From Escherichia phage REP4: DNA of 64,000 nt. Shown here one piece after another: positions 1 through 64,000 of this stretch. Under the pieces are notes generated by a model. That model was not told the origin of the DNA and did no database searches. It was given only the letters and a program-made list of their open reading frames with translations. Both the position numbers and the translations under genes were made by a program. Position 1 is the first letter of the stretch, and each line of letters opens with the position of its first letter. The stretch is taken from the sequence record OQ174503.1, one strand, 5' to 3'.

Positions 1-99
1 ACTTGAAGACAGAACTTTGGTTGCATTATCAGCATCAGTACATCCTACTAAAGATACTGCTAATACTATTGCCGCGATAGAACGATTAACATATTTCAT
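1..99 (-). CDS. Lipoprotein-like protein, N-terminal fragment (gene continues left of window)
   Basis: Minus ATG at 99; translation MKYVNRSIAAIVLAVSLVGCTDADNATK has a signal peptide with LVGC lipobox; truncated by window edge. Confidence 0.4.
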   Translation of the reverse strand, partial: MKYVNRSIAAIVLAVSLVGCTDADNATKVLSSS

Positions 100-103
100 A
101 ATT

Positions 104-475
104 TCACTCAAATTTAATGGCTTGAAGAAGACTAATAATTCTCAAGCGACTTCTTTCATCTTTAACTGTAAAAGAAAGAGGGTCGCCAGATTTCATAGTG
201 ATAGTGCATTCAAAATCAAAATCTTCGGAAACTTCTTTGAAGAAGTCAAATTCTTCATCATAAATTAGAACACTACTCCGCAGACTATGAAGAACTTTTC
301 CATCATTTCCAGATGCTGTACTAATCATTGTAACATTATGACCTTTCATATCTTCAACGATAAATTCACTAGTCAATATTACAGCATTAATAGAACTATT
401 CCTATTACTAGCAGAAAGTAGATATTTCTGTTCTTCACCTTCACGAATGCGATATTTCTTACCAATTTTAAACAT
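104..475 (-). CDS. Hypothetical protein (123 aa)
   Basis: ORF track; ATG at 475 sits 2 nt after stop of upstream small ORF (operon arrangement). Confidence 0.55.
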   Translation of the reverse strand: MFKIGKKYRIREGEEQKYLLSASNRNSSINAVILTSEFIVEDMKGHNVTMISTASGNDGKVLHSLRSSVLIYDEEFDFFKEVSEDFDFECTITMKSGDPLSFTVKDERSRLRIISLLQAIKFE

Positions 476-477
476 AA

Positions 478-654
478 TTACCCTTTAAGTAAGTCGTAAA
501 AACCACCATTCACATGCTTAGGAGCAGAAGGCCGACGAGTAGACAAACGATGACATTTAGGGCAAACATCATTTTCTCGTTCAGAAATTTTTTTAATTTT
601 TTCATATTCATGCCCGCAATCTTCAGATTGGCATTTATAATCATACATTGGCAT
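478..654 (-). CDS. Small zinc-ribbon protein (58 aa)
   Basis: Hand-translated: MPMYDYKCQSEDCGHEYEKIKKISERENDVCPKCHRLSTRRPSAPKHVNGGFYDLLKG; two CxxC pairs; AAGGAA Shine-Dalgarno upstream; below 60-aa track cutoff. Confidence 0.6.
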   Translation of the reverse strand: MPMYDYKCQSEDCGHEYEKIKKISERENDVCPKCHRLSTRRPSAPKHVNGGFYDLLKG

Positions 655-656
655 AA

Positions 657-1076
657 TTATTCCTTAAAGTGTGCTTTCAACATCTGATACAAGGACCATG
701 CCTGCTCATTATTTTCAATAATAACTTTCATGACAGGAAATTCGGTGAAATCTTCTATTTGTTCTTGCTCTTCCTGCTCTTGCTCTTCAGCTGCCTGATA
801 TGGATTTTCCACTTCATCAAAGAACCCAGCTTCACTTTTTGAAAGCCAAATAAAGTCTTCATCCAAAACATCTTTGCCAGAAGATAGTACTAAATTTCCA
901 GTAGATGACAAAATTTTAATAGGACGCCCAAGAGCGTCCACATCTAAAATTTTAAAAGGATACATACCTAAACGTCGCGCATAAATTCCGTTATCAGTAT
1001 GGTCTTTAATAAAATTTTCTTGAGCTTGTTTATTTTTAAATTGATACCATTTATTAACTTCAAATTTAATAGCCAT
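657..1076 (-). CDS. Hypothetical protein with acidic [10 protein letters not shown] tract (139 aa)
   Basis: ORF track; low-complexity Glu/Gln tract. Confidence 0.55.
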
Positions 1077-1291
1077 TAATAAATTTCCTTCCAGTAAGTT
1101 GTGCCATCCTCAGTAATTTCACGAAATACACCGTAAATTGGTTGTTTATCACCAACCTTTTCATACACATAAACCGAAGTCAAGTGAGTAAACTTAACGG
1201 TATGTTCCTTTTGAACCACTACCAAATCTGGATCGAATAATACATCTTCAAATTCGTCATTAGTGCAGTTCTGAACAATTTTACGTTTCAT
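1076..1291 (-). CDS. Hypothetical protein (71 aa)
   Basis: ORF track; tightly packed with neighbours. Confidence 0.5.
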
Positions 1292-1304
1292 TACAATTTC
1301 CTCA

Positions 1305-1574
1305 TTAATTGAACAGTGGAGCGATGCGTTTCAGAAGAGTAGCAGCACCTTTGGCAAATTTTACATCATGAAAAACAGTTTCTTCTTCCGTTACAACACG
1401 AACTTTAATATTTTCACAATCCCAATTTTTACGAACAATCTTCAAAAGCTGCAGTAAATCTTTACATTCAGCAATATCGATAACACATCCACGAGAATCT
1501 TCCATTATCGCACGATAACCGTAAGCCAGACCATAATCGTTGAAAGATTGCTCGATGATAATTAAGTTTTCCAT
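1305..1574 (-). CDS. Hypothetical protein (89 aa from ATG at 1574)
   Basis: ORF track trimmed to second Met; start preceded by conserved cassette leader TTGGAGAATAAA-ATG. Confidence 0.55.
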   Translation of the reverse strand: MENLIIIEQSFNDYGLAYGYRAIMEDSRGCVIDIAECKDLLQLLKIVRKNWDCENIKVRVVTEEETVFHDVKFAKGAATLLKRIAPLFN

Positions 1575-1675
1575 TTTATTCTCCAAGTTGTTTTCTGTAT
1601 CAGTAGTTGATATTGATATAGTACCATAATCAACTACTGATGTATATAGTTTTATGAAAAAATTTTAAACTTTAT
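1575..1675 (-). repeat. Promoter-leader cassette copy (degenerate -35) with 11-bp inverted repeat CAGTAGTTGAT / ATCAACTACTG
   Basis: Shares tatcagtagttgata...tatagtacca...ttttatgaaaaaatttt with copies at 21050, 47550, 62373. Confidence 0.5.
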
Positions 1676-2169
1676 GCACAGCGAGCTTTGCTATAGTGTT
1701 TAATCCAACTTTCAGGAATGACTTTGTATGTTCCTAAAAATACCGCGTTGTACAACTTAACGCCATCTTCTACCCATTGATCGGTAATGTATGCACACAT
1801 AGCACGAGTACGATGTTTTTGAACAATCCCTTCCTCATCTTCGGTAAATTCGAATTCATAAGGAGCAACGAACTTAATAGCCTGACCGAGTTTCCACTTA
1901 AAGTCTACACCTACATGCGAAGTATCAATCGTTTCAATTCCTTTAGCAGGAACAGCTTTCAAAAACGCAGACTCAAGAAATTTCGCACGAACATAGCCAA
2001 ACTGAGGTTTAGACTTTCCATCTTTAGGAATGATACGCACTTTTACTTCAGAATCTTCATCTTTAACGCCATGTTTAAGCTGAATGCTTACAATTTCGAC
2101 CAATTTTCCTGCTGCTTTAGAACGGGATTTATCAGATACACGAGCTAATTCACCAATATTAATAATCAT
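1672..2169 (-). CDS. Early protein (165 aa), paralog of 2246..2788; sits where T4 has motB
   Basis: ORF track; C-terminal ITDQWVEDGVKLYNAV matches VTDQWIEDGVELLNVV in neighbour. Confidence 0.6.
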   Translation of the reverse strand: MIINIGELARVSDKSRSKAAGKLVEIVSIQLKHGVKDEDSEVKVRIIPKDGKSKPQFGYVRAKFLESAFLKAVPAKGIETIDTSHVGVDFKWKLGQAIKFVAPYEFEFTEDEEGIVQKHRTRAMCAYITDQWVEDGVKLYNAVFLGTYKVIPESWIKHYSKARCA

Positions 2170-2213
2170 AGTTATCTCTCACTTGTTAAAAAGATTTTAT
2201 ACTCCACAGGACC

Positions 2214-2243
2214 ATTATACTCTGGTCCCAAGAGTTTGTAAAC
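2214..2243 (-). promoter_or_regulatory. T4 early-type promoter (minus): GTTTAC -35, 18-nt spacer, TATAAT -10
   Basis: Plus strand shows attata (2214-2219) and gtaaac (2238-2243). Confidence 0.55.
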
Positions 2244-2245
2244 TA

Positions 2246-2788
2246 TTAATTTAAAATAGCTACCACCGCACTACGAGGTACTACACTAAAATCACCTGCA
2301 TGAACAACGTTCAGAAGTTCAACACCATCTTCAATCCACTGGTCTGTTACCCAACCACAGACCGAAATAAATGGAGTCTTGATAGCTACAGCACGAGTTA
2401 GAAGGTCTGTAGGGTCTTGTTCTTCAACTTCTTGGAACAGGATGAACTCTGCCTCATAAACCAGGATTTTCTCTATTTTGTTATTGTCTAAACGACGACC
2501 GTGGACAATATAAGATTTAGTAAACCATTTACTTTTTTCAAAGTCTTCAACAGTAAATTCGCCTTCACCAAAAACATCAGTCAGAGTTTTATGGCCGGAA
2601 ATCAAGGCATTAGTTTTAATTTCAGGTTCAACCAGTTTGTAGGTTTTGCCGATTTCAATAGCGGTAGTCATAGTAGGTTCCTTAATTTCCAATGGTTTAA
2701 CAGGGCATACATAAGTGCTTACAACATCAAAATCAATCAGTTTAGCTACTGGATTTGGTGTGTATTCAGGATTATAATTAAATTTCAT
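2246..2788 (-). CDS. Hypothetical protein (180 aa), paralog of 1672..2169
   Basis: ORF track; shared C-terminal motif. Confidence 0.6.
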   Translation of the reverse strand: MKFNYNPEYTPNPVAKLIDFDVVSTYVCPVKPLEIKEPTMTTAIEIGKTYKLVEPEIKTNALISGHKTLTDVFGEGEFTVEDFEKSKWFTKSYIVHGRRLDNNKIEKILVYEAEFILFQEVEEQDPTDLLTRAVAIKTPFISVCGWVTDQWIEDGVELLNVVHAGDFSVVPRSAVVAILN

Positions 2789-2790
2789 AA

Positions 2791-3291
2791 TTATCTCATT
2801 TCAATAAAATCTATGAGTTCAGCATGTGATTTGCGGAACATTACTTGGTGCACGCCAATGATAACTTCATCTTCAGGAACTTCGTATACAGCGAGATAAA
2901 ATCCTTTAGAAGATAATTCTTCCCGCTCTTCTCGTGTGAACCATCTCATCATATCATATTCACTAGCGAAAGCAAAATGATAAAGAGCTATAAACCATCC
3001 GGGAATATGATATTCTACTCCAACATAATCTTTCTTGAACTTAGTATTAATTACTATATTAGCGTTTTTAACTAATAGTTTATCTTCATGTGGTAAAGGA
3101 ATTCTTTTATTATTATCGCTATGATGCATAAAATTAGGTCTGTCATAACCTACGTGTAATAGCCACTCTTCGCTCCATGAATCGATTATACTCCTGTACG
3201 GCGTTATTTGAACACAAAGATTTCGACGTATTGTTATAGCATCTTCACAATCAAGAATACTAAACGATGATTCAACACGATAAATTTTCAT
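2791..3291 (-). CDS. Hypothetical protein (166 aa from ATG at 3291)
   Basis: ORF track trimmed to internal ATG with GAGGA Shine-Dalgarno; longer start would overlap promoter. Confidence 0.55.
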   Translation of the reverse strand: MKIYRVESSFSILDCEDAITIRRNLCVQITPYRSIIDSWSEEWLLHVGYDRPNFMHHSDNNKRIPLPHEDKLLVKNANIVINTKFKKDYVGVEYHIPGWFIALYHFAFASEYDMMRWFTREEREELSSKGFYLAVYEVPEDEVIIGVHQVMFRKSHAELIDFIEMR

Positions 3292-3318
3292 TTTATTATC
3301 CTCAGTAGCTATAGTGTT

Positions 3319-3348
3319 ATAATACCACAACTAACCGAGGAAGTAAAC
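3319..3348 (-). promoter_or_regulatory. T4 early-type promoter (minus)
   Basis: gtaaac at 3343-3348, -10-like ataata at 3319-3324, 18-nt spacer. Confidence 0.5.
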
Positions 3349-3354
3349 AACTTT

Positions 3355-4038
3355 TTATCGTTTTGTTGGAAGAGACAGAGGATCGCACTCTTCCTCTGAC
3401 GGAGCATCTTCAAGACCCATAGCATATCGCAAAGCATACTTCATCATCAGGATGTCTTTCGCACAGTCATGAATAGAATCATGTGCAACGAATCCATCTA
3501 AAGTTCCCTTTGGAAGAGGACACGTGGTCATATCACGAACAAGAAGAAGTGCTTCAATTCTGGTACGAATATCACGCTGATTCCAGAATTTACATGGTTC
3601 TAACTTAAATGTGTCAAGTTCATTCTCAGAAACGCCATTAAGACGTTGAATATCGCGAATGAGATCGACTAAAATTGGAAAATCAAACGACATTCCACGG
3701 CACCAGCCTTGAGATTTCCAAGGATCGATGTTATGTGCATTGATGTAATCATTAAATTTTGCAATACCATCGATAGTGCTCACATCTTCATCTGATGGTG
3801 CAATATTTTTTCGAGCTTCGGGAGACTGATTTTTCCACCATTCGATAGTGCTTTTAGTAAAAAGACGATGTCCTTTTTGGCTTTTTAAATCAAACTTGAT
3901 TTTAATGCCGCGTGAAACTAATTCATCAAATGTTTCAACTACTTCTGGATTAGGGTCAAAGGCAATAACAGCCAAATCAATAACAGCTGCCTTTTCACCG
4001 CTTCCCATTGTTTCAAAATCTATAATAAAATCAAACAT
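3355..4038 (-). CDS. dexA: Exonuclease A (DEDD-type 3'-5' exonuclease), 227 aa
   Basis: Length and N-terminal FDFIIDFETMG exonuclease motif; position next to dda as in T4. Confidence 0.8.
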   Translation of the reverse strand: MFDFIIDFETMGSGEKAAVIDLAVIAFDPNPEVVETFDELVSRGIKIKFDLKSQKGHRLFTKSTIEWWKNQSPEARKNIAPSDEDVSTIDGIAKFNDYINAHNIDPWKSQGWCRGMSFDFPILVDLIRDIQRLNGVSENELDTFKLEPCKFWNQRDIRTRIEALLLVRDMTTCPLPKGTLDGFVAHDSIHDCAKDILMMKYALRYAMGLEDAPSEEECDPLSLPTKR

Positions 4039-4313
4039 TAAATTTTCCTCGCTAAATCGCGAATTTGACCTACAGTATAATCTTGGATATAAACTTTATT
4101 AATGGGCTCATCAATAAATTTTGCCATAGATTCAATATCTTTTTGTATCTCTTCAAGACTGTATACTATCTTTAAAGCTTTTTCGCGAATAGTAACATTA
4201 TCAGGTCCTGGATTTTCTTGAATGACAGCTTTAACATTTGCCATAAGAGATTTAAACTGATGCAAACTTAATTCAATCATTAATAACCGCCTTATAAAGA
4301 TGGCTAATTTCAC
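4038..4313 (-). CDS. Hypothetical protein (91 aa)
   Basis: ORF track. Confidence 0.5.
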   Translation of the reverse strand: MKLAIFIRRLLMIELSLHQFKSLMANVKAVIQENPGPDNVTIREKALKIVYSLEEIQKDIESMAKFIDEPINKVYIQDYTVGQIRDLARKI

Positions 4314-4533
4314 CTAAAACATAATCACTGATTATAACAGTTTTCACTTCACCGCAAAAGAATTCTAATGCAATCAAATCTCGTTCAATTTCTTCCAATT
4401 GAAGCATTAACTTTCCCGATTCAATTTTCACGTTTTTGCGATTTTTACTATAAGCTATTTCATAAATTTCACTCACTTTATCTTGAAGCAGATAAAACTG
4501 GTCTTTAGTTATTTCCACAAATAGCTTCCTCAA
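4273..4533 (-). CDS. Hypothetical protein (86 aa)
   Basis: ORF track. Confidence 0.45.
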   Translation of the reverse strand: MRKLFVEITKDQFYLLQDKVSEIYEIAYSKNRKNVKIESGKLMLQLEEIERDLIALEFFCGEVKTVIISDYVLGEISHLYKAVIND

Positions 4534-4765
4534 ATTTAATCAGCAGCTTACAGACACTTTCATCTAGCGTAATTACCGTATCTGTATTACTGTGATATGA
4601 TTGTTTTTCAATTCGTTTAATTGCTAGTATAGTATCACTTATAAGATTAAGCTTATAAAGGAGCTCAGCTCCTGTTACCATAACACTGAGATTATCTTGC
4701 TTATCAGTATGCTTCTTTATACCATCTATTAGACGATTTAAATATTTTGAATTGATGTTAATCAT
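4505..4765 (-). CDS. Hypothetical protein (86 aa)
   Basis: ORF track. Confidence 0.45.
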   Translation of the reverse strand: MININSKYLNRLIDGIKKHTDKQDNLSVMVTGAELLYKLNLISDTILAIKRIEKQSYHSNTDTVITLDESVCKLLIKFEEAICGNN

Positions 4766-4771
4766 ATATCC

Positions 4772-6091
4772 TCACACATAAAACACATCATAACGACCAC
4801 GAGTGACACCAACATAAAGAAGCTGCTGAGCTAGTTCAGCATCTGCATAATGAATGCAAGGTGTATAGATAAAAGCACGGTCTACAGACATACCCTGAGC
4901 TTTATGGAATGTTGATGCGGGAAGTGCTTTCACTTTACTAAACTGTGATTTAGCATCCCAAAAATCGCTCCACGGAGCTTTTCCACCTTTATTCCAATTT
5001 TTATAAGTTTCTGCCGTTTTACCTAAAAATAAGTTAAACTTATACAGCTCTTCATCAGATGAAATTATTTTAATCTTTTCACGATAATATTCATCATCGC
5101 CGTAAGTTTCTACTGTTAAATCCCAATGACGAATTAGATATTCCCCAGAAACACCACGAGCTTTAACAAACGTCGATGTATATTCTGCTTCTATAATACG
5201 AACTAATTGTCCGTTATTAAAAATAATTTCTGACACAGGCTTTCCATCAATTTTATATGTTTTAATTAATGGTTCCTGCATTACAATAATTTCACCGACA
5301 ATAAAATCTTTATCAGTTTCAAAAATCTTTTTACGAATAATGCTATTTAACTTGTCAACAGATTTATTCGTAAATGCCATTACACGATTTTCAAACAAAT
5401 CATCTAGTGATTTGACGATTGAAAAATAATTTACCATAAAATCGCGTAAAGCGGTATCACCAGTAAATCCACGTACTCCATGTCCGTCAACAATTTTATC
5501 ATAAATCCACTTACCGTTACGAACATCAGTAGCTACATCAATAATAGGAGCATTACTGCGTTTAACTTCAGTGAGTTCACACTGATAAAAATCTTTATGT
5601 GTAAAGAATGGACTGATATAAGCAGTGTTTTCTCCTGGGTCAACGGGTCTAATTTGCTTATTATCGCCTATTCCAATTATAGTACACCACGGCGGGATAG
5701 TTGAAAGCAAAATTTTAAATAGCTTTCTATCATACATTGACACTTCGTCGCAGATTAATACCCTGCATTTAGCCAAATCTGGTACTTCTTTTTGTTCAAA
5801 AAGAACGTTTTCTTCGTATGTTACTGGGTTAATTTTAAGAATACTGTGAATAGTACTCGCTTCTTTCCCTGACAGTTTTGAAAGAATCTTTTTAGCTGCA
5901 TGAGTAGGAGCTGCTAAAATAATGCCAGTTTCGCCCGTAGATATTAAGGCTTCAATGATGAACTTAGTAAGAGTAGTCTTACCAGTACCAGCAGGTCCAT
6001 TAATAGTTACATGATGTTTCTTTTCTTTAATAGCCCTCATAACGATGTTAAAGGCATTTTTCTGGCCTTCGGTCAAATCATCAAATGTCAT
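4772..6091 (-). CDS. dda: Dda DNA helicase (SF1B), 439 aa
   Basis: Walker A GPAGTGKTT, Walker B LICDEVSM; 439 aa as in T4 Dda. Confidence 0.9.
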   Translation of the reverse strand: MTFDDLTEGQKNAFNIVMRAIKEKKHHVTINGPAGTGKTTLTKFIIEALISTGETGIILAAPTHAAKKILSKLSGKEASTIHSILKINPVTYEENVLFEQKEVPDLAKCRVLICDEVSMYDRKLFKILLSTIPPWCTIIGIGDNKQIRPVDPGENTAYISPFFTHKDFYQCELTEVKRSNAPIIDVATDVRNGKWIYDKIVDGHGVRGFTGDTALRDFMVNYFSIVKSLDDLFENRVMAFTNKSVDKLNSIIRKKIFETDKDFIVGEIIVMQEPLIKTYKIDGKPVSEIIFNNGQLVRIIEAEYTSTFVKARGVSGEYLIRHWDLTVETYGDDEYYREKIKIISSDEELYKFNLFLGKTAETYKNWNKGGKAPWSDFWDAKSQFSKVKALPASTFHKAQGMSVDRAFIYTPCIHYADAELAQQLLYVGVTRGRYDVFYV

Positions 6092-6399
6092 CGTAAATTC
6101 CCTGCAATTGGTATACTAACAATACGCCCAGTATCTAAAATTCGCCGATATAATCTTTGTGTGTCTACATCAGGCTTAACATGTTTAACTTCTATTTTAT
6201 TAAACCAAAACTTGCGTGGAGTCTCAACTAATCTCGGAATTCCCATACCTAAAGCTAGTCGATACTGCTCTTTAAGAGTTGTAAAAACTTTATCGGCAAT
6301 CTCCCTTTCAAAAAATACAGCAGGACGATGTTCATCAAGAGGAACAGGCACCGCAAATCCATCTTTATCTCTATACACTATCGCATATACATAAAACAT
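6088..6399 (-). CDS. Hypothetical protein (103 aa), dda.1 position
   Basis: ORF track; overlaps dda start by 4 nt. Confidence 0.55.
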   Translation of the reverse strand: MFYVYAIVYRDKDGFAVPVPLDEHRPAVFFEREIADKVFTTLKEQYRLALGMGIPRLVETPRKFWFNKIEVKHVKPDVDTQRLYRRILDTGRIVSIPIAGNLR

Positions 6400-6400
6400 A

Positions 6401-7147
6401 TTATCCTCGGATAAGTTTAAAAATTGAACAATTTAGCGGGTATCCTCTTTTCAGTTTAAGTTTATCAATAAAAGACAAGTTTTGATACCGCTCTACACCT
6501 TGAATAATTTTATCACACATATCATATTGCATTTCTGCTTCTGACAACTTTTTCACAGTTTTCCAATCCGAGCCTTTAAGAAGAACGTTCAATTTAACAA
6601 CTTCAGCGCCTTCTGCTATACGAGAACCATCAATACGAGCTTTGAGTGCTACAATCGTTAGCTTAATGTCAGAGGTTTGTTTTGATTTAGAAAGCTGAGA
6701 AATGTGTTCAATTCGGTTTTCACGTTTTTTCTGTATAGCTTTAATTTGATTATAAGTCTTTTTGATTTTAGCCCATTTCTTTTCATCTAAATTTAGTTTA
6801 TGAACTTTTTTCGCAGATGAACGACCAATTCGTAAAGCAAATAAATCACGCTTTTCAATCAACTCTTCTAAAGTATAATCAGAACGAAATGTATTATACT
6901 TTTTCTTTACTGCAATAACATTCCCTTTAATGTATCCAACGTTATTATCAAAACGTTCTAATGATAATTTCTCTCCTTCAATACGATTATCAAAAGGTTC
7001 TCCCGAGTAAGCGCAAACTTTCTGATCTAAAATGTTCTTAATGTAATTGAAGTCTAAGTTAAAATCTTTAGAACGTCTTTTAGCAGATGCCTGAGTATGC
7101 TCTAAACGACGTGTAATTTTACGAATTTGATTTTTAGACAGTTTCAT
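6401..7147 (-). CDS. srd: Basic lysine-rich protein (248 aa), Srd-like by position
   Basis: Position between dda.1 and modA and ~250-aa size as recalled for T4 srd; no direct motif evidence. Confidence 0.4.
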   Translation of the reverse strand: MKLSKNQIRKITRRLEHTQASAKRRSKDFNLDFNYIKNILDQKVCAYSGEPFDNRIEGEKLSLERFDNNVGYIKGNVIAVKKKYNTFRSDYTLEELIEKRDLFALRIGRSSAKKVHKLNLDEKKWAKIKKTYNQIKAIQKKRENRIEHISQLSKSKQTSDIKLTIVALKARIDGSRIAEGAEVVKLNVLLKGSDWKTVKKLSEAEMQYDMCDKIIQGVERYQNLSFIDKLKLKRGYPLNCSIFKLIRG

Positions 7148-7177
7148 ATTTTTCTCACGGACGGGTTAACTACTTAT

Positions 7178-7207
7178 ACTATAACATTTTTACTTCAGCT
7201 TGTAAAC
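7178..7207 (-). promoter_or_regulatory. T4 early-type promoter (minus)
   Basis: gtaaac at 7202-7207; -10-like actata at 7178-7183. Confidence 0.45.
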
Positions 7208-7263
7208 AACTTTATGAAAAATGCTTTAAAACTTTCATGGTATAATGAATCTAAGTCCTTCCA

Positions 7264-7866
7264 TTATAGATTAAATCCTTCAAAATCAAGAGTATAGATA
7301 GTGTATGTTGAATGCTTTTTATACTCATATCTATCTGCAATTCTAAATACACTTCCAGCTGGTATCATTACTTCCTGTTCATCTGAAACTAATTCCATAT
7401 TACGATAACGATGGCTATCCGGAAACTTAAAACTCGGACTATATTCTTTACAACGTAGAGCTTTTATAGCATACTCCTGAAAATTAAATACCATAGGAGC
7501 TTTGAATTCAAAAATAACTTGCGTGTTGTATTCTAATCCAGAAGCAAAATGCAGAGCTATATTTTTATCATATGAAGCTGATACTACTTTATCAAATGTA
7601 ATAATATCAATTCCTTGATTTAACACCTGCTTAGTTTCAACTGGAACACCTCTCCAAAGAGGTTTATCGTTTGGAACCAAACGAGATTTGATTATTTCAT
7701 TTAACCAAGAATGATCGTCTGGCTTATTAGTAATACAATGAATTAAAAGTTCAATTTCAGATAAATTAAATCCTTCGGAAAGTAATTCTTCACGAATAGA
7801 AGCACGCACCGATGCATCCATTGATTTGATTTTAAAATCTTTTAATTGCATTGCTGAATATTTCAT
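7264..7866 (-). CDS. modA: ADP-ribosyltransferase ModA (200 aa)
   Basis: 200 aa, tandem with a paralog; Arg and Ser-x-Ser features of R-S-E ADP-ribosyltransferases; T4 gene order. Confidence 0.7.
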   Translation of the reverse strand: MKYSAMQLKDFKIKSMDASVRASIREELLSEGFNLSEIELLIHCITNKPDDHSWLNEIIKSRLVPNDKPLWRGVPVETKQVLNQGIDIITFDKVVSASYDKNIALHFASGLEYNTQVIFEFKAPMVFNFQEYAIKALRCKEYSPSFKFPDSHRYRNMELVSDEQEVMIPAGSVFRIADRYEYKKHSTYTIYTLDFEGFNL

Positions 7867-8486
7867 TCAACTACCTCAATATCATACACTTTAAATGTTC
7901 CAAACGAATCGTGTAATTTTTCTTTTGAAATAGAAGTTATTTTATACTTTCCAATTGGAATCATCCATTCTTGTTCATGTACAATCATCATTAAGTTATC
8001 AGTACGTTCTGAATCTAATCCATCAGTATCTTCATATGTATACTTAAACTCAGTATTAGGAGAAGAAAGTATAATATCGCTGATATGGTCAGAGTAATTA
8101 AAAGCTTTATCAGTTTTTAAGCGAAGTACTATTTCAGTGAAATATTCAGCATAAGAAAAAGAACACGCTGTATGCAAACTAGTAGTAAATGAATCTACTC
8201 TGTTCGTTGAAAACACTTCTCCAACTTGTAAATCTTTAATGAGTTCTTTTGTCGATTTTGATATACCACGATATAACTGATAAGGTGATTCAGTTAAATG
8301 CTTTTTAACGATTTTATTCAACTGCCGATGAAGAGCTTCATTCTTTTTGGCTTCCATACATTGCCAAAGAACTGACTGTTCAAAGTCAGTAAATTTTTCA
8401 CAGACCTTTTTATACATATCATATTGAAAATCAACGCTTTCAGCTTTTATAGATAACTGTTCAACATCTGCGGGATTAATAATCAT
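7863..8486 (-). CDS. modB: ADP-ribosyltransferase ModB (207 aa from ATG at 8486)
   Basis: Paralog of ModA; trimmed start has GGAGG Shine-Dalgarno; 207 aa. Confidence 0.7.
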   Translation of the reverse strand: MIINPADVEQLSIKAESVDFQYDMYKKVCEKFTDFEQSVLWQCMEAKKNEALHRQLNKIVKKHLTESPYQLYRGISKSTKELIKDLQVGEVFSTNRVDSFTTSLHTACSFSYAEYFTEIVLRLKTDKAFNYSDHISDIILSSPNTEFKYTYEDTDGLDSERTDNLMMIVHEQEWMIPIGKYKITSISKEKLHDSFGTFKVYDIEVVE

Positions 8487-8511
8487 GATAGCCTCCATAT
8501 ACTTCAGAAGC

Positions 8512-8542
8512 TATCATATCATTGTTAGGAAGGAAAGTAAAC
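8512..8542 (-). promoter_or_regulatory. T4 early-type promoter (minus)
   Basis: gtaaac at 8537-8542 with TATGAT-like -10. Confidence 0.45.
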
Positions 8543-8553
8543 AACTTTTTGAA

Positions 8554-8736
8554 TTATTTTGCCCAGGGAGCCCAGGGCGGAGGGTCAAGATGGTATGAAG
8601 CTAGTTCTTCTAGAAGAGCATCTGGGGCTTCAATTCCATAATTCTGTAATACTATACGGTACTCTTTCTTATAATCATTAGAATCATTCTGGATATTCGT
8701 AGAATGATTATCTTCTAACATCTCAAATAAATCCAT
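8554..8736 (-). CDS. Hypothetical protein (60 aa)
   Basis: ORF track. Confidence 0.45.
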   Translation of the reverse strand: MDLFEMLEDNHSTNIQNDSNDYKKEYRIVLQNYGIEAPDALLEELASYHLDPPPWAPWAK

Positions 8737-8744
8737 ATTAATTC

Positions 8745-9215
8745 CTAGCGATAAAAACCAAAATAACGATTAGTTTCAATAATCTTTCTTTCTTCTTCGG
8801 ACATTCTCCAGCGTAGTCCAACATCAAAATGAGCCCAGACCATCTTAACGAATGCATTTATATCTTTAATATCTTCAATAATGAATGTTTTACTTTTAGA
8901 AGGTTGACTCGCTAATTTAACTTTATCGTCTTCAAACAGGTCAAAAAGACCATATTCATGAGCTCTTTTATAGCCTTTAATAGTTAAAGCTTCAGAAGAA
9001 GAAAATGGTGAATCAGTATTCTGCAAAATATCTTCAGTATGCTTTATAATTAGAATAACATTTTCTGGATATTTTCTTTCTTTTATATCTTTAATTAAAA
9101 TATCCGGATTTTCTGCTAAAGGAATAATTAATGAGCACTTTTTATCAAGTGTATTTACCGATTTACCTTCTTTAGACATAAATTCTATTGAATAATGTTT
9201 TGCTACTTCAATCAT
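8745..9215 (-). CDS. Hypothetical protein (156 aa)
   Basis: ORF track; GAGGAAA Shine-Dalgarno before ATG 9215. Confidence 0.6.
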
Positions 9216-9360
9216 GTGATTTCCTCTTGCCTACTAATGGGCCATCAGGAATTTTGTTTTCCTGAATGTATTTCTCATTTTCTTCCATCATTTTACTGCC
9301 AATTTTAAGAAGCAAATCCATTGCTTCATTTGCTTTAGCTTTAGCCTCTTCTAGCGTCAT
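9208..9360 (-). CDS. Small hypothetical protein (50 aa)
   Basis: Hand-translated [21 protein letters not shown]...; stop overlaps next start; below track cutoff. Confidence 0.35.
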
Positions 9361-9368
9361 ATCTCTGT

Positions 9369-9572
9369 TCACGATTTATCCCCATAGATGTCTCTCATCA
9401 ATTTAAGCGCTGAGCGTTCTAATTTCTTTTCTTTCTCAACGCTAATCATTGATTTCATCCATTCTTCTGATTCGTTCTGCATTTCTTTATTTGCTTGTTC
9501 AACCCAACCATCATCAATGTACATTGAGTTTGGTCTATTGAACCATTCAAACATTTTCTTCAGAACTTTCAT
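9369..9572 (-). CDS. Hypothetical protein (67 aa)
   Basis: ORF track. Confidence 0.5.
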
Positions 9573-10044
9573 TTATTTTACCTAAAACAACAGTAGGAGC
9601 ATCATCAAATTTATGAATTTTGAGTAAATTTGGATTTAAATTATTCCATAAAGAGGTAATAAAATATGATAGCGCATTTTCTTCTGTAATTATAAATTTA
9701 TTTCCCTTATCTATTTTCCAGTCATATATTGAATCATATGAATATAATGGCAGCGGTTTATTGTTATAATATGCTTCAGAAACATCAATATAGTTAGATT
9801 TAGTAAATGCTTGAATTGACATAAATGGAGAATTTCGTACAGTTTCAATAATTCCGATCTTTTTAAGTTTTATTTCAACATCTTCTGGAACTGGCATTGA
9901 AATAAAATCTTCTACTAGATACATGTTATTATCATATCTTTTATCAATCATTACTGCTACTGTAATTGGAACATCTTTAGCAAACGACATACTATTACTA
10001 CTAATATACATTTCAAACAAAATCGCTTCCATAATTTTCCTCAA
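9547..10044 (-). CDS. Hypothetical protein (165 aa)
   Basis: ORF track. Confidence 0.55.
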
Positions 10045-10382
10045 TCACAAGATGTAGATGAACAACTAGAATCACAAGAACTTCCACACGAATCGCCCGT
10101 CCATACATGAACAGGAACATTAGTGTCATATGAATTAGAACTAGACTGTGTATTCTGTGTATTAGATGATGTAGTAGGTGTTGACCAACGCCAAGGATTT
10201 TTATAATATTCTTGGGCTTCTTCATAAGTCATAGTAACTGCTTCTACTGTTCCATCTCCCATATAAACATATTCAACTACAGTTAAAGGAAGGTAGTCAT
10301 TTGAAATAGGAACTACGCCTTCTCCGGGAGTCGTAGAGAAAAAATCCGTAAAGAAGCTTTTAAACCAATTAAAGATAAACAT
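10041..10382 (-). CDS. Hypothetical protein with Cys/Ser-rich C-terminal tail (113 aa)
   Basis: ORF track; tail [15 protein letters not shown]. Confidence 0.55.
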
Positions 10383-10588
10383 TACAAAAAGCCTCTCTTG
10401 AATTCAACTTGCTTCTCGCCATAATCATATCGAATCTCTGCATTAAATTCGACAGAACCATCTGCATACATCATAAATGAATGCACAACAACTTCTGCAG
10501 ACCATGGCTGCAGTTCATATTTCTTCATTACATGCCGTGAAATGATAATATCTAAATCTTCATTTGGTTTAATCCAACGATTTAACAT
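10382..10588 (-). CDS. Hypothetical protein (68 aa)
   Basis: ORF track. Confidence 0.5.
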   Translation of the reverse strand: MLNRWIKPNEDLDIIISRHVMKKYELQPWSAEVVVHSFMMYADGSVEFNAEIRYDYGEKQVEFKRGFL

Positions 10589-10614
10589 AGTGCTCTCCTC
10601 TATAAGATAATTCT

Positions 10615-10644
10615 ATTATACCATTCTCATTTTGGAAAGTAAAC
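10615..10644 (-). promoter_or_regulatory. T4 early-type promoter with extended -10 (minus)
   Basis: attatacc at 10615-10622 (rc TGGTATAAT), gtaaac at 10639-10644, 18-nt spacer. Confidence 0.6.
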
Positions 10645-10651
10645 CAGTAAA

Positions 10652-10677
10652 ATGAAAAAGGACTCCCGGAGGAGTCC
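10652..10677 (-). terminator. Intrinsic terminator downstream of soc
   Basis: Minus-strand hairpin GGACUCC-UCCG-GGAGUCC followed by UUUUU. Confidence 0.7.
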
Positions 10678-10683
10678 TTGAAA

Positions 10684-10929
10684 TTATTCACCAGTTACTT
10701 TCCACAAATCTTCGTTTGCAGTAATCCATTTAGTACGTTGATTTTCTTCATATACTGTAGAATATGCTGCTTTTTCTGAAGGGAATGTCTGGTAATGAGC
10801 GCCAGAAATTTTGTGAACGTCAGAATAAAGAGGGAAAGCTACAGAAATTTCCTTTCCTTCAATTTTCTTATTTCCATCTAATTTCTGCTCAAACGTTTTG
10901 ATATTAACATAACCGCGAGTACTAGCCAT
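10684..10929 (-). CDS. soc: Small outer capsid protein Soc (81 aa)
   Basis: MASTRGYVNIKTFEQKLDG... matches T4 Soc as recalled. Confidence 0.85.
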   Translation of the reverse strand: MASTRGYVNIKTFEQKLDGNKKIEGKEISVAFPLYSDVHKISGAHYQTFPSEKAAYSTVYEENQRTKWITANEDLWKVTGE

Positions 10930-10959
10930 GTAATTCTCCTTTTATTTAAATTACATGAT

Positions 10960-10967
10960 TATTTATA
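10960..10967 (-). promoter_or_regulatory. T4 late promoter TATAAATA (minus), ~30 nt upstream of soc start
   Basis: Plus strand reads tatttata at 10960-10967. Confidence 0.5.
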
Positions 10968-11137
10968 TCAGTCTTCAACGAAAACTTGCGCCAGGAATTC
11001 ATGTTCATCTTGAATTTGTTTATATAAAGCCATTACAGCATTTATATTAGAGCTATCTACTTTAAGCTGATAAGCATACAACTCGTATAAATTAATTAAA
11101 GCTTTTTGACGTCTAATAAATTCTTCTTTGGATATTT

Positions 11138-11341
11138 TCATTTTGAATGTTCTATAATTAATTTTAAGGCTTCTTCGCTGACAAAAATTTCATCAGGACC
11201 TTCTTCTACAACCCAATCAACCACACGAAGCTGATTAGATAAGAGCTCACATACGAGCTCCTTGTCATAATTTTTAAATAGCTGGTCAATACGTTTCTTG
11301 CGGGCTTTCTTAAGCTGGCGTTTATTTAAACGAGCCATCAA
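11138..11341 (-). CDS. Hypothetical protein (67 aa)
   Basis: ORF track. Confidence 0.5.
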   Translation of the reverse strand: MMARLNKRQLKKARKKRIDQLFKNYDKELVCELLSNQLRVVDWVVEEGPDEIFVSEEALKLIIEHSK

Positions 11342-11856
11342 TAACCTCGGTCTTGACGAGCGAAGTTTTCAGCATTTTTCAGATAATAAAGTTTAAAGAT
11401 TTCTTCAGCCGTAAGACCGAGACCTTGGAACATGTTCAGAACGAAATGAAGAATATCAATCATTTCAAATTTAATTTCCAACTGGTCTTGCGGAGACAAA
11501 TCAGTAATTAGAGTTTCACGACGTTCACCATGCTGTGACTTCCAAGGTTTCCATACAGCAGATGCATCTTTTTCGCCATTGCTCATACCGCCAAGAGATG
11601 TCAGAAGTTCACGGAATTCATCGTCAATATAATCTTTCTGATTACGCAGCCAATCAACAACTTCACCAGCAGTAGCCAAATCATCAGGATGACGGTTATA
11701 TTCAGGTTTATCTTTAGCTAAACGAACCTGCAAAGATTTCTGCATATCAAGCATAACCTGCAGCGGGTCTTTTTCATCACCGAGAATATCCCAGTATTCG
11801 TTTTGAGCTTTATCAGCGCCTTCGATCAGTTGTGAACATTCATTAAAGTATGCCAT
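11338..11856 (-). CDS. 56: dCTP pyrophosphatase gp56 (MazG-like), 172 aa from ATG at 11856
   Basis: MAYFNECSQLIEGADKAQNEYWDILGDEKD... MazG-type fold; trimmed to ATG with AGGAAA Shine-Dalgarno; ~171 aa as in T4. Confidence 0.8.
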   Translation of the reverse strand: MAYFNECSQLIEGADKAQNEYWDILGDEKDPLQVMLDMQKSLQVRLAKDKPEYNRHPDDLATAGEVVDWLRNQKDYIDDEFRELLTSLGGMSNGEKDASAVWKPWKSQHGERRETLITDLSPQDQLEIKFEMIDILHFVLNMFQGLGLTAEEIFKLYYLKNAENFARQDRGY

Positions 11857-11927
11857 TATTTTTCCTTTCAATTCATGGATTAGTAGATTAATTATACAAT
11901 AAATATATAAAGCAATAAGGAGGACAT

Positions 11928-12128
11928 ATGGTACAAAAATTAATGGCACTTGTTAATGCCATAAAAGGTAATAAAAAACGTATAGCTTTTACTATTTCTG
12001 CTATGATAGGAATTTTACTTTGGAATTTTGTTTTATCGCCAGTAGCTATTGCTCATGGCGTTAGTATTCCAGTAATTACTCTTGATACATTCGTAGATTT
12101 AGCATTTGCTTTAGTTGGGTTAATTTAA
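11928..12128 (+). CDS. Small hydrophobic two-helix membrane protein (66 aa), opposite strand
   Basis: Intergenic plus-strand ORF with AAGGAGG 4 nt before ATG; stop overlaps primase stop convergently. Confidence 0.5.
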   Translation: MVQKLMALVNAIKGNKKRIAFTISAMIGILLWNFVLSPVAIAHGVSIPVITLDTFVDLAFALVGLI

Positions 12129-13153
12129 ATCTTAGCATATTTAGATAGCCGCATTTTAGCCATCAGCCCTTGAGCAATATTATTTTTCATATATTCCATA
12201 ATTTGTTCAGGGGTTGCACCTTCCTTTCTAATCATATCATTAACATCTTTTGATTTCCAGGGAGATTTATCCCAAAACATAACCCTTTCTCCTGCATCAA
12301 CCAATTTAGTCATTCGTTTAATAGTGTCAGGATGACGAGGTTCATTATCTAAAACCCATACACGTCTATCTTTAAATGGAACAATTTCTAGGTCTAATTG
12401 ACCACCTGTAATAGCTATACCATTTTCAATAAAAAGTGAATCTATAGGTCCTTCTAGAACATATACATCACCATCTTTAACCCGTTCAACACCATAGATT
12501 TTTGTTGCCTCAGGATAAGCTTTGATGGTGATATATTTTTGAGGAGCATCTTTCTTTAATGCGCGTCCTTGAAAAGACTCAGCTTTTCCATTAGCATTAT
12601 AAATTGGAATAACAAGACGAGGCTCAGATATTTCCTTTTTATATGTTCCTGGTGCTATACTATTAACTAATTTAGGCCATTCAGTTGTAAACCAAAGATA
12701 TTTCCATTTATCCTTTGGAATACAGCGAGCTTTTACGTATTTTATAATTGGATGGTCTTCCGCCAGTTTATCTAATCTAATGCATGACGGAAGAGATTTA
12801 ATTATTTTCTTCTCAGGTTGTTTAGGAAGTTCTTTAGGTTTTTCTACTGGACGACTTTTACCTTTTTCTTTTCTTATTTCAAAGATATACTCACGATATA
12901 AATCAGGTTCAAACTCCTTTAAATATATTCCGATTGGTGCATGATAGTTACAGTTATAGCAATGAATATTTCCTTCATTATTATCACCATAATACCATCC
13001 ACGGGCTTTATTTTGGTCGGTTTTTGAATCTCCACAAACAGGGCATCTAAACCGTAATTTAAAAGTTGAACTATTATTTACTTGTGTGAATTTAGGTAAA
13101 TGAGCTAATGCACGGTATGCAAACTCATTATCAATCCAAGGTATTGATGGCAT
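12125..13153 (-). CDS. 61: DNA primase gp61 (342 aa)
   Basis: N-terminal zinc ribbon CPVCGDSKTD...HCYNCNYH; 342 aa; adjacent to helicase 41 region. Confidence 0.9.
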   Translation of the reverse strand: MPSIPWIDNEFAYRALAHLPKFTQVNNSSTFKLRFRCPVCGDSKTDQNKARGWYYGDNNEGNIHCYNCNYHAPIGIYLKEFEPDLYREYIFEIRKEKGKSRPVEKPKELPKQPEKKIIKSLPSCIRLDKLAEDHPIIKYVKARCIPKDKWKYLWFTTEWPKLVNSIAPGTYKKEISEPRLVIPIYNANGKAESFQGRALKKDAPQKYITIKAYPEATKIYGVERVKDGDVYVLEGPIDSLFIENGIAITGGQLDLEIVPFKDRRVWVLDNEPRHPDTIKRMTKLVDAGERVMFWDKSPWKSKDVNDMIRKEGATPEQIMEYMKNNIAQGLMAKMRLSKYAKI

Positions 13154-13155
13154 TT

Positions 13156-13320
13156 TTACTCTTCTTTTTCTTTAGATTCCTCTTTTTTCTTTTTAGGAAT
13201 CTGTTCAGGACCTTTATTTACTACAGCGCCTGACGTTGTTCCAGTAGAGATATTTTCAGGATTACCACCTGAATCGCCAGCTACCATATCTTCTTTAATA
13301 AATTCTTTATATGTTTTCAT
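13156..13320 (-). CDS. Small protein (54 aa) with capsid-targeting-like N-terminus MKTYKEFIKE
   Basis: Hand-translated; AGAGG Shine-Dalgarno; stop 2 nt before primase ATG. Confidence 0.5.
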   Translation of the reverse strand: MKTYKEFIKEDMVAGDSGGNPENISTGTTSGAVVNKGPEQIPKKKKEESKEKEE

Positions 13321-13321
13321 A

Positions 13322-13948
13322 TTAACCTCTATTCATAAAAGCATTAAAAATTTGGTCATCAATAGAAACATTCACTTTAGACTGTTTTTCTGATGGTAAT
13401 TCATATCCACATATTACAATTTTATGATCAATATCAAAATACACAGAAGCAATATGATTAATGATGTTTTCAGTAAAGTCTAAATCAACATCAATATCTT
13501 TTTGACCACAGCCCAAAGGATAAATAATGCGAGTAATTCGATTATCTTTAACAAAGATTCCACCGATATACTCTGTGCTGCGTTCAAAGTCTACACGCCG
13601 ACGAAATGAAAAATATTCAGGCTCTTTATGAGCTCGGCTCATAGGACACAACGAGTAACTAGAATAAGAGATGTCAAATCCTACGCCTTCAATATGAGCC
13701 AAATTATCATGATTAAACCAATTATAATCGTACGCCAAGTCCATTAGATTATAATATGTGAAAGGCACCGGATTAACATCATTAGTCACAAGCATGTAAT
13801 TAGCAACTGCTATAATTTCATTATTTTTAACGAATACAAACCGTGATTGATGTGAATGACCTGGACCTGCGTTTTCACGATTAATGATATAACACTGGGC
13901 ACCTTTATATTTGTACGTGTCTTTGCACTTGTGCATTTGATAAAGCAT
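13322..13948 (-). CDS. Hypothetical protein (208 aa)
   Basis: ORF track. Confidence 0.6.
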   Translation of the reverse strand: MLYQMHKCKDTYKYKGAQCYIINRENAGPGHSHQSRFVFVKNNEIIAVANYMLVTNDVNPVPFTYYNLMDLAYDYNWFNHDNLAHIEGVGFDISYSSYSLCPMSRAHKEPEYFSFRRRVDFERSTEYIGGIFVKDNRITRIIYPLGCGQKDIDVDLDFTENIINHIASVYFDIDHKIVICGYELPSEKQSKVNVSIDDQIFNAFMNRG

Positions 13949-14241
13949 TATTCACCTACCACTTCAGCGATGATATTTTTATTATTGAAGTTTTTATCAC
14001 AATACAGAACGTAATTATACTGCATTACACCACCAGACTTAAGCTGTTTTTGTACTTCAGCTTTCATTTCAGGGCGATCACGCTCAACGATATTCATAAT
14101 ATCCGCTTCAATTTGAGTTTCAACTTCAGTCTGATCTGCAGTCATAGACCATTCACACAAATCTTTGTCATAACCCGCCATAGCAGGCTGAGCAGCGCAA
14201 GAAGATAAAGCAAAAATTGCAGCAAAGATAAATTTTTTCAT
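13948..14241 (-). CDS. Secreted periplasmic protein (97 aa), Spackle-like by position and size
   Basis: Signal peptide MKKFIFAAIFALSSCAAQPAMA; T4 sp lies between 61 and 41 (recalled). Confidence 0.5.
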   Translation of the reverse strand: MKKFIFAAIFALSSCAAQPAMAGYDKDLCEWSMTADQTEVETQIEADIMNIVERDRPEMKAEVQKQLKSGGVMQYNYVLYCDKNFNNKNIIAEVVGE

Positions 14242-14346
14242 GATAATCTCCTCAGTAGTTTATGTTTATATAGTATCTCAATTTTCAACAAAAGTAAACA
14301 CTAGTAGAAGCAAACAGACAAATTGCAATAATTGGTGATTTCAGTT

Positions 14347-14541
14347 TCATTCTTCTCCTCCTTCATGTTGATGAACATATTCTTTTTCAAGTCTAGAGCA
14401 CAAGTTTTCATATTCAACTAATAAAAGTGAATCAAGTGCGTTATTTCTATGCTGACACCGTTCTTGTAAAGAATCCATCTCTGAACGTTGTTCTTGTGTT
14501 AATAATTGATAACCTGATACTTTAGACATTTTGTTCTCCAT
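14347..14541 (-). CDS. Hypothetical protein (64 aa)
   Basis: ORF track. Confidence 0.45.
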   Translation of the reverse strand: MENKMSKVSGYQLLTQEQRSEMDSLQERCQHRNNALDSLLLVEYENLCSRLEKEYVHQHEGGEE

Positions 14542-14565
14542 TTACTCGTTTGTTTTGATAGGTCT

Positions 14566-14594
14566 ATAATAACATGTTTAAAACAAAAGTAAAC
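14566..14594 (-). promoter_or_regulatory. T4 early-type promoter (minus)
   Basis: gtaaac at 14589-14594; tataat/ataata at 14565-14571. Confidence 0.5.
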
Positions 14595-14848
14595 TATTTT
14601 ATTTCCTCAAGTTCGTTAATCAATAAAAGTTCTCTGACGCTAAAAACAAAGAAAAATGTGTTCCCATCAACCAGAGCATGACCGCTAATAGAACACCCTC
14701 TGCGGAATTTAGAAACTTCACAATCTAGAACTGTAAAAGGTTTTAATCCTATGACTTTAGCTGTGCGTCTATTCAGTTCACAACCACTCGCGAATTTTTC
14801 CAAATCTTCTTCTGATTTAAACTGATATTCTCTATTAACTAGCATCAT
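14594..14848 (-). CDS. Hypothetical protein (84 aa)
   Basis: ORF track. Confidence 0.5.
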   Translation of the reverse strand: MMLVNREYQFKSEEDLEKFASGCELNRRTAKVIGLKPFTVLDCEVSKFRRGCSISGHALVDGNTFFFVFSVRELLLINELEEIK

Positions 14849-14879
14849 TTTCTTTTCTCCGCGATTAGCTGATAGAATT

Positions 14880-14909
14880 ACTATAACACAACTCTATCAG
14901 CTTGTAAAC
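14880..14909 (-). promoter_or_regulatory. T4 early-type promoter (minus)
   Basis: gtaaac at 14904-14909; -10-like actata at 14880-14885. Confidence 0.45.
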
Positions 14910-14911
14910 TA

Positions 14912-15196
14912 CTATTTTACTAGCATCAATAGCTGTTTCTCTAACTTGACGATTTTACGAAAGTATCTTTTGCATTGGCGAATCTGTCGCTTCGTAGGGC
15001 GCACAGCAAACTTAATAAATTCCACTCGACCAAATGGAGGGCTTTCTTCTGCTGGAATATCTAACACCAATTCCCACGTATCTGCAACAAGTGCTTTGAA
15101 TTGAGTATTTTTCCTGACATTATATGGAGTAGGTTTAAATAAAACAATATGCATATTATCCTCGGCAATCCACTTCACATACTTTCTTGTCATCAA
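14912..15196 (-). CDS. Hypothetical protein (94 aa)
   Basis: ORF track. Confidence 0.5.
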   Translation of the reverse strand: MMTRKYVKWIAEDNMHIVLFKPTPYNVRKNTQFKALVADTWELVLDIPAEESPPFGRVEFIKFAVRPTKRQIRQCKRYFRKIVKLEKQLLMLVK

Positions 15197-15338
15197 TGAA
15201 AGCTTTAACTAATGCTTTATTAACTTCAGCATATTGAGTAGTAGCCCATTGAACGTCATCTTTCATCATTGTGATTTCTTTAGTAAACATGCTTTCATTC
15301 TTAAACCACCCCATAAAAACTACCTTTACCAATTCCAT
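15156..15338 (-). CDS. Hypothetical protein (60 aa)
   Basis: ORF track. Confidence 0.4.
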   Translation of the reverse strand: MELVKVVFMGWFKNESMFTKEITMMKDDVQWATTQYAEVNKALVKAFIDDKKVCEVDCRG

Positions 15339-15366
15339 AACAATCTCCTCATTTAACCAACAAGAC

Positions 15367-15396
15367 TACTATACCATAGTCTTGTCGGCTTGTAAA
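15367..15396 (-). promoter_or_regulatory. T4 early-type promoter (minus); -10 lies in the loop of a 7-bp palindrome
   Basis: gtaaac at 15391-15396; actatacca at 15367-15375 (rc TGGTATAGT). Confidence 0.5.
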
Positions 15397-16824
15397 CTAA
15401 AATTTTAATTCATTTGCCAAAGCATCTAACTGAGCTCGAGCGGATTCGTTTCTTTGATAGCGGTTCTGTTCAGCTTGTATCTGTTGTGAACCTGCTACTT
15501 CGTTCACTTCAGTTGGAGTAGAATCTTGTTCAATTTCTACCCATTTCTGATTTCCTTTTTGAACACCCATCAAAAACTTATTCCATTTATTCTTATCACC
15601 ATATCGTGATTTGATTTGCTTAATGAGTTGCTGTTCAGCCGCTGCTAACTCCTCGGTTTCAATGACCGCAAGCATAAAATCGGCTGTTGCTGGAAGACCG
15701 GCAGATTCTGCAATATCGCTCATGTTAACATCAGAAGAATCCCAAGCTTGCTTACCAACCTGTGCTGCAGTCCAAAGAACAGTTTCGGTTTCAACAGCCA
15801 GAGCACGCAATTCCTCTGCAATAGCTTTAACAGTTGTATAACTATTTTCTGAATAAACTCTGATGCGGCAAGATTTACAAATACCTAGATAGTCAACAAT
15901 AATGATTGTTGGAACAAAATTCTTCTTGAGCTTTAATTCGTTTAAAAGAGAACGAAATGTATTAGCGTCTGCTCCACCAGTAGGATACTGTTTAACGATT
16001 AAACGACCGAGAGTAGATTTCTCACGCCATTTTTCCATTTTTCCTTTATACTCAGCATAAGAAATATGCCCATCATCAATGTCATCAAGAGAAACATCGA
16101 GCATATTAGCGTCAATACGTTTAGCACAGACTTCTTCTGCCATTTCCATGGAAATGTAAAGAACATTATGACCGAGCTGTAAATAATCTGCTGCCAATGA
16201 ACATAGACCTAATGACTTACCAACGTTAACACCAGCCATTAAAACGTTCAGTGTTCCAGTCTCAGCTCCGCCTTTAGTAATTTTATTTAGAATTTTGAGT
16301 TTAAATGGAACCTTACGAGCTTTATTCATATAAGATAGCCAACGTGCTTCGTAGTCATCCATCCAATCATGGCCAACATAGCTATCAAATGAAATTGATA
16401 ATGCTTGACGCATGATGTCAGGAATAGCACCAACATCCGGCATTTTCTTATTTCGTTTTTCCGGAGGAAGTTCAGCATTAGTTTGAATTTCAATTATTTT
16501 AGACGTAGCATTAAACATCGCCCTTTGCTGAACATATTTTTCCGTTTCTTTTACTAACCAGCTGTGGTCTTCCGGAGAATCGGTTAGTTTTGAAATAAGT
16601 GTTTTTACACCAGAATATTCTGTTTCAGTAAATGAACTATTTTCTAATGCAACATTTAACGCATTAATAGATGGAACGCTATGGTACTCATTAACATGAG
16701 ATTTAATTAATTTGAATGTATTTTTAGCTGGACCACTTTCAAAATATTCTGAATCCATATATGGCCAAACTTTTGAAAAATAAGCTTGATCAAATATGAG
16801 ATGAGAAAGAATAATTTCTACCAC
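15397..16824 (-). CDS. 41: Replicative DNA helicase gp41 (DnaB-like), 475 aa
   Basis: Walker A GVNVGKS, RecA-like core; 475 aa; first codon is GTG directly after an in-frame stop. Confidence 0.9.
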   Translation of the reverse strand: MVEIILSHLIFDQAYFSKVWPYMDSEYFESGPAKNTFKLIKSHVNEYHSVPSINALNVALENSSFTETEYSGVKTLISKLTDSPEDHSWLVKETEKYVQQRAMFNATSKIIEIQTNAELPPEKRNKKMPDVGAIPDIMRQALSISFDSYVGHDWMDDYEARWLSYMNKARKVPFKLKILNKITKGGAETGTLNVLMAGVNVGKSLGLCSLAADYLQLGHNVLYISMEMAEEVCAKRIDANMLDVSLDDIDDGHISYAEYKGKMEKWREKSTLGRLIVKQYPTGGADANTFRSLLNELKLKKNFVPTIIIVDYLGICKSCRIRVYSENSYTTVKAIAEELRALAVETETVLWTAAQVGKQAWDSSDVNMSDIAESAGLPATADFMLAVIETEELAAAEQQLIKQIKSRYGDKNKWNKFLMGVQKGNQKWVEIEQDSTPTEVNEVAGSQQIQAEQNRYQRNESARAQLDALANELKF

Positions 16825-16833
16825 ACTTACTCC

Positions 16834-17178
16834 TTAAAAGAATTTAAATTTTTTCTTTGACCTTTTATTAAATGCATCTTGCAGTTGCATTGTAATACAT
16901 TTTTCTACATGAGGAGCTAACTCAGCTTTTCTTTCTTGGTCAAGAACAGCAAAGTCCATTACGACTTTTCCATCAACCCAATCTAATTTTGTCACATACA
17001 CAATGTGTGTAGAACCATCTTCTAGTTTAATGACAATCTCCTGGATAACATTTTCCATGGCAGATTTAATTATCTTAAGAGATTCATTAAAAAGACGTTC
17101 TTTTCTTTCTTCTTCCCCCTCCGAAGAGGGGGATTCGTCGATAATTTCTAGATCTAAATCTAAATCATCTTTATTCAT
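16834..17178 (-). CDS. 40: Gene 40-like protein (114 aa from ATG at 17178)
   Basis: Position between uvsX and 41 as in T4; track start is GTG, trimmed to ATG with GGAAG Shine-Dalgarno. Confidence 0.45.
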   Translation of the reverse strand: MNKDDLDLDLEIIDESPSSEGEEERKERLFNESLKIIKSAMENVIQEIVIKLEDGSTHIVYVTKLDWVDGKVVMDFAVLDQERKAELAPHVEKCITMQLQDAFNKRSKKKFKFF

Positions 17179-18352
17179 TAAATTCTTCCATATCACTTAA
17201 CTGATCTAGGTCAGTTTCTAAATCAGCTGCTGATTTGTTTTTACTTTCTGGAGATTTAAATTTTTCAACCTTTGAGTTAATCAATTCATCAACTTCAGCT
17301 TCAACAATTTCATTACTATCAATAGCACCTAACTGATAAGCACGTTTAATAGCATCTCGGAATGGCTGATGCTTAAATAAAGGACCCCAGAATGTAGTGC
17401 AATTGGTATCTTTTGCACGCCAAGATTTTTCTTCGCGAATCATCTCGCCGGTTTCTTCATCAAGAAATTCACGAGCATACCAACCATTTTTAGGTTTTAC
17501 CACAAATCCTAATTCAAGAGCCATATCTAACAATCCAGAATAAGGATCGATACCACCGTCAAATTTAACATCAATAAAAAATTTACTTTTTTCTTTAACG
17601 GTACGAGATTTTTCTACATTTAGAACAAATTGATACCCCTGAAGATCAGAACCATCTTTAATCTGGCGCTTACCGATAATGAATACAGTATCAGCCGAAT
17701 ACATTACGCCTGTACCACCTGTCATCACGGTTTTACTAAACATTTCAATTGTTTCAATTGTATGGTTAACCGCAACACATGGAATGTTTTTAATACTAAA
17801 ATAAGGAGTAACAATACGGAATAATGACTTCAGCGATTTAGCACGAGTCATATCTGCCACAGATTTTTCATTCAAGGCATCTTCCGTTTCTTTCTTAGAA
17901 GCCATATTACCGATTGAGTCGATAAATACAATAACTTTTTCACCGCGCTCAATAGCTTCAAGCTGATTCACCATATCAATTTTCAGCTGTTCAACTGACT
18001 GAATTGGCGTATGAATTACTCGTTCCGGGTCAACTCCCATGGATCGCAAATAAGCTGGAGTAATACCAAATTCGCTATCATAAAATAGACAAACCGCATC
18101 AGGATATTTGTTCAAATACGCCGCAACCATAGTCAAAGACATATTTGATTTAAAGTGTTTAGAAGGACCTGCAAAAATAGTTAAACCAGACTGCATACCA
18201 CCATCAATCGCGCCAGAAATAGCGATATTGAGCATTGGAATTTTTGTACGGATTACATCCTTTTCATTAAAGAATTTAGATGTAGTCAGTTCAGCAGTCA
18301 TTTTAGAAGTGGAAGCTTTAATCAAACGGGATTTTAAATCTGCAATAGACAT
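17171..18352 (-). CDS. uvsX: UvsX recombinase (RecA-like), 393 aa
   Basis: RecA fold, P-loop GPSKHFKS; size and position as T4 UvsX. Confidence 0.9.
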   Translation of the reverse strand: MSIADLKSRLIKASTSKMTAELTTSKFFNEKDVIRTKIPMLNIAISGAIDGGMQSGLTIFAGPSKHFKSNMSLTMVAAYLNKYPDAVCLFYDSEFGITPAYLRSMGVDPERVIHTPIQSVEQLKIDMVNQLEAIERGEKVIVFIDSIGNMASKKETEDALNEKSVADMTRAKSLKSLFRIVTPYFSIKNIPCVAVNHTIETIEMFSKTVMTGGTGVMYSADTVFIIGKRQIKDGSDLQGYQFVLNVEKSRTVKEKSKFFIDVKFDGGIDPYSGLLDMALELGFVVKPKNGWYAREFLDEETGEMIREEKSWRAKDTNCTTFWGPLFKHQPFRDAIKRAYQLGAIDSNEIVEAEVDELINSKVEKFKSPESKNKSAADLETDLDQLSDMEEFNE

Positions 18353-18429
18353 TCATTTTTTCCATAGGCATCATTATATTTTCCTCACTGGTTAAAGATA
18401 GAATAATTATAACACAATAAATTTAGGCA

Positions 18430-19272
18430 TTAATCGACTGCTATTGGATGAATAGCATTAAACTTATGAAACGCTTCTGATTTTTCTTTGCGCGAAACAC
18501 ACATGCGAAGAACCTTTAATGGCTCGTCTTCTTCACCTAATGATTTTCGTTTTTCAATATTAGAAGTTTTCCAACGAGCTTGCTCTGGAAACTCTTTATT
18601 GATTTGCTCAAGAGCTCTATTATGTTTTGAATTACTACGAATTGAACTACATCCGCCTGGAGCTTGTGCTTTTCCAGACACAACCAGATATTTGAACAAA
18701 GCCAAATGCGGATAACCCTGATTAATTAAATTGAGAAATGCATACATATCTTCGCATAAATCAATTTTTCCATACCCAATTTGTTCTGTAGTAAGTTTTC
18801 CGAGGTCATACCATGTATTCGTGAATCCATATGAATTTTCACGATAATTACCCCAAGATGAAGTAATTTTAAAAATAGGTAGACGAGCATGACCGTGATA
18901 ATACCCGCAATCCATGGCATCTTCAACGTATTGAATCAATTCATAGAACTGTTCACGAGTTAATTGATTAATTTTATCTACGCAGCGACGATCATCTTTC
19001 TTTCGCATTGAACTCATACGAATAGTAGTATCATCATCAATCATCCAAATTCGTTGACCTGCATACATATCAGTAATTGCTTTACGAGTTCCAGCAATTC
19101 CATTAACATCATCAGGAATAGTTATAATTTTAGCCCTAGACCCGTAAGCGTCATAATAAGCTTTTTCTTCATGTTCACGTACTACAATATGAGGTTCATA
19201 ATCAGTCGGAAACATATCAAGGGCAGAAACTGCCCCTACGCGTTGATAGCTTGGAATTACGAATTGAATCAT
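18430..19272 (-). CDS. GT-A-like glycosyltransferase (280 aa) in the beta-gt locus
   Basis: N-terminal FVIPSYQRVG resembles GT-A start; DDD (DxD) motif; unrelated to T4 beta-gt as recalled. Confidence 0.5.
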   Translation of the reverse strand: MIQFVIPSYQRVGAVSALDMFPTDYEPHIVVREHEEKAYYDAYGSRAKIITIPDDVNGIAGTRKAITDMYAGQRIWMIDDDTTIRMSSMRKKDDRRCVDKINQLTREQFYELIQYVEDAMDCGYYHGHARLPIFKITSSWGNYRENSYGFTNTWYDLGKLTTEQIGYGKIDLCEDMYAFLNLINQGYPHLALFKYLVVSGKAQAPGGCSSIRSNSKHNRALEQINKEFPEQARWKTSNIEKRKSLGEEDEPLKVLRMCVSRKEKSEAFHKFNAIHPIAVD

Positions 19273-20009
19273 TTCCACTCACCGTTATAATCTTTTTTCG
19301 CAATATGAGTTTCGCCAGTTTTCCACCAATGGTCAACCAAATAAAAATGACGGGAATACACATGAAGGCTACCGACATTCCATATAATGGAACCTGCTTT
19401 ATACTGACGAGTTGAATCACCTGCATTCAAATCAGATACTAATTTATCTAGTACATATTTTTGCCATGCATAATCATTACGGAATCCGAAGACCACGTCA
19501 TTTGAACGCATGTTAACCACTGCATTAATTTTCTTATCACGAATCAGGTACTGTACTGTATTAGTACACATGAAATCCGACATGCCATCTTTATTGTAGT
19601 CAAACTGCATGGATGGACGAGTATAAATCATGATACCGCGTCGAGAATCAGGATTTTGACCAAGTTCAGCTAAACACATATCATACTGGGCATAGTTATC
19701 TTCTGACCAGATGGCCCAACCATAATTCGAGTTAATTTCGCCTTTAGAAGATGCTACCTGCTGCCAAATCTTCGGCGTTTCACCTGGAATATCTTTAACA
19801 AACAAACTTTGAGACTTATACCATTCAAGTTCACGCTGAATGTATTCATCATTAAGAGCGCCAAAAATAAAAGGTTCATCTGCTACAAATGATGCACCAA
19901 TAATTTCAATAGTTTTAACACCGGTTTTATCAATTACGAAATCTTTTTCCTTTAATGCAAGACCCAAATCAAGACGGATTTCTTCAACTGTCATATAATC
20001 GTTAATCAT
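19269..20009 (-). CDS. 42: dCMP hydroxymethylase gp42 (246 aa)
   Basis: Thymidylate-synthase-like; 246 aa; position between the glycosyltransferase locus and imm. Confidence 0.85.
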   Translation of the reverse strand: MINDYMTVEEIRLDLGLALKEKDFVIDKTGVKTIEIIGASFVADEPFIFGALNDEYIQRELEWYKSQSLFVKDIPGETPKIWQQVASSKGEINSNYGWAIWSEDNYAQYDMCLAELGQNPDSRRGIMIYTRPSMQFDYNKDGMSDFMCTNTVQYLIRDKKINAVVNMRSNDVVFGFRNDYAWQKYVLDKLVSDLNAGDSTRQYKAGSIIWNVGSLHVYSRHFYLVDHWWKTGETHIAKKDYNGEWK

Positions 20010-20162
20010 TTAAACCTCAATTGATGCATTCATATTTAATTTGTAACAGTAATAAACTCCAACCTATAATAAGTGGCGGAATCATAAGAGGAACTGTTAC
20101 GCTATAGTATATACTTATTATAATCATCAAGATTAAAAGCAATACTGCTAAAATTTTGCTTT

Positions 20163-20414
20163 TCATTCCTTCTCTCTGATGATAATTACTTGATTTTGCT
20201 GTACAGATTTTTTAGTTTCACCCGCAATTGACCAAATAAATGTAATAAACCAACCAATGATTGACCAGTTAAACAGTAAAGATGTGAAAAAGATTCCTAC
20301 TGTCGATTTTGACCCACGCATCAAGGCGATGAACCATGGAAGCATGTATATAATAATAGCCAACACGCCTGAAACTAAAACCATAAAAATTGAACCTGCT
20401 ACTAAAGTTTCCAT
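20163..20414 (-). CDS. imm: Immunity (superinfection exclusion) membrane protein Imm, 83 aa
   Basis: Two transmembrane helices, 83 aa, between 42 and 43 as in T4. Confidence 0.6.
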   Translation of the reverse strand: METLVAGSIFMVLVSGVLAIIIYMLPWFIALMRGSKSTVGIFFTSLLFNWSIIGWFITFIWSIAGETKKSVQQNQVIIIREKE

Positions 20415-20421
20415 ATTTTCC

Positions 20422-20802
20422 TCACTTAGTCAAATTTTTTACGCATGAATTATAAGAATTCACTACATACTCCATCGGAGCATTTTTACCTGTACGCCAT
20501 TGGTAATTATTAGCCCAATTAGCCCAAAGCTCAGCGCAGTAGTTTTCAATTTTTTCTTCGCGTGTAATTACATCTGAATTACGATATGCTTGAGCAGATT
20601 CATCTGGGCGAATAGCTTCGTCAAAATTCGCCTGCATCTGTTCTACTGTCTGTTTTGGAGCTTCTTTATAACACTTGACGTTAGGATTATAAAATTTGCT
20701 TGAACAGTTTACAATTTTTCCTACATCAGACTGATTTACTACCGGTCCTTGAGCTACACATCCAGTAAGACCCAATACAATAACCAAAATAGCGATTTTC
20801 AT
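20422..20802 (-). CDS. Lipoprotein (126 aa)
   Basis: Signal peptide MKIAILVIVLGLTGC with lipobox. Confidence 0.6.
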   Translation of the reverse strand: MKIAILVIVLGLTGCVAQGPVVNQSDVGKIVNCSSKFYNPNVKCYKEAPKQTVEQMQANFDEAIRPDESAQAYRNSDVITREEKIENYCAELWANWANNYQWRTGKNAPMEYVVNSYNSCVKNLTK

Positions 20803-20812
20803 AATAATTTCC

Positions 20813-21049
20813 TCAAATACAAGTAGTAATTACTCCAGTAGTGCTTACACAGGTATTACCTAATTGAACACCCAACGTTCCATTAGTATTCATATGAAGA
20901 TTATCATCAATTTTTGTTGATACTTTACCATTCATGTGAATAATAGTATTAGATTCAATCACATTCTGAGTGTCATTTTCAATATCAATAAATGGAACAG
21001 TTGCTAATGCAACTAAACACGCTGCTAAACAACCATAAACAATTTTCAT
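20813..21049 (-). CDS. Small secreted protein (78 aa from ATG at 21049)
   Basis: MKIVYGCLAACLVALATVPF signal peptide; start preceded by cassette leader. Confidence 0.55.
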   Translation of the reverse strand: MKIVYGCLAACLVALATVPFIDIENDTQNVIESNTIIHMNGKVSTKIDDNLHMNTNGTLGVQLGNTCVSTTGVITTCI

Positions 21050-21140
21050 TTTATTCTCCAAATCCGTATCAGTTGATAGTTGTATAGTACCATGGAAGAA
21101 CGGGAATGTAAACAGTTTTGTGAAAAAAATTTTTAATGAA
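21050..21140 (-). repeat. Promoter-leader cassette copy with early promoter (GTTTAC at 21108-21113, TGGTACTAT -10)
   Basis: Near-identical to 47550..47650 and 62373..62470; ends at TTGGAGAATAAA-ATG. Confidence 0.6.
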
Positions 21141-21195
21141 TTTACAGGACCTAGAATCATCTATTTTTCCTAAGTATAGATTTATATTACTTGTA

Positions 21196-21218
21196 TGAAA
21201 AAGGGACCCGGAGGTCCC
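21196..21218 (-). terminator. Intrinsic terminator downstream of gene 43
   Basis: Minus hairpin GGGACC-UCCG-GGUCCC followed by UUUUU. Confidence 0.7.
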
Positions 21219-21231
21219 TAGATTTATTCTA

Positions 21232-23928
21232 TCAGCCAAACAGGAAGTCTAACGAAGCTTTTTCTTCATAGTCCATACCCGCCGATTCACACATACCCGC
21301 AAGCGGTTTAACAAACGATTTTTGGAACAAAGTTGAGTAGTCAATCCAAGATAGTACGTCAGAACGAATTTCTTTTGGAAGTTCCGTACCCGATGGCCAA
21401 GCAATGCACTTGTCACCAAATGGATTTCCTTCACGTAATGGAAGAACCATTACCTTATTTCCATCCAAAATTGGAGCTACACCTAAACCACTAACAGCTC
21501 GACGATAAGTTAACACACCACGAATATGGAACGGGCATTTAAATCCTGGCCAACCTTTATCGTCATATTTCGCTATATCGTTCGCGGTTTTTACTTCAGC
21601 AATAACTTTATAGTCAAGTTGACGATATTCTTTCTCAAAGTTCTTGTAGTATTCTTGGACAGACTCTTCGCCTTCCTGAAGAATACGACGAATACTTTCT
21701 TCGAGAGCTTCTTGTACTGCTTTTGGTGTTGAACTCTGCTGAGTTTCCATACCCATGATTTTTAGATGTGGTTCAGCAAATCGCTTATCTTCCATATCAT
21801 AAACGTTCAGAGCATAACGTTTTTTCGCTTTCCAAAATCCACCAACACCCTTTGAACCAAGTGGAGGGCAAGAAATAGCTTCACGGTCCATATGCATCAG
21901 ATGCTCGCGATTATTCATATAATCACATAACTCACGATATGCAACATCAATCATAGGTTCCATCTTTTTCTTACCAAACTGATTCATGAATTCAACTAAA
22001 TCATTTTGTTCTTTAAAGCGGTCAAGACCTACTTTTTCAATTACTTTATCTACACAAACATATACCGAATCAGTATCACCTGCTGCGATGAAATCTTCAC
22101 CATTAGTTCCACACACTTTATTTAGATACTCATTAATTTTACGAGCAATCCACTGAATACCAACTTGACCGAAAATTGTGATAGCAGTAGCATTTCGCAA
22201 ATCATAGTAACGGAAATGAATATTACCAAGAGCACCATAAAGACTGTTAATAAGAATTTTACGGTTCAGCTGATTTGTGTTAGCAAGTGTAGCTGCTTTT
22301 TCACATTCTTCGATCAGACTATTGAGAACAGATTCGGTGTAATTTGATAGTTCATTTAAGAAATCATCACTGAACTTAACATATCGTTCAACTTCTGGTT
22401 TAGTTGAGCAAGACCCTGCACCTTTCATAATAATCTTTTTAATAGCTTCGGCATTCATTTCTTCAGCGAACATTTTCTTTTTCCAATCTTTACGCTGGAA
22501 AAATACTTTAGCGATTTCCTTTGGAATGATACCTTCTTGGTGCTTATCATACATCCATCCATTCGGAGAGCAAGAATATTCATCACTTGGCTTAGGAGCT
22601 GTTCCTGCGATATATTCATGAATTGGATGAACTTTAAACTGCCCACGAATAGTCTCAGGACTAATGTTAACCTGACGAATAATGCTAGGATACAGAGACG
22701 TCAAGTCAAAACTCATAATGTATCGACGAGCAATCGGTTTAGGTTCAAACACAAATGCACCTGGAAAACTCTGTTTAACGTGCGAACCTTGTTGAGGAAT
22801 AACCTTATGTTCACCTTTCAGTGAGTTAAAAATAATAGCATCCCAAGTTTTAATAGGACTCATTACACCAGAAAAAGGCATTTTAGCATAATAAGACATA
22901 CTTAAAACTAGATCGATAAACCCACGAATTTTATCAATTGCTTGAACTGATTCTACGTCAATGATGTTATAACTAATGTATCGTTGATGATTAGTCTCAC
23001 GAAGTTTATTAATAGGACCATCGTACGGCAATTTACCTTTTTTGGTTTCGTGCTGAGCAACTGATTCCAAAGAGAATGATGGCAAATTAGTAAATGCGAA
23101 TTTTTTGTACAAATCTAAATAATCAAGAATAGATACGCCATCAATCGAATAAATTTCTTTGCTACCGTACATATTTTGAATTAGTTTAGATTTTACTCGA
23201 CCGATTGGAGAGAAGCGTTTCATACTACGTTCACCGAGAACCATTTTAACACGGTTCATGATATACGGAACGTCAAATCCCTCAATATTCCAACCGGTAA
23301 AAATAGCAGGTCGTTTCTGTTCCCAGAGATTAATATATTCCATGAGCATATCACGCTCATTATCAAATGGCATATAAATTACTCGGTCAAGAATTTCTTG
23401 AGGAACTTCATCACCACCTTCACAGTCAAGTTTAGCAGCTAACTTTGCATCCCATTTTGATACTGAACCGTACATTGAATTCAACAAATCAAAGACGTAA
23501 AAACGGTCGTCAATTGAATCATAATGAGTGATAGCATCAATTTCATATTCTGCTTTCATTGGGTCAGGAAATTTATCACCAGTAACCTCAATGTCACAGT
23601 TAGCTACACGAACAAATTTTCGGTCATAAACAATTTCTGAACCATATGTATCACTGATATAAGCGAGTTTAAAATCGTTCATACCGAGAGCTTCGAGACC
23701 GATGTCTTCCATTCGTTTCATCCAATCTCGTGCATCTTTCATTGATGGAAATTTTTGAGGAGCACAGTTTTTACCATAAATGTCTTTGTATTTTGACTCT
23801 TCCTTACAGTGCCTAAACATAGTCGGAAGATATTCTACTTCACGGGTACGTTCCTTTCCGTTTTCATCAATGTAACGCTCAACAATGTTATTTCCGACTG
23901 TTTCGATAGAGATATAAAATTCTTTCAT
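21232..23928 (-). CDS. 43: DNA polymerase gp43 (family B), 898 aa
   Basis: 898 aa; exonuclease and polymerase motifs including YGDTDS; T4-like. Confidence 0.95.
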   Translation of the reverse strand: MKEFYISIETVGNNIVERYIDENGKERTREVEYLPTMFRHCKEESKYKDIYGKNCAPQKFPSMKDARDWMKRMEDIGLEALGMNDFKLAYISDTYGSEIVYDRKFVRVANCDIEVTGDKFPDPMKAEYEIDAITHYDSIDDRFYVFDLLNSMYGSVSKWDAKLAAKLDCEGGDEVPQEILDRVIYMPFDNERDMLMEYINLWEQKRPAIFTGWNIEGFDVPYIMNRVKMVLGERSMKRFSPIGRVKSKLIQNMYGSKEIYSIDGVSILDYLDLYKKFAFTNLPSFSLESVAQHETKKGKLPYDGPINKLRETNHQRYISYNIIDVESVQAIDKIRGFIDLVLSMSYYAKMPFSGVMSPIKTWDAIIFNSLKGEHKVIPQQGSHVKQSFPGAFVFEPKPIARRYIMSFDLTSLYPSIIRQVNISPETIRGQFKVHPIHEYIAGTAPKPSDEYSCSPNGWMYDKHQEGIIPKEIAKVFFQRKDWKKKMFAEEMNAEAIKKIIMKGAGSCSTKPEVERYVKFSDDFLNELSNYTESVLNSLIEECEKAATLANTNQLNRKILINSLYGALGNIHFRYYDLRNATAITIFGQVGIQWIARKINEYLNKVCGTNGEDFIAAGDTDSVYVCVDKVIEKVGLDRFKEQNDLVEFMNQFGKKKMEPMIDVAYRELCDYMNNREHLMHMDREAISCPPLGSKGVGGFWKAKKRYALNVYDMEDKRFAEPHLKIMGMETQQSSTPKAVQEALEESIRRILQEGEESVQEYYKNFEKEYRQLDYKVIAEVKTANDIAKYDDKGWPGFKCPFHIRGVLTYRRAVSGLGVAPILDGNKVMVLPLREGNPFGDKCIAWPSGTELPKEIRSDVLSWIDYSTLFQKSFVKPLAGMCESAGMDYEEKASLDFLFG

Positions 23929-23966
23929 AGATATTCCTTAGTTTATAGCCCGAGTTATTAGGCTCT
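23929..23966 (-). promoter_or_regulatory. Gene 43 5' leader with putative translational operator hairpin
   Basis: Minus RNA GAGCCUAAUAACUCGGGCU directly upstream of the AGGAA Shine-Dalgarno; resembles recalled gp43 autoregulatory operator. Confidence 0.4.
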
Positions 23967-23986
23967 TGATATATTATACTCCAAAT

Positions 23987-24004
23987 AAGGGGCCGAAGCC
24001 CCTT
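23987..24004 (-). terminator. UUCG-tetraloop hairpin upstream of gene 43 (weak U-tract)
   Basis: Minus AAGGGGC-UUCG-GCCCCUU. Confidence 0.4.
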
Positions 24005-24008
24005 TGCT

Positions 24009-24266
24009 TTAAATTTCTATTGTACGACGCGATATAACGGACTTGCCATCTTTATTTGTGGTTTTGATAATCGCATGAAATGCGAGCTGGTGCGGGTAAA
24101 CTAATCGTTGGAATTCTTTTTGGAATTCTATTTGTTTATCTTCCGGGAGGTCAAAAACCAGTTGGGTAGAAGACAGACCATATGTATGTTTTAGATTTTC
24201 GAATATTAGAAAAGCTTCGGTAAACTGAATCTCTGATTGCGTCATATAATTTGCCTTAATTACCAA
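24009..24266 (-). CDS. Hypothetical protein (85 aa; may start at internal Met)
   Basis: ORF track. Confidence 0.5.
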   Translation of the reverse strand: MVIKANYMTQSEIQFTEAFLIFENLKHTYGLSSTQLVFDLPEDKQIEFQKEFQRLVYPHQLAFHAIIKTTNKDGKSVISRRTIEI

Positions 24267-24624
24267 TCGTATATTTAGGAACGAGTTTCCATTCGTGTTT
24301 TTGTTTAAAAGAAATAACTCGGAAGTTATTGGTTAAATCTTTCATAAAAGTTCTTTGACCAGGAACGATTTCAATCAGCCCCCAATCTTCTAACAGCCAC
24401 GCAATCGAATCACGACGAACTTCATCTTCTTCTGTCATTTCAACCTGACGGCCATCCATACGAAGCATTTCTTTAAAATGAACGATATAGTATAGTCCTT
24501 TTTTCTGGAGAATGTGGCAGGACTGATACAGAACTTTATCTTTATTATTAGCAATTCCCATACGAGTCAAAGTTTCTTTTACTTTCAGAAAATCTTCAGG
24601 TTTTTTAAGAGTAATTTCAATCAT
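24256..24624 (-). CDS. regA: Translational repressor RegA (122 aa)
   Basis: 122 aa, upstream of 43 and downstream of 62 as in T4. Confidence 0.85.
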   Translation of the reverse strand: MIEITLKKPEDFLKVKETLTRMGIANNKDKVLYQSCHILQKKGLYYIVHFKEMLRMDGRQVEMTEEDEVRRDSIAWLLEDWGLIEIVPGQRTFMKDLTNNFRVISFKQKHEWKLVPKYTIGN

Positions 24625-24625
24625 T

Positions 24626-25189
24626 TTACCATTCCAATGCTAGTTTTTTGAGTTGTTTCTGTTCTTTTACATTCTTAGTCACTTCTTTTAAAAAATCATC
24701 CGTGACTAAACCTTTTAGTTCTTTTAATACTAAAGGAAGTTTTCCATTTTTAGTAAGAATTGATTTATAGTTAATTGCATCATTTGTATTAACTTGATAC
24801 CGCTTAGCAAGTAACTTAATAATCAATACTTCAGTAGAATCTTCGACCAGTTTTGCCCATTTACCATATCTTTTACCCCGAGGAACAGCAGCCATCAGGT
24901 AATTAAAATGGGCTTCATCGCTTAAACCTGATCCAATTAAATTCATAGCATATACAGCTGGCATGCATTCAGGAAATTGTGATAATGCATTCTCAACCAT
25001 GTATTTTGAATAATCTTTTTGAGCAATAGAACATTTAGTTTTATTATTAATAGCTCCAATTATTTCAAAAAACTCATTTTCAGCTTTTTCTTTAAAAGAA
25101 TCAGCAGCAGATTGGACAGCTGTCCAATCTTTTGAATACCAAGCAACTTGATGCTCGTTTAATTGAATATCATCTTCAAATAAGCTCAT
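24626..25189 (-). CDS. 62: Clamp loader small subunit gp62 (187 aa from ATG at 25189)
   Basis: Track start is GTG; ATG at 25189 gives 187 aa; overlaps gp44 stop. Confidence 0.85.
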
Positions 25190-25190
25190 A

Positions 25191-26150
25191 TCACTTCCAC
25201 TGCATTTCACATGCCAATTGAATGAAAAGATATGCTAAATGTAATTCAGTATTAGCCGCAATTCCATGATACTGGTTATTTTCACCAACAATTTCATACA
25301 TACGAATAATACTTTGCGGAGTTACGCGTGTATAGATTTCTTCAGCAAGTTTACCAACGAACCACGAATAATCAGCCGCATATTTTGGTGCTAAAGCTCT
25401 GAGTTGTTTAACATCTTTATTTTTGAGAGACTCAAGAACATCATCAATAGCACCACGATCGTTAGTAACCAGTGATAAAATACCAGCATCCAAAACACCT
25501 TTAGATGAATAACTATCGAGCTCACCAATAGTTTTACGAAAATCAGGAAAATTCTTTTTAACCAAAGCTGCTACAACTTTCATATCAGCTATAGCAATTC
25601 CTTCATGCTTACAGATTTCAGTCAATCGACGAATCATCTGCTTCATCATTTCAATTTTATCTTCATCGGTCGGTTGACCGAACGTAATAACTCGACAGCG
25701 TGACTGAAGTGGTTTAATAATACCATCAATATTGTTAGCAGTAATAATAATACTACAGTTTGAACTATAAGCTTCCATAAAGGAACGAAGATGTCGCTGA
25801 GACTCTGCTAATCCTGAACGGTCAAATTCATCAATAACGATTACTTTTTGACGACCATCAAATGAAGCTGCACTGGCAAAATTAGTCAAAGGACCACGAA
25901 CGAAATCAATTTTACAATCTGATCCATTCACAAACATCATATCAGCATTTACATCATGACACAATGCTTTTGCTACAGTTGTTTTACCTGTTCCTGGAGA
26001 AGGAGAATGAAGAATAATATGTGGAATCTTACCTTTACTTGTAATAGATTTAAAGGTTTCTTTATCAAAGGCGGGAAGAATACATTCATCGATAGTAGAT
26101 GGACGATATTTCTGTTCAAGAATGTGTTCTTTTTCATTTACAGTAATCAT
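25191..26150 (-). CDS. 44: Clamp loader ATPase gp44 (AAA+), 319 aa from ATG at 26150
   Basis: Walker [15 protein letters not shown] Walker B, SRC motif; GAGGAAA Shine-Dalgarno. Confidence 0.9.
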
Positions 26151-26184
26151 AATTTCCTCATTCAAGTTTTAGTGTAAATTATAA

Positions 26185-26198
26185 AGGGCCGAAGCCCT
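26185..26198 (-). terminator. Intercistronic UUCG hairpin between genes 45 and 44
   Basis: Minus GGGC-UUCG-GCCC followed by U-rich run. Confidence 0.5.
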
Positions 26199-26201
26199 CT
26201 A

Positions 26202-26888
26202 TTAAAAGTCGTGGGTAGAATCAGCTTCAAGAGCTACTACATAATTCGCGTGTTCACCTTCAAATTTAGCAGCGCCTTGTTTACCTTTTGCCCAGAGCAG
26301 AAGTTTATAATTTCCTGGTTGCATTTTCATATTTGCCATATTGATAATGAAATTAAATGTATTTTCACCATCATAATCACCAAGAGTCAAAGAATATTTA
26401 ACACGAGTCAAAGCAGAATCTTCTACTTTATTAAAACCGTTAATTACGATTTTACCTTCTTTTACTGTGATAGCAATTGTATCAATCTGCAGACCGCGAG
26501 ATACACGCAACAGCTGTTGAAGGTCTTCAGCTTTAATTTCGGTAACAACAGATGCTACCGGGAATGGAATTGGTTTATTAGGAGCAACTACTGTACTCGG
26601 ATCGGCTGCTGGCCAAAAAATTGTTGAACGAGCATCAGCAATTTTAATATTTCCATCTTCTGACTGGGAAATTTCTGCATCGTCATTAACTAGGGACAGA
26701 ATACCGAGAAAACCGTTCAAATCGTAAATTGCTACATCAAAATCAATAGTGTCAGAAATATTTGCTTCCGCATAAGTTGTACCATTAACTGCGCGAGTCA
26801 TAATAAATTGACCGGATTTAAGCATAATACCAGAGTTAATAGTAGCGAAATTTTTAAGCAGAGCAGTAGTATCTTTAGACAGTTTCAT
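26202..26888 (-). CDS. 45: Sliding clamp gp45 (228 aa)
   Basis: 228 aa; position in the 45-44-62 cluster. Confidence 0.9.
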   Translation of the reverse strand: MKLSKDTTALLKNFATINSGIMLKSGQFIMTRAVNGTTYAEANISDTIDFDVAIYDLNGFLGILSLVNDDAEISQSEDGNIKIADARSTIFWPAADPSTVVAPNKPIPFPVASVVTEIKAEDLQQLLRVSRGLQIDTIAITVKEGKIVINGFNKVEDSALTRVKYSLTLGDYDGENTFNFIINMANMKMQPGNYKLLLWAKGKQGAAKFEGEHANYVVALEADSTHDF

Positions 26889-26917
26889 GTAATTTCCTTC
26901 AATTCAAATGAGATTTA

Positions 26918-26943
26918 ATTTTATAACTAATTTAATAAAGCAA
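26918..26943 (-). promoter_or_regulatory. T4 middle promoter: MotA box TTGCTTTA plus -10 TAAAAT (minus)
   Basis: Plus taaagcaa at 26936-26943; ~12-nt gap to -10; just upstream of gene 45. Confidence 0.45.
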
Positions 26944-27333
26944 TTAACGATTAAAATCAGCAGCAATTGTTTCCGCAACAATTTGAGCAGCAACAATTAG
27001 ACGTTCATCTGCATTACCGCAATAACCATCTTCAAGGCGTTCACCACATGAAGTCATAATAAATTTAGCGCCAGCATTTAGAGATTCTGCCGTATGTTTG
27101 CGCATCAGTTCAATCCATTTATCACTCACTTCACGATCGATAGCTTCATAATACGCATGACGAGCAGGTGCAGATTTAATTTTGTTCTGAATAACTTCCA
27201 TTGCGTTATCAGAAAGAGACAAAACCCATGCTCGACGAATTTTATTTTGGTTTTGCGGATTTGATTCAGAACGCACGTGTTTTGGCTGAATATCTTTTAC
27301 ATCAACAGTATAATTCACAGTAATTTTAGTCAT
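26944..27333 (-). CDS. rpbA: RNA polymerase-binding protein RpbA (129 aa)
   Basis: Size and position between 45 and 46 as in T4. Confidence 0.7.
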
Positions 27334-27342
27334 AATACACCT

Positions 27343-27531
27343 TTAGTCATAATAATCAGTAACAGTCCAAGCTTCATTTCTGTTGGACATTATTTTCGTA
27401 TATTCTGATTTAAATGCATTCTTAAGCATAGATTCAGTAACTATATGCTCTTCATTAGAAAAATTATTTCTCAGAATATATCGTTTTATTTCAGGAATAG
27501 TTAATAGATGCTGTCCAGTTGAATATTCCAT
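27343..27531 (-). CDS. Hypothetical protein (62 aa)
   Basis: ORF track. Confidence 0.5.
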   Translation of the reverse strand: MEYSTGQHLLTIPEIKRYILRNNFSNEEHIVTESMLKNAFKSEYTKIMSNRNEAWTVTDYYD

Positions 27532-27586
27532 GTTTTTCCTCCATAGAGATTATACTCTAATAAATTAAAGCATAATCTCTTATAAA

Positions 27587-29269
27587 TTAAACCATTACAG
27601 TAAATCGACCAACTTTCTTCATTTGAAGATGCTGACCATATGCTTGTGGGTCATGGTCTCTATGTGAAATAACAAAAACATTAGTATTTTTTAAACTATC
27701 TAAAATAGTTGAAATAGCTTTTACACCTTCAACATCGGTTGCTGAATCAAAAACTTCATCAAGAATTAGTGTGTTTATTTTAACACCTGAAACTTTTTCA
27801 GCAATATCACGCCAAGTAAATAAAAGAGCAATATCAATTCGTGCTTTTTCACCTTGACTAAATGAAGCATAACTAAAATCTTCACGACCACGGGATTTAA
27901 TTGTCTCATTAAATTCTTCATCTAATGTAAACACATAATCCGCTTCCATTATTTTAAGATAATGGTTAATCTGCTTATTAAATAATGGAATGTACTTTTT
28001 AATAATAGCACCTTTAATACCAGAATCTTTGAGCATATCAGTCAAAATTCCTCTATGGTATTTTTCCATTACTAAATTAGTTTTTGTCTTAACAATTTTA
28101 TCAAGTTCTTCTTGAAGCAGTGCTATTTCATCAGCATGGTCAATAAACTCGGATGATGCTTTTTCTATAGCTGCTTTAACTTTTTTAGCTTTATCTACCG
28201 TCGTGATTAGAGATTGCTTTTTATTGCGAATATCATTTGCCAACGTCTGCTGGGTTTTAATATTATCTCGGTATTCATCAACAAGAACTTTTAAATTATC
28301 ACGATGTGTTGAAAGCTGTTCAAATGAATGCGTGCATTCAGAAACTTTATCTTTAATTTTAGAAACAACTTTATCACCGGAACTTAATTGTGACAAACAG
28401 GTTGGACATAATCCACCTTCGTGATACATATTAATAACTTTATTATACGAGTCAATTTTTGATTTAATTAAAAATGCTTCTTGACCGATTTTATTAAATG
28501 CATCAGTCGGGTCTTCATCCAAAACAATATTAACTAATCTTTCATTAGCTTCTTCTATTTCCGATTTTAGCGTTCTAGCTTCTTTTGCTAAATCATCATA
28601 CATATTCTGTAGACGAGTAAGGTTATCACCAGTTAATTTTTTCTGGCGTTCAACGTTATCATTATATATTTTAATTTGCTGGATAATACTATCTTTTTTA
28701 ACATCAAGCACTTGGTTTTGTGAATTTAATTCACGTATTAGTGCTTTATTAAGCTTATCCATTTCAGCTAATGTTCCTACCTCAAGCAGGTCTTCCACAA
28801 GCTTTCTTCGCGCAGGGGTCGACAAACCCATGAAAGGGGTATACCCTGCTGTACCAAGGACAACAATCTGCTTGAAACTGGCATATGACATTCCGATAAG
28901 CTGTTCAAATTCTGCTTGGAAATCTTTACTGCTGGCAGATTCATTAAGACGTGTACCGTTAACGGTGATTTCAAAAACATTCGGTTTTTGTCCTCTTTTG
29001 ATATAGTACTTTTTCTCGTCATATTCCATCCACAGTTCAACTAAAAGTTCTTTCTTATTTGTACTGTTTATTAATTGGCCTTTCTTTACATCACGGAATG
29101 GCTTGCCAAAAAGCCCAAATGTGATGGCTTCTAACATAGTAGACTTACCACCACCATTTCGTCCAGTAATAAGAGTTTTTTGAACCTTATCTAATTGAAT
29201 GTCAATAGGATTTCCACCTACTGACATTATATTTTGATACCTAACTCGGTTTAGTTTAAAATTCTTCAC
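27587..29269 (-). CDS. 46: Recombination nuclease subunit gp46 (Rad50/SbcC-like ATPase), 560 aa
   Basis: Walker A GRNGGGKST, coiled-coil middle with CPTC zinc hook, C-terminal LILDEVF. Confidence 0.9.
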   Translation of the reverse strand: MKNFKLNRVRYQNIMSVGGNPIDIQLDKVQKTLITGRNGGGKSTMLEAITFGLFGKPFRDVKKGQLINSTNKKELLVELWMEYDEKKYYIKRGQKPNVFEITVNGTRLNESASSKDFQAEFEQLIGMSYASFKQIVVLGTAGYTPFMGLSTPARRKLVEDLLEVGTLAEMDKLNKALIRELNSQNQVLDVKKDSIIQQIKIYNDNVERQKKLTGDNLTRLQNMYDDLAKEARTLKSEIEEANERLVNIVLDEDPTDAFNKIGQEAFLIKSKIDSYNKVINMYHEGGLCPTCLSQLSSGDKVVSKIKDKVSECTHSFEQLSTHRDNLKVLVDEYRDNIKTQQTLANDIRNKKQSLITTVDKAKKVKAAIEKASSEFIDHADEIALLQEELDKIVKTKTNLVMEKYHRGILTDMLKDSGIKGAIIKKYIPLFNKQINHYLKIMEADYVFTLDEEFNETIKSRGREDFSYASFSQGEKARIDIALLFTWRDIAEKVSGVKINTLILDEVFDSATDVEGVKAISTILDSLKNTNVFVISHRDHDPQAYGQHLQMKKVGRFTVMV

Positions 29270-29529
29270 AAAAGATTCCTTTTAATGTATCTTTTAGACC
29301 ATTCTATCATATCATCATAATCTAAAAAGTATTCATCAAATTCAGCCATGCAAACAACACCTTGTGCTGCTTTTGATGTGATATAAATTATTCCAACATA
29401 TCTAGAATCTTCTTCGGTGTAATCAATATTTGCTATGAATTCATCGTTAATGTCAAATGTCGAAAACTTCACAGTATGCATCCTTAATACAAGATACAGC
29501 CATATCTTGTAATGATTTAGGTGTGTCAT
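29266..29529 (-). CDS. Hypothetical protein (87 aa)
   Basis: ORF track; overlaps next ORF in another frame. Confidence 0.4.
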   Translation of the reverse strand: MTHLNHYKIWLYLVLRMHTVKFSTFDINDEFIANIDYTEEDSRYVGIIYITSKAAQGVVCMAEFDEYFLDYDDMIEWSKRYIKRNLL

Positions 29530-29716
29530 TATCTAAAATGTTGAAGTTAAAAGATACAGCCCAGTCAGTGCAGACCGTAACCTTTTTAATACAATTATCT
29601 TCAACCTCTAGCGGTTCAAACCAATATTCAATAATTTCTTTATGCCCAATATCATCTTTTACTTCGCATTCAAAATGCTGACTCATCATAACATTTTTAA
29701 ATTCATCAAAAGTCAT
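29453..29716 (-). CDS. Hypothetical protein (87 aa)
   Basis: ORF track. Confidence 0.45.
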   Translation of the reverse strand: MTFDEFKNVMMSQHFECEVKDDIGHKEIIEYWFEPLEVEDNCIKKVTVCTDWAVSFNFNILDNDTPKSLQDMAVSCIKDAYCEVFDI

Positions 29717-30732
29717 TGTGTTGCCTCTACATATAACTGATTTGCATATTGAATAAGTGCTTCGCGGTCAGAATCAGTGATGTCTGGAATTGCATTAATA
29801 TATTCTTCCATCAACGTTTGAAGAGATTGAACTTCAACTTCTTCACTATCATCTGACTCGACAGAGTTATCAATCTTTGACACAACTCGTAATGAATGCA
29901 CAACTTTTTCTAGTTCAGATTCGAACTTCGTTAGATTTTTGTCTACTTCAGTTACTATAACACGCACTGATAGATTTGTAAAATCTTTATAGTCAATTTT
30001 TCCCTTAAATGGATATTGAATTCGACGATGCCAGGTGGTGTTGTTTGGAATAAATTCCATTCGTTCTGTTTCTGTATCAAACATCCAGAACCCGCGAGGG
30101 TCATTCTCGTCACCTGCAGTTAGTGTCCATGGTGTCCCAATATATCTGACGTTAGCAGCCTCAGAGATAGTATGGAAGTGACCAGACCACACCTCTTTAT
30201 AAGTCTTAAGGAAATCAGGTTCAAGACCGTGAGATTTCATTCCTTTATAAAAATAAAATCCATTCAGTTCCCAGTGACCAACACAAAAAGAAGCAGATGA
30301 AGTTTTGATGTGTTCAAGAATTTCACCAGTATTTTCTTCGCACATCCAAGGAATTAAATCAATCAAACATCCGTCAAAATCTACTGTAGTAGGCTTATCA
30401 TATACTTTAACATTAGGATATTTAGCCAAAAGCTCAGTAGAAGCATTTGGAGTTAAAGTATTTTTAAAGTGCATATCATGGTTTCCTACAACAGTATGTA
30501 GGGTAATACCAGCATCATCAAGCATTTGAACTATTTCACGTGCGAACTCCATAGTTTTATGCGTGATTGCTTTTCGCACATCAAAAATATCACCGTATTG
30601 AATCCATGTAGTAATTCCATTTTTCTTAGAATATTCTATCGCCTGCTTAATTCCATCCAACTGGATTGATTGAACCCACTCATCATCGGCTTTAACACCT
30701 AAATGCCAATCACCTAAATTTAAAATTTTCAT
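29713..30732 (-). CDS. 47: Recombination nuclease subunit gp47 (Mre11/SbcD-like), 339 aa
   Basis: Phosphoesterase motifs GDWHLG, GDIFD, GNHD, GHWE. Confidence 0.9.
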   Translation of the reverse strand: MKILNLGDWHLGVKADDEWVQSIQLDGIKQAIEYSKKNGITTWIQYGDIFDVRKAITHKTMEFAREIVQMLDDAGITLHTVVGNHDMHFKNTLTPNASTELLAKYPNVKVYDKPTTVDFDGCLIDLIPWMCEENTGEILEHIKTSSASFCVGHWELNGFYFYKGMKSHGLEPDFLKTYKEVWSGHFHTISEAANVRYIGTPWTLTAGDENDPRGFWMFDTETERMEFIPNNTTWHRRIQYPFKGKIDYKDFTNLSVRVIVTEVDKNLTKFESELEKVVHSLRVVSKIDNSVESDDSEEVEVQSLQTLMEEYINAIPDITDSDREALIQYANQLYVEATQ

Positions 30733-30892
30733 ATATCAAGAACCGTCATTGAAATGCAAAATAAAATTATTGAAATAAATCCATCTGGAGTGCTAAAGAA
30801 CCCAATCCAACATGCTCTAGTGAATAGATAAAACGCCAGAAAAAGTATCACATATCCAAGAAATATCATTATATCAAACTCCGTATAAAGCT

Positions 30893-30910
30893 AAAGGGCC
30901 GAAGCCCTTT
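30893..30910 (-). terminator. UUCG hairpin terminator just after alpha-gt stop
   Basis: Minus AAAGGGC-UUCG-GCCCUUU then U-rich. Confidence 0.55.
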
Positions 30911-32111
30911 ATTTTGTAATAATGTCAAACTGTTCTTTAAAGCAGAAGCTTGAATCTTGATGCTGATACAAAAATTCATAAGCTTTTTCGCGTTCACGGT
31001 CATAAAGAGCTCGGTCAGATGACAGTTCTTTAATACGCTCAAATGTTGATTCCATGTCATTTTCATCAAACCAAACGATACCGCTATCATGAGAAATTAA
31101 CGGAGTATTATCAACACGGAATTTTAAATTTTCGCCAGTAGATTTCCAAAATACTGGAATTGTTCCACATGCACCAAGCTCGAGATGAGTATATTCTAAA
31201 GAACGTTGTAGATATTTTTTATCCAACTTACTCAACTGATAACCAAATCCGGATTTACTCATGCGTTCAAGCATTTCGCTATTTACATAACGGTCAAGAA
31301 TTTGCGTTGGCAAATTAGGAGCAATTTTAATTTGGTCTACTTGATGAAGACGATAATACTCGTATGGAATTCCTTTTTCTTTAATAGGAATGAACGCTGG
31401 AGAACGTTCCAGACCTTCCATAATAGTGCTTAGTCCTGCAGGTTTAAGATGTTTTTCATGAAAATCAAACATCTGATAAAAGCCTTTCCATGTAGTAGTA
31501 CGACCAATCCAACGGTTGATATTCATGTTAATTTCAGAAACATCTTTCCAGTAGGTTGATCGAACTTTCGCAATATCCATAGGAGGCTGAAAGTTATATA
31601 CGGTCGGTGCTTCTTCAATATCATCAAACAGAGAAACAGTTTCCGGATACCATTCTTTCATCAAAACTTTATTAAAATCACCATTATCAGAATGGCTAAA
31701 AATAACATCAGCTCGACGAACAGTTTCTTCTAATCCCAAATTTCGGCGCAAAGAAAGAGAAGAATGGTCATGTTGATAAACTACAACACGAACCGAAGGT
31801 TTAATGTTATCAATAATTTTTTTATAGTTATTAATCGTGTCTTCTTCAACTGAAGTAGCAGGAACTGAATTGATAATTAGAATATCACAATCATTTACCA
31901 ACTTAAGTGTTTTATCGTATTCTTTTGCCAATAAAACCGGAATTGAAAATGACTTATAATCATGTGCGCAATTACGAGTAAATGATTTATCTTTAGCATA
32001 AACCAAAGTTACTTCATGACCATTTTTAATAAACCAATCACGTTGCTCAAGAGAAAATTTAGTTACACCACAACCTTCAAGACCTCGAGCCATAAAAATG
32101 CATACTTTCAT
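30909..32111 (-). CDS. agt: DNA alpha-glucosyltransferase (400 aa)
   Basis: 400 aa; N-terminus CIFMARGLEGCGVTKFSLEQRDWFIKNGHEV as recalled for T4 alpha-gt. Confidence 0.8.
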   Translation of the reverse strand: MKVCIFMARGLEGCGVTKFSLEQRDWFIKNGHEVTLVYAKDKSFTRNCAHDYKSFSIPVLLAKEYDKTLKLVNDCDILIINSVPATSVEEDTINNYKKIIDNIKPSVRVVVYQHDHSSLSLRRNLGLEETVRRADVIFSHSDNGDFNKVLMKEWYPETVSLFDDIEEAPTVYNFQPPMDIAKVRSTYWKDVSEINMNINRWIGRTTTWKGFYQMFDFHEKHLKPAGLSTIMEGLERSPAFIPIKEKGIPYEYYRLHQVDQIKIAPNLPTQILDRYVNSEMLERMSKSGFGYQLSKLDKKYLQRSLEYTHLELGACGTIPVFWKSTGENLKFRVDNTPLISHDSGIVWFDENDMESTFERIKELSSDRALYDREREKAYEFLYQHQDSSFCFKEQFDIITK

Positions 32112-32161
32112 TTAATATCCTCATTGTTTTGGTTTATTTTACCAAAAATTTATAAAGCAAT

Positions 32162-32181
32162 ATAGGAGCCGAAGCTCCTAT
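32162..32181 (-). terminator. UUCG hairpin terminator
   Basis: Minus UAGGAGC-UUCG-GCUCCUA followed by U-rich tract. Confidence 0.55.
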
Positions 32182-32351
32182 CCACATAATACACCATACA
32201 GAGGCTCATTAGAGCTTCTAAATTTTATGCGCTTATATGTTATAGTTCCTTCTGCTTTAGCTTTATCGTGAGCCTCTTTAAAGCGTCTCATCATTTCTAC
32301 TTTAGAGGAACGAATTTTATTATAATCTATTTCAGAAGTCTGGGTGTTCAT
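32178..32351 (-). CDS. Small hypothetical protein (57 aa)
   Basis: Hand-translated MNTQTSEIDYNKIRSSKVEMMRRFKEAHDKAKAEG...; below track cutoff. Confidence 0.4.
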   Translation of the reverse strand: MNTQTSEIDYNKIRSSKVEMMRRFKEAHDKAKAEGTITYKRIKFRSSNEPLYGVLCG

Positions 32352-32354
32352 CTT

Positions 32355-32561
32355 TCACAATTGCCACCATTTTTTGACTTGATAAGAATCAACCCACACT
32401 TTCATATTAGGGTCTGCTCTTACAATAGGAGGATTAACTTCTTTGATTGAACTATCATGGTATTCTTTTTCAGAAATTTTCACGCAAAGATGACCGTTCA
32501 AAGATTCAGTAAATCCTGCATTAATTTTAAGACGCTTGAATTTTACGTGTGTAAGCATCAA
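32355..32561 (-). CDS. Hypothetical protein (68 aa)
   Basis: ORF track. Confidence 0.45.
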   Translation of the reverse strand: MMLTHVKFKRLKINAGFTESLNGHLCVKISEKEYHDSSIKEVNPPIVRADPNMKVWVDSYQVKKWWQL

Positions 32562-32844
32562 TCATATCCTCAATCTGCGATCTAGTAGTCTTCCAAAGAA
32601 TACTAATGAGTTCATCGTTATATGGCTGTTTTAGAATATCCCGACTTTTCTTGATAGCATATTCGTATTGAGCAAAATTATTGTTTTCAGCTGCAATCTG
32701 AGCGTGCTTATAAAGACGGTTCAGTTCGCGTTTATTTTTAGACAATAACTTATTTGCTTTTCTTTCTGCTTCAAGACGGTTCTTTTCTTCAATAGAAGAA
32801 ATAAGCTTTTCCACTTCATCATTAATTTCGGGTTTATCAGTCAT
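32527..32844 (-). CDS. Hypothetical protein (105 aa)
   Basis: ORF track. Confidence 0.5.
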   Translation of the reverse strand: MTDKPEINDEVEKLISSIEEKNRLEAERKANKLLSKNKRELNRLYKHAQIAAENNNFAQYEYAIKKSRDILKQPYNDELISILWKTTRSQIEDMIDAYTRKIQAS

Positions 32845-32845
32845 A

Positions 32846-33064
32846 TTATTTCTCTAATATAAAATAAAAATCATCATCTGTTAAATGATACCGATAGTTT
32901 AATTCTACACCATTAGATTTAAAAGCGGTATCATACGGATTTTCTGGATCAATATCAATGTCAAGAGCTAAAACTTCCCTGAGATACATTTTAAGTAAAT
33001 AGGGAATAGCTTCAACTTCAGGTATTTCTTCCAAGAATCCGGAGAGGTTAATCGTTAGCCTCAT
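32846..33064 (-). CDS. Hypothetical protein (72 aa)
   Basis: ORF track. Confidence 0.5.
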
Positions 33065-33605
33065 ATAAAAAATCCAAACTAGGAGAATCGTCTACAACAC
33101 TTTTCTTTTCAGCCCCTAGTGTTCTATAGGTTGATTCTTCGTAATGCGTCATTTTATCATAGATGTCTTGAATAAAAGTTTCATCTACTAACGCAACCAT
33201 ATCGTCGTCACGACTGTCATAGACATTGTGAACGAAGTAACTATATTTCTTTGCAACTTCCTTACGTTCTTTTTTAATACGTTGGACGAATGCATTAAAA
33301 CAAGCTTGAGTTATATATGCATGTGGGTTTTTATATTTCGTTTCATCAAAATTATGAAGCCCCTTAATAGAAGCTTCTATACCATCTGCAATCATTTCTT
33401 GTTTCCAGGATTGGGTGTATCCTGAAAAGTTGAAACGTTTAGATAAGCCTTCTGCAATAAGCATAATGGCTAATCCGATAGTATCATTCTGACGAACTAC
33501 TTTATTTGGGTCTTTATTATTTGCTAATTCTGTTTTCCAATCAATAATAGCTTGTAAAAGCTCTTTATTGTTTACGTAATTATATTTAGGCTTAGTTTCT
33601 GACAT
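33048..33605 (-). CDS. 55: Late-transcription sigma factor gp55 (185 aa from ATG at 33605)
   Basis: [30 protein letters not shown]... as recalled for T4 gp55; track start is GTG. Confidence 0.9.
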
Positions 33606-33683
33606 TTTCACCTCTTAGCTCAATTCATAGATCTATTATATCATAATATTTGAAGATCTATCTTAAAGCATAGAGGATATCAG

Positions 33684-33953
33684 TTATCTAAGTAAACAGT
33701 ATGCTTGGAACACTTTCTCCATCATCTTTTTAAATTCATGAATATCTATGTAATGACTAGTTAAATCAGCATGATATAAAAAGTCTAAAAACTTTTCATG
33801 TGTGCTAACATATTCACTTTCATTTAATTCAGAAACATGGCTTTCCCAATATCCAACACCAGTCTTATTTGGGAAAAATGAAATTTTCATATATTGGTCA
33901 ACATAGAAAATTCCATAATTTTCAATAGTAATAGAAATATTAATAAATTTCAT
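33684..33953 (-). CDS. Hypothetical protein (89 aa)
   Basis: ORF track. Confidence 0.5.
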   Translation of the reverse strand: MKFINISITIENYGIFYVDQYMKISFFPNKTGVGYWESHVSELNESEYVSTHEKFLDFLYHADLTSHYIDIHEFKKMMEKVFQAYCLLR

Positions 33954-34165
33954 GCATTCATCAACTTAGCCGCTTCAAGAGCTGCATCTAGTGAATCAAA
34001 TTGGTCAACATATTCAATCAGTTTACCGTAATTGGCATATAACCACCATTGACTAAATTCATACTCAAGGATGAATCCGTTTCCTTCAATTTGAGTTAAA
34101 CCAATGCCGTTTGTATTTACTTCATATCCGGCAAGACGTAAATCGTTAATAAGAGCTTCGTTCAT
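33950..34165 (-). CDS. Hypothetical protein (71 aa)
   Basis: ORF track. Confidence 0.5.
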   Translation of the reverse strand: MNEALINDLRLAGYEVNTNGIGLTQIEGNGFILEYEFSQWWLYANYGKLIEYVDQFDSLDAALEAAKLMNA

Positions 34166-34167
34166 AA

Positions 34168-34494
34168 TTATGCCTTAGTAATTTTCAGGTCAGCAAATTT
34201 TTTCTTGCGTTGATTTTTCATACGACGAATAGTTTTATCAGAAATTTCATGCTTTTGATAAGCTTTAGATTCTACACCAAAAGCTTTAACATCAAATTCT
34301 GACAGGATATATTGAACCAACAATTCACGTATAGTATTGCGTCCAATTTTCTGATCATTCTTTTTCATCGTCTGATGAAGCTCTTTTTCCCATTTATCCA
34401 AAATTTGAGGAGTTACAATATCGCCTTTTTCTAGCAAAGAAACTACTTTATCATATGCATAAGAATTGATGGCGTTTTTAATTTGAATAGTCAT
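34168..34494 (-). CDS. Hypothetical protein (108 aa)
   Basis: ORF track. Confidence 0.55.
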   Translation of the reverse strand: MTIQIKNAINSYAYDKVVSLLEKGDIVTPQILDKWEKELHQTMKKNDQKIGRNTIRELLVQYILSEFDVKAFGVESKAYQKHEISDKTIRRMKNQRKKKFADLKITKA

Positions 34495-34532
34495 ACATTA
34501 TCCTCAATTGCGTTAAAATTTTATTATCCAAA

Positions 34533-34548
34533 AAGGGCCGAAGCCCTT
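34533..34548 (-). terminator. UUCG hairpin terminator
   Basis: Minus AAGGGC-UUCG-GCCCUU followed by UUUUUGG. Confidence 0.65.
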
Positions 34549-34747
34549 AGCTAAACTTTTTGGCACCCTTCCAGCCTTCGTACATCATTGCGGCTGATAT
34601 TAATATTGCTCCTGCGCATTTTGAATATTTGTGATTCCAAAACCAGTTCAGAAAAACTTCGTCATCAATACCTTGGGCTATCATATTTTCAAAGAACTGA
34701 CGACGAGCTTCGGCAATTCGTTGTGATAATTTAGATTCAGGATTCAT
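34547..34747 (-). CDS. Hypothetical protein (66 aa)
   Basis: ORF track. Confidence 0.5.
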   Translation of the reverse strand: MNPESKLSQRIAEARRQFFENMIAQGIDDEVFLNWFWNHKYSKCAGAILISAAMMYEGWKGAKKFS

Positions 34748-34963
34748 TTAAATTTTCCAGTTACCGTTTTCATCAATGAATTTAATCCAGTCATTTACTG
34801 ACCACTTGGTCGTATCACCTTTTGGAGTAACATTTAAAGTGTATAATCCTTGTTTAAAAAGCATACGTTTGATATTCATATTTTCCTCAGCTGTAACGAT
34901 AACACTCGTTTGATTTGCGCTTAGCAACTCGTTGAGAAGTATTGTAATCAAAATCATCGTCAA
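34748..34963 (-). CDS. Hypothetical protein (71 aa)
   Basis: ORF track. Confidence 0.45.
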   Translation of the reverse strand: MTMILITILLNELLSANQTSVIVTAEENMNIKRMLFKQGLYTLNVTPKGDTTKWSVNDWIKFIDENGNWKI

Positions 34964-35180
34964 TGTAAACTGATTTTTTCAACTTTCTTACTTCACTACG
35001 TAATTGACGATTTAGCTCATCTTTAACTTCTGAATCAATGCCTTTCATTCTACGCCATTTATCTGAGCGAAAAATGTTTTCAACCATATCTTTATGACTT
35101 ACACCATCAGGAGCTTTACGCTTTCCGAAATAGTCATAATCACGTACTTTTAAATCTTTACGACGATACGTTTTACCCAT
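34887..35180 (-). CDS. Hypothetical basic protein (97 aa from ATG at 35180)
   Basis: ORF track trimmed; start overlaps stop of upstream small ORF. Confidence 0.5.
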   Translation of the reverse strand: MGKTYRRKDLKVRDYDYFGKRKAPDGVSHKDMVENIFRSDKWRRMKGIDSEVKDELNRQLRSEVRKLKKSVYIDDDFDYNTSQRVAKRKSNECYRYS

Positions 35181-35349
35181 GGAGTTTAATTTCCTTAGCA
35201 ACTGAACTAAATACAGCACGATCACAAATCATGTGTTTGTTCCATTTAAGTACAGTATAATGAACATCTAGATCATCTACTGCTGTAACAATAACAATAT
35301 GTCCGTTAACACGATAATACTGATCCCTTTTAATCTCTTTATCAACCAT
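35173..35349 (-). CDS. Small hypothetical protein (58 aa)
   Basis: Hand-translated MVDKEIKRDQYYRVNGHIVIVTAVDD...; GAGGAA Shine-Dalgarno. Confidence 0.45.
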   Translation of the reverse strand: MVDKEIKRDQYYRVNGHIVIVTAVDDLDVHYTVLKWNKHMICDRAVFSSVAKEIKLHG

Positions 35350-35379
35350 ATCAATTCCTCAAAGGCAATTCATATGTTA

Positions 35380-35409
35380 ATAATACCACAGTTTGAACTT
35401 GTTGTAAAC
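35380..35409 (-). promoter_or_regulatory. T4 early-type promoter (minus)
   Basis: gtaaac at 35404-35409; ataatacca at 35380-35388 (rc TGGTATTAT). Confidence 0.5.
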
Positions 35410-35489
35410 AACTTTGTGAAAATTATTTTAGGGAATGATAAGAAGTGAATGATAGTTAGAATGGTAATATACAGAATGTGAGAAAGAAA

Positions 35490-35503
35490 GGCCCAGAGGG
35501 CCC
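35490..35503 (-). terminator. GC hairpin terminator
   Basis: Minus GGCCC-UCU-GGGCC followed by UUUCUUUCU. Confidence 0.55.
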
Positions 35504-35506
35504 GTC

Positions 35507-35830
35507 TTAGTCTTCTATGATATCTCTATCATATCCAAGTGAAATGAGAGTTTCTTTGAAGTGTTTAATGTTCTTTTGTCTAGAATCATTAATGAAAATG
35601 ACTGGATAACGAATGTTAAGAGATGTGAATCCAGCGCGTTTAGCAAGAGATACAATCAGTGGACGATCATACTCAATCTTACCATTATTTGTAAGAACTT
35701 TATAGAAAGTAAAAGGAGCATTGAGCTCCTTTAGAAGTTTTGTAACTGATTGACATCCAGGACAACGACCTACTTCATCTGGAATTCCATAGACTTCAAT
35801 CTTATTCTTTAAGTTCGAGTTTTGTTCCAC
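35507..35830 (-). CDS. Glutaredoxin-like protein (CPGC active site), NrdH-like; start uncertain
   Basis: KIEVYGIPDEVGRCPGCQSV redox motif; no in-frame ATG near N-terminus, GTG at 35830 proposed. Confidence 0.5.
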   Translation of the reverse strand: MEQNSNLKNKIEVYGIPDEVGRCPGCQSVTKLLKELNAPFTFYKVLTNNGKIEYDRPLIVSLAKRAGFTSLNIRYPVIFINDSRQKNIKHFKETLISLGYDRDIIED

Positions 35831-36113
35831 GAGAAATAATTCCTTGATAAGCCCAGTATGGCGGGTTAACAGAATCATCGCCAGAATTTTCTTCAGGAAA
35901 ATAAACCTGGATAACAAATCCAGATGCGTCAAAGGTAAAATACACCGTAGGTAATTCACCTAACAATTCAGCACGGTTATTAATTTCTTCGAGTTCTCGT
36001 TCTCGTCCAGCCCAAAAACTAGGATTTAGACTACATTCATAGAAATAATAGTCATTACCGAACATATCAAAACCCTTCCAACTCTCTACCACATACCGCT
36101 CAAAACTAATCAT
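35802..36113 (-). CDS. Hypothetical protein (103 aa)
   Basis: ORF track. Confidence 0.5.
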   Translation of the reverse strand: MISFERYVVESWKGFDMFGNDYYFYECSLNPSFWAGRERELEEINNRAELLGELPTVYFTFDASGFVIQVYFPEENSGDDSVNPPYWAYQGIISRGTKLELKE

Positions 36114-36115
36114 AA

Positions 36116-36355
36116 TTAAGCCTTTTTATCAAGAACAGCATTCAGCTTGTTAGTAATTTTATCCAGACGCTCATTGAACTCACTAGAAGATAAGCCTTTT
36201 TCTGGAGAAATTAAGCTAATCACGAAAAATATAGCAATAAAAGGAATAAGAAAAATAGCACCAACTGCCATAAACAAAAAGAACGTTACAGTTGTAAGAA
36301 AATCAGCTAAACCTTTACGAAATTTATACATATTTACCCTTAATTGATTAACCAA
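36116..36355 (-). CDS. Small membrane protein (79 aa)
   Basis: ORF track; one hydrophobic helix. Confidence 0.5.
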   Translation of the reverse strand: MVNQLRVNMYKFRKGLADFLTTVTFFLFMAVGAIFLIPFIAIFFVISLISPEKGLSSSEFNERLDKITNKLNAVLDKKA

Positions 36356-36445
36356 GCATTGATAAGTACTAAACTATACTGCGAATAAAATTCTGGACCA
36401 AAATGAAAAATCATATCATTTATAGTATCAATAATATAATTCAGT

Positions 36446-36916
36446 TTAATCATGTTTCCACACCCCATCGGTATTTGACCAAAGTCGCTGATTATCTGAA
36501 CCTCGCCACAGCTTTTTGGTCGGAAGATTTTTCTCATACTTCCCATCAATAATAACATCAACATATTTAAGCATTTCTAGTTGTTTAATATCTTCAAACT
36601 TATATCCTGTCCACAACCAAATGCTTTTATTTGGATAAAGATTTTTTACCGTTTGAACAATGCAATGAACATCATCTCGGTTATCAGGATAAAGAGGGTC
36701 TCCTCCAGTTATAGTTAATCCTTCTATATAATCATTATTCAAACATTCAATTAATTGTTCAAGTGTTTCACCAGTGAATGGAACGCCATTTCTAGCATTC
36801 CATGTTGATTTATTATAACACCCTTCACATTTATGCAAACACCCCGTAACGAAAAGAACGACCCTGCATCCAGGGCCATTCACAAAATCGCAGGGATAAA
36901 ATCTATCGTAATTCAT
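36446..36916 (-). CDS. nrdG: Anaerobic ribonucleotide reductase activase NrdG (radical SAM), 156 aa
   Basis: CxxxCxxC cluster GCLHKCEGCYN; 4-nt overlap with nrdD. Confidence 0.9.
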   Translation of the reverse strand: MNYDRFYPCDFVNGPGCRVVLFVTGCLHKCEGCYNKSTWNARNGVPFTGETLEQLIECLNNDYIEGLTITGGDPLYPDNRDDVHCIVQTVKNLYPNKSIWLWTGYKFEDIKQLEMLKYVDVIIDGKYEKNLPTKKLWRGSDNQRLWSNTDGVWKHD

Positions 36917-38730
36917 TGGTGTTTAACCCTATGCATGATTTCTTTATTTTTGCCAAGATTAAATCCGCGTTCGTTCGGATTTCCCAAATAACCACAAGTT
37001 CTTCTTATTGTGTTCATCTTTTTAGGATCAGTTTCTCCACAAATAGAACAAACAAATCCGTTTTCAGTAGGAGTCATTTCATGGGTACTTCCACACGTAA
37101 AACATTTATCTACTGGCATGTTAACACCAAAATAATCTAAATGTTGTGCAGCATAATCCCATACAGCCTCAAGACCTTTTAGGTTATTTTTCATATCAGG
37201 AAGTTCAACATAAGAAATGTGACCGCCTGTCGCAATGAAATGATATGGGGCTTCGCGAGAAATCTTTTCAAACGGAGTAATATTTTCTTCTACTGAAACG
37301 TGGAAACTGTTGGTGTACCAGCCTTTATCAGTAACATCCTTTACACTTCCATATTTTTCGGTATCAAGTTTACAGAAGCGATAGCACAGGTTTTCAGCAG
37401 GAGTAGAATACAAACTAAAAGCAAAACCAGTTCTTTCAGTCCACTGCTTAAGACGAGCATTCATTTTAGTTAAAATTTCTTGTCCAATATCACGACCGAC
37501 AAGAATATTCAATTCGTGAATACCAATGTATCCTAGGGACACTGAACTTCTACCGTTTTTAAATAACTCAATTATGTCGTCGTCAGGTTTAAGACGAACC
37601 CCGAATGCACCTTCTTGGTAAAGAATAGGAGCAACAGTCGCTTTAACTCCTTTTAAGGAACTAATTCTACACATCAAAGCTTCAAAACATAAATCCATTC
37701 GTTCATTGAACAATTCGGCAAATTTCTGTTCATTGAACTGTGTTCCAGTATAAGAATCTAACGCAATACGAGGAAGATTCAGTGTTACAACACCAAGATT
37801 ATTACGTCCATCAAGAATTTCATTACCAGTCGAATCTTTCCATACACTCAAGAAACTACGACAACCCATTGGAGAAACAGGAATAGATGAACCGGTGATA
37901 GCTTTATTGTTCTTAGCCGAAATGATGTCAGGATACATTCTTTTGCTTGCACACTCTAAAGCAAGCTGCTTAATATCATAGTTCGGATCGTCTTTATAAA
38001 GATTAACACCCTCTTCAACGAACATAACAAGCTTAGGGAAAATAGGAGTTATCCCATCACGACCAAGGCCTTTAATACGATTTTTCAGAATTGCTTTCTG
38101 AATCATTCGTTCAGTCCAGTCAGTTCCCGTACCAAATGTAATTGTTACAAAAGGCGTTTGTCCGTTTGAACTAAAGAGAGTATTTACTTCATATTCATAA
38201 GCTTGGAACGCATCGTATACGTCTTTTTCTGTTTTAGACTGGGCGTAATTCAACGCATCAGCGATTTGCCATTTTTCTGCATCCTCAATATGTTTTGCGT
38301 AGGTGCGTTTAACATAAGGAGAAAGGACTTTATCTACATTCGCAAAAGTCGTTCCGCCATATTGATGGGAAGCAACCTGCGCAGTAATTTGTGCCATAAT
38401 TGCAGTAGCAACGCCAATTGATTTAGGAGTTTCAATCTGTGCATTACCGAGCTTAAATCCGTTCTCAAGCATTCCTTTTAAATCTACTAAACAACAATTA
38501 GTAAATGGAAGAGCAGGAGAATAATCAATATCATGGAAATGGATAATTCCGCTTTCATGCGCTTTCATAATAAAAGACGGGACCATATTTTTGGCAATGT
38601 GTTTAGACACAATACCAGCCATAAGGTCCCGTTGAGTTGGAAAAACACGAGAATCTTTATTAGCATTCTCGTTTAAAAGGTCTTTATTAGTTTTATGAAT
38701 TAATCCTTCAATTTCTTTTTCAATTGTCAT
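36913..38730 (-). CDS. nrdD: Anaerobic ribonucleotide reductase NrdD (glycyl radical), 605 aa, uninterrupted
   Basis: C-terminal glycyl radical motif RRTCGYLG and zinc ribbon CFTCG...CSICG; continuous ORF. Confidence 0.95.
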   Translation of the reverse strand: MTIEKEIEGLIHKTNKDLLNENANKDSRVFPTQRDLMAGIVSKHIAKNMVPSFIMKAHESGIIHFHDIDYSPALPFTNCCLVDLKGMLENGFKLGNAQIETPKSIGVATAIMAQITAQVASHQYGGTTFANVDKVLSPYVKRTYAKHIEDAEKWQIADALNYAQSKTEKDVYDAFQAYEYEVNTLFSSNGQTPFVTITFGTGTDWTERMIQKAILKNRIKGLGRDGITPIFPKLVMFVEEGVNLYKDDPNYDIKQLALECASKRMYPDIISAKNNKAITGSSIPVSPMGCRSFLSVWKDSTGNEILDGRNNLGVVTLNLPRIALDSYTGTQFNEQKFAELFNERMDLCFEALMCRISSLKGVKATVAPILYQEGAFGVRLKPDDDIIELFKNGRSSVSLGYIGIHELNILVGRDIGQEILTKMNARLKQWTERTGFAFSLYSTPAENLCYRFCKLDTEKYGSVKDVTDKGWYTNSFHVSVEENITPFEKISREAPYHFIATGGHISYVELPDMKNNLKGLEAVWDYAAQHLDYFGVNMPVDKCFTCGSTHEMTPTENGFVCSICGETDPKKMNTIRRTCGYLGNPNERGFNLGKNKEIMHRVKHQ

Positions 38731-39200
38731 TTTAAACTCTTTCTAAGCTGCTTCTTAAATGAAGCTATTAATTGTGTTTTAGTGTCAGATTCATTATATT
38801 CAAATCCTCTTTGAAGCATCTCAGCCATCATTTCCTCTTTTCCTAAACGAGAAAATTCCTTTGATTTATCTCCAACAAAGTTAGGGTGAATATTATTTTG
38901 GGTGTAATCGGATTTTAAATAAGTAAGTAAATTTTCTAACCATTCAAGATAATCAACACCTTGTCCCTTTAAGCCAGAACGATTAAATTTATGCTTCATT
39001 TGACCTTCCGCAGCATTGCAAAGATTACAGAGCAATCCACGCACCTTTCCAGCTTTCGGTCCATTTAATTCATGGTCATGGTCAAGGTGATTAGCTTGAA
39101 CATCAGGATTTAGTTCTCGTTGGCAAATTAAGCATTTACCGTTTTGTGCATCATAAAATTTTTGTTTTTCTTCTTTGTACAATTTGCCAGTCAATAACAT
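38727..39200 (-). CDS. 49: Endonuclease VII gp49 (Holliday junction resolvase), 157 aa
   Basis: Zinc motif CLICQ...HLDHDHE...CNLCN; 157 aa as in T4. Confidence 0.85.
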   Translation of the reverse strand: MLLTGKLYKEEKQKFYDAQNGKCLICQRELNPDVQANHLDHDHELNGPKAGKVRGLLCNLCNAAEGQMKHKFNRSGLKGQGVDYLEWLENLLTYLKSDYTQNNIHPNFVGDKSKEFSRLGKEEMMAEMLQRGFEYNESDTKTQLIASFKKQLRKSLK

Positions 39201-39249
39201 AATAAAACCCTTACCTTGAATAGATAAGGGTATTTATTATTTTCAAGTA

Positions 39250-39714
39250 TTAAAACGCTCGGTCAGAAAAAGAAATTTGAGTTTCAAGCCATTCAATATA
39301 TTCTGCCGCAGCTTGCATCAAATTTCCTTCATAACCATCGTTATTTTCTTGTGCAGCTAATTTAGCTAATGCATATGAAATACGTTCACCTTGAAAAGCG
39401 GCTTTAGGTTTATGAATAGTTTGATCAACTCGTTCTACAACTTCTTCAATTTCGCCATTTTCTACTGATTCAGTATTCCACAAGCACCAATACGTAATTG
39501 GCTTATCGTAGATGTTAATAATCTTTCCATCAGAAAGTTCAATTTCAATAATTCCAGTATCAGGTTCTATATCATCTTCACATTCTTTTGCAAGTTCACG
39601 AACTTTAAAGACAGTACCTGCACTAAGTTCAGGCCAGTAATTACACAGCCCTGTATCAGCACGATTAATTCTAAACCACTTATCTACTGTAATCATGTCC
39701 CATCTCCATATCAA
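39250..39714 (-). CDS. Hypothetical acidic protein (154 aa), T4 pin position
   Basis: ORF track; positional only. Confidence 0.45.
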   Translation of the reverse strand: MIWRWDMITVDKWFRINRADTGLCNYWPELSAGTVFKVRELAKECEDDIEPDTGIIEIELSDGKIINIYDKPITYWCLWNTESVENGEIEEVVERVDQTIHKPKAAFQGERISYALAKLAAQENNDGYEGNLMQAAAEYIEWLETQISFSDRAF

Positions 39715-39819
39715 TTAAGTCATTTATTGTTGGTTCATTATATACTGTTTCTTCATCAGTGTAAACCGGTTCTTCCGGCTCTGGCTCTACTGTTTCCCAT
39801 CTAGCCGCCCACCAGGGTT

Positions 39820-40128
39820 TTATAGCGTAATCCATTCTCGTACTGTCTGAGTTACTACACGTTCTCGAGGTTCGACTAGTTCAACAGTCGGAACTGCATA
39901 ATACCAGTCAGAATGGTAAGAACCTGAGCGAGATTCATTTACAGCCACATGAACATTGTGTTTTGGACTAAAATAAACACATTGCCGATATTGGCATTTG
40001 CCATCTTGTACCCAGTCTTCTATTTCGATAGGTTTAAGATAATCCGAAAAATCGAAATCATAGTTTTCTGAAAATGCATCATGGTCTTCGATTATTTCGC
40101 TCAGAACTGCATCAACATCGTAAATCAT
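39820..40128 (-). CDS. Hypothetical protein (102 aa)
   Basis: ORF track. Confidence 0.5.
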   Translation of the reverse strand: MIYDVDAVLSEIIEDHDAFSENYDFDFSDYLKPIEIEDWVQDGKCQYRQCVYFSPKHNVHVAVNESRSGSYHSDWYYAVPTVELVEPRERVVTQTVREWITL

Positions 40129-40130
40129 AT

Positions 40131-40346
40131 TTACCCCAGTTTAACCATGCAATCGCCATATTTCCATTTAGAAATAGACTTTTCACCATTAGAATAATAA
40201 ACTTCGAGTTTAGCGCGGCCATTTTTAATTTGAATAACTTTTGCTGTCATCAAAGTTCCATACCCATAATAAACTGCAACCTCATCACCCACATATACCG
40301 CGCTTCCACGGTAGTCATGGATATAATCAGTTCCTTCAAGCATCAT
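40131..40346 (-). CDS. Hypothetical protein (71 aa)
   Basis: ORF track. Confidence 0.5.
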   Translation of the reverse strand: MMLEGTDYIHDYRGSAVYVGDEVAVYYGYGTLMTAKVIQIKNGRAKLEVYYSNGEKSISKWKYGDCMVKLG

Positions 40347-40606
40347 TTAAAGTATTCACGCAATTGGTCAAATCCACCAATATGACTTCCGTCAGGAGCA
40401 AATACCTGAGGCATCGTCAATCCGATTTGAGTATCACGACCCAGTTTAGTCAGAAGCTCAGCGATTTTCTCATCATCAAAAACACCTTTTTCCGGCATAA
40501 TGTTGATAAATTCAAACGGCTGTTTCTTCACAGTCAAGAGACGTTTTGCATTATCGCAATACACACATTTGTGGATGTTGCTATCATAACCATATACTTT
40601 AAACAT
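40343..40606 (-). CDS. nrdC: Thioredoxin/glutaredoxin NrdC (87 aa)
   Basis: CVYC active site; 87 aa as T4 thioredoxin. Confidence 0.85.
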   Translation of the reverse strand: MFKVYGYDSNIHKCVYCDNAKRLLTVKKQPFEFINIMPEKGVFDDEKIAELLTKLGRDTQIGLTMPQVFAPDGSHIGGFDQLREYFK

Positions 40607-40607
40607 A

Positions 40608-40865
40608 TTATTCCTTAATTCCTAGTACTTGTTTAAAAGTCTCGTCATAATCAAGACTTTGGCCCGTTTGTTCTTTATGTTTGTATATAATATCACTTAC
40701 TTCTGATAGCATATTTTTATATGAACGAGTTAAAGCAGATTTAAGCACGCTGTATCTATCAGGAAATTTACCATGTTCATTATAATAAGCTATTGCTAAT
40801 TCACGGACTGCTTTTTCAGCAATCTCCATATATTCTTTACGCTTTTTCATTTTCTTCTCGGTCAA
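40608..40865 (-). CDS. Hypothetical protein (85 aa)
   Basis: ORF track. Confidence 0.5.
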
Positions 40866-41154
40866 ATCGATGTTTACAATGACGACATTTATAACGAAGA
40901 TTACTAGTCTGCCAATGAACTAATTGTACCTGTTCAGTACCACATTTTGGGCAGTTCGGAACATTCTTAGAAGCCCTTTCGCGGCGTTCAACCATAGCCA
41001 TAATAGCATCCCAGGCTGGAGGTTTAAAATCTAAATCGTCACAACCATGAATCTTTCCACGCATTTCTAAATCGTCTTCTTCACCATCCATAATAATTTT
41101 AATTAGACTGGAATTACTTGAAGCTGCAATATCTTCTAATAAGCGCTTTTTCAT
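40837..41154 (-). CDS. Zinc-ribbon protein (105 aa)
   Basis: CPKCG...CRHCKH. Confidence 0.5.
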
Positions 41155-42083
41155 TTCAATACCTCAATAGCATTTCGTAAACCGTCAGCTTTTGCATTCA
41201 GAGCTTTTAATGATTTAGTTTGTTCTGCAATCCGGGCTTCGACTTCTTTCAGACGAGATTTGAGATATTCGCGTTCTTCTCTTAAGTTATCAACTTTTTC
41301 TGCTTTAGGCTCTTTAATAGGCTTAGGCTTATACTCATTAGGGTTCTTCAACTTAATTTGAATGTGAGAACTGTATAACATTGAACCATTATCTTCGGTT
41401 TCATCATACGTTTCTACTACGTCCATGATTCTTAACATCATGCGAAGTTTATAAGACAGCGAACGAATGGTTTTGTTGCGCTTATTAATTTCTTCGGCTT
41501 TCATGGTACCGAGATTACGTGAGTAGTAATAAGGAACCTGGATATCAATTGATAATGATGCGTTACCATTACCGGTTGGTTTGAATACTGCAGTAACCCA
41601 ATCTTTAACATGAACTTTATTTGTACGATCATCGCCGCCTGTGAATAATTTACGTGAATGTTTAAAAAGCATATTCACTTGGTTATTGAATTCACAAGCA
41701 AATTTATCAGCAAATTTAGTTTCAGGAATGGTAGATAACCAATCAGCTAAATGGGTCTTTTTAACATCGTTAACAATAGTAAATTCAACCAAATCAGTTA
41801 TAGATGTCGCAGATTTAATGAAGCTTGGCTTCATAAAGTTTTTAATGTTATCGCGAGCTACAGTAGAAGATAACATACGAGAACGTTTAAACCATTCAAG
41901 CAAATTGCCTAACGAATGAGAATAAGCGTTTTGAGTATCTTTACAGATATGATTTTCCTGGCCAACATATTGAAGGAAATCACGAAGAATATTATTGATT
42001 ACTGCTCTGTGCCCGATTTGATAATTACGGTGTTTAGTAATAAGACTGTCAAAATAATCAATATAATGTTTACGAGTTTTCAT
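41151..42083 (-). CDS. Coiled-coil-tailed protein, paralog family member 1 (310 aa)
   Basis: C-terminal heptad-rich segment [45 protein letters not shown]. Confidence 0.6.
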   Translation of the reverse strand: MKTRKHYIDYFDSLITKHRNYQIGHRAVINNILRDFLQYVGQENHICKDTQNAYSHSLGNLLEWFKRSRMLSSTVARDNIKNFMKPSFIKSATSITDLVEFTIVNDVKKTHLADWLSTIPETKFADKFACEFNNQVNMLFKHSRKLFTGGDDRTNKVHVKDWVTAVFKPTGNGNASLSIDIQVPYYYSRNLGTMKAEEINKRNKTIRSLSYKLRMMLRIMDVVETYDETEDNGSMLYSSHIQIKLKNPNEYKPKPIKEPKAEKVDNLREEREYLKSRLKEVEARIAEQTKSLKALNAKADGLRNAIEVLK

Positions 42084-42135
42084 GTTCTTCTCACTTGGTT
42101 AATGATTTATACTCCGAGCCATCCTTGGCTTTAAA

Positions 42136-43137
42136 TTACTTAATTAACTGTAAAGCTTGTTCAAGACGATCCAAGCGATTAACAGATTCTTCCCAAATCC
42201 TTTTAGCCTTCTCATATTCTTTCTGTGCTTTATTAGAAATTTCTAGAACTTCCTTATAAGCTTTTTCTAATGCAATAACTTCTGGACGAATTTCTACCGG
42301 TTTAGGCGAATCATCAAGATTATCCATTAGTTCCTCAAGGGTAGTTTCTTCTTTAGGAGTATTCACAATTTCATCACATTTTTGTTGGTAAATTTCTTTA
42401 TCAGTCGGTGAGTACGTACGTTTCACTTCACGAAGGCTAATTATAATTTTATATCCTTCCCAACCACACATATTTTTGAAAGGATATGTATGAATACTTT
42501 TTACGGTTTCCATACAGCCCAAAGCCGCCTCTAATTGATAAGTTATAGTGCTAGCAATTGAGAAAAATTTATTAATATTCTTTTGGTTAGCGTTTGGTGT
42601 AAAAAATCCATAATTCACAAAAATAGCTACTTTATTTTTATCAAGCTCATATTCTTTTACGATAACCATATCAGAAGCCAAAGGATGAATTTGACGATAA
42701 TCGCCATAACATAATTTAGAAGCTGATTTTAGAATCTGTCCTTTGAAAAGCCTGAAATTACTAATCCAACGACGAGTAAAAATATTCTCAGGGTCTTCTT
42801 TATTATTAAGATGATAAGAATTAACATCACCGAACCAATTATATCCTACTACATCTTTAGTTCGTTTAATTTCTTTCCCAAATTTACCAAGAATATCTCT
42901 GTTGACTAAGTATGAAAGAAGACGAGACCCTTTAAAGGTTTTCTTAATGTCATCTTTATCTGTACGACTAGAAATTTCACGAACTTCGTGAATAAATCTG
43001 CTGGAAGAAACAATGCTTACATCAATATTATTGAGCCATTGATTGATAATAGAAAGAACACTATTCTGACTAGACTTAGGTTTAACTTTATCATCAATAA
43101 CGCTATTGAATGATTTGATATATTCGTTACGAGTCAT
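42136..43137 (-). CDS. Coiled-coil-tailed protein, member 2 (333 aa from ATG at 43137)
   Basis: C-terminal EKAYKEVLEISNKAQKEYEKAKRIWEESVNRLDRLEQALQLIK; GAGGAG Shine-Dalgarno. Confidence 0.6.
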   Translation of the reverse strand: MTRNEYIKSFNSVIDDKVKPKSSQNSVLSIINQWLNNIDVSIVSSSRFIHEVREISSRTDKDDIKKTFKGSRLLSYLVNRDILGKFGKEIKRTKDVVGYNWFGDVNSYHLNNKEDPENIFTRRWISNFRLFKGQILKSASKLCYGDYRQIHPLASDMVIVKEYELDKNKVAIFVNYGFFTPNANQKNINKFFSIASTITYQLEAALGCMETVKSIHTYPFKNMCGWEGYKIIISLREVKRTYSPTDKEIYQQKCDEIVNTPKEETTLEELMDNLDDSPKPVEIRPEVIALEKAYKEVLEISNKAQKEYEKAKRIWEESVNRLDRLEQALQLIK

Positions 43138-43165
43138 ATTAATCTCCTCAGTAGAAAGTAAGAAC

Positions 43166-43195
43166 ATTATACCACATCCTTGTGGCAAAGTAAAC
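43166..43195 (-). promoter_or_regulatory. T4 early-type promoter with extended -10; spacer holds palindrome CCACA-TCCT-TGTGG
   Basis: attatacc at 43166-43173, gtaaac at 43190-43195, 18-nt spacer. Confidence 0.55.
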
Positions 43196-44217
43196 TAGTT
43201 CAGTGCATTTAGTGCATTGTTCAGTTTAGAACGTTGCTTCGTGAGATTTTTGACTTTTTCTTGAGCTTTTTCTAGCATCTTTTCAGCTTCTAACACTTCA
43301 TTAGTTGCTTTAACGAGTTCATCATCTACTGCCTTGATAGACTTCTCAATCGCATCCGCGTGCCATTTTTCAACAGGTTTAAGACTCGGATTTTCAACAG
43401 GAAGAAAATTCGCTTTATTGAATTTCCATGCATCCTTATTACCTGAACTATACATCCAAAATTTAGGATCGTTTGATGAGTAATTGGATAAATTTAAGAT
43501 ATCTTGCACTTCTTGCTTTTTCTCTTGCGTGACTTCGTCCTTTCTCAAAAAATCGTATTTAAATGAAACGATCATATCAAGTTCATACGTTGTTGTGTCT
43601 AATTTAAATCGTTCAAAACGAGGTAAAATCTTAGACTGAACAGCGGCAACAACATCCATATACTTAAATGCTTCTGTCAACTGCGATTTAAGGCATTCGC
43701 AAATTGAAAGAGAATTTTTTGTATTAGGTTTAAAGCTAATTCGTGCAGTTCTATTATTTTCTTTTAATGGTCTTACTTCCATCTGAAGAGTATAACCATC
43801 AAATTTCAGATTCTTTAAGTTAATATCAGAACCTTTTAATCGACTCGCAGTTGATAAAATTTGCTTTAATTGTCTACGGAACAGAGCAATAAATCTCCAT
43901 TCAATACGATAATGATTTGGATTGAAAAATCCAGATGATAAATCGACCTTACTTTGACCAACGCCTTGAACAAATAGAGGATTTTTATAATCAATAGTTT
44001 TACAGAAATCGGTGAGCTGCTCACGGGCCGTCATTTGTGTAATATACCCTGCTTTACTAAAATTACGCACCCATTCACTGCTATTCGTATACTTAAAGTG
44101 ATGAATAACACGATTAACTTTATCAGGGTCTAAATTATTTTCACACAAAAATGTCATAACATCACGAGTATAGCTGGCATTACGAACCATATCTTCAATT
44201 TGAGAACGAGTTTTCAT
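43195..44217 (-). CDS. Coiled-coil-tailed protein, member 3 (340 aa)
   Basis: N-terminus MKTR as member 1; C-terminal VDDELVKATNEVLEAEKMLEKAQEKVKNLTKQRSKLNNALNALN. Confidence 0.6.
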   Translation of the reverse strand: MKTRSQIEDMVRNASYTRDVMTFLCENNLDPDKVNRVIHHFKYTNSSEWVRNFSKAGYITQMTAREQLTDFCKTIDYKNPLFVQGVGQSKVDLSSGFFNPNHYRIEWRFIALFRRQLKQILSTASRLKGSDINLKNLKFDGYTLQMEVRPLKENNRTARISFKPNTKNSLSICECLKSQLTEAFKYMDVVAAVQSKILPRFERFKLDTTTYELDMIVSFKYDFLRKDEVTQEKKQEVQDILNLSNYSSNDPKFWMYSSGNKDAWKFNKANFLPVENPSLKPVEKWHADAIEKSIKAVDDELVKATNEVLEAEKMLEKAQEKVKNLTKQRSKLNNALNALN

Positions 44218-44225
44218 GGTATTCC

Positions 44226-45152
44226 TTAAGATTTAAGTAAATCAACGATTTTAATTAACTTTTCACGCTCAGATTTAGCTTTACTACTCAATCCAGATAG
44301 TCTGAAAATTTCATCGTCATATTGTTGAATAGAAATATTCAGCTCTTCAATTTGCTTATTAAAATAATCAATTTGTTCAGAATGTTTTTCGTTACTACGA
44401 ACTGGTACAGGTTTTGTAGGCAATTTAGTTGAACTGGATTCATCCGGGCGATAAATTAAAATACAACTTGAACCAATAGGGCATTTTGCACCAGATGAAT
44501 ATTCTAATGTTCCAGCTTCTTTTAAAACTTCAAAAGCCAAACAGAGATGATGCCCCATATTAACATAATCTGTAGAGTGAGCTCTGATGTAATAATCATC
44601 TCCGCGAATACTGAATTTAAAGCATTTAAGGTCTTCTGTATTATTGGTCTTAAAAATCATTTGTTTATCTAGACCTTTAGCTAATCGAGCGCCTAATGCT
44701 AATAATCGTCGTTGATTTTCCCACAAATCCGTTATCATTTGATCGAATGATAATTTTGGCATTAGTCGACCATAAAGGTCATATCCTTTATTATAATTAC
44801 GAAGGATTTCGCTCGCATTAATACGAGACAACGCTCCAATTTTATTAAGGGCTTTCATAATGCGATTAGATAAACTCATTCCAGACCCGGTTGTTCGCTG
44901 CAAATGTTTTTCTAATCCAAATCCAATATCAACTTTAAACTTATCTAAAATTTCTGCATGAACATCTTTGTCGATAACATTCAAATCCAAAGTTGGGTTA
45001 AATCTATGAAAAAATTTATCTGGCTCTCCACGGCGAAGTACAGTCCATTCATTCATCGTTTTTTTATTAACTAATGATTTAATTACTGCATTGACATTAT
45101 TAATTACTACTGACATATTTTCCTCACTCAATTTCAATTTTACTAAATACAC
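44226..45152 (-). CDS. Coiled-coil-tailed protein, member 4 (308 aa)
   Basis: C-terminal QIDYFNKQIEELNISIQQYDDEIFRLSGLSSKAKSEREKLIKIVDLLKS. Confidence 0.6.
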   Translation of the reverse strand: MYLVKLKLSEENMSVVINNVNAVIKSLVNKKTMNEWTVLRRGEPDKFFHRFNPTLDLNVIDKDVHAEILDKFKVDIGFGLEKHLQRTTGSGMSLSNRIMKALNKIGALSRINASEILRNYNKGYDLYGRLMPKLSFDQMITDLWENQRRLLALGARLAKGLDKQMIFKTNNTEDLKCFKFSIRGDDYYIRAHSTDYVNMGHHLCLAFEVLKEAGTLEYSSGAKCPIGSSCILIYRPDESSSTKLPTKPVPVRSNEKHSEQIDYFNKQIEELNISIQQYDDEIFRLSGLSSKAKSEREKLIKIVDLLKS

Positions 45153-45531
45153 AGAATATGATTGAACAGACTACATAAGCGCCACACACGGATTGAACTA
45201 ATACCATCCCAAAGAACCAAACAATATTATCAAACAGTGTCTGTTTTACGTCGAAAGGACGTAAACTTACAGTAATATTATCACCCTTTTCTATTGAAGA
45301 ATACATCTCTGGGGAAATATATTCACTAAATCTATAACCGTCTTTAAGTTCATATACGGCAATAAACGATAAACTAGACCCTTTTCCTTGTGTTCCTGTA
45401 ATGGTATTAACTACAGTAACATCATAATCTTTATAATGCATATAATCATTAATTGCGTAATAACCGTATGCAACTACTACACATAAACAACATATCAATA
45501 AATTCAATCTTTTAATTATCAACTGTTTCAT
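45124..45531 (-). CDS. Membrane protein (135 aa)
   Basis: N- and C-terminal hydrophobic helices. Confidence 0.55.
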   Translation of the reverse strand: MKQLIIKRLNLLICCLCVVVAYGYYAINDYMHYKDYDVTVVNTITGTQGKGSSLSFIAVYELKDGYRFSEYISPEMYSSIEKGDNITVSLRPFDVKQTLFDNIVWFFGMVLVQSVCGAYVVCSIIFCVFSKIEIE

Positions 45532-45589
45532 AATAATAATCTCAATTAAAAGGGCTTAGAACCATTATACCATCCTTGGTATAAAGCGG

Positions 45590-46117
45590 TTATGCGAGTA
45601 CCGTCTTTAACCGTTCTTCAAACTTCCGAAGAGTATTTTGGCGTTCAGCTCTTTGCTTTTTGTAAGTTTCAATACGCTCTGAAATGAGAGAGTATCGTTC
45701 ATTTACTGATTCTTTCATAAAATCAGGAATTTCACGAGAAGCTTTAATCTCATCAAATTTATCAATAACAGCTTGCTCTTCAGCAATTAAGTTATCATAC
45801 ATTAAAATATCTTTCTTGATGAACTCAATATCTTCTTGAGTTACACGAGATAATTTAGATGCTTTATCCTTTTTGTACTGTTCGTTAGTATCACGAGACC
45901 AGTGTAATGTACGATTTTTATTCGTATTTTTGTAAATTTCGACAATACCAATCTCATCAATAATAACGATCCAATTCCAACGGGATTTGTAAATTTGTCC
46001 TCCATCAACAGTGATTTCACCTCCGATTGAGATGTCGTTAAAGAACTTACTCTGTGCTTCAGATTTAAATTTACCATCGTTGTAATTTACCAGGTTGAAA
46101 ATATCTTTAGCGTTCAT
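45590..46117 (-). CDS. Hypothetical protein (175 aa from ATG at 46117)
   Basis: ORF track trimmed; GGAGG Shine-Dalgarno. Confidence 0.55.
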   Translation of the reverse strand: MNAKDIFNLVNYNDGKFKSEAQSKFFNDISIGGEITVDGGQIYKSRWNWIVIIDEIGIVEIYKNTNKNRTLHWSRDTNEQYKKDKASKLSRVTQEDIEFIKKDILMYDNLIAEEQAVIDKFDEIKASREIPDFMKESVNERYSLISERIETYKKQRAERQNTLRKFEERLKTVLA

Positions 46118-46174
46118 TTTTGTTCCTCCGTAGTTGATAGTTGTATAGTACCACAGAGGAACAGTCTTGTAAAC
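46118..46174 (-). repeat. Partial promoter cassette copy (GTTTAC at 46169-46174, TGGTACTAT -10)
   Basis: Shares gttgatagttgtatagtacca core with full copies. Confidence 0.5.
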
Positions 46175-46176
46175 CA

Positions 46177-46491
46177 CTAAAAGAAACTTCTTTCACAATT
46201 TTTTCCACTGAACCATGCGCTCACTGCTTTCTTAGTCTCAGGAGCAGTGTTATCCATAAACCATTCAAAGGCAGCCTTTTTATGATTCTGGAGGGCTTCT
46301 CGGGCTTTAATCTGCTCACGGTCTATTAACACTAACATATGAGCCTTTCTTGTCACCATGGGCTTCTTATGATTTTTTGAATACTCCCAATCATTTGTCC
46401 ATCGCATCGTTGTTGCGAACTGAAATACTGCTTCTTTAATTTTAGTTTCGTAAATTTCACGAGCCTTTGAGTATAACATCACTACCTCCAT
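46177..46491 (-). CDS. Hypothetical protein (104 aa)
   Basis: ORF track. Confidence 0.5.
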   Translation of the reverse strand: MEVVMLYSKAREIYETKIKEAVFQFATTMRWTNDWEYSKNHKKPMVTRKAHMLVLIDREQIKAREALQNHKKAAFEWFMDNTAPETKKAVSAWFSGKNCERSFF

Positions 46492-46580
46492 TCACCAGTT
46501 TAATTCTAGTCATCTTTTTAATGGCAGTCCATATAATCTATTTCTGAACTGCCTTTTTGTCATAGAAGTCCTCTTATGAA

Positions 46581-47549
46581 TTATTTCAGAAGAGTAACCT
46601 CAGCAATTTCTTCCCAACCGTTTTTGTCGGTCATAATAAAGTCAGCAAGATAAAGAGCAGTACGCAGTGAAACATTGCGTAAACGGTTAACATTAACTTT
46701 CATCCATGATAATGCTTTATAAGTTTCTTCATCAGAAAGACCACGCTTTTGCATCATGTCAGTTGAAAGAATAACATCTTCAACCCTGACCATAATTTCT
46801 TCATTAGTGTGAACACCCAAATCCAAATAAACCGAGCGGGACACTAATGCTTGTAAATGTGGAGCAAGTTTAGTACCACGGTCTAATTCGCGGTCAATGT
46901 CAACGTTTGTGATAAAAACAATCGTTCCTTTAAATTCAAACTCACGCTCAATGCCTTTTTCTTCTAAGTAAGAAGACGCAGTGCTCCAGCAGACTTTACG
47001 GATCTCTCCAGTGTCCAGAGCAGCTTTTAGAAGATTAAGAATGTCCATATCAGAGAAAACATCCACATCATCAATCAAAAGGACAGAATTCTCTTCACGA
47101 TTATTCCAAAGCTGCTCATAAAGACCAATACCAGAGATTTTACCATTAATGCTTTTATATTCAATGTATCCATTATCATTTGCTTTATTTAAAGCTTTAT
47201 CTAAAGAATACGTTTTACCAATACCTGCTGCGCCAGAGATAATTAATGAACGAATATTTCCATTAATAATACCATTCGTCATCATTCCCATAACATTAAA
47301 TCTTTTATTAATGCGGGTTTTCATATCTTCATACGATTCTTTAACTTCTTCAACTTTTACACCATCATATGAAATATCTGATTTGTAAACCCAAACACCG
47401 CGACGTTTACCGTCAATTTCAACAAAAACTTTACCATCTCCTTGTGCATCTACCGGAGCATTATCTGGGAACCATTCGCCTAAGAGCTCAAAAGTTCCAG
47501 AGATTTCTTTACCGAAGTAGATACCCTTATTGATAGTTACAGTTTTCAT
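46581..47549 (-). CDS. AAA+ ATPase with N-terminal domain (322 aa from ATG at 47549)
   Basis: Walker A GAAGIGKT, Walker B VLLIDDVD, sensor FITN; start preceded by cassette leader. Confidence 0.7.
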   Translation of the reverse strand: MKTVTINKGIYFGKEISGTFELLGEWFPDNAPVDAQGDGKVFVEIDGKRRGVWVYKSDISYDGVKVEEVKESYEDMKTRINKRFNVMGMMTNGIINGNIRSLIISGAAGIGKTYSLDKALNKANDNGYIEYKSINGKISGIGLYEQLWNNREENSVLLIDDVDVFSDMDILNLLKAALDTGEIRKVCWSTASSYLEEKGIEREFEFKGTIVFITNVDIDRELDRGTKLAPHLQALVSRSVYLDLGVHTNEEIMVRVEDVILSTDMMQKRGLSDEETYKALSWMKVNVNRLRNVSLRTALYLADFIMTDKNGWEEIAEVTLLK

Positions 47550-47650
47550 TTTATTCTCCAAATCCGTATCAGTTGATAGTTGTATAGTACCATAAAGCTT
47601 TATGCCTGTAAACCGTTTTGTGAAAAAAAAAAAAATTTGAAATAAAAAAA
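47550..47650 (-). repeat. Promoter-leader cassette copy (GTTTAC at 47608-47613, TGGTACTAT -10) plus A13 tract
   Basis: ~90% identical to 21050..21140 and 62373..62470. Confidence 0.6.
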
Positions 47651-47652
47651 AG

Positions 47653-47670
47653 GGAGCCCGAAGGCTCCCT
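47653..47670 (-). terminator. UUCG hairpin terminator after nucleotidyltransferase gene
   Basis: Minus GGGAGCC-UUCG-GGCUCCC followed by U8. Confidence 0.75.
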
Positions 47671-47671
47671 A

Positions 47672-48685
47672 TCATTTATAATAACTTCGGTGGTTTTCAA
47701 GATAAACCCTCTCAAGGAAGTCATCCCAGAAACCCATGTCTACTTTTTGCTGCATACCGTTCTTAGAAGCTTCAATGGATGCTGCTTCTACTTGATCGAC
47801 CACATCTTCCAAAAACTCTTGAACAGTTTTAAATGGATGTTTACCCAGCTTCACGTCGAGAATAAATGGAGCGTCTTGAAGTGGATAAACTAAGTCACCA
47901 GTTTTGTAAATTTCCAATAGTTGGAGTCCACCACGGCAAGCATGACTAAGAGCTTTCCAGTCAATGCCCTCATTCGCTTCAGCCTTACGAGCACGTTCGC
48001 CGTATTCAGCATCTAATTTGTTCAGTGACTGCTTAAGCTCAATAAGAGAAAGTGTTGTCTGATATTTACGACCCAACACAGTGTAAAACGTTTGTGGACC
48101 TGTTTTCTCATGATTATGGAATACCCATTCGCAGAACTCGTTCTCTGGAAGACGATGCTTAATATCTTCAACTTTAGTTCGACGTTGCTTAATAGAACCA
48201 TCTTCTTGGTAATCAACCCATTGCTCAGGGATTTGATTAACTACTTTCAATACATCACGTAATGCGGCCAAACGAGAACCCTTAACACCATATTTAGAAG
48301 CTTGCTTGCGAACATATCCTAAATAGGATTTCATGTTAGTTGTATAAAACCGTGAACGATTGTCTTGAATAAACTTCCATACATCAGGCAAATCAGATTT
48401 AACTACCAGTTCAGGTGGAGTGTGGAGCATATCCAATGCTACAGTTTCACCATCTGCTGCTAATTTAAAGAAATATTTAAGACTGTATAGTTCATGGTCA
48501 ATATCATCTTTGGTGTTTTTAGATGATGTGTTGTTAGTGTTTTTACTCATATGCTCTTTAACATTTCCGATAAGAATATCACGAGCAGGAGGAACAAAGA
48601 TTTCTTTAAAATCTACATCAGATTCTGGAGTAGAAGTTCCATAAAGATGACTACCGAAATAGCTTTTCATTACTGTTTTCATCAT
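47672..48685 (-). CDS. Pol-beta superfamily nucleotidyltransferase (337 aa)
   Basis: N-terminal GSHLYGTSTPESDVDF (GS...[DE]hD) with downstream acidic residue; C-terminal helical region. Confidence 0.6.
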   Translation of the reverse strand: MMKTVMKSYFGSHLYGTSTPESDVDFKEIFVPPARDILIGNVKEHMSKNTNNTSSKNTKDDIDHELYSLKYFFKLAADGETVALDMLHTPPELVVKSDLPDVWKFIQDNRSRFYTTNMKSYLGYVRKQASKYGVKGSRLAALRDVLKVVNQIPEQWVDYQEDGSIKQRRTKVEDIKHRLPENEFCEWVFHNHEKTGPQTFYTVLGRKYQTTLSLIELKQSLNKLDAEYGERARKAEANEGIDWKALSHACRGGLQLLEIYKTGDLVYPLQDAPFILDVKLGKHPFKTVQEFLEDVVDQVEAASIEASKNGMQQKVDMGFWDDFLERVYLENHRSYYK

Positions 48686-49143
48686 TCAGCCTTATATTCA
48701 ATAACAGGACATACTTTAGCTTTACGCGCTTTTAAAAATTCGACGATAATAGATTTCTTGGGTTGAATAGGAGGTAAACCTTTATATGCCCTATCAATAT
48801 TTTCTACATGTAAAGCATAATCCTTTTTCCATTTATAATCTTTATATTTTTCATGCAGTTGTGCAGGAATAACAAATGAACCGATAATAAGTAAAACAAG
48901 CAAAATAGCAAGTATAAATGCTGATGGAATAAGAGTCCATAAACTACCAAAAATAAGCCATTTCTGCATGATTTCTGCGCAGATGATAGTTAGACCTGCG
49001 AGTATAGTACATCCGAAAAAAGAAACGAAAAATGTAGGAATAACAATAGACCAAAAATACGCGCACAGTGTCTTAGGTCGTTTCCATTCATCATTAAACA
49101 TTTTGAATAATTTATAGTGCCAAGAGCTTTCATTAATAATCAT
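48682..49143 (-). CDS. Membrane protein (153 aa), coupled to nucleotidyltransferase
   Basis: Three hydrophobic helices; stop overlaps downstream start. Confidence 0.55.
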   Translation of the reverse strand: MIINESSWHYKLFKMFNDEWKRPKTLCAYFWSIVIPTFFVSFFGCTILAGLTIICAEIMQKWLIFGSLWTLIPSAFILAILLVLLIIGSFVIPAQLHEKYKDYKWKKDYALHVENIDRAYKGLPPIQPKKSIIVEFLKARKAKVCPVIEYKAE

Positions 49144-49145
49144 AA

Positions 49146-49667
49146 CTATCCTTTCATTGAAGGTGTAACAGTTGTTAAATACTTAATCATAGCTTCAGCT
49201 TCTGATTTTGATAATGAAATTTCTCCATTGTTTTGACGAATAGAAATAAAATCCGGATGACGATCACCACCAGCCTTTAAAACACACATATAAGTATCAG
49301 TTTCATCTTCAATATTTGAAATGATTGAAGCAGTTCCACATGAATGTGGTTTTTGATAAATCAATGCAGCTTTTCTTCCACCGTTTGACTGTTCATAAAC
49401 TTTTAACACATCAAACAAATCACTTCTTTTATCAATAGCTAAGATGTTGTTTTCATCTTCAATGTTAAATCCTTCGGATACTTCATAAAGTGTCACCCAT
49501 AAATCACCTATATCGATAGTAGCATTTCCTTTTCCACGACTTTCAAGAATATGACAAATTTTCTTGATTTCGTCATAACTCATTTTAATAATATCATCTC
49601 CTTGAATAAGGAAGATGTCATTTTTAAATTCAACACGAATTAAACCGCTTTCACTTGAAATAAACAT
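49146..49667 (-). CDS. Hypothetical protein (173 aa), paralog of 49674..50207
   Basis: C-terminal SKSEAEAMIKYLTTVTPSM matches TKDEAIALKTYLDSVIPTM. Confidence 0.55.
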   Translation of the reverse strand: MFISSESGLIRVEFKNDIFLIQGDDIIKMSYDEIKKICHILESRGKGNATIDIGDLWVTLYEVSEGFNIEDENNILAIDKRSDLFDVLKVYEQSNGGRKAALIYQKPHSCGTASIISNIEDETDTYMCVLKAGGDRHPDFISIRQNNGEISLSKSEAEAMIKYLTTVTPSMKG

Positions 49668-49673
49668 ATTTCC

Positions 49674-50207
49674 TCACTTTGAAATCATAGTTGGAATGAC
49701 AGAATCAAGATAAGTCTTTAGCGCAATAGCTTCGTCTTTGGTAAATGTGACAATATGTGATCGAAAATCATCAATTTGACGAATAGTTAAGACATCTCCC
49801 TCTTCATAACATTTTGATACATTTAAAAGAGTTTCATCATTCTGATTGCAATCGTTAGTAATAATAGCATTGCAATTTTTGAGCCATTTTAAACTATGTT
49901 TTCTTTCATTAGAATAATAAAAATATTTAATCTTAGCTATAAAACTATCCCAATGAATAACTGATAAACACATTGACTCACTTTTAATATTAAATCCTGG
50001 GCATGAAGAATAAAAATGAATTTTGTGCTCATCATTGATGCTTACTATTTTATCAGTATAAGGATATTCAATTTGGGTTAAATGAATGATTTCACTAGGC
50101 GTAAAATACAGCATATCGTCTTCTTGCGTCAAACGATACATGTTATTTACTTTTTCTATAGCCAATTCACCAAAAAGCGGACTAACTTCTAATACTAATC
50201 GTTTCAT
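49674..50207 (-). CDS. Hypothetical protein (177 aa from ATG at 50207), paralog of 49146..49667
   Basis: Track start is GTG; trimmed to ATG. Confidence 0.55.
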   Translation of the reverse strand: MKRLVLEVSPLFGELAIEKVNNMYRLTQEDDMLYFTPSEIIHLTQIEYPYTDKIVSINDEHKIHFYSSCPGFNIKSESMCLSVIHWDSFIAKIKYFYYSNERKHSLKWLKNCNAIITNDCNQNDETLLNVSKCYEEGDVLTIRQIDDFRSHIVTFTKDEAIALKTYLDSVIPTMISK

Positions 50208-50233
50208 ATTGATTCTCTTCGACTCACTCACAA

Positions 50234-50338
50234 TTACATACTCCTTTGAATAATATCAATAATGTTGTTCACCAGATTATAAGTAAACATTGGGTAATTA
50301 TATTGAATCATCACATACACAACAAACAAAATTTTCAT
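50234..50338 (-). CDS. Small hydrophobic peptide (34 aa)
   Basis: Hand-translated MKILFVVYVMIQYNYPMF...; AAGGAG Shine-Dalgarno. Confidence 0.3.
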   Translation of the reverse strand: MKILFVVYVMIQYNYPMFTYNLVNNIIDIIQRSM

Positions 50339-50366
50339 TCTCTTCTCCTTGGCAGTTGACAAGATT

Positions 50367-50396
50367 ACTATACCATAACCTTGCCAACTTGTAAAC
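50367..50396 (-). promoter_or_regulatory. T4 early-type promoter (minus)
   Basis: gtaaac at 50391-50396; actatacca at 50367-50375. Confidence 0.5.
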
Positions 50397-50398
50397 CA

Positions 50399-50572
50399 TT
50401 AAATGACGTTTTCAATAAAATTCTGGAGTTTTGTGTGAGCATCAACCATAATTTTCATTTCTTCCTTTGCGAAAGCTGTACCTCTTTCACGAGAAGAATA
50501 CTCATAGTCAGAAACTGCATTAGCATATTCTTCAATTAGCTTCATTAAAAACATCTGCTTTTCAGTTTTCAT
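50399..50572 (-). CDS. Small hypothetical protein (57 aa)
   Basis: Hand-translated MKTEKQMFLMKLIEEYANAVSDYEY... Confidence 0.35.
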   Translation of the reverse strand: MKTEKQMFLMKLIEEYANAVSDYEYSSRERGTAFAKEEMKIMVDAHTKLQNFIENVI

Positions 50573-50756
50573 TATTCCACCTAATCATTTCAAGATATTG
50601 AACTAACTTAGCTTTGGATTTATCCAAATCCTTTTTAGCTGCTTCTATACCATCGTACGAATATCCTTCACAATGCTCAACTGCCAATTGGTATGAATCT
50701 ATTTCAATATCACGTGCTAATTTAATGATTTTTTCAAACTGTTCACGTGTTAGCAT
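50562..50756 (-). CDS. Hypothetical protein (64 aa)
   Basis: ORF track. Confidence 0.5.
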   Translation of the reverse strand: MLTREQFEKIIKLARDIEIDSYQLAVEHCEGYSYDGIEAAKKDLDKSKAKLVQYLEMIRWNNEN

Positions 50757-50758
50757 AC

Positions 50759-50962
50759 TTAAACTCTCGTATTATGATCGATAATTTCATCAAGAAACAT
50801 ATCTAAAGCTTCTACAGCATTATCAACTTTAGCTTCAAGTTCTTCAGCGCCTTTATTTGCAATGCCTGCCGAAAACCAAGCAAAGTCACTAAGTTCCTCG
50901 TCTGCTTTGCGAATTAAAGCTACCAATTCTTTAATTTTATCTGCTTGTTCGATACTAATCAT
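50759..50962 (-). CDS. Hypothetical acidic protein (67 aa from internal ATG)
   Basis: ORF track trimmed. Confidence 0.45.
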   Translation of the reverse strand: MISIEQADKIKELVALIRKADEELSDFAWFSAGIANKGAEELEAKVDNAVEALDMFLDEIIDHNTRV

Positions 50963-51150
50963 TATTCCACCACATATGAAAGAGAGAATATTGCACACGC
51001 CATATGAGTTGCAGCTTCATCACACATATCATAACGTTTCTTAAGAAGTTTTTCAAGTTCTTCACTAGTAACTTCATCCATGTCGACGAAAAAATCACCA
51101 TTAATGATGACGTAGATATTTCCTTCTTGATTAAGTGCTTCAATTTTCAT
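50962..51150 (-). CDS. Hypothetical protein (62 aa from ATG at 51150)
   Basis: GAGGAG Shine-Dalgarno. Confidence 0.5.
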
Positions 51151-51215
51151 GATGTTCTCCTCTTTATCTGATGGTTGTATAGTATCACAGCTCAAATGGA
51201 AAGTAAACCGGTAAA
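51151..51215 (-). repeat. Partial promoter cassette copy (GTTTAC at 51203-51208, -10 TACTAT)
   Basis: Shares gttgtatagta core; sits right after a terminator. Confidence 0.5.
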
Positions 51216-51223
51216 ATGAAAAA

Positions 51224-51241
51224 AGTCTCCCGAAGGAGACT
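51224..51241 (-). terminator. UUCG hairpin terminator
   Basis: Minus AGUCUCC-UUCG-GGAGACU followed by UUUUUU. Confidence 0.7.
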
Positions 51242-51245
51242 AATG

Positions 51246-51632
51246 TTATTCGAGGGAAAGAAGATATTTACTCTGGTAAAACATTCCAGTAATATCATCT
51301 ATCGTGCTTTGAATGGCTGGAGGCATTTCTTTGTAAATGCTATTAGATTGGTCTAGTATGCGATCAATCATTTTAATTGTGTCGGTAGGAAGTTTACTAG
51401 CATCTGGAATTGAAGGTGTGTATTTTCTACCAGAATACCCCAAATACTGCTCACCAAATTTATCAATCAAATCTGGCAACTCAGAGAAAATAAAATCGTA
51501 TGCCTTGTGTCTAGCATAACTTTTAGTTTCAAAATGCGCAGAATGAAAATAAGCTTGCGCAGCCATTAATAAACCTAAGTATTCATCTGCCTTTGAAGGT
51601 TTTCCACTTTGTGAAAAGTCGCTGAATTTCAT
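51246..51632 (-). CDS. Hypothetical protein (128 aa), rI.-1 position
   Basis: ORF track; ATG overlaps end of rI reading frame. Confidence 0.55.
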
Positions 51633-51923
51633 TCAGTCTCCAATTTAATGTTCATAATTCTAGCGTATGATTGTGCCATCTCCGCGCCTCGTTCTATACA
51701 TTCAAAATCAGAAGAACACGGGTCATTTTTTATAAGTCGTTCGCATAAAACTATAGAACTGTTCAGATGATTCTACGCTTTTATTTTCAAAAAGCATATA
51801 AACGTGTCTAATACCAGATTCCATAAATTTATCAAAATGAGGATCGACATTCGCTTCAATTGGCGGAGATAAAGCAAACGCTAATCCTAGCATGGCAAAT
51901 AGTGCCGTTGCTTTTAAGGCCAT
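51629..51923 (-). pseudogene. rI: rI (lysis-inhibition antiholin) disrupted by +1 frameshift in an A6 run
   Basis: N-terminal 66 aa match RI signal-anchor, then stop after TATAAAAAATGA; next frame continues [32 protein letters not shown] to a stop at 51629. Confidence 0.6.
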
Positions 51924-51935
51924 AAAGGCCTCCTA

Positions 51936-52148
51936 TCATTTTTGTCCTGTATTTACTTTATGCCGATGCACGGCCTTAACTTTATCAAGGTATTTTTCAA
52001 AATTTCGCAATCTAGTATAGTCTGCCGGAGATTGGTTAAGTGATACTTCTCGACGCAAAGCTGAAATGATATTTCCAACTTCCCTACGAATTTCATCTAA
52101 TTGAAGAACAGTAAGATTGCGAAGTTGCTTTTCAGTTAATTGTAGCAT
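51936..52148 (-). CDS. Hypothetical protein (70 aa), rI.1 position
   Basis: ORF track. Confidence 0.5.
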
Positions 52149-52190
52149 ATATACCCCTTTAGTTAGATAAACCTATTTATAACTTTTGCA

Positions 52191-52772
52191 CTAACCGAGC
52201 TTTTTAGTTAATTCATTCCAATGTTTTCTACACAAAGAAACATAAATTTCATCACCAATACAGATTTGATTACCTTCTTTAACTGGTGTTCCATCTTCCA
52301 TTAATCGAGCTGTCATAATCGCTTTTTTACCGCAATGACAAACTGCCTTTAGTTCAATAAGTTTATCTGCAATCGCCAAAAGTTCTTTAGAACCTTCAAA
52401 TAATTTTCCAGCGAAATCAGTCCTTAGACCATAAGCCATAACAGGAACATTATATGTATCGACAATTCGGCTTAATTGATGTACCTGTTCAGTTTTTAAA
52501 AACTGAGCTTCATCTACAAATACACAATGAATATCTTTTTGTGCTTCAGCCCATTTATAGAACTCAAAAATATCCATATCATCCGTAATAATATTCGCTT
52601 CCTGCTTAATTCCAATGCGAGAAACGACTTCACAGACAGAATCACGAGTATCAATAGCAGGCTTAAGAACTAATACACCCATTCCGCGTTCTTTATAATT
52701 ATGCGCAGCAGTCAAAAGAGAAGCAGATTTTCCAGCATTCATTGCTGCATAAGTAAAAATTAAACTCGCCAT
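52191..52772 (-). CDS. tk: Thymidine kinase (193 aa)
   Basis: P-loop AAMNAGKS, VDEAQF Walker B, C-terminal zinc cysteines. Confidence 0.9.
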   Translation of the reverse strand: MASLIFTYAAMNAGKSASLLTAAHNYKERGMGVLVLKPAIDTRDSVCEVVSRIGIKQEANIITDDMDIFEFYKWAEAQKDIHCVFVDEAQFLKTEQVHQLSRIVDTYNVPVMAYGLRTDFAGKLFEGSKELLAIADKLIELKAVCHCGKKAIMTARLMEDGTPVKEGNQICIGDEIYVSLCRKHWNELTKKLG

Positions 52773-52781
52773 ATCACCTTC

Positions 52782-52967
52782 TTAAAGCGTATTCACATAA
52801 GCTATTAATTCGTTTTCTTTCTTATCAAACCGGTCAGCAAATTCTTCCTGTTGTTCGGGAGATAGCGGGCCGTATTCATCATAAAAGGTGTTTGCTTCTA
52901 TATGCTCATCTAGAAGTTCATGGATAAGCTCAAACAATTTATCTTTTTGTTCTTTACTCAGACTCAT
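52782..52967 (-). CDS. Hypothetical acidic protein (61 aa)
   Basis: ORF track. Confidence 0.5.
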   Translation of the reverse strand: MSLSKEQKDKLFELIHELLDEHIEANTFYDEYGPLSPEQQEEFADRFDKKENELIAYVNTL

Positions 52968-53133
52968 ATATTAATTTCCAGAAGTTTTAAAATAATTCGC
53001 TTTTGCTTAAATATTTCCATAGTTAAATGATCAGTATCTTTTTGACCAATTCCGATGGCAAAACCTTTATTAACAGCGAGTTCAATTAAATTATCAAGCT
53101 CACGTAACACTTCATATTGTAACTCAGAACTAT

Positions 53134-53340
53134 TCATTTTGGTTTACCTTCTTTAACAAAATCGGGATAAGGATAAAATCCTGAATAAAATCCTTCACCT
53201 TTATGATTAATGCATCCTTTATTAGAGCAATAGCACCAATAATCGAAATCACAAGCCATTTCATCATTGCATAAAGCAAAAACAACTGGCCATTTACACT
53301 TTTCACAATGTGCATTTTTAAGAATGCTAGTTTGGCTCAT
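53134..53340 (-). CDS. Cys-rich small protein (68 aa from ATG at 53340)
   Basis: CEKCKW...CNDEMACDFDYWCYCSNKGC; chosen over overlapping hydrophobic frame. Confidence 0.45.
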   Translation of the reverse strand: MSQTSILKNAHCEKCKWPVVFALCNDEMACDFDYWCYCSNKGCINHKGEGFYSGFYPYPDFVKEGKPK

Positions 53341-53549
53341 AACCGTGTAACCTTTAAGCAATATTCTTCTACATGCTGTTTACGACCTTTCTTATCAATA
53401 AAGGTATATTCAACGAATGTTCCAATATAGTCTTTATCTACATCATGTGGACTATTAATTGGGCATTTAGTACGGCAAATGCGTTCCCATTGACGAATAA
53501 TTTCCACTTTGTTTTTAGGATCAAACGGATGCGGGTAATGTGCTTTCAT
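53337..53549 (-). CDS. Hypothetical protein (70 aa)
   Basis: ORF track. Confidence 0.5.
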   Translation of the reverse strand: MKAHYPHPFDPKNKVEIIRQWERICRTKCPINSPHDVDKDYIGTFVEYTFIDKKGRKQHVEEYCLKVTRL

Positions 53550-54000
53550 AATCCACCACTATTAAATCAATATCAGGAGTAAACATGTCGATTAATTTAG
53601 AAACCTTATCCCAATCGCCGCCAGCAATACCGCAACCTATGCGTGGAATATAAATTACTGGTTTAAACAAAAGGGTCTCTGCCTGTAGATTTAATTCTAT
53701 CATGCAGTTTACTAAAGCACCATAATCAAGATTAGGACCCGGTTCGTATTGCGTATAAAGGTTATAGCATATACCAAATCCTGTAGGACTGTGTTTAAAA
53801 ACAATAGACATATCGCCTAATTTATCACGAGAACCGTACTCGGTAGTGGTTTTATCTATTTCTAAAATTTTGGGATAGGCTTTTGCTAATTGACCTGCTA
53901 CGCCAGAGCCCATTGTGTGGAAGCAATTGCACCCGTGCGCAATAATATTACCTTGAAGAAATAGGGCGACAATATCGCCCTTGATATATTTTACAATCAT
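53521..54000 (-). CDS. Macro-domain protein (159 aa)
   Basis: GNIIAHGCNCFHTMGSGVAGQL and IPRIGCGIAGGDW resemble macro-domain ADP-ribose-binding motifs. Confidence 0.55.
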   Translation of the reverse strand: MIVKYIKGDIVALFLQGNIIAHGCNCFHTMGSGVAGQLAKAYPKILEIDKTTTEYGSRDKLGDMSIVFKHSPTGFGICYNLYTQYEPGPNLDYGALVNCMIELNLQAETLLFKPVIYIPRIGCGIAGGDWDKVSKLIDMFTPDIDLIVVDYESTLPASV

Positions 54001-54338
54001 CTAGTACTCAATCCTCGATTATAAGAATCTACCAAACGGTCAACCATTGAATGACAAGCGGCTTTATCTTTCTCCTCCGCAACTGAACATTCTAAGGTAT
54101 TCCACTTTTTAGCATATCGTTTTAATAAAGTATCATTTTTGTATCTGCTTGATTTATCTCTTTCTCCGTCTTTATATGCATATATTAATTTCTGCGCAAA
54201 TTCAGCTTGGCATGCTTTATTTTTCCCGCAATAATCCGCGGCAGTACGGTTTACATACTCTCTAATTTCAGTATATGATGTATTTGCTAACGCAGAAAAT
54301 GAAATTAATCCTATACATAAAACCAAAATTTTAGTCAT
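53997..54338 (-). CDS. Secreted Cys-containing protein (113 aa)
   Basis: Signal peptide MTKILVLCIGLISFSALA. Confidence 0.5.
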   Translation of the reverse strand: MTKILVLCIGLISFSALANTSYTEIREYVNRTAADYCGKNKACQAEFAQKLIYAYKDGERDKSSRYKNDTLLKRYAKKWNTLECSVAEEKDKAACHSMVDRLVDSYNRGLSTR

Positions 54339-54876
54339 TTACTATTTCCAAAAGTTTATTATTTTTAAGGTAGTTAGCCTTTTCTAGGACTTCAGAAGCA
54401 TATTTAGAACCTGCTTTAACATTCCATCCCGAATTATAAGAGGATATTGCCTTTCTTATATCACCCTTATGTATATTTAACCAATAAGAAAGTTCAATGT
54501 ACGCCCAGGAAGCTGAATTGGACCGTTTATTCAACATTCTTTTTATTTCGGCATCGGTCATATTATAACCAAGTTCCTTAATTCTTGCTCGCATGGTCGG
54601 CAAATAATTTTGGAACATTCCGTAGGCATGATGCTTTGGTTTAGATTTTAAATTAACTCCGGCAGAGCTTTCTTGCCATAAAATAGCAGCCATTATATGA
54701 CCTAATCCACTCTTGTGGATATTTTTGTGTGTTTTATATTTTCCATCCTTAGAAAATTGTTCCCCGAATTGATACGCGTAACGCATGTTATCGAGTTGGA
54801 CATTACTGAAAGTATGCTCGGAGCTATGTGCCATCATAGAAATGGCCAATAGACCAGCGAGTAGTGCTTTTCTCAT
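54331..54876 (-). CDS. Secreted lytic-transglycosylase-like protein (181 aa)
   Basis: Signal peptide; motifs WQESS, YGMFQ, SYNSGW resemble SLT domain. Confidence 0.55.
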   Translation of the reverse strand: MRKALLAGLLAISMMAHSSEHTFSNVQLDNMRYAYQFGEQFSKDGKYKTHKNIHKSGLGHIMAAILWQESSAGVNLKSKPKHHAYGMFQNYLPTMRARIKELGYNMTDAEIKRMLNKRSNSASWAYIELSYWLNIHKGDIRKAISSYNSGWNVKAGSKYASEVLEKANYLKNNKLLEIVND

Positions 54877-54883
54877 GCTTACC

Positions 54884-55345
54884 TCATTGAGTTTTAATTA
54901 CTGCTTTAGAAGCCTTTCCTGGTAAACGACGACTGTTGATAATTGCCATCCTGCATTGAAGCGACGGGTCTTTGAACTTCGCATTAGGTTTACAAACTGT
55001 AAATCCAAGCCAAAGATTTCCATCGGTGATTTCTAAACGCCCAGGACGATATTCAACCCCATCAATAAAATCCTCGTCAATGTCAGGACGCGGAGGCATA
55101 CTTAGGAATTCATTAACTTCTAAAACATGGTCTTTTATTTTATGGAATAATTCAAAAACATATGTCTCATCAATCTCCCGTTGAATTGCGCGATCAAGAA
55201 GATGCTGAGAATATTTTAGATGAAACGATGAGACCCCTGCTGCTTTTGATGCCTCACGAATCTCATTGTTAATTTGACGAAACTCCGACTCAAAGTGACG
55301 ACGGAGCTTATTTCGACGGATAAAAACTTCTGTGTTGATAGTCAT
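54884..55345 (-). CDS. regB: Endoribonuclease RegB (153 aa)
   Basis: MTINTEVFIRRNKLRRHFESEFRQINNEIREASKAAG... as recalled for T4 RegB. Confidence 0.8.
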   Translation of the reverse strand: MTINTEVFIRRNKLRRHFESEFRQINNEIREASKAAGVSSFHLKYSQHLLDRAIQREIDETYVFELFHKIKDHVLEVNEFLSMPPRPDIDEDFIDGVEYRPGRLEITDGNLWLGFTVCKPNAKFKDPSLQCRMAIINSRRLPGKASKAVIKTQ

Positions 55346-55404
55346 GTTATTCTCCTCTTAACTGATAGAAAAATTATACCACAGTCAAGAGGAAAAGTAA
55401 ACAG

Positions 55405-55683
55405 TTATTCTTTAAATCTAATCAATTTATTCATAGACTTTGAAACTTCTGCACGAACCTCATGTAGGTTTTTAAGCTGTTCAAGACGCTGCTCATAGTA
55501 AGCAATTTCATCTTCTTCGAGACAGTCCTGTGAATCTTCTTTAAGATAACGTGCATAGTCCTGGAAAGCTTTACGGACTACTTCCTGGAAGTCATCAAGA
55601 CTTTGAATTTTCTTAGGAGCAACAGATACACGACGAGGGGCAGTATAATACTCATAACCAAACCCTGCGCTTAATTGAGCCAT
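55405..55683 (-). CDS. Hypothetical protein (92 aa from ATG at 55683)
   Basis: ORF track trimmed; GAGGAAA Shine-Dalgarno. Confidence 0.5.
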
Positions 55684-55949
55684 TAATATTTTTCCTCTGG
55701 TTGAAACACAGCACGACAAGCCCACATACTAGCTTCTTTGAGTTTCGTTTTAGCAATAGTTAACTGATCGATGCTTTCAGCATAATTCTTCGCGAATTCA
55801 TAGTCTTCACAATTATTTAGCACTTCCCAGAATTCGTCGTATAAAGCATCAAAGATAAGTCCTAAACGAACTTCAGCGTCTTTGATTGCATTCACTTTAC
55901 CGATTTTCTCTTCAGTATGGGGCTTATAACCTTTAATGTCTTCAATCAT
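55683..55949 (-). CDS. Hypothetical protein (88 aa from ATG at 55949); a vs.4/Acb2-like slot by position only
   Basis: ORF track trimmed; GAGGAAG Shine-Dalgarno; positional inference, not sequence-based. Confidence 0.45.
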
Positions 55950-56163
55950 ATTTGACTTCCTCACCAGTACATAAATCATATTCAACTAAACGAATAGGTT
56001 CATGAATGCCATATCCCTGAACGGAAATTTCTGTCGTAGGATAAATTCCACTAATATCACCCATGTTCCATGCTTCATTAAATTGCTGTTCGCCTGAATT
56101 ACTAAACCATTCGGCGAAAGCATTTAGCACATCTTCAGAACCTTCAATAATTATCTTTGCCAT
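55942..56163 (-). CDS. Hypothetical acidic protein (73 aa)
   Basis: ORF track. Confidence 0.5.
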   Translation of the reverse strand: MAKIIIEGSEDVLNAFAEWFSNSGEQQFNEAWNMGDISGIYPTTEISVQGYGIHEPIRLVEYDLCTGEEVKYD

Positions 56164-56525
56164 TACAGGCTCTCAGTAAAGGTACGAGCGATAACGTCGC
56201 GCTGCTGTTCCGGAGTCAGAGAGTTAAAGCGAACTGCATAACCGGATACACGGATGGTCAGCTGCGGATATTTTTCCGGATGCTTAACTGCATCTTCCAG
56301 AGTTTCACGACGCAGAACGTTAACGTTCAGGTGTTGACCACCCTCGATTTTAACTGTAGGTTGTGTTTCAATTTCAATTTCACGGGCATGCAAACCATAG
56401 AAAATTTCTGGGTCTACAAAAGAGTCCTCTTTAAAAGTTTTAGAGACAATAATTCGTGCTTGAATACCATCTTCAAAATAAATAGTACCTTTATGCGTGC
56501 CTTCAAGAATTTGATATGCTTTCAT
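56163..56525 (-). CDS. Autonomous glycyl-radical cofactor (GrcA/YfiD-like), 120 aa
   Basis: C-terminal glycyl radical motif [26 protein letters not shown]. Confidence 0.65.
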
Positions 56526-56532
56526 ATAAACC

Positions 56533-56862
56533 TCAATTAGAAAATAAATTTATCCAAGATTGTTCTTTAATTAAAAATGGCTCAGAATCATATGCCATTA
56601 AACTCTGTGTGATTAGTCCTTTAAAAGGCCCATCAATAAATTCCATAGTAAAATATGGAATTTTATTCATTAGCCGTGCATTAGGAGCCGTGCACAAAAC
56701 TCTGCATCCTTTGAATACGCCTTTTTGTAATTTGTATTGCTTAGGATAAAATTCGCTCAAAATGTTATTTTTTGCTAAAATTTCAAAATGATTCACCAAT
56801 TTATTTTTAATAGTTTTTGGCGAAAAATAGAGATATTCGAAAAGCTGAGTGTCTGTCATCAT
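56533..56862 (-). CDS. Hypothetical protein (109 aa from ATG at 56862)
   Basis: Start overlaps stop of upstream P-loop gene. Confidence 0.45.
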
Positions 56863-57398
56863 TGCATTCCGATTACGAAAAACTGTGGACGAGTAATACC
56901 ACCAATGCAACATTTAATATTACAGCAGCAGTGTACAGTGTCAATATGGACACTATAAATCTTATCCATATCAGGAGATTTGACAGGCTCATCAATTATA
57001 TATAAAATTCGCGAAAGCTTTAAACCTCTGAACTTGCTTCCTTTATTACCGATAAAACTGCGCACAGAATCAGTAAATAAACGAAAACGTATATCATCAT
57101 TAGAATAACGCGAAAATTCCTTTTTAATGTTATTTGCAGAAATTTTAGCGTAAGCTGAAGTATTAGAAAGAACAATAACTGTTCCGCCATCATACAACCA
57201 ATTAGCAGCAAAGTTAGTCACAGCAATTGATTTACCGGATTGACGTCCACCGTCTAGTCGAAGTGTGCAATACTGTTTAAGTAATTCTTCAAATGGCGGG
57301 ATATATTCGTTTTTACAAATTTCTTCTACTCTAGCATCAGAATGGTGTGTAAAAGCATTCATCAGGGATAGATAAGGACCAGTTAAAAATGTTCTCAT
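56859..57398 (-). CDS. Small P-loop NTPase (179 aa) with Cys-rich C-terminus
   Basis: Walker A DGGRQSGKS, Walker B ILYIIDEP, tail HCCCNIKCCIGG. Confidence 0.5.
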   Translation of the reverse strand: MRTFLTGPYLSLMNAFTHHSDARVEEICKNEYIPPFEELLKQYCTLRLDGGRQSGKSIAVTNFAANWLYDGGTVIVLSNTSAYAKISANNIKKEFSRYSNDDIRFRLFTDSVRSFIGNKGSKFRGLKLSRILYIIDEPVKSPDMDKIYSVHIDTVHCCCNIKCCIGGITRPQFFVIGMQ

Positions 57399-57538
57399 TT
57401 CTTCTCTCTAAATTTGGGCCATTCCGTGGCGCATGAATTGTCCATTTCTGTATTTACCCATTACCGCACTTGGGCTCGACCTTATTACAGGTTGGCGGGA
57501 ATCCCTCACAGAATCATGAGGTCCAGGTTGTTCCCATA

Positions 57539-58012
57539 TTATTTGAACGATTTAACGTACTGAATAGAACCTTTACTATTCACGAAAGCGATTTTACCAT
57601 TTTTATTATACATGGTAGCAGTACGCTGATAGCCATAAGTTTGCTTACCAGATTGATAACCAACTAATGCAAAATTATCTTCACCCATTTTATTCTGTTT
57701 AGCGCGAATGCGTTCATGACCATGTGCCATAAGAACCTTAGCATCACCAGTTGCAATGGATCGACGAGTTTTTTCATCTTCAACTGTATTAACAAAGTCG
57801 TCAAATGAATCAAATTTAGCATGAGATTTATTATACAGTTTTCCATCTACTGCATAATTATATCCCTGTACATCCATCTCAACTTCTGTACCATCATCCA
57901 ATACAGCAGTGATTTTCTGTCCTTTTTTAAATTTCAAAAGATCAGTAAAAGATTCAGCAATAATTTGAGAATTAATAGTTGCTTCAGTAATAAATTCTTG
58001 ATATGTTTTCAT
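57539..58012 (-). CDS. Internal-protein-like head protein with capsid-targeting N-terminus (157 aa)
   Basis: N-terminal MKTYQEFITE with I-x-E protease-site pattern; ipII/ipIII locus next to e. Confidence 0.65.
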   Translation of the reverse strand: MKTYQEFITEATINSQIIAESFTDLLKFKKGQKITAVLDDGTEVEMDVQGYNYAVDGKLYNKSHAKFDSFDDFVNTVEDEKTRRSIATGDAKVLMAHGHERIRAKQNKMGEDNFALVGYQSGKQTYGYQRTATMYNKNGKIAFVNSKGSIQYVKSFK

Positions 58013-58028
58013 GTGTATCCTTTAATTT

Positions 58029-58346
58029 TTATTCTTTAGGGAAGTTTTTAGAATATGCATCATAAAGCTTATTTCCAATACGGCGGAAAACTCTAGCCGC
58101 AAAACGATTTTCTGGGTTTTTAATCATGATTTGCATCATATAAGTACCCGCGTCAGAAAGAGCTTCTTCATAGTACCCGTTAATTTCTTTAAGAGTCCTA
58201 CGTTTACCACCAGGACCATCAACAGTGATTTTCCATTTACCTGTAGAAGTGCGACTTGGCGGCTCAACTTGTTCAATCCAGATATAACCGCCTTCTACAC
58301 GTTGTCCTTGGGCAGATTCTGCAATAAATTCTTTAAACGTTTTCAT
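58029..58346 (-). CDS. Internal-protein-like head protein with capsid-targeting N-terminus (105 aa)
   Basis: N-terminal MKTFKEFIAE; adjacent to lysozyme gene. Confidence 0.65.
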   Translation of the reverse strand: MKTFKEFIAESAQGQRVEGGYIWIEQVEPPSRTSTGKWKITVDGPGGKRRTLKEINGYYEEALSDAGTYMMQIMIKNPENRFAARVFRRIGNKLYDAYSKNFPKE

Positions 58347-58417
58347 ATGGTTCCTTTAAATATTTTAATTAGTAACTATGAATATACTATCACAGTTCTA
58401 GGAGAAAGTAAACAACT

Positions 58418-59386
<969 letters not shown>

Positions 59387-59405
<19 letters not shown>

Positions 59406-59875
59406 TCAGTGATAAAATTATTTAAATTTTGAGTATATTTCTTTTCATCAAAAATCTTTTGCTGCCTACGTAACCGCCATGGCATTTCAATGAACACGCA
59501 CCATATTCCTGATAGTACTGCTGCTGTAAAAATATTAACAAGTATAATTAAAAGAATCCAATCTTCCGTTCTGCCTACTGGACTTTCTCCAAAGAAGCAA
59601 AATACAAATGATGTCACAGGAAAACTAATAATATACCACAGAATCATAATCTTATCTGTGAACCAATCAGCGTTCGTTAATTTAGCGCGACCATTATGAA
59701 TACACACGAATTTATCATCTGTTGCAGTAGATGGCTTAACTGGTTGATATCCCATTCTAAACTCCCTAATCAGCAAATTTTTCATATCTTCGGAACAGCC
59801 ATTCCAGTCAACTCTATCAACTGAAATGCCATCATCCCCGTCATCTAAATCATACCAGCGAGTTTTTAAAATCAT
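59387..59875 (-). CDS. Membrane protein, tail-motif paralog family (162 aa from ATG at 59875)
   Basis: Transmembrane helices; C-terminal FITECRKLK. Confidence 0.55.
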
Positions 59876-60234
59876 TTGATTTTCCTGCAATCACTCACAA
59901 ACTCTTTCATTGATTCATTTTCAATATAAGACATGTAGCTATTATATTCTTTTAATTGTATTTTGTAATCCTTTTTTCTTTGCCAATTTATTTTAAAATT
60001 ATCATAATGAAAATATAGCATGGTACCAAAGAATGAAAATAATGAAATAATTTTAGTATAGCGAAGTTCACTCCAAACTTCTATTATATTTACTGTGCCG
60101 TCGATGTTTAAAATAAGACAGTCAATTAATAATCCAAAAAGACTACCCGCAAGAGCTGCAGCCAACGCCACAGCAAAAATTAAAAATGACTCAGGAAGCG
60201 AATATTTGACTTTATTTAGTTTTGGCTTTTGCAT
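59872..60234 (-). CDS. Membrane protein, tail-motif paralog family (120 aa)
   Basis: C-terminal FVSDCRKIK; AAGGAA Shine-Dalgarno. Confidence 0.55.
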   Translation of the reverse strand: MQKPKLNKVKYSLPESFLIFAVALAAALAGSLFGLLIDCLILNIDGTVNIIEVWSELRYTKIISLFSFFGTMLYFHYDNFKINWQRKKDYKIQLKEYNSYMSYIENESMKEFVSDCRKIK

Positions 60235-60608
60235 CGTGATTCCTTAACAAATTTCATAATTTCATCAAATTCATACGCAGCAAGTTTAAGCTGATGTTCC
60301 TTTTTAATCTTTTTACACTGTGCTTTCCAATCACGTACGCGTTTACGATAATGCCTTCCTTGATACCAGTATCCTACCCAATTTACAGGTACTAATAAAA
60401 GTGGAACTATTAATGGAAGAATTAGCATTAACACAAGTATTTCGCCAGAATCAATATCAGTCATAACATCTAAAACACCTCCAATAATCAATAGAATTAC
60501 AAATGATATGAGTATAACAGGACCTATTAATACATCAGTAGGAATTAGCTGGCGCTTTAATTCATACTTCAAAGGTTTACTTGGAAGGTATAGTGATGGC
60601 TTTGACAT
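60216..60608 (-). CDS. Membrane protein, tail-motif paralog family (130 aa from ATG at 60608)
   Basis: C-terminal FVKESRCKSQN; track start is TTG. Confidence 0.5.
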   Translation of the reverse strand: MSKPSLYLPSKPLKYELKRQLIPTDVLIGPVILISFVILLIIGGVLDVMTDIDSGEILVLMLILPLIVPLLLVPVNWVGYWYQGRHYRKRVRDWKAQCKKIKKEHQLKLAAYEFDEIMKFVKESRCKSQN

Positions 60609-61185
60609 ATTCTCTACATTCCTTAACAAATTTTTCTAGTAATAAATCACTTTCAAAATTAGGATTTTCCACTAATTTATCAAAAAGATCATCAACAATA
60701 TTCAAGATATTTCTTTTACTAAGAATACGTTTATTTTCATGCTTCGTTTCAGAATCAACTATAAGAGTAAAGAAATATTTCTTTCCCTGAAATTTTACTG
60801 TAGTATCAATATAGAATAAATTTGACTTTTGTAAGTTACGTTTAAACCATGCGTCACTTAAACTATAAACACCGAGATAATCAAAATCGTCGTTTAAATA
60901 ACAAACTGTCCATTCAGGAGAAATGAAATCAGTAAATTCAACATCAAAATCACATGTCAATAAATGAATTGATTCAATATTGTTAATAAGTATTCCAGGA
61001 CGTATTAAAGACTTTTTACCTCTGGAAAATCTTCCAGAAAGACTTTCATCAGTTTCATATGAAGAACCCCAATAATAATTACGTCCTTCTGCCATACGTT
61101 TAAGAGCATTTAGTAATTGATCTGGAACATCAACCTGTCTTTGGAACTCTTCAAACATTGAATTGAAATCACTTTGCATTTTCAT
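60577..61185 (-). CDS. Hypothetical protein (202 aa)
   Basis: ORF track. Confidence 0.55.
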   Translation of the reverse strand: MKMQSDFNSMFEEFQRQVDVPDQLLNALKRMAEGRNYYWGSSYETDESLSGRFSRGKKSLIRPGILINNIESIHLLTCDFDVEFTDFISPEWTVCYLNDDFDYLGVYSLSDAWFKRNLQKSNLFYIDTTVKFQGKKYFFTLIVDSETKHENKRILSKRNILNIVDDLFDKLVENPNFESDLLLEKFVKECREYVKAITIPSK

Positions 61186-61205
61186 TCCTATTTACTCCAA
61201 GTAAT

Positions 61206-61221
61206 AGGGGCCGAAGCCCCT
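61206..61221 (-). terminator. Intercistronic UUCG hairpin (no clear U-tract)
   Basis: Minus AGGGGC-UUCG-GCCCCU. Confidence 0.4.
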
Positions 61222-61226
61222 TATCA

Positions 61227-61820
61227 TTATTTCAGAGAATTAATGTATTCCTGAACATCGGCAGAAGTAGTTTCAACCCCAGAAATATTACCGTTAAAGG
61301 TTTCAACTCGAGCAAGGGTATCTTCAATATCAACCTTAGTCAGTGCTGCAATTTCAACTACATCATCAGCAGTACTAATTCCAAGGGCATTTGCCGCACG
61401 AGTTTCACGGATATATTCCAATTTAACTGCAAGTTCTTGGCGAGCATCATCTAACTCAACTACTTTCTTAGCGATTTCAATTCGCATTTCGGCATAACCG
61501 TCAGCCTTAGTAGTCAACTGCTCAGCTGTTCGACGATATAGTAAACCAAGTTTAGCATGCATTGTTACATCTTGACCTTCGGAAAGAAGCTTGCGAATTT
61601 CACGCTCTTTTGATTCGGCCTGTCGATTCTTTTCGATAACAAGTTCACGAATACGTTTTTCTTCATTAATAGATTTAACGGAAGCAGTTTTTAGATCTTT
61701 AATTTTATCAAGTAGTTTTGCTGCTGCAGCAGTATACTGTTCTTCAACAGATAGATTTTTAGCCATAGCAGAACCAAGTTTAGTGCGAATAAAATCAACA
61801 ATTTTCTTCAGTGTGTTCAT
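61227..61820 (-). CDS. Coiled-coil protein (197 aa)
   Basis: Long heptad-rich helices; no catalytic motif seen. Confidence 0.55.
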
Positions 61821-62108
61821 AGTATTTCCTTAGGTTAATTAAGATTTAAAATCCATGAGAGTATTATACTCCGGATAGTTTGTAAACTATTTCAACATCG
61901 CCTTTTGCTGCTTTATAACCTTCAGCCCAAGATACAACCGAGTTTTTATCTGAAGATTCAAATTCTGGCATTGGACTTTCATCAATGTTCACACAGTATG
62001 TTTCTTCATTTTCGTCAAACCAAATAGTTAAAGTAGTCATTTATTTCTCCGCTTCTGTGATTGTTTTGATAAGTCTATAATAACACCGTCCTTGGTGTTT
62101 GTACACAC

Positions 62109-62372
62109 TTATTTCATATTATTGAAATATTCTTCTGCGATTTCATCGTTATCGTGGTAAACTTTAGAAGACAGTTTAACATAACCTTCAGCAGTGAACA
62201 TATTAATCACAACTTTTACAGTATACCACTGACCGTCTTCATTACCCATTACTGCGTAAGTTTCAAACATCGGATGGTCAGGACCGATGACTTTAATATC
62301 ATTCACTGTACGACCGAAATCTTCTGAAACGCATTTCATAAAGAAGTTGAACAGTTCGCCGTAATTATCCAT
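62109..62372 (-). CDS. Hypothetical protein (87 aa from ATG at 62372)
   Basis: Start preceded by cassette leader TTGGAGAATGAA-ATG. Confidence 0.55.
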   Translation of the reverse strand: MDNYGELFNFFMKCVSEDFGRTVNDIKVIGPDHPMFETYAVMGNEDGQWYTVKVVINMFTAEGYVKLSSKVYHDNDEIAEEYFNNMK

Positions 62373-62470
62373 TTCATTCTCCAAGTTGTTTTTCTGTATC
62401 AGTAGTTGATAGTTGTATAGTACCACGGAAGAACAGGGATGTAAACAATTTTGTGAAAAAATTTTTAAAA
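62373..62470 (-). repeat. Promoter-leader cassette copy (GTTTAC at 62441-62446, TGGTACTAT -10)
   Basis: Near-identical to copies at 21050 and 47550. Confidence 0.6.
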
Positions 62471-62579
62471 AGTTTTAGGGAATTCTAGGGAAGGGAGGGG
62501 CAATTAAAGGATAGGATAATATATTATAAAGGGTAGAAACTAAATGATGCCTAGAGAGGTCCAGAAAGGCCTAGATATC

Positions 62580-62604
62580 AAAAAGCCCTATCATTTAGAT
62601 AGGG
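62580..62604 (-). terminator. Intrinsic terminator downstream of 62613..63176
   Basis: Minus CCCUAUC-UAAAU-GAUAGGG then C + UUUUU. Confidence 0.6.
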
Positions 62605-62612
62605 ATTTAAAA

Positions 62613-63176
62613 TTATTTACCTAGTTTAGTTATTATAGCTTCTGCGGCAGCTTTTAGTTTAGATGCGGTGTTAATACGATTTTTAATTTCAGTATACGCA
62701 TCGCCAAGAACGTCAAGGCTATCAGAATAAACGCTTACACTATTGCGTTCGCTATTTGAAATAGAACCTTTAGTTTTACGATCAAAATCAATGTACACGT
62801 CTTGAAGATCATGGGCTGCCTTCTTTGCATCATCCAATGCATCAAGAGCTTTATTCAAAGCATTAACGTATTTTTTAGTGTCGAACATATTCTTAGAAAT
62901 TTTAACAGGCGCACGTTCAGGAGTAGCTAAGGCAGATTTAGGAACCTGAGCGCCAGATGCCAGTTTCTTAGAAATTTTGAAAAATGCTTTATTGAATTTA
63001 TTTTCTTGACTCATCGTAAAAGAACTATTATCGATGTTATACATTTCAATAGCTTTAGCTTTCCACTTAAGAAAATCGCCACGGTCTTTTGGGTCCAATT
63101 GGAAGAATACTTTAGTAAGTTCTGCTTCAGATGGTAATTTTGCTGCTTCGGTTAAAAATTCGGCATAAGTTTTCAT
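62613..63176 (-). CDS. Internal-protein-like protein with capsid-targeting N-terminus (187 aa)
   Basis: N-terminal MKTYAEFLTEA. Confidence 0.55.
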   Translation of the reverse strand: MKTYAEFLTEAAKLPSEAELTKVFFQLDPKDRGDFLKWKAKAIEMYNIDNSSFTMSQENKFNKAFFKISKKLASGAQVPKSALATPERAPVKISKNMFDTKKYVNALNKALDALDDAKKAAHDLQDVYIDFDRKTKGSISNSERNSVSVYSDSLDVLGDAYTEIKNRINTASKLKAAAEAIITKLGK

Positions 63177-63266
63177 TTAAAATCCTTGAAATAATCTATC
63201 GGTTGGTTATTAATTATTTATTACTTTGTTATTATCCGTAACAGCGTTATCCGAGTGATTCAAACT

Positions 63267-63293
63267 AAAAAGCCCCAACCTTTCGGTCGGGGC
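63267..63293 (-). terminator. GAAA-tetraloop terminator; 33-nt exact duplicate of 63826..63852
   Basis: Minus GCCCCGACC-GAAA-GGUUGGGGC followed by UUUUU. Confidence 0.7.
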
Positions 63294-63301
63294 TAAGAAT
63301 G

Positions 63302-63775
63302 TTATTTGATTTGTTTAGCAGACCAAATGCGGTCTTTGATGATTTTTTGGAGATCTTCAACATACTCTAGGTCATGAGCATGTGGATTATCTTTGAAACT
63401 ATAGGCACGGGCTAATTTTTGGCCTTCGGTTTTAATTACTAAAAGCTCTTTAAGGATAGCTTCATATTTAGCGATAATTCCTTTAACAATATTTTTTTCT
63501 TGTGCAGCTTTAGGATCTGCTTTAGGAGCAGGTTTACCCGAAGCCTTTGCAAAAGCAGCACCAGTAGCAACTAAACTTTTCCAGGCCATACTAACCGCAT
63601 TTCCTGTAAATCCTTCTGCTTTCATGTCGCGAGCAAACTGGAATCGTGATTCGTCAGAAGCATCTTTATAGGAATATTTACCCGCTGCAATGGCTGCTTT
63701 TGCGACAGCTTGAATTTCGGTGCTAGATGCTTCATTTAACACCGCTTCATTTAAAAATTGAGCATATGATTTCAT
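63302..63775 (-). CDS. Internal-protein-like protein with capsid-targeting N-terminus (157 aa)
   Basis: N-terminal MKSYAQFLNEA; Ala/Lys-rich. Confidence 0.55.
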   Translation of the reverse strand: MKSYAQFLNEAVLNEASSTEIQAVAKAAIAAGKYSYKDASDESRFQFARDMKAEGFTGNAVSMAWKSLVATGAAFAKASGKPAPKADPKAAQEKNIVKGIIAKYEAILKELLVIKTEGQKLARAYSFKDNPHAHDLEYVEDLQKIIKDRIWSAKQIK

Positions 63776-63815
63776 CTTATTTCCTGTTTTAATTCGTGGA
63801 TTTAATATACTACTA

Positions 63816-63823
63816 TATTTATA
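63816..63823 (-). promoter_or_regulatory. T4 late promoter TATAAATA (minus)
   Basis: Plus tatttata at 63816-63823, ~40 nt upstream of ATG 63775. Confidence 0.5.
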
Positions 63824-63825
63824 CT

Positions 63826-63852
63826 AAAAAGCCCCAACCTTTCGGTCGGGGC
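63826..63852 (-). terminator. GAAA-tetraloop terminator (duplicate of 63267..63293)
   Basis: Identical 33-nt sequence ctaaaaagccccaacctttcggtcggggctaag. Confidence 0.7.
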
Positions 63853-63904
63853 TAAGCCTTGCGGCAACCTTGTCGGGGTTCCACCTGCTAAGGCAAGTGT
63901 TTGT

Positions 63905-63996
63905 ACGAAACGCCGGGATTCGAACCCGGTTATTAAGCAGTTGACGCTACTTAATATTTTTAAAAGGCCATATCTCGACCATATCCGAACGTTCCG
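63905..63996 (-). ncRNA. tRNA-like structured RNA (T-arm plus 7-bp acceptor-like stem); possibly a stable small RNA of the tRNA cluster
   Basis: Minus GGUUCGAAUCC T-loop in a 5-bp stem; CGGAACG pairs with CGUUUCG; no canonical D-arm found by hand. Confidence 0.35.
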
Positions 63997-64000
63997 TCAA

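Follow-up and report, generated by a model that had tools for sequence, protein, structure and literature searches.

Internal-protein genes of a T4-like coliphage: Ip4 and Ip10, two unannotated candidate members of the class, and gene 61.1 as an unexpected relative

The T4 internal head proteins IPII and IPIII are packaged, cut by the prohead protease gp21 and injected, and Ip1, Ip2 and Ip3 each inhibit a different type IV restriction enzyme of the GmrSD group (PMC12373910). According to the account given in PMC9026906, the first ten residues of IPIII are enough for the packaging of foreign proteins, and Mullaney and Black (1996), as cited there, assigned residues 4 and 7 of this tag to targeting and residues 8 and 10 to processing. 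IPIII without the tag is active in the cytoplasm (PMC9391042). The tag reads MKTYQEFIAE↓A in both IPII and IPIII, and MKTFKEF...ITE↓A in IPI. Bas37_0260 of phage KarlGJung, which was recognised via the same tag (MKTYQEFIAE↓T), is presented in the HIDEN-SEQ preprint as an inhibitor of the type IV restriction enzyme McrBC (bioRxiv 10.1101/2025.11.20.689424). The characterised inhibitors are dissimilar to one another (PMC12373910). Silas et al. described five more GmrSD systems active against T-even phages, for which no inhibitor is known; the candidates considered were the Ip4 to Ip10 set of 1994, and when ip4 to ip10 were assayed with a series of GmrSD variants, no inhibition was reproducible (PMC12373910). 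As cited there and reflected in database names, Ip4 and Ip10 were named by Repoila et al. (1994, EMBO J 13:4181).

We searched the six-frame translation of the window, that is, the whole 64-kb stretch of DNA analysed, for the tag motif MK[TS][YF].[EQ]F[IL].E and obtained exactly five matches, all at ORF starts on the minus strand, versus 7.6e-5 expected by chance from the window's own six-frame residue frequencies. A looser tag pattern gave no further sites in the same scan. The five ORFs, all listed in the first-pass annotation, were verified (Table 1). An aromatic residue (Tyr or Phe) at position 4 and Phe at position 7 were present in 5/5, and the four larger proteins all had Ile or Leu at position 8, Glu at position 10 and then a small residue (ITE↓A, IAE↓S, LTE↓A and LNE↓A). 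In the 54-aa ORF, the cleavage context is IKE↓D, in which residues 8 and 10 conform and the Asp after Glu is atypical. The first-pass annotation had proposed that the four larger proteins carry a T4-like capsid targeting sequence, and all the genetically mapped residues (4, 7, 8 and 10) turned out to match; the N-terminal similarity also held in the comparison with IPI, IPII and IPIII that had been suggested as a check.

Table 1. Tagged ORFs and neighbouring elements in the 64-kb window (the arrow marks the position after Glu10 of the tag).
Feature	Position	Strand	Tag	Remarks
T4 gene 61.1, 54 aa	13156..13320	(-)	MKTYKEFIKE↓D	named 61.1 in T4 and relatives; tag-like start, gp23-arm-like body
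ip4 (IpIV), 157 aa	57539..58012	(-)	MKTYQEFITE↓A	99% identity to T2 "IpIV internal head protein"
ip10-type gene, 105 aa	58029..58346	(-)	MKTFKEFIAE↓S	96% identity to Ip10 of Enterobacteria phage Pol, CAA84455.1
two exact T4 late-promoter boxes TATAAATA	58926..58946	(-)		upstream of lysozyme gene e
diverged terminator stem-loop	62586..62604	(-)		after 187-aa gene; downstream boundary of insertion versus T4
internal-protein candidate, 187 aa	62613..63176	(-)	MKTYAEFLTE↓A	mature pI 9.46, 14.7% Lys
late-promoter-like AATAAATA, 7/8 match	63215..63222	(-)		38 nt upstream of 187-aa gene ATG
24-nt terminator stem-loop	63271..63294	(-)		between the two candidate genes; identical to that at 63830..63853
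internal-protein candidate, 157 aa	63302..63775	(-)	MKSYAQFLNE↓A	second L-x-E site ends at residue 15
exact late promoter TATAAATA	63816..63823	(-)		40 nt upstream of 157-aa gene ATG
terminator stem-loop AGCCCCGACCGAAAGGTTGGGGCT and T-run	63830..63853	(-)		3' end of rnaC homologue; upstream boundary of cassette pair
rnaC (species 1 RNA) homologue	63890..64000, cut at window end	(-)		~97% identity to annotated T4 rnaC region

Two of the larger genes lie beside the lysozyme gene e. They occupy the locus of T4 ipIII and ipII, with ip10 directly downstream of e, in the position held by ipIII in T4. The ip4 product matched Pfam DUF7412 (E 1e-95) and PHROG 3155, "internal virion protein" (E 1e-101), and carries a further I-x-E site that ends at residue 20; the ip10 product matched PHROG 3966. 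Judged by their sequence identities, these are the already known internal proteins Ip4 and Ip10, the same genes as those of T2 (IpIV) and phage Pol with no difference of substance. Since both were named in 1994, the interval that the first-pass annotation had singled out, 57539-58346, consists of known genes. The window has only five exact late-promoter boxes, every one of them on the minus strand, and the two upstream of e may also serve ip10 and ip4 through read-through. An Rfam search of positions 56800..64000 gave no match, and the structure of the conserved 140-nt spacer after ip4 was not unusual (z +0.59). The window itself belongs to a T4-like coliphage (Tequatrovirus); at the lysozyme locus, its identity to phage G50 is 99.9%.

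The larger proteins resemble T4 IPII and IPIII in their near-identical tag (MKTYQEFIAE↓A in T4), in a size range of 100-193 aa and, for Ip10 and Ip4, in the locus. They also share the basic, lysine-rich mature part: the mature pI is 9.14 for Ip4, 9.60 for Ip10, 9.46 for the 187-aa and 9.40 for the 157-aa protein (9.56 and 9.65 for T4 IPII and IPIII), and lysine makes up 8-15% of the four mature proteins. Unlike these features, the rest of the sequence showed no detectable similarity beyond the tag. Homology of the mature parts to Ip1, Ip2, Ip3 or Bas37_0260 was likewise not found (BLASTP E > 0.1), which says little, because the known inhibitors share none mutually. Bas37_0260 differs further in lying at the ipI locus, in its length of 77 aa and in its unrelated body.

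The other two larger genes have so far been annotated only as "hypothetical": the 187-aa gene in 164/164 phage records carrying it and in the sources of its protein cluster, and the 157-aa gene, carried by 511 records, throughout among the matches listed (40 of 511). Identity among the relatives of the 187-aa protein was always at least 84%. The 157-aa family shows 95-99% identity within Tequatrovirus and occurs also in Mosigvirus and in T4-like phages of Klebsiella and Yersinia; it is fairly conserved, and in this it resembles a fast arms-race gene less than T4 Ip1-3 do. Phage KarlGJung (Bas37) has homologues of both genes, bas37_0243 and bas37_0244, to which the main text of the preprint describing Bas37_0260 makes no reference. 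Apart from DUF7412 and "internal virion protein", both for Ip4, Pfam, NCBIfam and PHROGs gave no function for the tagged proteins, and the literature searched contained no description of the 187-aa and 157-aa proteins as internal proteins, no virion proteomics or injection experiments on them and no mention of a third ip locus. Neither protein bears an Ip name in any source checked, and both were therefore probably outside the ip4-ip10 set of Silas et al. On their sequence features, the two are most likely unannotated candidate members of the T-even internal-protein class, new beside the known Ip4 and Ip10.

In an AlphaFold model (pLDDT 75.5), the 157-aa protein had a helical N-domain joined through a linker to a helical hairpin; Foldseek found no match to it in the PDB (best E 2.5), and the predicted structures offered no hint of function. 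A single-sequence model of the 187-aa protein, of low confidence (pLDDT 59.4), was all-helical with a disordered K/P/A linker. Both proteins belong to PHROG 2280 and have the same predicted layout. BLASTP similarity between them was confined to the tag, and hhalign without the tag gave a probability of 0.14% from a thin profile; a profile of the wider family raised it to 10.6% (E 0.003), for the C-terminal helical hairpins only, which is suggestive at most. Homology of the two bodies was accordingly set aside, despite the shared PHROG.

The basic, lysine-rich composition and the predicted disordered linker would also suit proteins that are packaged but structural, neutralising charge or organising condensed DNA in the head or at ejection, with no role in defence. 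Lysines of T4 internal proteins touch DNA phosphates (PMC3012670), the conservation of the 157-aa family in several genera fits a housekeeping function, and GmrSD was not reproducibly inhibited by ip4 to ip10 (PMC12373910). However, T4 and many of its relatives are devoid of both genes, which must thus be dispensable, and all the internal proteins with a function assigned so far are inhibitors of type IV restriction. We therefore consider a purely structural role of the two candidates unlikely.

Even less probable, in our view, is that the shared N-terminus is merely a mobile 5' module (the RBS and first 30 nt) that recombination has spread and that serves efficient translation, the candidates being cytoplasmic late proteins that are not packaged. 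Such a module could account for a 48-nt DNA repeat family that spans the RBS and the ten first codons in three of the genes, but the 157-aa gene lies outside this family and nonetheless has the peptide pattern. Remote relatives of the 157-aa protein, with 24-51% body identity, keep the tag (MLKFNEFLAE, MINFSDFLNE and MKSFSSFLNE), and the aromatic residue at 4, Phe at 7, Leu or Val at 8 and Glu at 10 persist where identity elsewhere is as low as 24-30%. Retention of the tag pattern while the body drifts points to selection on the peptide, and the ten residues of IPIII that suffice for packaging in the account of PMC9026906 also argue against a role in translation only.

An insertion of 1.2 kb, located between rnaC and e.8 at a site left empty in T4, holds the two candidate genes. 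This is a third site besides the classical ipI and e/ipII-ipIII loci, the second of which harbours ip4 and ip10. The rnaC homologue matched no Rfam family. Three stem-loops bracket the two genes: the terminator at the end of rnaC, present in T4 as a single copy at the same junction; the copy between the genes, in a surrounding 40-nt repeat with 95% identity to the upstream one; and the diverged copy. An exact late-promoter box precedes the 157-aa gene and gene e, a 7/8 match precedes the 187-aa gene, and 61.1 has none. A one-mismatch scan for late promoters was uninformative (212 matches versus 220 expected); the distance from AATAAATA to the ATG resembles that of the exact box before the neighbouring 157-aa gene, and this element, not an exact box, may serve the 187-aa gene as a putative late promoter. 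No sigma-70-like promoter was found by scanning in front of either gene. The candidates form two cassettes of the order late promoter, ORF and terminator within this insertion, and the repeated stem-loops probably drive the gain and loss of such cassettes through homologous recombination. The presence of internal-protein genes varies among close relatives: T4 shares the flanking genes but has none of the four larger ones, and in Bas37 the region beside e is free of ip genes.

This arrangement is similar to that of the promoter-early stem-loop (PeSL) cassettes of phages RB49 and phi1 (Arbiol et al. 2010, PMC2839356), which are likewise non-essential ORFs flanked, within a variable region, by copies of a stem-loop terminator of the GGGG...CCCC type, with the presence/absence junctions between close relatives falling at the stem-loop. 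PeSL cassettes, however, have a sigma-70-type early promoter, whereas those in the window have the late promoter TATAAATA. Membership in PeSL was rejected because an early promoter is absent in front of both genes; the window cassettes work like PeSL cassettes, yet are not PeSL by definition.

For all four larger genes, we think it probable on these grounds that the products are internal head proteins which are packaged, cut by gp21 and injected, and which likely act against type IV restriction. By analogy with T4 IPIII, the ten-residue tag would bind the scaffolding core of the assembling prohead, and gp21 would then cut after Glu10. Such a cut would expose AVLNEASSTEIQAVAK in the 157-aa protein, or ASSTEIQAVAK if the second site were cut, and AAK/LPSEAELTK in the 187-aa protein. 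The basic mature protein would stay in the head with the DNA and enter the host with it, and there it would most likely block a nuclease attacking the modified DNA of the phage, with GmrSD-like or McrBC-like type IV restriction enzymes as the most likely targets. The description as injected anti-defence effector candidates, used in the first-pass annotation, is the accepted view of the internal-protein class and would extend to these members by analogy.

The fifth tagged ORF, next to primase, indeed begins with MKTYKEFIKE, as had been noted, and is T4 gene 61.1. It was found in 1432 phage records, Straboviridae-wide, and is nearly invariant rather than hypervariable. It belongs to the early primase operon, has no late promoter and is coupled in translation to 61.2 and 61; its mature part is acidic (pI 5.03), without the basic feature of the class. 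Residues 2-38 of 61.1 align with residues 57-93 of T4 gp23, across the maturation cleavage site (BLASTP E 1e-8), and gp23 was the sole match of the 61.1 family profile among 177,635 PDB sequences (E 1.1e-5). The matched pairs include Tyr4/Phe59, Phe7/Phe62, Ile8/Leu63 and Glu10/Glu65; after Glu10, 61.1 shares the GD-G-N--NI--G-TSGAV---GP arm of mature gp23, whose PDB chain begins at residue 66, one past Glu65. Long forms of 61.1 from three other genera (158-163 aa, versus 54 aa in Tequatrovirus) align with the same gp23 segment (E 4e-8 to 5e-9). They gave no Pfam match, and no remnant of their N-domain was detected in the window, where tblastn returned one weak match (E 0.04). The literature searched contained no discussion of 61.1 or its function.

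Sequence comparison identifies 61.1 as a short paralogue of the gp23 segment that holds the maturation cleavage site and the mature N-terminal arm, not as a classical internal protein, and its apparent targeting sequence as corresponding to the ten residues that end the gp23 propeptide. T4 gp24 has a ten-residue propeptide too, MAKINELLRE↓S. Unlike gp23, 61.1 is a stand-alone 54-aa peptide encoded in the replication cluster and has no capsid fold. The first-pass annotation had placed this ORF with the internal proteins and had described the bodies of the tagged proteins as unrelated to each other. In the former case, the tag stood, but the conserved, acidic and gp23-like body and the early operon did not fit. 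In the latter, all pairwise BLASTP comparisons of the tag-less bodies gave E > 0.1 (five ORFs, T4 IPI/II/III and Bas37_0260/0261), in agreement with the claim at the level of sequence, with two caveats: the PHROG and predicted layout shared by the 187-aa and 157-aa proteins, and the relation of the 61.1 body to the major capsid protein gp23.

Could 61.1 nevertheless be a true internal protein or peptide, targeted by the tag, cut by gp21 after Glu10, and injected or kept as an acidic peptide of 44 residues? The functional tag residues are present, all four of them, Glu10 is aligned with the cleavage-site Glu65 of gp23, and the long forms in KVP40, Acinetobacter and Lw1 phages retain L/V-x-E at the cleavage position; DMVAGDSGGNPENISTGTTSGAVVNK would then be expected in proheads or heads. 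Expression from an early operon with coupled translation and no late promoter, the acidity of the mature part (pI 5.0) and the near-invariance over the 1432 records, which sets 61.1 apart from internal proteins, all argue against this. In addition, the more distant short forms have lost Phe7 (MKSFKEVMNE) or the entire start (MTILQQYLDSLNE), and the residue after the cleavage Glu is Asp, in contrast to the Ala or Ser of known T4 sites. We regard such a fate of 61.1 as doubtful and retain its assignment as a gp23 paralogue.

Of all phage proteins, the internal ones are the first to encounter host immunity, and those with a known function are all narrow-spectrum inhibitors of type IV restriction. 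The present set adds two new members and an unexpected relative to a kind already known. The two proteins encoded at 62613..63775 are fresh anti-restriction candidates, carried by 164 and 511 sequenced phages, among them the BASEL phage Bas37, for which genetic tools exist, and they indicate a third locus hosting genes of the internal-protein type, though no new principle. The kinship of 61.1 with gp23 is a separate small surprise, concerning a gene present in T4 itself and family-wide. Tentatively, 61.1 may represent a gp23-mimic family found across the T4-like phages, which could tune head assembly, as a substrate or competitor of gp21 or of the docking site of the gp23 arm, or serve as a decoy, made early, for capsid-sensing host systems; it might also mark the origin of the internal-protein tag as a detached end of a capsid propeptide.

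A six-frame scan of the window with the capsid targeting motif MK[TS][YF]x[EQ]F[IL]xE gave exactly five matches, all five at the starts of minus-strand ORFs whose coordinates are those of the first-pass annotation, and a looser pattern added none in the whole window. Residue frequencies taken from the window itself predict 7.6e-5 matches by chance. The proposed resemblance to the T4 internal proteins is real, since IPII and IPIII begin MKTYQEFIAE and IPI reads MKTFKEF...ITE. Genetic work has assigned targeting to residues 4 and 7 and processing to residues 8 and 10 (Kuhn and Thomas, PMC9026906); Tyr/Phe4, Phe7, Ile/Leu8, and Glu10 were present in all five ORFs. The observation is confirmed. 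The accompanying claim that the protein bodies are unrelated held at the sequence level: without the tag, pairwise BLASTP comparison of the five window proteins, T4 IPI, IPII, and IPIII, and Bas37_0260 and Bas37_0261 gave no E value below 0.1, but one PHROG holds both the 187-aa and the 157-aa protein, and the body of the 54-aa protein aligns with gp23. Three of the five proteins are identical to Escherichia phage REP4 proteins.

Tagged ORFs, long forms of gene 61.1, and terminator stem-loops
Feature	Coordinates	Strand	Remarks
T4 gene 61.1, 54 aa	13156..13320	-	name and gp23 homology
ip4	57539..58012	-	Pfam DUF7412; PHROG 3155 'internal virion protein'
ip10	58029..58346	-	96% identity with CAA84455.1 ('Ip10', Enterobacteria phage Pol)
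187-aa candidate	62613..63176	-	
157-aa candidate	63302..63775	-	
Terminator stem-loop 1	63853..63830	-	24-nt hairpin AGCCCCGACCGAAAGGTTGGGGCT, identical to the copy at 63294..63271
Terminator stem-loop 2	63294..63271	-	24-nt hairpin AGCCCCGACCGAAAGGTTGGGGCT, identical to the copy at 63853..63830
Terminator stem-loop 3	62604..62586	-	diverged copy
Long 61.1 forms	L009:1183-1659, L010:1165-1641, L011:1174-1665		beside primase

The segment 57400..58950 matched 776 phage records by megablast, nearly all of Tequatrovirus, with Escherichia phage vB_EcoM_G50 at the top (99.9% identity). It holds a lysozyme gene (58418..58912) almost identical to T4 gene e, and the gene order is that of T4: vs.6, vs.7, vs.8, two small genes, e, nudE, e.2 to e.8, and the tRNA region. 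The position of T4 e.7 (111 aa) is taken by an unrelated 58-aa ORF (61864..62040, minus strand; BLASTP E value of 0.064), a further replacement in this variable region.

By homology, the two small genes are Ip4 and Ip10, both already known. The protein cluster of the former carries the names IpIV (T2) and Ip4, its product and the T2 protein share 99% identity, and the neighboring gene is annotated ipIV in RefSeq T2. The names Ip4 and Ip10 are said to date from Repoila et al. 1994. Reviews and Silas et al. 2025 (PMC12373910) cite that work for "at least 10" internal proteins recognized by their signal sequence. The pair occupies the site of T4 ipIII and ipII, with denV absent, whereas phage Bas37 carries denV and no ip gene beside e; this locus is a previously described replacement hot spot. 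A 140-nt noncoding spacer (57399..57538) follows ip4, at a site that in T4 has denV close by. The spacer is conserved in 696 phage records, Klebsiella phages among them, and is unannotated in these. Rfam gave no match to it, and its predicted structure does not exceed that of shuffled sequence (z of +0.59).

The 157-aa and 187-aa genes lie at a third locus, between rnaC and e.8, bracketed by three GC-rich terminator stem-loops (62586..63853, minus strand), of which the two identical ones sit within 40-nt repeats of 95% identity. T4 rnaC matches the stretch upstream of the first hairpin at about 97% identity. The T4 sequence (L002:7100-7560) has one hairpin copy, at the end of rnaC, lacks the intervening 1.2 kb, and joins the hairpin directly to the sequence that follows the third hairpin in the window; compared with T4, the window thus has about 1.2 kb inserted. 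The insertion reads as two promoter/ORF/terminator cassettes, and recombination between the hairpin repeats would be an obvious route for cassette gain and loss. An exact T4 late promoter box, TATAAATA, precedes the 157-aa gene by 40 nt, and AATAAATA lies at the same spacing before the 187-aa gene; no sigma-70-like promoter was found before either. The exact octamer is underrepresented in the 64 kb (5 seen versus about 10 expected by chance). Every copy is on the minus strand, which is the coding one: two before gene e, one before the 157-aa gene, and the others at 10967..10960 and 52181..52174. The cassettes resemble in their working the PeSL cassettes of RB49 and phi1 (PMC2839356) but are not PeSL by definition, because the promoter is late. 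The homologue of T4 rnaC (species 1 stable RNA; 63890..64000, minus strand, cut by the window end) is not annotated in G50, the closest RefSeq genome, and no Rfam family covers it.

By tblastn, 511 phage records hold the 157-aa protein and 164 hold the 187-aa protein; T4 lacks both genes. Both are "hypothetical" in every record among the matches listed and in the protein-cluster sources and belong to PHROG family 2280, of unknown function; no internal-protein annotation of either was found among these matches, cluster sources, and PHROGs. In each, Glu10 of the tag is followed by a small residue, the mature pI is 9.4 to 9.5, and Lys makes up 14 to 15% of residues; so far as sequence tests go, both candidates pass for the internal-protein class. 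Among 1.84 billion representatives scanned in full with HMMER, only 13 belonged to the 157-aa family. Remote relatives, with body identities of 24 to 51%, still start with MLKFNEFLAE, MINFSDFLNE, MKSFSSFLNE, or ..SFNEFLLSE; since the tag is kept while the body drifts, the decapeptide is selected as a peptide and not merely carried as DNA. For the 187-aa protein, no relatives were found below 84% identity. In relatives of the 157-aa protein from metagenome contigs (proteins P0088, P0087, and P0086), the resemblance to the family is confined to the final 30 residues or to the N-domain, joined to unrelated sequence; such chimeras suggest recombination inside the gene. The Klebsiella and Yersinia phage versions have the same N-domain and a different C-terminal domain. 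The two candidates are predicted to have the same architecture, with a small helical N-domain and a long helical hairpin joined by a disordered Lys/Pro/Ala linker; their profile comparison reached a probability of no more than 10.6%, or 0.14% with a thinner profile. For the better of the two structure models, that of the 157-aa protein, Foldseek found no PDB match.

The internal-protein reading held for four of the tagged ORFs and probably does not extend to the 54-aa one, T4 gene 61.1, on account of its gp23 paralogy, its acidity (the mature part would have a pI of 5.0), and its early-operon position. The gene starts one base past the 61.2 stop, with its ribosome-binding site within 61.2, and ends two bases ahead of the primase start; the exact-box scan of the window found no late box before it. 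It occurs in 1432 phage records (tblastn), including Klebsiella, Acinetobacter, Aeromonas, and Vibrio phages, with an almost invariant body, EDMVAGDxGGNPxNIASGTTSGAVVNKGPEQIP, and nine variable first residues (MKSFKEVMNE, MTILQQYLDSLNE). Residues 2 to 38 aligned with residues 57 to 93 of T4 gp23 (gene 23, L008:3446-5011; BLASTP E value of 1e-8), and the family profile, compared with every PDB sequence, matched only gp23 (E value of 1.1e-5). Glu10 aligns with the cleavage-site Glu65, because the PDB chain of mature gp23 begins 65 residues into the full chain, and the counterparts of Tyr4, Phe7, and Ile8 are Phe59, Phe62, and Leu63. The primase-adjacent gene of KVP40, Acinetobacter phage Berthold, and phage Lw1 encodes 158 to 163 aa, of which the T4-type peptide matches the C-terminal third. 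All these long forms align to that gp23 segment and have L/V-x-E at the cleavage position or adjacent to it. These alignments identify 61.1 as a paralogue of the gp23 stretch made up of the maturation site and the N-arm of the mature protein, and its "targeting sequence" is the counterpart of the gp23 propeptide end. The label "major capsid domain-containing protein" in some database records fits this homology; no discussion of 61.1 was found in the literature searched. It is a different object from the other four tagged proteins.

The principle of tagged internal proteins was already known in the 1990s, and good documentation now exists for an anti-restriction role of the class. The GmrSD of strain CT596 is inhibited by T4 Ip1, and two other GmrSD variants are inhibited by Ip2 and Ip3, one each; there is no cross-protection, and Ip4 to Ip10 showed no reproducible inhibition of the variants tried (PMC12373910). 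IPIII lacking the tag still acts in the cytoplasm (PMC9391042). According to the main text of a preprint (bioRxiv 10.1101/2025.11.20.689424), a tagged Bas37 protein at the ipI locus inhibits McrBC; that text does not mention bas37_0243 and bas37_0244, the Bas37 homologues of our two candidates. What is new is modest: a pair of unannotated candidates at a third locus of cassette-like structure, and 61.1 as a mimic of the cleavage region of the capsid protein. Judged by class membership, the four window proteins most likely inhibit a nuclease that attacks glucosyl-hydroxymethylcytosine DNA.
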